In this document: positions 1 through 26,310 of the stretch, in pieces
How the letters are laid out: each line of letters opens with the position of its first letter
Numbering within the stretch: the first letter of the stretch is position 1
Translations under genes and position numbers: made by a program
The notes under the pieces: generated by a model
Database searches by the model: none
What the model was told of the DNA's origin: nothing
The model's input: only the letters and a program-made list of their open reading frames with translations
Source of the DNA: a virus
Lineage: Duplodnaviria > Caudoviricetes
Reading direction: 5' to 3' (one strand)
DNA: 26,310 bases
IMG/VR virus record: IMGVR_UViG_3300014775_001835
Span: 1 to 26,310 of that record

Positions 1-1160
1 TTGTAATGATATATTCTACCAGTTATCATACTAGTAGTTCCTCCAAAGTAAACTACATCTCCATTAGCATCGCCATCAGTAGTCGATGATTTTTCTAGTT
101 CAATTTTTGTAGGTTTAATATCACCTGCTACATAAGAAGCAGTAGCAACACTCATAGAACTTGTTTGAGAATTAGCCACAGCTCCAATAAGAGTAGGCAT
201 ATTAGATACACTTATAGATTGCATTATTTGTGGAGCACCGTTTGGATCTGCTACAAAACCTGCTATATGTGTTGAAGTAGTCGAATTAAGTGCTTTAAAT
301 GCAGGTCCATTAGCAGCATTTATTTCAATATCATTATCTTGAATTGTAGTTGTAGAGCCTACAGATTTAATAGTTGCATCAGCAACAAGTTCTCCTCCTT
401 TACAGATATAGAAAGAATCGCCATCATGTTGAAATGCTACATTCGCTTGAGCTATATCGCCACTATCACTACCACTAGTTATCTTAAAACTTTTTACATT
501 GTGTATAAGAAATTCTCCAGGATTACCTTGACCTAAATAATTAGTATTCAGATCTATTAATTCTACCTCACCTATTTTTAACATATTATGGTGACCAGCG
601 GCCATAGCTCCTGAAATAATAAGTCCAGAACCTGTGATTTGAAGTTCTTGGAATAAAGTACCAAATGCTGAGTCATATCCGACTATATAGGTTCCTACTT
701 CAACGTGAGAATTTGAGGGACCATTAACTTCAAAGGTTGAAAATGGTTGAGCTATATTATCAGCTGCTACATAAGAAGCGGTAGCAACACTCATAGAACT
801 AGTTTGAGAGTTCTGTATATAAGAAGACAAATCTTGATCGCCCGTGTTAGTACCGCTTAGATTTGTAGCAGTAATATCGCCATTAACATACACACTACCC
901 GTAAATTGATGCGTGTCGTCTGCACTATCGCCAAATATTGTCGAACCGCTTTGCTGTTGGAATGTTATATTAGTGACAGATGATGAAACTATATACTGTT
1001 CTGCCGTTAATGTACCTACAGTAAAGTTTTGGCTTACGCCAGATCCATTGCCATAGAATAAATTCCCATCTGCGACGTTGATTGCCAACTCGCCGGTTTG
1101 CAGTGAACTAGGAGCATTGCCGGCAGTCGTACTATGTTTTATTTTAATCGTTGTAGCCAT
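1..1160 (-). CDS. Tail fibre/virion appendage-like protein, 3'-partial (runs off window; not in ORF track)
   Basis: Manual translation from ATG at 1160 gives MATTIKIKHSTTAGNAPSSLQTGELAINVADGNLFYGNG...SGSTIFGDSADDTHQFTGSV... with no stop before base 1. The N-terminus resembles the GELAIN-type anchoring segment of phage fibres; the protein is Gly/Ser/Thr-rich. Confidence 0.75.
   Translation of the reverse strand, partial: MATTIKIKHSTTAGNAPSSLQTGELAINVADGNLFYGNGSGVSQNFTVGTLTAEQYIVSSSVTNITFQQQSGSTIFGDSADDTHQFTGSVYVNGDITATNLSGTNTGDQDLSSYIQNSQTSSMSVATASYVAADNIAQPFSTFEVNGPSNSHVEVGTYIVGYDSAFGTLFQELQITGSGLIISGAMAAGHHNMLKIGEVELIDLNTNYLGQGNPGEFLIHNVKSFKITSGSDSGDIAQANVAFQHDGDSFYICKGGELVADATIKSVGSTTTIQDNDIEINAANGPAFKALNSTTSTHIAGFVADPNGAPQIMQSISVSNMPTLIGAVANSQTSSMSVATASYVAGDIKPTKIELEKSSTTDGDANGDVVYFGGTTSMITGRIYHY
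125..812. repeat. 49-bp direct repeat pair (125-173 and 764-812) encoding NSQTSSMSVATASYVA
   Basis: The two copies are 639 bp apart and differ at 3 positions, all synonymous in the minus-strand frame. Confidence 0.85.
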
Positions 1161-1166
1161 ATCATA

Positions 1167-1176
1167 TATAAATATC
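1167..1176 (-). promoter_or_regulatory. Putative phage late promoter motif GATATTTATA
   Basis: One of 8 ATATTTATW copies upstream of genes; 6 nt before the ATG at 1160. Confidence 0.6.
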
Positions 1177-1179
1177 TAA

Positions 1180-1449
1180 TTAGAACGAACCGCCTTCTAT
1201 TACCGAAACAAATGATGCAGTTGCAACCGACATACTAGATGTTATAGAATTTAATACAAATTCGGCCGAGCTCGAAATTATTCCGGATGGTAACTCTGTT
1301 AAAAATGATCCGGTTTGTACATTTGTTACAATTCCTAACGAATTGCCTAATCCGTCTGCAAATGCAACAGGCGATTGCGTAGTATCAGCTTGTACCAATA
1401 CTTGGAACGATTGCGAAATGTATTGACCTGATAAGTTGCCGAATGGCAT
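1180..1449 (-). CDS. Small hypothetical virion protein ending IEGGSF
   Basis: 89-aa ORF with GAGG 6 nt before ATG. Shares SSMSVATAS with the downstream gene and the terminal IEGG[ST]F with 22724..23971. Confidence 0.7.
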   Translation of the reverse strand: MPFGNLSGQYISQSFQVLVQADTTQSPVAFADGLGNSLGIVTNVQTGSFLTELPSGIISSSAEFVLNSITSSMSVATASFVSVIEGGSF

Positions 1450-1457
1450 TTATAACC

Positions 1458-2009
1458 TCATTTTTTTGCTAATCCTCGAAGGACGCCGTTTATAACTTTT
1501 TGTTGCTGTGATTCTGTTAAAGGATGATGTTTAGTGTATATGCCAATAATACGATTTACTTTATCACGCTTAACTGACAAGTTATTAATACTAATATCTT
1601 CCCGTACCAATAATTTGAGTATGTTAACTACGTGTTTAAAATCGTTAGATTGACGCTTAACATTGCTTACTTTAACAGATTCTGAAATCTTTTTCTTGTT
1701 TTGAGACTTAACCTCAACCGTAACTTGTTTAGATGCTTGTATTTCAAAGTCAGATGTCCATGGCGTGAAATACGTATCTTCAGCAATCACTTCCAATTTG
1801 ATTGAGCCTTTTGTATTTTCATCGACTAGGCCGCGCAATTTACGAATAGGAATAGAACACTTGCCAGTAGAATCGATTTTACCATTAAACATTAAGCTAT
1901 AATCAGCAGTTTCAACAACTAGTCTAGCTTTTGACTTTGCAAGACTAGCGCCTTTGATTTTTACATCACATTCAAATACTTCAGATTTGTCCGTATATAA
2001 TTTATACAT
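1458..2009 (-). CDS. Hypothetical protein (beta-rich N-terminal half, helical C-terminal half)
   Basis: 183-aa ORF packed in the operon; GGAG 7 nt before ATG. Confidence 0.7.
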   Translation of the reverse strand: MYKLYTDKSEVFECDVKIKGASLAKSKARLVVETADYSLMFNGKIDSTGKCSIPIRKLRGLVDENTKGSIKLEVIAEDTYFTPWTSDFEIQASKQVTVEVKSQNKKKISESVKVSNVKRQSNDFKHVVNILKLLVREDISINNLSVKRDKVNRIIGIYTKHHPLTESQQQKVINGVLRGLAKK

Positions 2010-2334
2010 GTATATTCTCCGCGATTATATCTATGTCTAATACTTCTTTTATCACCATTTGTACATCTTCTACTGTTATCTCCAAGTCATCCTTTATACT
2101 TTTCCTTCCTTCATACACTTTGATATCATTTTTGAATGTTACTACAAGGTCTATAACCTTTTTTCTATCCGTTTCTGGTAATGAATCTATTACTGTAATT
2201 ACATCTTTTCCAGGATCGGCTTCTATCGCATCGACAACTATTCGTGCTGTTTGTACTACCTCATTCCATTTTAATTGGATTGCAAACTTGCTTCCCCAAG
2301 TAAAGTTTGATTCACTCCATTTTTGATATCCCAT
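2002..2334 (-). CDS. Hypothetical protein
   Basis: 110-aa ORF overlapping the next gene by 8 nt; preceded by GATATTTATT. Confidence 0.7.
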   Translation of the reverse strand: MGYQKWSESNFTWGSKFAIQLKWNEVVQTARIVVDAIEADPGKDVITVIDSLPETDRKKVIDLVVTFKNDIKVYEGRKSIKDDLEITVEDVQMVIKEVLDIDIIAENIHV

Positions 2335-2338
2335 TTCT

Positions 2339-2348
2339 AATAAATATC
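2339..2348 (-). promoter_or_regulatory. Putative late promoter motif GATATTTATT
   Basis: ATATTTATW copy between the phoH stop and the ATG at 2334. Confidence 0.55.
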
Positions 2349-3014
2349 TTAGTTATAGCCATTTAACAATTCTAATAACTCATCAATTGATTCGTGTCTA
2401 TGATTATCTGTCAAGATAGTTTTATGTACAAATTGCGAATCTTTAATCTTTGCAACTTCATGTACTGCCGAATAATTTTTATCGCGCAAATCAATTTGTT
2501 GTGTATCGCCCGTAAACAACATTTTAGAATCTTTCCCCAATCTACCAATTGCCATGGCTAATTGTGATTTAGTTAAATTCTGAAATTCGTCGACTATTAC
2601 AACACAGTTATCAAATGTACGGCCACGGAAGTGTGCTAATGATACTAATTCAATTGCTTCTTCCTTTTCTAACCGTTCTAATATATCTGGCTTGTTGTAT
2701 ACTTTACGCATATTAGAACGAATAGGTACTAACCATGGTTCCATTTTTTCTCTTTCGGAGCCAGGTAAAAATCCATTATCTTCTGTTGATACCGTTGGCC
2801 TTGTAATAATAATCTTATTACATTCACGCTTAAAGTACATATCTAATGCAACCTGTACTGCTAACAAGGTTTTACCACTACCAGCTTTACCTACAAGAAA
2901 ATTAAAGGGATGCTTAAGGATCTGTGCCTTTGCTGCTTTTTGTTCATCTGACAAAGTAATTGAAAACCGGATTGGACCTTTAGGTGGGGTTTTCTCAATA
3001 TTCTGTTTTGCCAT
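2349..3014 (-). CDS. phoH: PhoH-family ATPase
   Basis: Walker A GKAGSGKT, IIITRP, GFLPG, RGRTF, Walker B VDEFQN, RLG and TGD..QID are all canonical PhoH motifs. Confidence 0.95.
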   Translation of the reverse strand: MAKQNIEKTPPKGPIRFSITLSDEQKAAKAQILKHPFNFLVGKAGSGKTLLAVQVALDMYFKRECNKIIITRPTVSTEDNGFLPGSEREKMEPWLVPIRSNMRKVYNKPDILERLEKEEAIELVSLAHFRGRTFDNCVVIVDEFQNLTKSQLAMAIGRLGKDSKMLFTGDTQQIDLRDKNYSAVHEVAKIKDSQFVHKTILTDNHRHESIDELLELLNGYN

Positions 3015-3029
3015 GTAACTCCTATTTTA

Positions 3030-3039
3030 TATAAATATG
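3030..3039 (-). promoter_or_regulatory. Putative late promoter motif CATATTTATA, followed by SD AGGAG
   Basis: Directly after the MCP terminator and upstream of phoH. Confidence 0.6.
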
Positions 3040-3041
3040 TA

Positions 3042-3069
3042 GAAAAGGGAGACCGAAGCCTCCCTTTCC
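3042..3069 (-). terminator. Intrinsic terminator after major capsid gene
   Basis: Minus strand reads GGAAAGGGAGGC-TTCG-GTCTCCCTTTTC: a stem with a cUUCGg tetraloop and U-rich 3' side. Confidence 0.85.
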
Positions 3070-3088
3070 ATTAGTATGCTATTACGAC

Positions 3089-4801
3089 TTAGATAGTGTC
3101 GAGACCAGCAATATGGATCTTTCCATAGAACTCTGGTCTGACCATCTTCTTGGCATAACGAGTCATTACACCCTTTCTTGGGGTGAAGTTTGATGGATCG
3201 TATACCAATGGGGTCATAATAAGTGGGATGTATGGAGCATAAACAGCACCTGTTTCAAGGAACTGTGTTCCTCTGTATCCCATCAAGATTGTATTCTCAG
3301 TCATATATGGGTTCTTGTAAACTTGGAATCTATTGTTAATAGCGCCAACTTTCTGAACACCCATTGCAAACTGTTGCTTATCGCCGTCTGTATCAGCAGC
3401 ATATCCAGGAATAGATTCGAGGATAGTTGCAACAGTTGGAGAACAAACTAAGAAGTTTGCACCGCCACGGAGGGTTAACTGGTGAATCTTGTTGCTAACC
3501 TTCTGGACCTTAGTTCCCAAAGTTTGGAACCAAGTACCTTGGTTGTATGCTTGAGCGGTTGCATTAGACTGAACGAAGGTGTTCGTACCGCCGTCAAACT
3601 CATAACCAATCTTAGCATTCCAACGCTCGACAGTCTGTGCATTGTTGGTTAACATGTCCAAAATTTCCAAGTCAATTTCTTGCGAAACGTACTCAGACAA
3701 CATGCTAGTCAATTCTGCTTCAGCGTCAATGCTGTGGTATGCATTAAGGTCTTGAGCAAACTCAGGAGTCCAAACAGCCTTCAACTTACGAGTCTTGGCA
3801 ACAATTGCCTCGCTTCTTAATTCCAAATTGATTTCTGGAATATCGAGAATTGAGGTATCGGTTAAGTCACCGTTTGTAGTAGCTTCAAAGTCGCCTCGAG
3901 TCTGGTCGGTTGGCTGCTGATGGTAAATGACACTACCGCTACCAATGTTTCCAGCTGTTTGAGCTAAGAAGTAGAAGTAAGTACCGTCATAACGCGTAAA
4001 CTCAGGAACGATTGTAGAAATACCAGAGCCGGACAAGTTAAACGCTCTATATCCGTTAGTATCGGGACGCGTTAACAAGCTTTCGGCAACTCGTACAACT
4101 TGGTATGTTCTGCTATTTGCAGCTGCGGAAGCAGAAAACTCTGAATTAAAGTTAGTGTACTTTTGTAACTGTAAATCAGTTAATGTAGTACCTTGAGCAC
4201 TAAAGGTTCCAGCTGCACCATTAAATGGATCAAATGAACCAGTAGCGAGTTGAGCATTTGCTAAACCAGTTAATGCTACATCATTAATAGTGTATCCGAA
4301 ACGACCGGGTCCGTACAAACCTTCGGTAGCAGCAGTTCCAGCAGGAACACTAGTACCATTTGCACCGGCATTAGTAATACCAAAGACTGAATCGGCTTGT
4401 GAAGTTCTACCTTGGCCAGTCAAGAAGTCATTACCACCTGCATTGCCGTCTGTACCTTGCTTCGTACCGTACTTAAAGTCTAAGAAGAATACGAGGCCGG
4501 AAGGCAAGTTCATTGGCTGAACACTAACAAAGTCTTTTGCAGCAATTTCTGCAAAGATTCTACGAACCAATGGAAGGGCAACACCAGCCCACTGTTCGTC
4601 ATTTGCGCCAGTACCAGTAACGTTAGCTTCTGATACCAACTGCTTGGCTTGGTTCTCTAAAAGAACGGCCATGCCTTTTCTTTCAACCTCAGAAGACAAT
4701 CCTTCCAAAAGGCCGGTACGTTGCCACTTTGATTCTAAAGCAGCAGCTTGGGCATTTTGGTTAGCTTGCGTTTCATGAGGTAATAAGGAATTTACATTCA
4801 T
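3089..4801 (-). CDS. Major capsid protein (T4 gp23-like)
   Basis: KW..TGLLEGL, LLENQ, PLVRR, VSVQPMNLPSGLVFFLD, AKTRKLKAVWTPEFAQDLNAYH, EAELTSMLSEYVSQEID, YAPYIPL, PRKGVMTRY. Confidence 0.97.
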   Translation of the reverse strand: MNVNSLLPHETQANQNAQAAALESKWQRTGLLEGLSSEVERKGMAVLLENQAKQLVSEANVTGTGANDEQWAGVALPLVRRIFAEIAAKDFVSVQPMNLPSGLVFFLDFKYGTKQGTDGNAGGNDFLTGQGRTSQADSVFGITNAGANGTSVPAGTAATEGLYGPGRFGYTINDVALTGLANAQLATGSFDPFNGAAGTFSAQGTTLTDLQLQKYTNFNSEFSASAAANSRTYQVVRVAESLLTRPDTNGYRAFNLSGSGISTIVPEFTRYDGTYFYFLAQTAGNIGSGSVIYHQQPTDQTRGDFEATTNGDLTDTSILDIPEINLELRSEAIVAKTRKLKAVWTPEFAQDLNAYHSIDAEAELTSMLSEYVSQEIDLEILDMLTNNAQTVERWNAKIGYEFDGGTNTFVQSNATAQAYNQGTWFQTLGTKVQKVSNKIHQLTLRGGANFLVCSPTVATILESIPGYAADTDGDKQQFAMGVQKVGAINNRFQVYKNPYMTENTILMGYRGTQFLETGAVYAPYIPLIMTPLVYDPSNFTPRKGVMTRYAKKMVRPEFYGKIHIAGLDTI

Positions 4802-4820
4802 TTTTAATTTCCTTTAATGA

Positions 4821-5765
4821 TTAGAGATTAGCTAATTTCTTCCAACGAGCGGCCAAATCATTACCTTCATTCAAGACTTGCTTGCGAGGTGCAGTTGATC
4901 TGCCAGCTGGCTTAGAAGCATAGCTTTCTTTGATTTGTCTTTTTGACTTATTCAATGAGAAACCTTCAGCTAATGTAGAGTAAATCAACTTAACTTCGCG
5001 CAAGTTACCTGCACGGTCAAAGTTTTCAATCACTTTCATTTTCTGAGATTCGTTCAATGAATAGTTTCTAAACAACTTGTTAGAGAACAACAATTTTGCA
5101 TTAAGAAGATTAACTTCGTTGATCTTAGACTTTAAGAAACGAATTACGTTGTAAGCCTCTTCGAGTTCAGCTTCCTTTTCTTCGCTTTCAGTAACTTCTT
5201 CCTCTTCGCCCTCTTCAACAGTGTCTTCACCTTCTTCTTCACGAAGTGCTCTAATGATTTCATCCAACGAAACGTCTTCGCCGTCTTCCTCTTCGAGTTC
5301 TTCTTCTTCGGTCAAGTCACCCTCTCCGGGGTCTTCGGTCTTAGAAGCGCCTTGATCAAGACTATTGTCGCCAGATCCGATTCCGGAGTCATCTAAATTC
5401 TCTTCCAACTCATCTTCTAATTCTTTGATGATGGCTTCGAGTTCTAAATCCTCTTCCTCTTCTACAGGCTCTTCCGCATACTCACCTTCTTCAATTTCCA
5501 TATCTTCTGCTTCTTCCATTTCCATGTCTTCCTCTTCGGCGACAGGCTCTTCTTCAGGAGCAGGTTCTGGTGCTGGAGCAGGAGCAGCAGCGGCTACGTC
5601 CTCTTCCTCTTCCATTTCCATTTCCTCTTCTTCAGAAAGTTTTGCAGATAACATGCTTTGAAGTCTGGGAGTGAATGCTTCTTCTAATGCAATTTTTGCA
5701 TTTGCTAACGCGGTTTCTCTAACAGCTTTTGCGTCCGCGATAGCCTCTTTTAAGAGATCATTCAT
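4821..5765 (-). CDS. Prohead core/scaffold protein (gp22-like)
   Basis: Immediately upstream of MCP; very acidic middle region, helical termini and C-terminal LNE...RWKKLANL; strong SD AGGAGG. Confidence 0.8.
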   Translation of the reverse strand: MNDLLKEAIADAKAVRETALANAKIALEEAFTPRLQSMLSAKLSEEEEMEMEEEEDVAAAAPAPAPEPAPEEEPVAEEEDMEMEEAEDMEIEEGEYAEEPVEEEEDLELEAIIKELEDELEENLDDSGIGSGDNSLDQGASKTEDPGEGDLTEEEELEEEDGEDVSLDEIIRALREEEGEDTVEEGEEEEVTESEEKEAELEEAYNVIRFLKSKINEVNLLNAKLLFSNKLFRNYSLNESQKMKVIENFDRAGNLREVKLIYSTLAEGFSLNKSKRQIKESYASKPAGRSTAPRKQVLNEGNDLAARWKKLANL

Positions 5766-5790
5766 TTTTTCCTCCTATTTAAATTGGAAA

Positions 5791-5855
5791 TGAGATTATT
5801 CTGAATCTCAATAAGTATTGATTGATACTTGAGTGACCGTATATTTGCATACGGT
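5791..5855 (-). promoter_or_regulatory. Structured 5' leader of scaffold gene (three adjacent hairpins)
   Basis: Inverted repeats on +: TGAGATT/AATCTCA (5791-5810), AAGTAT/ATACTT (5813-5830), ACCGTAT/ATACGGT (5836-5855). Confidence 0.55.
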
Positions 5856-5912
5856 ATCGTTTAACAATAATATATATTGACCTAGCAACGAAAACCGTTC
5901 ATATCGATAGTA

Positions 5913-5938
5913 GAAAAGACGACCTAAGTCGCCTTTTC
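5913..5938 (-). terminator. Intrinsic terminator after bS21 gene
   Basis: Minus strand reads GAAAAGGCGAC-TTAG-GTCGTCTTTTC, 15 nt after the bS21 stop. Confidence 0.8.
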
Positions 5939-5953
5939 GTTAATAGTTGCAAT

Positions 5954-6208
5954 TTACAACTGTCTCAAATTTTCTTGTTGAGCAATATACTTACGACGCT
6001 TTTTAGCTAAACGTCTTGTAACTGCCGGCTTTTCGAATTGCATACGATCTTTCAATGTCTGCAATTTGCCGGAATCTTTCAATTGGCGCTTCCAAGATTT
6101 AATAGCGTAATTGATATTAGATCTATTAAGCTTATCTCGGGTGACCTTAGCTCCACATTCTGCGCCAGGCAAGATCATTTGATGTTTAAGTAACTGTTTC
6201 TGATTCAT
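5954..6208 (-). CDS. rpsU: Phage-encoded 30S ribosomal protein bS21
   Basis: NINYAIKSWKRQLKDSGKLQTLKDRMQFEKPAVTRR matches the bS21 pattern (ALKRFKR...G...LR.R..FEKPS..RR). Small and basic; bS21 beside head genes is known in large phages. Confidence 0.88.
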   Translation of the reverse strand: MNQKQLLKHQMILPGAECGAKVTRDKLNRSNINYAIKSWKRQLKDSGKLQTLKDRMQFEKPAVTRRLAKKRRKYIAQQENLRQL

Positions 6209-6223
6209 ATATTCAATTTTGCT

Positions 6224-6255
6224 CTAATATAAGAACAATATCTTAAAAGATCAAA
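6224..6255 (-). promoter_or_regulatory. Bacteroidota primary-sigma-type promoter upstream of bS21
   Basis: TTTG-N20-TATATTAG, compared with the consensus TTTG-N19-21-TAnnTTTG (one mismatch). Confidence 0.55.
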
Positions 6256-6855
6256 TTATCGTAATCTTTTTGATTTAGTACTAGTCATATGATCATCAAA
6301 CGCAGGGCCGTAATCAGACACGCCAGCGGTATATTGATCTTCATCCAATGCAATTCCAGCACCTCCGTCGCTAATACCCGCAGTATATTCGTCCTCATCT
6401 AATGCAATGCCAGCAGCCCCATCACTTACACCCGCAGTATATTCATCTTCTCTTAATGCTTCGCCAATTTTATAGTATCTATTTAATACAGTTCCCATAT
6501 CATCATATGCAGATTCTAAACGCTGCTGTAAGCCTGACATTTCTTTAGCAGTCTTTTCAAATACTTTATATGCTTCATTCATCTGCTTCATATGTCTAGA
6601 AACCGTAACGTTATCAAACCAATGTTCTGATTCCGATAATGTTAACTTTTCAGCTTGCTCCATAATAGAACCTAAAGTTTTTGTAACTTCACGAAGCGAA
6701 TCCTGACGATATATCATTTCGCCAATTTTATGGAAGTTAGCGACTGTCTTCAAAAACGTGCGCTTTTCTTCGCTCGTCATTTTCTGTTCATCCTCTTCGC
6801 CTAAATATTTTTCATTGAGGATGTGCTTCATTAATTGTTTTTCATACTTAAGCAT
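6256..6855 (-). CDS. Hypothetical helical head-region protein with C-terminal 18-aa repeats
   Basis: The track starts it at 6885, but ATG at 6855 (MLKYEK) has GGAG 8 nt upstream and only an 8-nt overlap with the upstream gene, so it is preferred. Confidence 0.7.
   Translation of the reverse strand: MLKYEKQLMKHILNEKYLGEEDEQKMTSEEKRTFLKTVANFHKIGEMIYRQDSLREVTKTLGSIMEQAEKLTLSESEHWFDNVTVSRHMKQMNEAYKVFEKTAKEMSGLQQRLESAYDDMGTVLNRYYKIGEALREDEYTAGVSDGAAGIALDEDEYTAGISDGGAGIALDEDQYTAGVSDYGPAFDDHMTSTKSKRLR
6314..6450 (-). repeat. 54-bp tandem repeat (~2.5 copies), EDEYTAG[VI]SDG[AG]AGIALD
   Basis: Seen in the translation and in the DNA (cccgcagtatattc recurs at 54-bp spacing). Confidence 0.85.
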
Positions 6856-7138
6856 CGAATGCTCTCCGTTTTTTTGCTTGTTCAAGTAATCGTAGCATGC
6901 CTTCTAAATTAGTTTCAACACTACCACTATATCTTTTAATTACATTTACAGATTGTTCTGCTTTTTTAGCTACTATACCATATACCATTTCATCTTCGGC
7001 AATGGTTTCTAATTGACCGACGAGATCGCGTTGTGCAACTTGTAATGCTTCTATAACACCCTCAATTGCTTCGATATGCATATCATAATTAAATGAAAAG
7101 CTATCATCCTGTTCTTTTAATATAGATTTGAGCTTCAT
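6848..7138 (-). CDS. Hypothetical helical protein
   Basis: 96-aa ORF starting MKLKSILKE; ATGA overlap with the upstream small ORF. Confidence 0.7.
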   Translation of the reverse strand: MKLKSILKEQDDSFSFNYDMHIEAIEGVIEALQVAQRDLVGQLETIAEDEMVYGIVAKKAEQSVNVIKRYSGSVETNLEGMLRLLEQAKKRRAFDA

Positions 7139-7311
7139 GGGTTGTACTTTTCTGACGTCTTGCCTGGCTTAGATATCGGACCATACTTGCTAGCAGCTGT
7201 TTGCAATCCTTTACCATCTTCATATGCAAATGTATCGACAGTAGTGCCGGTGGTTGGCTTACCGTTTTCATTGGTCGGGCCAAGTTGCGATTTCATATCT
7301 TCTAATGGCAT
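7135..7311 (-). CDS. Small hypothetical protein, 58 aa (not in ORF track)
   Basis: MPLEDMKSQLGPTNENGKPTTGTTVDTFAYEDGKGLQTAASKYGPISKPGKTSEKYNP. Preceded by CATATTTATA and AAGGA; its TGA overlaps the next ATG. Confidence 0.7.
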   Translation of the reverse strand: MPLEDMKSQLGPTNENGKPTTGTTVDTFAYEDGKGLQTAASKYGPISKPGKTSEKYNP

Positions 7312-7325
7312 TGTTTTTCCTTTTT

Positions 7326-7335
7326 TATAAATATG
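7326..7335 (-). promoter_or_regulatory. Putative late promoter motif CATATTTATA
   Basis: ATATTTATW copy between the thermonuclease stop and the ATG at 7311. Confidence 0.6.
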
Positions 7336-7341
7336 AAATTA

Positions 7342-7722
7342 TCAACGTTTTCCGCCGTAGTATGCTACAGCATGCCCTTCTTCAATTAACTGCGTATTAA
7401 CATTGATAAGTGTGATGGGTGTATCTGTTGCTACTGGAGACAATGACTCTACATGTATAGTAGCCAATGCCCTGCCAAACTTCCCCAAACCGCTAACCTT
7501 TAACGCACATTTATTATCGTTATACTTTAATATTTCAGTTAGCCGTTCTTTTGCAGCCAATCCACGTTTCTTTTCCTCGAGATCTCTAGTACGTGTTTCC
7601 GGCGTATTAATTCCTTCTAAACGTACACGTATCTTTTTCCACGTATAAAATCCTAAGTCTATTGTACAGTCTATCGTATCGCCATCGACAACACGATCTA
7701 CTATTGCATTATATTCGTACAT
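7342..7722 (-). CDS. Thermonuclease (SNase-like) family protein
   Basis: RVVDGDTID, RVRLEGINTPE, KFGRALA, NTQLIEEGHA; no signal peptide seen. Confidence 0.9.
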   Translation of the reverse strand: MYEYNAIVDRVVDGDTIDCTIDLGFYTWKKIRVRLEGINTPETRTRDLEEKKRGLAAKERLTEILKYNDNKCALKVSGLGKFGRALATIHVESLSPVATDTPITLINVNTQLIEEGHAVAYYGGKR

Positions 7723-8030
7723 TATTCACAATTTTTTTGTCTTAATTCATCGACTAATATTTCAAGATGTTCTATGTCTCTTTCTAAATGATTAAGTCTT
7801 AAATTTTGTTCGGCGTCATCGGGAAGTGAACCCATTTCGCCTCGAGGCCATTTGATTCTAAACTCTGAGTTAAGTTCGATCTCTTGATTATGCCGCATAG
7901 TCTCTATCTCAAGCTGATTGAGTGCAGACATTATAGTAAAATAAAGAGTTACAGCCGCACCTACGCCTACTACAATTTGTAGCAGCCACTTGACATTAAT
8001 GCCAAAATTTGTATTATCATCTAGCTTCAT
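7722..8030 (-). CDS. Single-TM, coiled-coil small membrane protein
   Basis: Hydrophobic WLLQIVVGVGAAVTLYFTIM followed by heptad-like sequence; resembles 12704..12988. Confidence 0.7.
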   Translation of the reverse strand: MKLDDNTNFGINVKWLLQIVVGVGAAVTLYFTIMSALNQLEIETMRHNQEIELNSEFRIKWPRGEMGSLPDDAEQNLRLNHLERDIEHLEILVDELRQKNCE

Positions 8031-8035
8031 ATTAG

Positions 8036-8257
8036 TTACTTTTTAGCAAATTTTTCTAACCCTGCTATTCCAAAACTACCTAGTGTTACAATTACAAATG
8101 AGTTATAAATTAATTCGTTAATAACAAGATCTTTTCCCATCCATCCTGTTATCGTATCTGCTAGCATTACTACTACCATTACCGCAAATGATAAAAATCC
8201 TACAATCGTTTTTTCATTGTAGTCATTTTCGTCTTTAAAAATTTCTTTCCAGCTCAT
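8036..8257 (-). CDS. Two-TM small membrane protein (holin-like topology)
   Basis: Two hydrophobic segments (IVGFLSFAVMVVVMLA; LIYNSFVIVTLGSFGIAGL) and a basic C-terminus KFAKK. Confidence 0.65.
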   Translation of the reverse strand: MSWKEIFKDENDYNEKTIVGFLSFAVMVVVMLADTITGWMGKDLVINELIYNSFVIVTLGSFGIAGLEKFAKK

Positions 8258-8268
8258 ATTTTTTCCTA

Positions 8269-9303
8269 TTAAATTATTCTATAGTTAAAACCAACTGAAA
8301 AATCGTGCCAATTTCTATTCCAGTATTTATGATATTTTCCTTCGGAGAAGATGCCTAATCTTTTGTTTACTTGCCATCCTAAAATAAGACCTCCTGTATA
8401 ATCTAACCATGTATTACCATCGATAAAGTTAGTATATGAATATTCATTTTTTGCACTCACATGAAGTGGCAACACGCTGCCCCAAGTATGAAACCAAAAT
8501 GATTTAGTGTAATGATAGTAATCGTATCCTAATACTAATGAATGGTTCCATTGATTAGGTAGTAACGATCTTTCTTGTTCAACATAATCACTTAATACAT
8601 TAGGAAGTGCTACAGCATTCCAAACAATATTATTATCAGCTACTACATCACCATTAGGGTCAAACCATTCTCCTTCAAAATTAGTAGTATAACCTTGATC
8701 TAAAGCTACATTAGAAAAATCGGCTCCTGCTAATCCTACTAAAGGATCAAACCCGTATGGTTCAGAAAAACGTTGTACTAATCCTGTATTAAGTGAGAAT
8801 TTTTTACCAACATTATATCTGTAACGCTGAGACGCTTCGAAATACTTAAGATCTGCAAACCCGTCCTGTACATATTCTGTTTTTACAATCCAATGATCGT
8901 GTACATATCTTAAAAAATGTTGTTGGTCAACAAAATAATTACCTTGTTGTCTTTTATAATCAACTTCAAATAGATACTCTAAGCCTTCCACGTTGCCGAT
9001 AGTAGCAGCATCCGATACTGATACTTCTGTACCGTTATAAAATACATTTTTTCTGTTTTCGTAATCTAAACGAGCTATTTTTCTAACACCAAAAGCAAAT
9101 GTATAATCAAATGGCGTTGATATAGTTTCTTTATCTAAGATGCCGGTAGACGGATTAATAGAGTATACACTAACATCTGCCAACGAGTTGTTACCAGTAA
9201 CCGCAGTATAAAAAGTAGCAAATTTAAGTTGTTGTTGTATAAACTGTGCTTGTGCTGTTAAAGAACAAGTTACTACTAACAATATAGCTAAGAATTTTTT
9301 CAT
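8269..9303 (-). CDS. Secreted, probable outer-membrane beta-barrel protein
   Basis: Sec signal MKKFLAILLVVTCSLTAQA; many aromatic alternating strands (LVLGYDYYHY, GGLILGWQV, LGIFSEGKY); terminal strand FSVGFNYRII. Confidence 0.7.
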   Translation of the reverse strand: MKKFLAILLVVTCSLTAQAQFIQQQLKFATFYTAVTGNNSLADVSVYSINPSTGILDKETISTPFDYTFAFGVRKIARLDYENRKNVFYNGTEVSVSDAATIGNVEGLEYLFEVDYKRQQGNYFVDQQHFLRYVHDHWIVKTEYVQDGFADLKYFEASQRYRYNVGKKFSLNTGLVQRFSEPYGFDPLVGLAGADFSNVALDQGYTTNFEGEWFDPNGDVVADNNIVWNAVALPNVLSDYVEQERSLLPNQWNHSLVLGYDYYHYTKSFWFHTWGSVLPLHVSAKNEYSYTNFIDGNTWLDYTGGLILGWQVNKRLGIFSEGKYHKYWNRNWHDFSVGFNYRII

Positions 9304-12113
9304 TGTTTGATAATTTTTTTAGTGAATTGAAGATCGTTATGAGTAAGTATCAAGTTATAAATGCCTGCTTCAAATTTACTCATATCAATTTGTGTTACAT
9401 TAGTTTCTTGCAACACGGATTGGCCCGTTGCGTCGTATAATGTAGCACTAACATTTAAGTTACTTGCAATAGTAATATTATCTCTAGTCGGATTTGGAAA
9501 CACAATAATTTGTGTCTCGCCATACTCTTGTACATTTGTTACGGTATTTTCATCACAGTAGTTGTATAATTCCTGGCATCCGGATGCCCATTCATTATTA
9601 CAGCATGACGGGCTAACATCGATAACCCATGCAAAGCATTCGCTGCCTAAATCCAATAAATTATACGTTTCAACTACCGGGTCAATACAATTGGCATATA
9701 CAGTTTCGCAAGTGCCATTATCTGTATTGGCGTCTTCATCATAGTTAGCAGCTTCAGGATCGGTACAGCCGTATATAAATTCTTCGCAGCTAAAGTCTTC
9801 TGTATTAGCCTCGGGGTCATAATTGTATGCGCTAGGGTCCGTACAGCCCTCTATGATAGGTATACAGGTGCCATTATCGACAGTTGCTAGCTCATTGTAG
9901 TTGAATGCGGTAGTATCAGTACATCCATATATTGGCAAATCACATTCAAAGTTATTAACGTTGGCTAATGGATCGAAGTTAAGTGCTAATGGATCCATAC
10001 AACCTTCTACAATAGGCTCACATGAATCATTATCTACGTTAGCTAATTCATTATAATTAAACGCAGTAGGATCTGTACATCCGTATATAGCATCTATACA
10101 TGATCCGTCTTCTACATTTGCGTTAGCATTATAATTTAATGCACTTGCATCAGTACATCCAACTACTATAGGAATACATGCTCCATTATCTACATTTGCT
10201 AATGGATCATAGTTAGTTGAATTAGTTTCAGTACAACCAAATATTGCTAATGTCTGGCAATCGCCGTTATCAAAGTCAGCTTCAAAACCTTGTGTATAGT
10301 ATTCTAAGTATCCGGCTTGGGTACAACCCGGGGTGTAATAACAGCTTCCATCATCAGTATTAGATTCTCCATTATAATTAAATGCAGTTTCGTCAAGGCA
10401 TCCATAAACATATGGTTCGCAAGTATTACCACAGTAAAGATCTACTTCATACTTATACCATCCACTCCCATTAATAAAAGGAATAATGTTAAAGAAAGGT
10501 ACTTCAATCATAACCTCTCCTTCAGAATTAGTTAAGGTAAATCCACATTGTTGAGCTGTAGTAATAGATTGAGGGGTAACAAAGAAATAAACATATGTCG
10601 TTTTAGTTACGTCTAATTCAAGATTAAATGATAATTCATTACCATCTTCAGGACCCATTTGATATAATGGAGAGTTATACCATAATTGGTAAATACCTAA
10701 AGAACTACCTAACCAACCATCTCCCACCCCATCTGTGATAGTTAAAGTAAATTCACATGATTCTATGATATCTTCAGTATTAGCTTCGGGGTTGTAGTTA
10801 AACTGAGTAGGATCCGTACAGCCTATAACTACGGGTGTAACACATGACCCTGCTAAAAAAGTAGTTGCCTCAGGATTATATTCAACATAGTTAGGATCTG
10901 TACAACCAGCTATTACTGAAATTAGACCACATGATGTAGGGGGGGTAAAAGTAGCTGAGGTAATAACGTATCCAAAATTTCCATCTTCGTGTTCATCCAA
11001 AAGAGTCCAAAGTAATTCACCATCACAATCTAAGACTTCAATATTACCATTTACACTACCGCCAAAACATGTACCACATAATCCATCACCATAAGTATCT
11101 TCTATTACCAAATCATATTCACCTCCTGTAGTAACACATACTTCAGTTGATATAGGAACACCAGGAGGAGACCCTGCATAGGTACCTACAGGTGCTGTAG
11201 CATATACTTGATCATTAGGTCCATATAATAACCAGCTTGTTTCGCCACCAAAATTATCAGGTGTTACTACTATTTCGAGTACCGACTCGCCAGGAGCACA
11301 TTCTACGTTTTGTGATATGCAAGAGCCATCATCATAGTTAGCCCAAGGATTCCAGTTAACAGCAGATGGGGCTGAACATCCGGGAATAGCACCACAAGGT
11401 AAACACGATTCCCAACAGTAGTTAGGTAATAGCTGTTCCTCTCCTTCGACTACAGTTAATGTTCTATTAACAAAACCAAAAACATCAAATTGAAAACAAG
11501 AGTTACCATCAATACCAACAGGTAATTCTTGTATATTTGGGTTATTAAAATCAGCAAATTTCCATAAATAATCTCCTTCAGGAATAGGGATTGTTACAAA
11601 CCACTCATCTGCTTCATCGTATTCCATCGGAATAACTTGCCACCCATTCCAGTTACCTAAAACGCCTGGGGTTTCAACTTCGGGAGAAGCATTAGCTAGA
11701 TTAACTCTAAATGTTATATCTGTTGTAGGTAAATCACATGGAGGAGAATTAAAAGTATATTCTGCTGTAGGGGTTGAAAAGTTATAATCTTCAAAAAGAA
11801 TTCCACTACAATTATTTTCAGCAAAAAAGAATCCTTCACCAAATCCACAACAAATTCCATCTCCAAAAGCATCGGATATAGCAAATGTATGAACTCCAGA
11901 ATTTAAAAATATTCTTTGTTCAATTAAAGTGCCGGCAGGTACTCCTTCATAACTTGGGCTAGTTACTATCGTGTCAGAACCTTGTATTATTGCCCAAGAA
12001 GTTTCTGCCGGGTAATTATCGAGTTGAAGAGTGAGGTCTATATAAGTGTTGGTTTGGGTTAACCCTGTAAGACCAATAAGAAATAAAAGGGGAGTTAAAA
12101 AATGTTTCATCAA
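9300..12113 (-). CDS. T9SS type A sorting-domain protein with Cys-rich GCTD repeats and a CBM48/20-like domain
   Basis: N-terminal signal peptide; C-terminal IIVFPNPTRDNITI...LYDATGQ...IDMSKFEAGIYNLIL...TKKIIKQ matches the type A T9SS CTD; 12 GC.D..A.NY...A..D.G.C-like repeats. Confidence 0.88.
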   Translation of the reverse strand: MMKHFLTPLLFLIGLTGLTQTNTYIDLTLQLDNYPAETSWAIIQGSDTIVTSPSYEGVPAGTLIEQRIFLNSGVHTFAISDAFGDGICCGFGEGFFFAENNCSGILFEDYNFSTPTAEYTFNSPPCDLPTTDITFRVNLANASPEVETPGVLGNWNGWQVIPMEYDEADEWFVTIPIPEGDYLWKFADFNNPNIQELPVGIDGNSCFQFDVFGFVNRTLTVVEGEEQLLPNYCWESCLPCGAIPGCSAPSAVNWNPWANYDDGSCISQNVECAPGESVLEIVVTPDNFGGETSWLLYGPNDQVYATAPVGTYAGSPPGVPISTEVCVTTGGEYDLVIEDTYGDGLCGTCFGGSVNGNIEVLDCDGELLWTLLDEHEDGNFGYVITSATFTPPTSCGLISVIAGCTDPNYVEYNPEATTFLAGSCVTPVVIGCTDPTQFNYNPEANTEDIIESCEFTLTITDGVGDGWLGSSLGIYQLWYNSPLYQMGPEDGNELSFNLELDVTKTTYVYFFVTPQSITTAQQCGFTLTNSEGEVMIEVPFFNIIPFINGSGWYKYEVDLYCGNTCEPYVYGCLDETAFNYNGESNTDDGSCYYTPGCTQAGYLEYYTQGFEADFDNGDCQTLAIFGCTETNSTNYDPLANVDNGACIPIVVGCTDASALNYNANANVEDGSCIDAIYGCTDPTAFNYNELANVDNDSCEPIVEGCMDPLALNFDPLANVNNFECDLPIYGCTDTTAFNYNELATVDNGTCIPIIEGCTDPSAYNYDPEANTEDFSCEEFIYGCTDPEAANYDEDANTDNGTCETVYANCIDPVVETYNLLDLGSECFAWVIDVSPSCCNNEWASGCQELYNYCDENTVTNVQEYGETQIIVFPNPTRDNITIASNLNVSATLYDATGQSVLQETNVTQIDMSKFEAGIYNLILTHNDLQFTKKIIKQ
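9708..10403 (-). repeat. Nine tandem ~26-aa GCTD...NY...DGSC repeats
   Basis: Counted in the translation from GCLDETAFNYN to GCTDPEAANYDEDANTDNGTC; three more copies lie further N-terminal. Confidence 0.9.
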
Positions 12114-12481
12114 AACTTACTCATTATAATATTATCAATAGATTCTTGCACATCATCTTTTGTCGATTCCATTTGCATCATAATGTTAGCCTGGAATCTA
12201 GCCACTTCTTCGCCATCGTCAAATATTAATATTGTAGGAACAACTACTATTTTATAATCTTGAGGCAAACGAGGATTAGTTGTAATATCGACGGTTGTGG
12301 TAGTACAATCAGTCAATTCATCTAACCATGATACTTCATTTACGGCGTTAAATTTAGCGGTAAACTGGACAACACAAATTCCGTCATTACATAATTGCAT
12401 TGTTTCTTCTGATAAAGCGTTATTGTTATTAATATCAGCACTAGCAAATAAAAATAACAGTATTGAACTAAGGTATTTCAT
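12110..12481 (-). CDS. Exported thioredoxin-fold protein lacking CxxC
   Basis: N-terminal hydrophobic stretch; VVQFTAKFN at the usual active-site position; YKIVVVPTILIFDDGEEVARFQ matches the Trx C-terminal half with its cis-Pro. Confidence 0.75.
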   Translation of the reverse strand: MKYLSSILLFLFASADINNNNALSEETMQLCNDGICVVQFTAKFNAVNEVSWLDELTDCTTTTVDITTNPRLPQDYKIVVVPTILIFDDGEEVARFQANIMMQMESTKDDVQESIDNIIMSKF

Positions 12482-12482
12482 G

Positions 12483-12704
12483 TTAAGAACCTATTTGGTT
12501 TCTTGCTAATAGAAGCTTTATTTCTGCTAAATCTTCTTGTAAATCTTTTAACATGTCTTTAACTTCGTCTTTCGTTTGTTCTAAAGTATAAACACGATTT
12601 TTAATCTTAGAAAGATCATTGTTAAATTTAACATATACGCCTACTATTCCGGCAACAATTAAAAGTATCTCATACATGGTGGGGTTTTCTACAAATACTT
12701 CCAT
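12483..12704 (-). CDS. Single-TM, coiled-coil small membrane protein
   Basis: ILLIVAGIVGVYV followed by heptad repeats; TAATG coupling to the upstream gene. Confidence 0.7.
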   Translation of the reverse strand: MEVFVENPTMYEILLIVAGIVGVYVKFNNDLSKIKNRVYTLEQTKDEVKDMLKDLQEDLAEIKLLLARNQIGS

Positions 12705-12988
12705 TAGTCTAACTTATCAATTTTTTCTTCAAGACGTATCAATTGGTCTTTGATTTCACTAACATCCTCTTGCGTAGTCATGATTGTCTGACGGACCAAT
12801 TGGTCTTTCATATCAAACTCCATTCTAGTTATTTCTGGATCTGGAGGTAGTGGTAATTCTTTTGCTTCTGCAATATCTGCCTGAAGCGTAAACCACATGC
12901 CGATTATAGTAGCAAGCGCCACTCCTATACCGGCTAAGGTTTTAATACTAACCGAAAAGCTAGTATCTTCATTTATTTCTTTTGGCAT
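12704..12988 (-). CDS. Single-TM, coiled-coil small membrane protein
   Basis: TLAGIGVALATIIGMWFTL followed by coiled coil; TAATG coupling to the protease gene. Confidence 0.7.
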   Translation of the reverse strand: MPKEINEDTSFSVSIKTLAGIGVALATIIGMWFTLQADIAEAKELPLPPDPEITRMEFDMKDQLVRQTIMTTQEDVSEIKDQLIRLEEKIDKLD

Positions 12989-13593
12989 TAGAACTCCCTG
13001 ATAATGTCCGTGATGATACGGTCAATATTATTGTATTTGTTGGTTACAACTTTATTAACTGATTCATTCACAGGCGACAGGAAAGCTCCATGTGTAGACG
13101 GATTTGATACAAAATCAAATGCAATTAATTCAAAATCGGGCTGAACCTCTAATGTGTTCTCCCCCTCCTTCATAACTTCTTTAACGGAGCCCATCCCCCG
13201 TGAAGAAATGCCAAGCTTAATGCCCGACTTAAATAATTCTTTTAATATATTACCAGAAGGAGTAGAAAGTACTTCAACAGTACCTACCAGGTCATCGCCC
13301 TTCCAGGCCATTTCTAAAACGTTATGTGATACATTGTTCAAGTTAACAACGCTAGAATCTGGGTGATCTAGCTCGCCCAATGCACGTCGTTCCGTAATAA
13401 ATGATTGCGAATACTTTTGTGCTTCGCGCATTAATACTTCTTTAGGGTAAATTCTGCCGTTTTGGTTTTTAGCTTCGGCACGTTGTAATACGCCTTGAAC
13501 AACTAAACGTCCGTCATTCTTAGCTAACGATTCGTTAATTTGTTGCGGTGTTACCTCAAATAATGTATAATCTACTAATAATGATTTAGACAT
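12988..13593 (-). CDS. Prohead core protease (T4 gp21-like)
   Basis: NQNGRIYP, ALGELDHP, TPSGNIL, LGISSRGMGS, DFVSNPST. Confidence 0.95.
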   Translation of the reverse strand: MSKSLLVDYTLFEVTPQQINESLAKNDGRLVVQGVLQRAEAKNQNGRIYPKEVLMREAQKYSQSFITERRALGELDHPDSSVVNLNNVSHNVLEMAWKGDDLVGTVEVLSTPSGNILKELFKSGIKLGISSRGMGSVKEVMKEGENTLEVQPDFELIAFDFVSNPSTHGAFLSPVNESVNKVVTNKYNNIDRIITDIIREF

Positions 13594-13595
13594 TG

Positions 13596-13742
13596 TTATC
13601 CTTTCATAAATAAGCCAGAGTTAATAAACTGTTGCTCTCGCTCATATCTTTTACGTTCGTCTGAATACTTACGTTTTGCTTCATTGAGTGGCATATCCGG
13701 ATAGGCTTTAATAAACTGCTGCCATGTACGATTTGGAATCAT
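13596..13742 (-). CDS. Small hypothetical protein, 48 aa (not in ORF track)
   Basis: MIPNRTWQQFIKAYPDMPLNEAKRKYSDERKRYEREQQFINSGLFMKG fills the gap exactly: ATGA overlap upstream and stop 2 nt before the protease ATG. Confidence 0.65.
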   Translation of the reverse strand: MIPNRTWQQFIKAYPDMPLNEAKRKYSDERKRYEREQQFINSGLFMKG

Positions 13743-14503
13743 TTTGACAACTCCCTCAATCTATTTGAAATGCGCGTCATACGTTCATTAATTTTAGCAA
13801 ATCGTCGGCCGGTTGCTTTCCAAAAGTGAGATGAATCAACGCCCATCTCTTGCTTAAGACGTAAGTTATTAGCTACAATCTTTTCCATTTCGGCTAACAT
13901 CCTATTGACTTCCTGAATGCCTCTGTTGACTTTTTGTTGTGGCGTAGATGTAGGATCCTTTTTATACTCTCTATATGAGACTTCATTAAGGCCTTCCATT
14001 TGATTAATCATACGCTTATAAGTACTTTCCATTTTACGAAAATGCTTATTTGATTTATCGGTCTTTTTAAATCCTAACTGCTCAGCGTTCCCTTTCTCAT
14101 CCTCTTTATTGCCAAATGCATAAGGCGTTTTAATATCGCCTGGTACATTAGCAGTAGTATTCATCTCCTCTAATTCGACCTCTTCTTCAAATTTACCAGT
14201 ACGAAAATTATAATTAGCCGGCAACTCATCCGGAGTTTTAACACTACGCTTTTTCTTTTCTAATTCTTTACGAAATTGACGGACTGCTTGATCTATATTA
14301 ATAAATTCATCGATCGGCTCTTCTTCCTCAGTCCTTACTGCAACATTACCTAACTTGTTATGAAGGTATGAATCGGTATCATCCACATCGCCGTCGTTAT
14401 CAATATCCTTATCATCGAGATCTTTGAACGATTTCTTTGCATCAGCATCGGACACTTTATCCAACGCTTCAAAATACATGTCTAATTGATCGATTAATTT
14501 CAT
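13739..14503 (-). CDS. Hypothetical head-region protein with DxDxDG loop
   Basis: 254 aa with DIDNDGDVDDTD, acidic tracts and a helical C-terminus; lies between portal and protease. Confidence 0.7.
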   Translation of the reverse strand: MKLIDQLDMYFEALDKVSDADAKKSFKDLDDKDIDNDGDVDDTDSYLHNKLGNVAVRTEEEEPIDEFINIDQAVRQFRKELEKKKRSVKTPDELPANYNFRTGKFEEEVELEEMNTTANVPGDIKTPYAFGNKEDEKGNAEQLGFKKTDKSNKHFRKMESTYKRMINQMEGLNEVSYREYKKDPTSTPQQKVNRGIQEVNRMLAEMEKIVANNLRLKQEMGVDSSHFWKATGRRFAKINERMTRISNRLRELSK

Positions 14504-14832
14504 TGTTGTCTCTTAAATACATATATAGTCCCGCCTGTCGATTGTACTTGCTTTGGCGTTATATCATATATCGTTTCTGTACTTAAATCAGGTCCAGCAA
14601 TTACTCCGCCGCCGGCGACAAATATTTTAGTTGCTGCATTATCTGCTCCATTTCCTAATAAAATAGCAGCTGCTCCATATTCAGACCCTGTAAAGGATTG
14701 AGTTGTAGTTGTTGCAACTGCTATAGCGGAATGATATTTGCCAGGAAATCCTAATCTCTCAAATTGAGAATTGCTAGAAGTTCTCCAGCCGGCATTATCT
14801 GCCCAATATGCATTATCATATACTCTTGCCAT
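14500..14832 (-). CDS. Hypothetical small beta-rich protein
   Basis: 110-aa ORF coupled on both sides; GGAG 6 nt before ATG. Confidence 0.7.
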   Translation of the reverse strand: MARVYDNAYWADNAGWRTSSNSQFERLGFPGKYHSAIAVATTTTQSFTGSEYGAAAILLGNGADNAATKIFVAGGGVIAGPDLSTETIYDITPKQVQSTGGTIYVFKRQQ

Positions 14833-15674
14833 TACTTGCTCCCGACTGCTTTAAGTTCTGATATTAATTCGTAGTAACGAAGCAATGTCAACACATCCTT
14901 ATCTTCTACAATGTGTTTTTTTGTTAACTTTGTCAACAAATTAGAAACTTCCGTAAGCTTAATTTTTAGTACTTTACTAGGAACCGTGGCTTTAAGTTGC
15001 GTTATTTCAGAGCAGATATTTTTTGTTTCTTCTGCAATATAATCTTTCAACTTAACTGTATTACTTACGTTATTAATATACTCACGCAACATACGCTTTT
15101 GTGCTTCATTTAACGTAGAATATTTTTCGTTAAATTTATCAACAACGAGCTTTGACGCCAGAATACGTACATCTTTACTTTCAGATACCAATCTTGGCTT
15201 AGCCTCGACTTTTTTAGGTTGCTGTTGAATATGTTCTACCAAAGTAAATTTATTTGACACATACTCTCTAGGATCATCTGCTTCCGCAAACTCGAACAGT
15301 TTGTAAACAGCTGCATGTGTCTTATAGTTGTTCACTCTTGCTTTGAAAAATTCTTCAATAACAAAAGTGTCTCGTATATCTTTTATTAAATTGTACTTTT
15401 CTCTTTTCAACGCTGTTTCGTTAAGCGTACTGCGAGTACGTAAAACAGCTTCTAGAAACTTCTCCGCCTTGTTTTCAGTAGTAAATTTTTCTTCATGTAA
15501 AGAACGATATAATTTAAGTTCGCTAACTAATTGTGAACTCTTTTTGAAATGCCGGCGAATAATTTTTAATGCATTTGAATCTTTATTATGCATTGTATCG
15601 CTAGCTACTTGGCGGACGAGAAGTTCAAATATAAGTCCAGTATTTTTGACTTTTGAATGTTTGATTCGTTTCAT
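14832..15674 (-). CDS. Hypothetical basic helical protein downstream of portal (possible prohead core component)
   Basis: 280-aa ORF with its own ATATTTATA motif; function inferred only from position. Confidence 0.7.
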   Translation of the reverse strand: MKRIKHSKVKNTGLIFELLVRQVASDTMHNKDSNALKIIRRHFKKSSQLVSELKLYRSLHEEKFTTENKAEKFLEAVLRTRSTLNETALKREKYNLIKDIRDTFVIEEFFKARVNNYKTHAAVYKLFEFAEADDPREYVSNKFTLVEHIQQQPKKVEAKPRLVSESKDVRILASKLVVDKFNEKYSTLNEAQKRMLREYINNVSNTVKLKDYIAEETKNICSEITQLKATVPSKVLKIKLTEVSNLLTKLTKKHIVEDKDVLTLLRYYELISELKAVGSK

Positions 15675-15707
15675 GAATTCATCGCCCTGTTATAGTACAT
15701 ACTTTTT

Positions 15708-15717
15708 TATAAATATG
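15708..15717 (-). promoter_or_regulatory. Putative late promoter motif CATATTTATA
   Basis: Intergenic, between the portal stop and the ATG at 15674. Confidence 0.6.
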
Positions 15718-15731
15718 AGATGTTTGCCAAA

Positions 15732-17615
15732 TCATTCATCTAATAATTGTGATTCATCCAACATTGTTCCGGAATCTTTATCAACTTCGGTTTTGTTCAA
15801 TGTCTCTTGCAATATAGATGATGTTTTAACATTTGTTTTTAGTGATTGGATAAATGCTTTTGTATTAACATTTTCCATACTCAATGGAGACCCGCCTTTA
15901 TATTGTTGCTGTAATGGCGATGAGTCTTGAGCAAATGTTTTGCTAAGTTGCTTTATAGCTAGCGGATCTCTGCCGTTAGGCGAATTAGGCGTGCCCCATG
16001 TGCCTGGCTCTTTAGGCCTTCCAGGGCCGGCGACATGTTCTTGTTCCTGACCTGGCAACAAACCTCCTTTGTTTGCTACGTGCATCGATGCAATATCATG
16101 CGGCGTTCCAAAACTCATATTTGTTTTCTTTGGATCATTACCTTCCGATTTGATCTGTTCCTTTCTAAACGCTTCTTTCAAGTCTTCAATAACCTGTTCT
16201 TGTTCTGCAGTCCATTCATCTTGGCTCAATCCAAATACATTTTCATAGATCCAACGTTCTGAGAATAACAATGATTCTTTAAGTGTATTTGCTAATCCTA
16301 TTCTTTCGTTTAACGTTTCAATTTTTTGCTTTTCGTAAATTAACGATGGATTTGTAAGATCTAATTTAAAGTTAACAAGATCTTCATCTTGAAAGCCTTG
16401 CGAATATAAATGTACTATAGCAATCTTTGTAAGTTCAGAACAGAATATCTTTTGGATTCTTTCAATTGTTCTTGCAAATCTAACATCCTCTGCTGCCAAT
16501 GTAGCCTTACCTTCTACTCCTTCATCATATCCTAAGAATGCCTTTGGTATTCTTAATGCAGCATGCATTTTATTTCTCAAGTAATCAATATCTTCGATCT
16601 GACCGTCATTGCCTAAACCAGGAAGTGATTCGATACTCGTTCCGGATTCTCCTCCGCGTACCGGTAAATAATAATCTTCCATCATGTTCTGCATATTGAA
16701 CTTAAGATTATAATCTCCCGTCCTCTCATCTACATATGGAACCTTTTTCATTTTATTAACGATAGTCTGCATATGCTGATCAACTTCGCCCGGAGGAATG
16801 TTACCTACATCAATCTTAAAAATACGACGCTCCGGGGCACGCATTATACGATGTATTAACATTGCATCTTCCATTAGTGATAATTGCTTAAATATTTTTC
16901 TAGCAGGCTCAATCATTGACTTACCGTATGGAAGGAAGTTAGTATCGGATAACAAACGGAAGTGTGCTATTTCATAATTTTCAAATTCTTGTTGCTGGCC
17001 GGCGCCTCTAGAAGAACCGTACATAGTATTTGACCCTTCAAAAAAGAATTTATATGCATACGGATTTTGTTCATCGAATCCCTCTTCGCGTCTGATTTCA
17101 TATGCCGATAAAGGTGTTACATTAACAATGCCAATCTCCTCCTCAATATCTAAATGCAAAAAGAAATCGCCATACTTACATGCATTACGAATCCATGGCC
17201 ATAGATTATAGTCTATATTAAGAATATCATAGAACAAGTTACGTAATACTTTTCTAATTTCATCATTAGGTGATGTAATTGTAAGCGTATCCCCATCATT
17301 ATCTTTTACAGTTGATTCATCTGCGTAAATGTCAAGTGCTGAAGAAATGATCGGGTCCATATCCATAGCCTCATAGTCAGAAAATAGTTCTAATTTAGAA
17401 GTATAAAACGTATAGTTTTGGTTGTATGTAGCAGTTCCGCCCATGCCTCTATGCATGCCGGAAAATCTATCTACATATCTGTTATTAGATACTGCACCTG
17501 ACGATTGCATTTTGTTTGTATCAATCGCTCTTAGGCGATTTTTTGAAATGCGACGAACTACTACGTTAGTAGAAAATAATCTACCTAATCTAGCCCGTAA
17601 TGATGTATCTGCCAT
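15732..17615 (-). CDS. Portal protein (T4 gp20-like)
   Basis: ALDIYADES, LMEDAMLIHRIMRAPERRIFKIDVGNIP, MMEDYYLPVRGGESGTSIESLPG, ALRIPKAFL, EDVRFARTIERIQ. Confidence 0.96.
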   Translation of the reverse strand: MADTSLRARLGRLFSTNVVVRRISKNRLRAIDTNKMQSSGAVSNNRYVDRFSGMHRGMGGTATYNQNYTFYTSKLELFSDYEAMDMDPIISSALDIYADESTVKDNDGDTLTITSPNDEIRKVLRNLFYDILNIDYNLWPWIRNACKYGDFFLHLDIEEEIGIVNVTPLSAYEIRREEGFDEQNPYAYKFFFEGSNTMYGSSRGAGQQQEFENYEIAHFRLLSDTNFLPYGKSMIEPARKIFKQLSLMEDAMLIHRIMRAPERRIFKIDVGNIPPGEVDQHMQTIVNKMKKVPYVDERTGDYNLKFNMQNMMEDYYLPVRGGESGTSIESLPGLGNDGQIEDIDYLRNKMHAALRIPKAFLGYDEGVEGKATLAAEDVRFARTIERIQKIFCSELTKIAIVHLYSQGFQDEDLVNFKLDLTNPSLIYEKQKIETLNERIGLANTLKESLLFSERWIYENVFGLSQDEWTAEQEQVIEDLKEAFRKEQIKSEGNDPKKTNMSFGTPHDIASMHVANKGGLLPGQEQEHVAGPGRPKEPGTWGTPNSPNGRDPLAIKQLSKTFAQDSSPLQQQYKGGSPLSMENVNTKAFIQSLKTNVKTSSILQETLNKTEVDKDSGTMLDESQLLDE

Positions 17616-17631
17616 GTTAAGACTCGTTTTT

Positions 17632-17641
17632 TATAAATATC
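17632..17641 (-). promoter_or_regulatory. Putative late promoter motif GATATTTATA
   Basis: Overlaps the terminase TGA; upstream of the portal ATG. Confidence 0.6.
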
Positions 17642-19211
17642 AGAGCAGCCACTTTAAGCCTTCATCATCCTTACCGGCTTTCCAATCCCATGATGTATTC
17701 TGATTAGTGTTCGTGTACACGCCGTGGTCGACCTTGCCAAAGTAGCCCAATGACTTTCTAGAAAGTTCAATTCCTTGTTGACGCAATCTTAATGCTGTAT
17801 CACGCACCCATAATGCAATCCCAAAAGACATTACAAGGTCGTCATTGTATCCATGCTGGGCTTCTGCTCTTTGGCCATTCCATATAAATACAAATAACTC
17901 ATCAATAAGTCGTTTACTATGTACTACCGGCGACTTTTCTCTAAAGTATGTCTCTAATTTAGAAATGACCAATGGTCTAGTTTTTGATGTAGTCGAAAAT
18001 CCGGGTACTTGCTGTGCTTTACTTTTTAGGTCATAGCCTTTAGATAAATGTATATGTTCATCTACATACGCATCTTGCTTGTACGAGTAGTACAAGTTTT
18101 CGTAGCCGCGGTCAATTGCTACTTGTATAGCTGCCCACCCGATGTTTGCATTTTCAATTACTAGCAATGCCTTGTTCCATTCCGTTGCAACTGATACTAG
18201 CATATTACCGTATTCCGTAGTACCTATCTTTCCTTTATATTCTGCAACTTGGGTCATGTTCTCTACTTCAATTACATGAAATGCAGAATAGTCTGCTCCA
18301 TCGCCTCGAGCAACGTCAGCAACTACTACATAATCTTTTGTATAATCCGGATACTCCCATATCCAATAATTTGCATCAAAGCCGCGTTTCTCAATTGGAT
18401 CCTTTACATAGGTCTGTTCATACCATTGTAATATAGGACCATCGACTACAGTATGGCCGGAGGTGATAAAGTCACAATCACATTCTTGCGCAGCATGTTT
18501 TTCGCCTAACAGTTCTGTCTGCTGTTCTCGCCACGTTTGATTACGTTCGGGATGGACGGTCCAGTGTAGTATTGTAGGAGTAAATCCTACGCCAGCTTCT
18601 GCATCGACCCATGTTTTATGAAACCAGTTACCAGTACCGTTAGGAGTAGAAAGTGCTACACAGCCTCCGCCAGTTGCTAATGTTTGTTGGGCCGATGCCC
18701 AAATCTCATCAATATTCTTAATAAACGCAGCCTCATCAATAACAAGTAATGACAATGCTTCAGAACGGCCGGCAGTACCAGCACTCGAAACAGCTTTTAC
18801 CTGCGACCCGTTCTTAAATCTAAGACTAAGTTTATTATCTTCTAGTGTTTTACCTTTAAGCCAACTAGGCAAATTTTCGTGCATTACACGAATTTTAGTA
18901 ACAAGGTTTTTTGCTACTTCTTGTGTTGTTGCAATTACAAGAACGTTGTAATCTGATTTGAACAACATATTCCATAATACAAATCCGGCAGATAGAGTCG
19001 ATATACCTAACTGTCTAGATTTAAGTATTACATTGTATCGGTTATGCTGTAATGTAGTTAATGTCTCTGCTTGAAACGGATACAAATTAAAATACATCTT
19101 ACCTTTAGTAGGGTGTTGGATAACACAATACTTACGCATAAAATGTACCGGGTCCTGAGCACATTTTTTGTACTCTTCTCCTATTATTTGTTTTAAATTT
19201 TTTTGCGGCAT
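17640..19211 (-). CDS. Terminase large subunit (T4 gp17-like)
   Basis: LYPFQ, Walker A LKSRQLGIST, Walker B IDEAAF, coupling motif LSTPNG, and RNase H-fold nuclease motifs VADVARG, IENAN, NDDLVMS. Confidence 0.96.
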   Translation of the reverse strand: MPQKNLKQIIGEEYKKCAQDPVHFMRKYCVIQHPTKGKMYFNLYPFQAETLTTLQHNRYNVILKSRQLGISTLSAGFVLWNMLFKSDYNVLVIATTQEVAKNLVTKIRVMHENLPSWLKGKTLEDNKLSLRFKNGSQVKAVSSAGTAGRSEALSLLVIDEAAFIKNIDEIWASAQQTLATGGGCVALSTPNGTGNWFHKTWVDAEAGVGFTPTILHWTVHPERNQTWREQQTELLGEKHAAQECDCDFITSGHTVVDGPILQWYEQTYVKDPIEKRGFDANYWIWEYPDYTKDYVVVADVARGDGADYSAFHVIEVENMTQVAEYKGKIGTTEYGNMLVSVATEWNKALLVIENANIGWAAIQVAIDRGYENLYYSYKQDAYVDEHIHLSKGYDLKSKAQQVPGFSTTSKTRPLVISKLETYFREKSPVVHSKRLIDELFVFIWNGQRAEAQHGYNDDLVMSFGIALWVRDTALRLRQQGIELSRKSLGYFGKVDHGVYTNTNQNTSWDWKAGKDDEGLKWLL

Positions 19212-19219
19212 TATAACTT

Positions 19220-19250
19220 ATAATATACCAAATAAAATGCGTATTTCAAA
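19220..19250 (-). promoter_or_regulatory. Bacteroidota primary-sigma-type promoter upstream of terminase
   Basis: TTTG-N19-TATATTAT; same architecture as the site upstream of bS21. Confidence 0.45.
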
Positions 19251-19251
19251 A

Positions 19252-19863
19252 TTATTGAAACTTTCTGCGGATATCTGCTTTAAGCTTTTCATAATCTTCT
19301 TCTATTTTTTTAGTATACGCAGTTATATCCATTTCGCCAAACTCGCCATCGGCATTCTGCCAATATGTTTCCGTAAGTTGATGTTTTAATATTTCTACTT
19401 CTTTATCAGCATCTTTAAACCAGCCTTCCGCATTTTCAGACATAATACGATTTTCATATTCGCGCCATGCATCCGGTCCTTGGTTTCGGATCGCAGTTTC
19501 TTCTTTTAAAACACACCCGAAGCATTTTTTACGTCTAAACCAAAACTTAAAATTTAACGCTCGCTCTTCATTGCGCATTTCCGAGTTACATTCTGGACAT
19601 TTGTCCGGGACTCGCAATGCGTCTTTAATCGAATCCATAACGCTATTTTTAGGCTTGCGACTACGAAATCCGTCGTGCTGTGTTACTACATATACAGTGC
19701 CGCCAGGCGAAGTTTCTTCCCATGAATCGCCGACTTCATGTCGCTGATTTTTCTTAGCAACACTTTTTGCATCAGAATAACCAAATGTCTTTCTAGTCTG
19801 TGTTTTATGAGTGCCGGACAGCATTTCGCGTACGGCTTTGACATTTTGTAACTTATTACCCAT
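19252..19863 (-). CDS. Hypothetical protein with CxxC...CxxC zinc-binding motif
   Basis: CPEC...CFGC; directly upstream of the large terminase. Confidence 0.7.
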   Translation of the reverse strand: MGNKLQNVKAVREMLSGTHKTQTRKTFGYSDAKSVAKKNQRHEVGDSWEETSPGGTVYVVTQHDGFRSRKPKNSVMDSIKDALRVPDKCPECNSEMRNEERALNFKFWFRRKKCFGCVLKEETAIRNQGPDAWREYENRIMSENAEGWFKDADKEVEILKHQLTETYWQNADGEFGEMDITAYTKKIEEDYEKLKADIRRKFQ

Positions 19864-19866
19864 ACG

Positions 19867-20388
19867 TTATAATTCTTTTATTGTCATACGAAGCTTACGC
19901 TTTGCTGTATCATCTAAAGGCAGACCTTTCAAAAAATTCATAACAAACTCGTGCTGCTTTGCAGCTGGTTGAGACTCTAATGCTTTTTTAAGATTGACGA
20001 ATGCTTGCGTATTAGCTAACTTTTCAGCCTTTCCTGCTAATGCGCCAGACAATTCACCTTCATCTTCTTCTCTAATACCTTCAACCGGTGCCTTCTCGAT
20101 GCCGCTCAATGAACGTTGTACACGCTGCTTAATAACATTAAAATCATATGAATCAATACCAATTTGTTGCAACAATGCTACTAACATATCAATTTTGAGC
20201 GTTTTAGGAAGTCTAGCTAATTTATTCGTATCAATTGCACTTAAAATTCTATCTAACTGCCGGCCGCGGCCGCCGAATGAACTGCGCACTCTGCTTCCAA
20301 CTTGACCTAAAAAAGATCCTGCAGGAGCTTCGTTCAACGCACGCTTAATTTCTAAACGTATGGCTTTGCGTAATGTATCGTTTTTCAT
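19867..20388 (-). CDS. Hypothetical helical protein (possible internal head protein)
   Basis: 173 aa; N-terminus LRKAIRLEIKRALNE; preceded by CATATTTATT. Confidence 0.7.
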   Translation of the reverse strand: MKNDTLRKAIRLEIKRALNEAPAGSFLGQVGSRVRSSFGGRGRQLDRILSAIDTNKLARLPKTLKIDMLVALLQQIGIDSYDFNVIKQRVQRSLSGIEKAPVEGIREEDEGELSGALAGKAEKLANTQAFVNLKKALESQPAAKQHEFVMNFLKGLPLDDTAKRKLRMTIKEL

Positions 20389-20402
20389 GTTATGCCTTTT
20401 TT

Positions 20403-20412
20403 AATAAATATG
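20403..20412 (-). promoter_or_regulatory. Putative late promoter motif CATATTTATT
   Basis: Intergenic ATATTTATW copy. Confidence 0.55.
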
Positions 20413-20419
20413 TATTGGG

Positions 20420-22702
20420 TCAGGTAAACTTCTGTGTTTTGTCAAGGCTAAAGTTTGCCCTACTAAATTCTATACGATCGACAAATTTAACGCCGGAGCC
20501 GATATGATCTACGGCAACGTACCCTTCTGGCGCAGTAGCGCGCAAACCACCAGACCCGTCATCTATAAAGTGCTTTGTGTTGTATACTGCGTTATTGTAT
20601 TTTTTGACAAAAATTAGTTTTGCGTCTGATATTAATCTAGATAGAGTAAATAGATTAACAATATCAGCCCGGCGTGACATTATCATTTGCATTTTAGCTT
20701 CGCCTTCCTGCTTAGCACGTTCTTTACCTTTAAGAGATTTCAATCCCTCTATTCTTTTGTCAATACGTGCTTGCATCCAAGCTTGAAACTTATTGAACGA
20801 TAAAGCCGGATTTTTAACAAACTCTCCGGTTTTTATTTCTGAGTTAAGGTATATGTTTAATTCTGCACTTGGAAGATCTTGATAATTAATTTTAAGCGCA
20901 TCTGCTCGTTTAATTAGTGAAGCAACTTCTTTACCTTCTGCAGCTGTCAAAGTAACATAGCCAGTATTGTCATCAAAAAACGCATCATCAAACCAAACAT
21001 TAGGAGTACGCTTTAGTTTACTAACATCGGCGCCGAAAGATGCTCCGGAAGTCAATGACTCATATGTAGTATGAAAAACAATGCCCATTTTAGCTCTGCT
21101 TATATCTTTACCTAAATCCGAATCTACTTCCGCGGCATATGTAATTGTATTTGGACGAAATGCTATGTGCTGAACTCCGTCAATTTGACGTGTTCTTTTC
21201 ATTGAATCGTCAAACATAAAGTCACCTTGCAAAATATTCTTAATACCTAATGCCGGCAGATACTTTAATGCTATTGTTAGTTTATCAGCCAATCCGGGAG
21301 CATGTCCATGGTTAGCAGCAATATCATCATTTGTATAGTTAATCTTAGGTTCTTTATTAAAGATTGACTTTGTCCCTACAAAGAACTTACCGTTATCCGG
21401 ATTGATGCCGGCAAATATTGCAGGCGCGCCGTCCCATTTAACTGAAGTATTTACTTTAGCATTTGAATTGCCTTTGAGATTTTTAAGCAGTTCTAGTAAA
21501 AAGAATCTAGCTTGTTTATATCCCTCCTCCCCCTGAGTAAGAACTAGTTCTTCTAAATGTGTTAAGTGAGTATTGGCTTTTGCCTCGCCTAAGATTTCTT
21601 CTGTAATAGATGACCACCATTCGGTAGATAATATCTGCTCTTGAACTAACGGTTCGGGACTGCCTGGTTCTGATTTACTACTATCGATAGCATCTTCCGC
21701 GCCCAGGAAATTTAAAAATTTATATCCTACCTGTTGTGCAACTCGCTCGATATATTTTGCCCATTCTCGATAGCCAGGCTTACCTCGTAATGCATTAGTA
21801 TAGTTTGTACCGGCATTTTTTGCGCCGGCGTCGCCTACGGGAAAATATGACACTGACATAGGCGGACCGTCCGGAAATTCTGTATCGTGAACTTCTATAG
21901 GATTGTCTTTTATAATGTAATTGAGTACTGTAAATCCTAACCTCTGCGCCATGGCGTTATTTTTAGCTCTGTATGTAGCTTGGTTGCCGTAAAAATATCT
22001 AGGGCCATCATCTACCACAGACTTACCTAACGGTAAATTACTACTAGCTTCGACTAAAAATCGTTCTATGGATTCATTGACTACTTGCGAAAATTTTTTA
22101 CGTAAAAGGTTGTACACCTTCGGGTCAAAGAATCCCATGATACTACGGAAATCGTCCGGAGTTGCTGCCGCAAGTGCTTGACGTAAAACCGTTCCGGACA
22201 TCTCCCCAAATCCGGGAACATCCAAAGATACATGAGGTGCCACATATAAGTACCCATGTTTTGTATACGGCTGTAAATTGTTTTTGTTTTTATCATAATA
22301 TTGAAAATATCCCGGTTCGCCGTTTTTCTTTAATCCTACACGAAATCTAGGATCTTCCATCATATCTTTTTTACCTACGGCGAATAATACTGCGGTTGTT
22401 TCTGGATCGTACTTGCTAGTTATTTCAACGGATTGGTATGGATTCTTAACTTGAACTACGTTAGTAATTCCATGTTGTCTCATTACCATTTGCTTTTCTT
22501 TAAAGCTTAATGGCGATTTAGGTAAACTAACTTTATCAGATGTTGCAATGTATGTGTTCGACTTTCCAAATTTACTTGCAAGTTTTTTGTAAACTTCTGC
22601 ATGGTGTTGACCCATTGGCTGAAATCTGCCTGGATAAATTACAATAACATTTTTAATATTACTTTCTGATAATATCTGTTCTGCTAACCAATCACCTAAC
22701 AT
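20420..22702 (-). CDS. Fusion: N-terminal HIGH-superfamily (cytidylyltransferase-like) domain, middle domain, and C-terminal DUF6267-like ligase-fold domain
   Basis: IYPGRFQPMGQHH...PLSFKEK...SGTVLR in the N-terminus; NTHLTHLEEL, SVKWDGAPA, FFVGTKS, LQGD, FRPNTITY, GIVFHT, PEGYV and VKFVDR.EFSRANF in the C-terminus. Confidence 0.75.
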   Translation of the reverse strand: MLGDWLAEQILSESNIKNVIVIYPGRFQPMGQHHAEVYKKLASKFGKSNTYIATSDKVSLPKSPLSFKEKQMVMRQHGITNVVQVKNPYQSVEITSKYDPETTAVLFAVGKKDMMEDPRFRVGLKKNGEPGYFQYYDKNKNNLQPYTKHGYLYVAPHVSLDVPGFGEMSGTVLRQALAAATPDDFRSIMGFFDPKVYNLLRKKFSQVVNESIERFLVEASSNLPLGKSVVDDGPRYFYGNQATYRAKNNAMAQRLGFTVLNYIIKDNPIEVHDTEFPDGPPMSVSYFPVGDAGAKNAGTNYTNALRGKPGYREWAKYIERVAQQVGYKFLNFLGAEDAIDSSKSEPGSPEPLVQEQILSTEWWSSITEEILGEAKANTHLTHLEELVLTQGEEGYKQARFFLLELLKNLKGNSNAKVNTSVKWDGAPAIFAGINPDNGKFFVGTKSIFNKEPKINYTNDDIAANHGHAPGLADKLTIALKYLPALGIKNILQGDFMFDDSMKRTRQIDGVQHIAFRPNTITYAAEVDSDLGKDISRAKMGIVFHTTYESLTSGASFGADVSKLKRTPNVWFDDAFFDDNTGYVTLTAAEGKEVASLIKRADALKINYQDLPSAELNIYLNSEIKTGEFVKNPALSFNKFQAWMQARIDKRIEGLKSLKGKERAKQEGEAKMQMIMSRRADIVNLFTLSRLISDAKLIFVKKYNNAVYNTKHFIDDGSGGLRATAPEGYVAVDHIGSGVKFVDRIEFSRANFSLDKTQKFT

Positions 22703-22715
22703 ACGATACCTTTGT

Positions 22716-22725
22716 TATAAATATT
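22716..22725 (-). promoter_or_regulatory. Putative late promoter motif AATATTTATA
   Basis: Overlaps the upstream TAA; 13 nt before the ATG at 22702. Confidence 0.6.
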
Positions 22726-23971
22726 AGAACGTACCACCTTCTATCAATCCAAACGACCCAGTGCCACTTACATCCATATTTTTTGACAAATATAAACTTC
22801 CAGTTGTGGCTTGCATATATAATGCGCCTCCCGGATTTTTAGTCATTCTAATATAACTCGGAATGCCAGCATTAAAGTCTTTTATAAACAAAGACGCACT
22901 CATAGCCTGCGCAAATCCAGCTGTTCCGTCTTTTGCGTATTGCCATTCAATTACATCTAATGGCCCAGTGCCCGGGTCTTTGGCTATAGACAGAACTAAT
23001 TTCCCGCGGGCGCCCGATTTATTAACAGCTACAACTTCGCCCTTAAACTTTGCTATAGACCCCGAATCTTGCAACTCTCCAAAACTACCAGACTCGATAA
23101 TAAAATTGATTTCGCCGGCGACGTCGCCTTCTTCTAATGGCGTACTAGTACGTGCAGATCTTAAAATTAATTTTGTGCCATCTGGGCTGTCAGATGTCGA
23201 TCGTAAATCAAACTGTGTTTTCGGATCCGTCGTGCCTACTCCTATTTTACCGGATTCGGAAACAAATAGTATATTTCCGTTACTACTAGAAACAATGAAA
23301 TCACGACTTCTAATACCCGTCAATCCTAATTGTATCGATGATTGGCCTATATCAGGTGTCCCGGTCCCAGGTAGCCCTCTTTCACTAGTTCCAGACCCCG
23401 TCGATCTATTTTTAAGTACAAATCCGTAAGATGACGTCAATTCGCTATTAAATATAATATTTTGAGACTCGCCGGGTCGCCTAGTCGTAATTAGTAGTTT
23501 TTCGTTATTCTGAGTGATATCATATGACGGTATTACTTGACTATGACTAGCCTCCGGCGTAATTTGTAATTTAGCCGTGTAATCTGCAGATATACTCTTT
23601 GATATAGCAGTAAAGGTAGCTGTAGCTACTGCAGTCGCATTATCGCCATGATTAATACTAGCTGTTATAATCTTAAGATATGGTTTATTAATAGACTTCG
23701 GAATATACTTACTAGCCGATATTGTAGAGTTCGATGCAGTTGTATATAATAATACTACACGACGGCCGATATAACTAGAAAATGAGAAAAAACTACCTGT
23801 CTGATCTACGGGCGCTAAGTTACCATTAGTATTGGCCGAACATGTAATTTCATACGATGCGCTAGTAAACGGTACTACGGGTAAATAGTCTTGTACAAGA
23901 CTTCCAGATGGAAGAAAAAAGATCGTCCCATCTCTGATTATAGTTTTATTTTGATATAATTGATTTGCCAT
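22724..23971 (-). CDS. Tail fibre-like virion protein ending IEGGTF
   Basis: Ser/Thr/Gly-rich; GKIGVGTTDP segment typical of fibre shafts. Confidence 0.6.
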   Translation of the reverse strand: MANQLYQNKTIIRDGTIFFLPSGSLVQDYLPVVPFTSASYEITCSANTNGNLAPVDQTGSFFSFSSYIGRRVVLLYTTASNSTISASKYIPKSINKPYLKIITASINHGDNATAVATATFTAISKSISADYTAKLQITPEASHSQVIPSYDITQNNEKLLITTRRPGESQNIIFNSELTSSYGFVLKNRSTGSGTSERGLPGTGTPDIGQSSIQLGLTGIRSRDFIVSSSNGNILFVSESGKIGVGTTDPKTQFDLRSTSDSPDGTKLILRSARTSTPLEEGDVAGEINFIIESGSFGELQDSGSIAKFKGEVVAVNKSGARGKLVLSIAKDPGTGPLDVIEWQYAKDGTAGFAQAMSASLFIKDFNAGIPSYIRMTKNPGGALYMQATTGSLYLSKNMDVSGTGSFGLIEGGTF

Positions 23972-23973
23972 AA

Positions 23974-26310
23974 TTATGGAATTCCTGTTTCTCCGGAGCC
24001 GTAACCCGATAATCCATTAGCATTTCTAACACGTGGAAGAGTGCTTCCGGTGTAATATGTAACTATACTTTTATCATACGATGCTACGATTTTGTCTAGC
24101 TGCGTCTGTTTACATGTCAATGCATTTAAATTTGTTAAAAATGTGCCGCCTCCACCGCCCGGGTAGCTGTACGTTCCGCTATTATGTCCCAAATCTGGGG
24201 CAGCGCTGCATTTTATTTGTACAATCATATTAGCATAATTAACCGGTGTTGCATCTCGATATTCTAATCCATCTTTTATTTGAATTACCATTATAGCATT
24301 AACATGTGCAGGAAAATCGTCATTGTTAAAGTTAGCTGCATCACTGTTTGTATATCCTACTGATAATCTTGGATAATATATTCCGGTGACATCACTGACG
24401 TATTGGCCGGCATTCAAAAAGCCTACACCGTACTGGCTGGTGGTGGATAAATCGCTTGGATCTAGTCCCTGCAAAATCCATCTTAAGGTTACCGGCATCT
24501 TCGTGCCATTGATTCCATACGGAAAGGCTGCCGTATACATAATTACTATAAAATCATCAGCTTCTGGAGCAAATATGTTAAGTAACACAGTTGTTGAGCC
24601 GGCCGGCAAATCCCAAACGCCTTTTTGTTGCGAGAATAATGCATAGAAGTTTGAGCCATAGTAGGCACTATCATACGGATTCGGAGTTATAAGTGCATTA
24701 GTCGTACCAAAGTTATTGCCGTTATATAGATTTTTGTCGATAGTACTACCGCGGAAATTATTTGCCGAGTCCATCGATAGATCTGTCGTATCTATCATTT
24801 TTTTACCGTTGATATCTTGCACTAACAATGCACTAGCTGTTACTTCTCCGGTATCTTTTACATTGAATACACGGCCGTTGCTCATAAACGGATTATTATT
24901 ACCTACACCTATTATATGACGCTCATTTGGAGACGGTCCAGCGGCTTCCGGACGTAAAAATACATTTGTATAGCCCTGGGCGTTATTTGCTGATGACTTC
25001 AGAAAACTATCGGTAATCACCCACCCACCGATAGTTCCGCCGGCCGCATTAATCTCTCCAGTCATTGTTACGTCGCCGGCCGAGTCGACTGTAAAGTTAT
25101 CTGTATTAATTTCTATCGCGCCAGCCGTATGGTTAAATCTTATATAGTTTCCAGCAGCATTTCCGACAGCAAATTTTGCTGTCGAACCTTCCATTACTAT
25201 TCCGTTTTGGCCAGTATATGCATTAGCGCCGCCAATTTGCAAAACTCCGTCATTCAAATTAAATCTAGATCCTAGGGCTGTGCCCCAGTTATTCGAACGT
25301 ATCTTTCCGGTAGTTATTCTATCGCCTTCAATTGTAGTACGGCCAATCGCAGCGTTCGGACCTAGATACAACGACTCTATATTCTTTTCTGTTAATGCAA
25401 CATTATAAAATCTTACGTCGGCTAATAAACCTTCTAAAGGAAGTCCGCCACTAGTGGTCGCGGCGAGCGCAGCGTTTTGAAGGCTAGCTGCGTACGCGTT
25501 TGTCGTATCGATTGGATCACCATTCGTATAATACGACGGAATTGATATGCCATTGACATATAATTTAGGATTAGATCCATTTTCGAGTACTACTGTATAA
25601 TGATTCCATTCGGTATCGTCGAAAGAGCTCGTTGCGAATCGCGAATTGTGTAGCCCTTCGCCGTCTGTATCAGTGCCGTCAGGCGCGTATACAGAATAAT
25701 ACCCATTGGAGTTTTTATTCATAGCGTAAGCAAGTGAATTATCAGATGCCCAAGAAATCCAAAACATATAATTAGTGCTAACAACGCCTCCGTACGGAAC
25801 TTGCCGCATCCAAAACGATATTGATAAATCATCGCCGGCGGCGAAATTTTCGGTTAAATTAGGTATTTGGACCCTATTAGCGGCGGTATTGTTAACATCG
25901 ATAGCAAACCCGCTAGGGCCAGCTGTACTTCCGGATACAACAAAGTCCGGTTCCGTGGCATATGTATTACTGTCACGATGATTGCCGGAAATATCTGGAA
26001 AGTAATAATCGCCCGTATCGTTAATTTGATATGAATCCAACGGATAATGTGCTATCAAGTTTTGACTCGACGGCGCTTCCGGAAGCGATGCTACTTCAAT
26101 TTTACCTTTAAAGTATCCATTCGTAGTATATATTCCGTACCCATTGACGCCATCACTAAAGTTATTATCAGTTATCCCTGACAAATCGCCCAATCTAACA
26201 ACAGTGTTAACAGTACCAAATACCGAATTAGCATCGTCTCCAGTATGTTGTTCTGTTCCGATGCTAGATCCGACTCTTTCAACGATATCAATATACGGAG
26301 TATTAGTATC
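23974..26310 (-). CDS. Tail/receptor-binding protein with LamG (ConA-like) domain, 5'-partial
   Basis: The frame stays open from 26193 to the window end (DTNTPYIDIVERVG...VVRLGDLSG), so the track's TTG start is internal. LamG motifs: LIAHYPLD, DISGN, SISFW, WNHYTVV, KLYVNG, GLLADVRFYNVALT. Fibre motif GEINAAGGTIGGW. Confidence 0.75.
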   Translation of the reverse strand, partial: DTNTPYIDIVERVGSSIGTEQHTGDDANSVFGTVNTVVRLGDLSGITDNNFSDGVNGYGIYTTNGYFKGKIEVASLPEAPSSQNLIAHYPLDSYQINDTGDYYFPDISGNHRDSNTYATEPDFVVSGSTAGPSGFAIDVNNTAANRVQIPNLTENFAAGDDLSISFWMRQVPYGGVVSTNYMFWISWASDNSLAYAMNKNSNGYYSVYAPDGTDTDGEGLHNSRFATSSFDDTEWNHYTVVLENGSNPKLYVNGISIPSYYTNGDPIDTTNAYAASLQNAALAATTSGGLPLEGLLADVRFYNVALTEKNIESLYLGPNAAIGRTTIEGDRITTGKIRSNNWGTALGSRFNLNDGVLQIGGANAYTGQNGIVMEGSTAKFAVGNAAGNYIRFNHTAGAIEINTDNFTVDSAGDVTMTGEINAAGGTIGGWVITDSFLKSSANNAQGYTNVFLRPEAAGPSPNERHIIGVGNNNPFMSNGRVFNVKDTGEVTASALLVQDINGKKMIDTTDLSMDSANNFRGSTIDKNLYNGNNFGTTNALITPNPYDSAYYGSNFYALFSQQKGVWDLPAGSTTVLLNIFAPEADDFIVIMYTAAFPYGINGTKMPVTLRWILQGLDPSDLSTTSQYGVGFLNAGQYVSDVTGIYYPRLSVGYTNSDAANFNNDDFPAHVNAIMVIQIKDGLEYRDATPVNYANMIVQIKCSAAPDLGHNSGTYSYPGGGGGTFLTNLNALTCKQTQLDKIVASYDKSIVTYYTGSTLPRVRNANGLSGYGSGETGIP

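Follow-up and report, generated by a model that had tools for sequence, protein, structure and literature searches.

An inserted phage module with a predicted outer-membrane barrel, a thioredoxin-fold protein and a type IX secretion cargo, and its possible link to lysis

Here, we describe an envelope module of tailed phages, the hosts of which are likely flavobacteria, with a core of three genes, A, C, and E, and, in some lineages, a predicted type IX secretion system (T9SS) cargo. The window, i.e., the whole stretch of virus DNA analyzed here (26,310 nt), carries this module within a block of eight genes beside the prohead protease gene. New in this work are the inserted block, cargo that follows the clade of the predicted barrel protein E, and a predicted hairpin whose length separates cargo-linked from cargo-free barrels. 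The proposal of a phage-encoded envelope cassette, made in a sequence-only reading of the window, held in the form of an inserted, co-inherited module with a true type A cargo and a barrel. Its composition lies outside known families and its function is predicted. We tentatively prefer the possibility that A, C, and E bridge the membranes as a spanin substitute, with an acidic surface element provided in cis or in trans. This reading is based on gene content, conservation, lysis adjacency, insertion site, the C-terminal sorting domain (CTD) of the cargo D, and the match between clade and cargo; topology and barrel fold are predicted.

An inserted block among head genes

The head block of the window lies on the minus strand and comprises TerL, portal, prohead protease, bS21, an ORF without a family match that is called scaffold-like for its position and composition, Gp23, and PhoH. 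From the protease onward, eight minus-strand ORFs, labeled A to H (Table 1), are separated by -1, -1, +1, -4, -4, +11, +5, and -1 nt; the tight coupling claimed at first sight was thus recovered in ORFs, coordinates, and gaps (-4 to +11 nt). Membrane or exported character was again predicted, with one transmembrane (TM) segment by hydropathy each in A, B, and G, two in F, and signal-peptide-like N termini, judged by eye, in C, D, and E, of which E alone exceeded the hydropathy cut-off. A promoter and terminator scan gave chance-level results (35 versus 35.6 and 4 versus 4.2). Among the sequencing runs listed, none was an RNA holder and all shares were small.

Table 1. Features of the eight-gene block and its boundaries
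Feature	Position	Strand	Evidence or remark
Resident genes, three small ORFs and bS21	5954..7311	-	PF01165; right boundary, outside the module
H, staphylococcal-nuclease-fold protein (SNase)	7342..7722	-	PF00565, phrog_452
G, TM-coil paralogue of A	7722..8030	-	phrog_20984; hhalign A versus G, probability 97%
F, 2-TM protein, candidate holin or antiholin, lysis-cassette associated	8036..8257	-	
E, core; predicted 12-strand outer-membrane beta-barrel, extracellular subdomain, short-hairpin form	8269..9303	-	
D, clade-specific predicted T9SS cargo	9300..12113	-	in 68/69 clade-0 loci
D, predicted type A T9SS C-terminal sorting domain, residues 871-937	9303..9503	-	TIGR04183, PF18962
C, core; exported thioredoxin-fold protein without CxxC	12110..12481	-	PF00085, 26.5 bits (weak)
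B, accessory TM-coiled coil, weakly XhlA/holin-like	12483..12704	-	PF10779, E value 0.0016 (below cut-off)
A, core; 94 aa, TM 17-35, proline hinge, C-terminal coiled coil predicted periplasmic	12704..12988	-	
Prohead protease (S77)	12988..13593	-	PF03420, E value 2.8e-28, phrog_207; left boundary, outside the module

Among the best 80 of 588 protease relatives, 42 distinct sequences had a readable protease-to-scaffold span, and one of these (contig L001) carries the module, as does contig L017, which lies outside the 42. The default arrangement is protease, small ORFs, bS21, and scaffold, with bS21 in 37/42 spans and the ORF at window positions 6256-6885 (w6256), which ends in three EDEYTAG-type repeats, in 42/42. 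With 1/42 spans holding it, the block reads as an insertion between the protease and the resident genes, in line with the insertion between protease and scaffold genes proposed earlier. A chimeric assembly was ruled out because two independent contigs, L001 and L017, repeat both flanking junctions, protease to A and H to downstream. The adjacency of gp21 and gp22, which the sequence-only reading had invoked, does not apply in this lineage even without the block, because bS21 and three small resident ORFs lie between protease and scaffold as well.

Some further features were noted. D of L001 (L001:1703-4834) is broken into ORFs of 839 and 89 aa, which reflects either a frameshift or misassembly of the repeats. 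The bS21 gene (5954-6208) shares its strand with the head genes, and upstream of the terminase a cytidyltransferase-like domain is fused to DUF6267 in a 760-aa protein (20420-22702).

Core genes, barrel clades, and cargo

Loci were sampled around E, C, and distant barrels (21; the best 80 of 85, 582, 533, 276, and 590; 6; and 23), and all counts refer to these best-hit samples, which are not a census. The counting set consisted of the 41 loci, window included, that had 5 kb on both sides, out of 91 distinct near barrels. Within this distance, E was accompanied by C in 40 loci, D in 40, A in 38, F in 18, H in 16, and B and G in one each, that sole locus being the window itself. Conversely, loci anchored on C (n = 38) held E in 38 and A and D in 36 each. 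These genes stay together despite permutation of their order (DEAC in 22 loci, ACDE in 13, other in 6; n = 41), and the module was found among head genes, RNR and Que genes, baseplate genes, and DnaK. The per-gene counts exclude the eight-gene system originally proposed: co-occurrence extended to A, C, D, and E and broke down for B and G (1/41) and also for F (18/41) and H (16/41).

A pooled set of 245 distinct barrels fell into six clades and two singletons. When the count was restricted to loci with 4 kb of sequence on each side, nearly all had A and C, i.e., 66 and 69 of the 69 loci of clade 0, 31 and 31 of 31 in clade 1, 25 and 24 of 28 in clade 2, and both in 12/12, 3/3, and 5/5 loci of clades 3, 4, and 5, respectively; the core therefore consists of A, C, and E. 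A system built around D is not supported, given three barrel clades that keep the core and have no cargo within 4 kb of E (clade 1, 0/31; clade 4, 0/3; clade 5, 0/5). Several cargo-free loci (L299, L320, L322, L324, and L325) have A and C duplicated on both flanks of the barrel (A-C-E-A-C).

The core was almost confined to phages in these searches: E and A have viral clusters as their nearest Atlas neighbors, and the expectation that the unit is absent from bacterial chromosomes was borne out in the cellular genomes searched. A bacterial operon was considered and rejected: a GTDB pattern scan yielded six MAG contigs, of which the inspected ones carry phage-type genes, one (L181, 3.8 kb) being too short to judge. 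Searches of 401 genomes, some partly incomplete, from the order to which G003 belongs (its contig title reads Flavobacteriales) matched E in 2, C in 3, and A in 5 genomes, and found the unit only on the phage-like G003 contig. A distant barrel (E value, 1e-41) stands alone amid a ribosomal L25-like gene and other housekeeping genes in the Flavobacteriales chromosome G064:C35 (L275:9379-10593), from which it follows that the barrel can persist without A and C. Contig G064:C25 holds a broken barrel remnant among secreted-type genes, and the short contig G299:C183 an A fragment and C followed by an aminopeptidase-like gene.

A consists of a single N-terminal TM segment and a heptad-like C-terminal half in a putative periplasmic orientation. 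In 67 aligned sequences, C has an invariant proline, P82, within VVVPT and the consensus F-N-A-x-F-N at the CxxC position, and does not qualify as a redox-active thioredoxin; a conserved lipobox cysteine was absent from alignments of its homologues. B matched the holin family phrog_1296 (E value, 0.00037). A homologue of F, 52.8% identical, immediately precedes the endolysin and holin genes of Flavobacterium phage immuto_2-6A, and A, C, and E were undetected in the 16-kb stretch holding it. G has an 82% identical counterpart at this site in the module-free relative L479, and H, a frequent companion, also occurs at that site in the module-free L474 and L479.

The AF2 model of E (pLDDT 75.4) has 12 barrel strands, with the C-terminal strand last, and its top fold matches are porins and autotransporter barrels, with VIA matches to EstA (Z 15.5; rmsd 3.8; 196 aligned) and KdgM (Z 14.9; rmsd 3.2; 163 aligned). 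Pfam and NCBIfam profile searches of E gave no match.

By HMM, D is a type A T9SS cargo: its CTD, claimed in the sequence-only reading, scored above both curated cut-offs (TIGR04183, 45.7 bits versus 23; PF18962, 43.9 bits versus 27), and PF18962 also matched in 5/5 D homologues scanned. The start codon of the 937-aa ORF is probably the ATG at 12110, which gives 936 aa, because homologues begin with MK. Most of the 63 homologues listed have, judged by eye, a basic, then hydrophobic, then AQ-type N terminus. D contains 47 cysteines, 12 Cys-rich GCTD-type repeats, and 15% D+E versus 1% K+R. Residues 20-570 were modeled as a string of beta-sandwiches (pLDDT 85), one of which is CBM48/20 glycogen-binding-like, the sole informative Foldseek match from a multidomain model; a search for a catalytic domain in D found none. 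The D-type repeats had matches in 76 of 301 Flavobacteriales genomes, most of them 1-2 Mb in size, so D is probably a host-type surface protein and the host likely such a bacterium. Synechococcus phage S-CAM3 likewise has GCTD-type repeats (L188:4572-7504), in proteins with a virion-structural annotation. A virion role of D, suggested by these matches, was rejected, since the putative signal peptide and the CTD argue for export.

The same phages encode further T9SS-type cargo, namely type B CHU_C proteins with GCTD repeats and M43 peptidases (L003:15198-20356, L002:11451-14774, L018:15212-17299, and L051:15120-17222). L116 and L118 have two tandem cargo genes, each with repeats and CTD, upstream of the barrel.

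The type of putative cargo follows the barrel clade. The one clade-0 locus lacking D has a D-like ORF without a CTD match. All 28 clade-2 loci encode an acidic exported protein of 148-310 aa that contains Cys and is weakly LDLa-like, and 9 of the 12 clade-3 loci a 169-182 aa protein homologous to the N-terminal domain of D. The last 45 aa of these small cargo proteins contain sequence motifs B, D, and E in 40/40 and 11/11 cases versus 2/2810 other ORFs, by a pattern written after seeing the sequences. Nine small cargo proteins gave no TIGR04183 or PF18962 match, and hhalign of their tails to the CTD of D yielded 13-19%, with one control at 17%. Because the curated HMMs miss these tails and the profile comparison is near its control, a short T9SS tag on the clade-2 and clade-3 cargo is probable rather than demonstrated. 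That standard HMMs miss such tails suggests that phage use of the host T9SS is likely undercounted.

Across 115 sequences, a surface hairpin at residues 205-213 of the window's barrel is 8-18 aa long in the three clades with cargo and 20-26 aa in the three without, where the median number of acidic residues is 5-7; with six clades, such a pattern would arise by chance once in 20 if these were independent. Hairpin length separated the clades, unlike an EF-hand-like motif, which was rejected as a cargo-free marker (13/126, 20/51, 0/41, 0/15, 4/5, and 0/5). A tree of 43 barrels places clade 0 with clade 4, which is cargo-free (100/100), and clade 5, likewise cargo-free, with clades 2 and 3 (94.6/97). 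The cargo-linked clades are thus not one group, implying at least two changes. A and C of clade 4 resemble those of the window as closely as do those of clade 0 (69% and 56% identical), yet its E is only 33% identical and cargo is absent, so E and cargo behave as a linked pair.

These observations bear on the notion that D is a host-derived passenger in a late operon with no functional link to A, C, and E. The frequency of D-type repeats in hosts and the existence of the trio without any cargo would fit it; retention of D in 68/69 clade-0 loci despite permuted gene order and unrelated phage surroundings, fixation of other cargo types in two other clades, and covariation of hairpin length make it quite improbable.

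Lysis genes beside the core and possible functions

The strongest contextual signal, missed in the first reading, is the link to lysis genes. ORFs for holin or endolysin were found at 0-1.5 kb from the core in 139/404 flanks and in 13/372, 4/310, and 1/243 in the successive further bins, a contrast inflated by lysis profiles that were seeded from module neighbors. The neighboring lysis families are several and unrelated, including M15, two amidases, phrog_3000/33083, GTA-type holin, and holin_4_1. For clades 0 to 5, respectively, the loci with a lysis gene no farther than 4 kb from E numbered 33/69, 31/31, 16/28, 11/12, 2/3, and 5/5. In cargo-free clade 1, A, C, and a lysis gene are present in all 31 loci; for clade 0, to which the window belongs, the count rises to 46/69 when F is included. 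No endolysin was recognized among the 29 ORFs of the window, the record of which is a fragment; the linkage holds at the level of the family and is not seen as such in the window.

Lysis-gene proximity might only reflect that both are late envelope genes. A remodeling of the cell surface apart from lysis, in which cargo is anchored to or displayed by the barrel so as to exclude superinfecting phages, mask receptors, or mediate adhesion, would agree with the true type A CTD of D, its resemblance to host surface proteins (repeats in 76/301 Flavobacteriales genomes), its position directly upstream of E in 88/118 cases, and the further T9SS cargo of these phages; such roles were proposed for Cryophage cargo by Bellas et al. 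(PMC7468147). Considering that in three clades the trio persists near endolysin and holin genes and without cargo within 4 kb, and that display needs no inner-membrane coiled coil, we regard this as fairly unlikely.

The insertion site itself provides a further connection to lysis. The relatives L474/L475 and L479 (protease 88% and 85% identical) are devoid of the module and have, at the same site, two overlapping genes, for a TM-coil protein and for a lipobox coiled-coil protein, followed by holin or G and then H; L518 has a holin there. Two-component spanins of the lambda Rz/Rz1 type combine an inner-membrane periplasmic coiled coil with an outer-membrane lipoprotein, and the pair at this site presumably represents that architecture. 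Its Rz-like spanin matches are weak and not significant (E values, 0.016-0.17). No such pair was found in the 460 loci pooled before the protease scan, which says little, the pair being rare. After the holin, L474 (4882-7365) and L475 (11909-14392) encode a PAS-like membrane protein, a receiver-like protein, and a TM coiled coil, assigned by eye, a signalling-like set beside lysis genes.

Lysis adjacency, the spanin-like pair at the same site, and the F homologue in the lysis cassette of an isolated phage together argue for the spanin-substitute reading. It is tempting to speculate that the module would be expressed late, together with the head genes, and that A, with its paralogue G, would anchor in the inner membrane, C would serve as a redox-dead periplasmic adaptor, and BAM would insert E into the outer membrane, while the host T9SS would export D as a surface acidic partner of the barrel. 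Once holin and endolysin have acted, the bridge might collapse or fuse the membranes, so that lysis would clear away the outer membrane. An acidic and probably Ca2+-binding element at the cell's exterior, i.e., cargo in trans or the long hairpin of the barrel in cis, might tune lysis, for instance by stripping LPS-cross-linking cations or by gating the barrel.

Several observations count against this reading: the lack of a lipoprotein, the unconvincing alignment of A with the i-spanin-like protein of the relatives (probability 21%), the non-significant spanin matches of the replacing pair, lysis genes in only 33/69 clade-0 loci, the window without a recognized endolysin, the lone chromosomal barrel, a complete 157-kb relative that gave no barrel match in a search in which two positive controls matched, and the large cost of a ~1000-aa cargo for a lysis accessory. 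The more far-reaching claim of a new class of lysis machine in Bacteroidota phages, a barrel-based trans-envelope bridge that would replace spanins and be controlled by an outside acidic calcium-binding element, either built into the barrel or exchangeable and T9SS-delivered, appears somewhat doubtful; if it holds, a host secretion system would become part of phage lysis.

The same lysis-gene adjacency would suit a surface-sensing lysis timer, in which cargo or hairpin senses an outside cue (particles, polysaccharide, a superinfecting phage, or Ca2+) and signals via E and C to A or F, so that lysis is delayed or triggered. In T4 lysis inhibition, RI binds the holin T. The single TM segment and periplasmic tail of A, the soluble exported partner C, the CBM48/20-like domain in D, and the weakly holin-like B are compatible with such a timer. 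Profile searches revealed no similarity to T, RI, or a signalling family, and a timer leaves the spanin-like pair at the same site in relatives unexplained; we consider it unlikely.

Relation to known systems

PorP and PorV barrels have 14 strands, and PorP/SprF-family barrels are encoded beside T9SS cargo. The module shares with these the adjoining barrel and cargo genes; however, E has 12 modeled strands, pairs with type A cargo, and persists without cargo. The missing PorP/SprF and PorV in the fold lists for E exclude nothing. Like the short CTDs of Prevotella intermedia (PMC11969387), the clade-2 and clade-3 cargo end in 40-50 aa tails with the same motif B, D, E pattern; here, the tails are predicted from sequence and belong to phage proteins, and D of the window has a long CTD.

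Phage T9SS cargo alone has already been published: Bellas et al. (2020, PMC7468147) described Cryophage genes with type A CTDs, variable between phages, as presumed users of the host T9SS. That cargo comprises an endoglucanase, a GH39, and a PA14 protein, in contrast to D with no catalytic domain found, and the account of these genes mentions no barrel, thioredoxin, membrane anchor, or lysis link. The bS21-encoding phages of Chen et al. (2022, PMC9723584), with predicted Bacteroidetes hosts and reported late expression of the head block, possess the same block of TerL, portal, protease, bS21, scaffold, and MCP; in the clades presented there, bS21 is on the reverse strand, whereas in the window it is on the head-gene strand, and the word "secretion" is absent from the main text. 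Searches of the open-access literature, judged by titles and abstract starts, gave no description of the module, whose genes could be listed in annotation supplements on Cryophage or bS21 phages. The passages on lysis in flavobacterial phages and Crassvirales (PMC8776804 and PMC10136315) mention only holins, antiholins, endolysins, and spanins. The module is common in IMG/VR, with ~1500 matching stretches estimated from one motif scan, yet tblastn of E, C, and A had no match in 50,697 deposited phage records.

The function of two-component spanins of the Rz/Rz1 type is covered in PMC12819732, according to which, citing Kongari 2018, 13% of tailed phages of Gram-negative hosts have no identifiable spanins; the route of such phages through the outer membrane is named there as an open question. 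The natural exchange for a spanin-like pair at one site and the cargo-free versions are ready-made test constructs. In common with Rz/Rz1, the module has an inner-membrane protein with a predicted periplasmic coiled coil (A), an outer-membrane partner, and adjacent holin and endolysin genes. It differs in that the outer partner is a predicted 12-strand barrel instead of a lipoprotein, in the additional thioredoxin-fold protein and optional T9SS cargo, and in that A has no spanin profile match. An o-spanin equivalent is lacking because C has no conserved lipobox, and a small lipobox ORF within 4 kb of E was found in only 2/69 clade-0 loci. Since the lipoprotein feature fails, the module is not a member of the spanins, though it may work like one.
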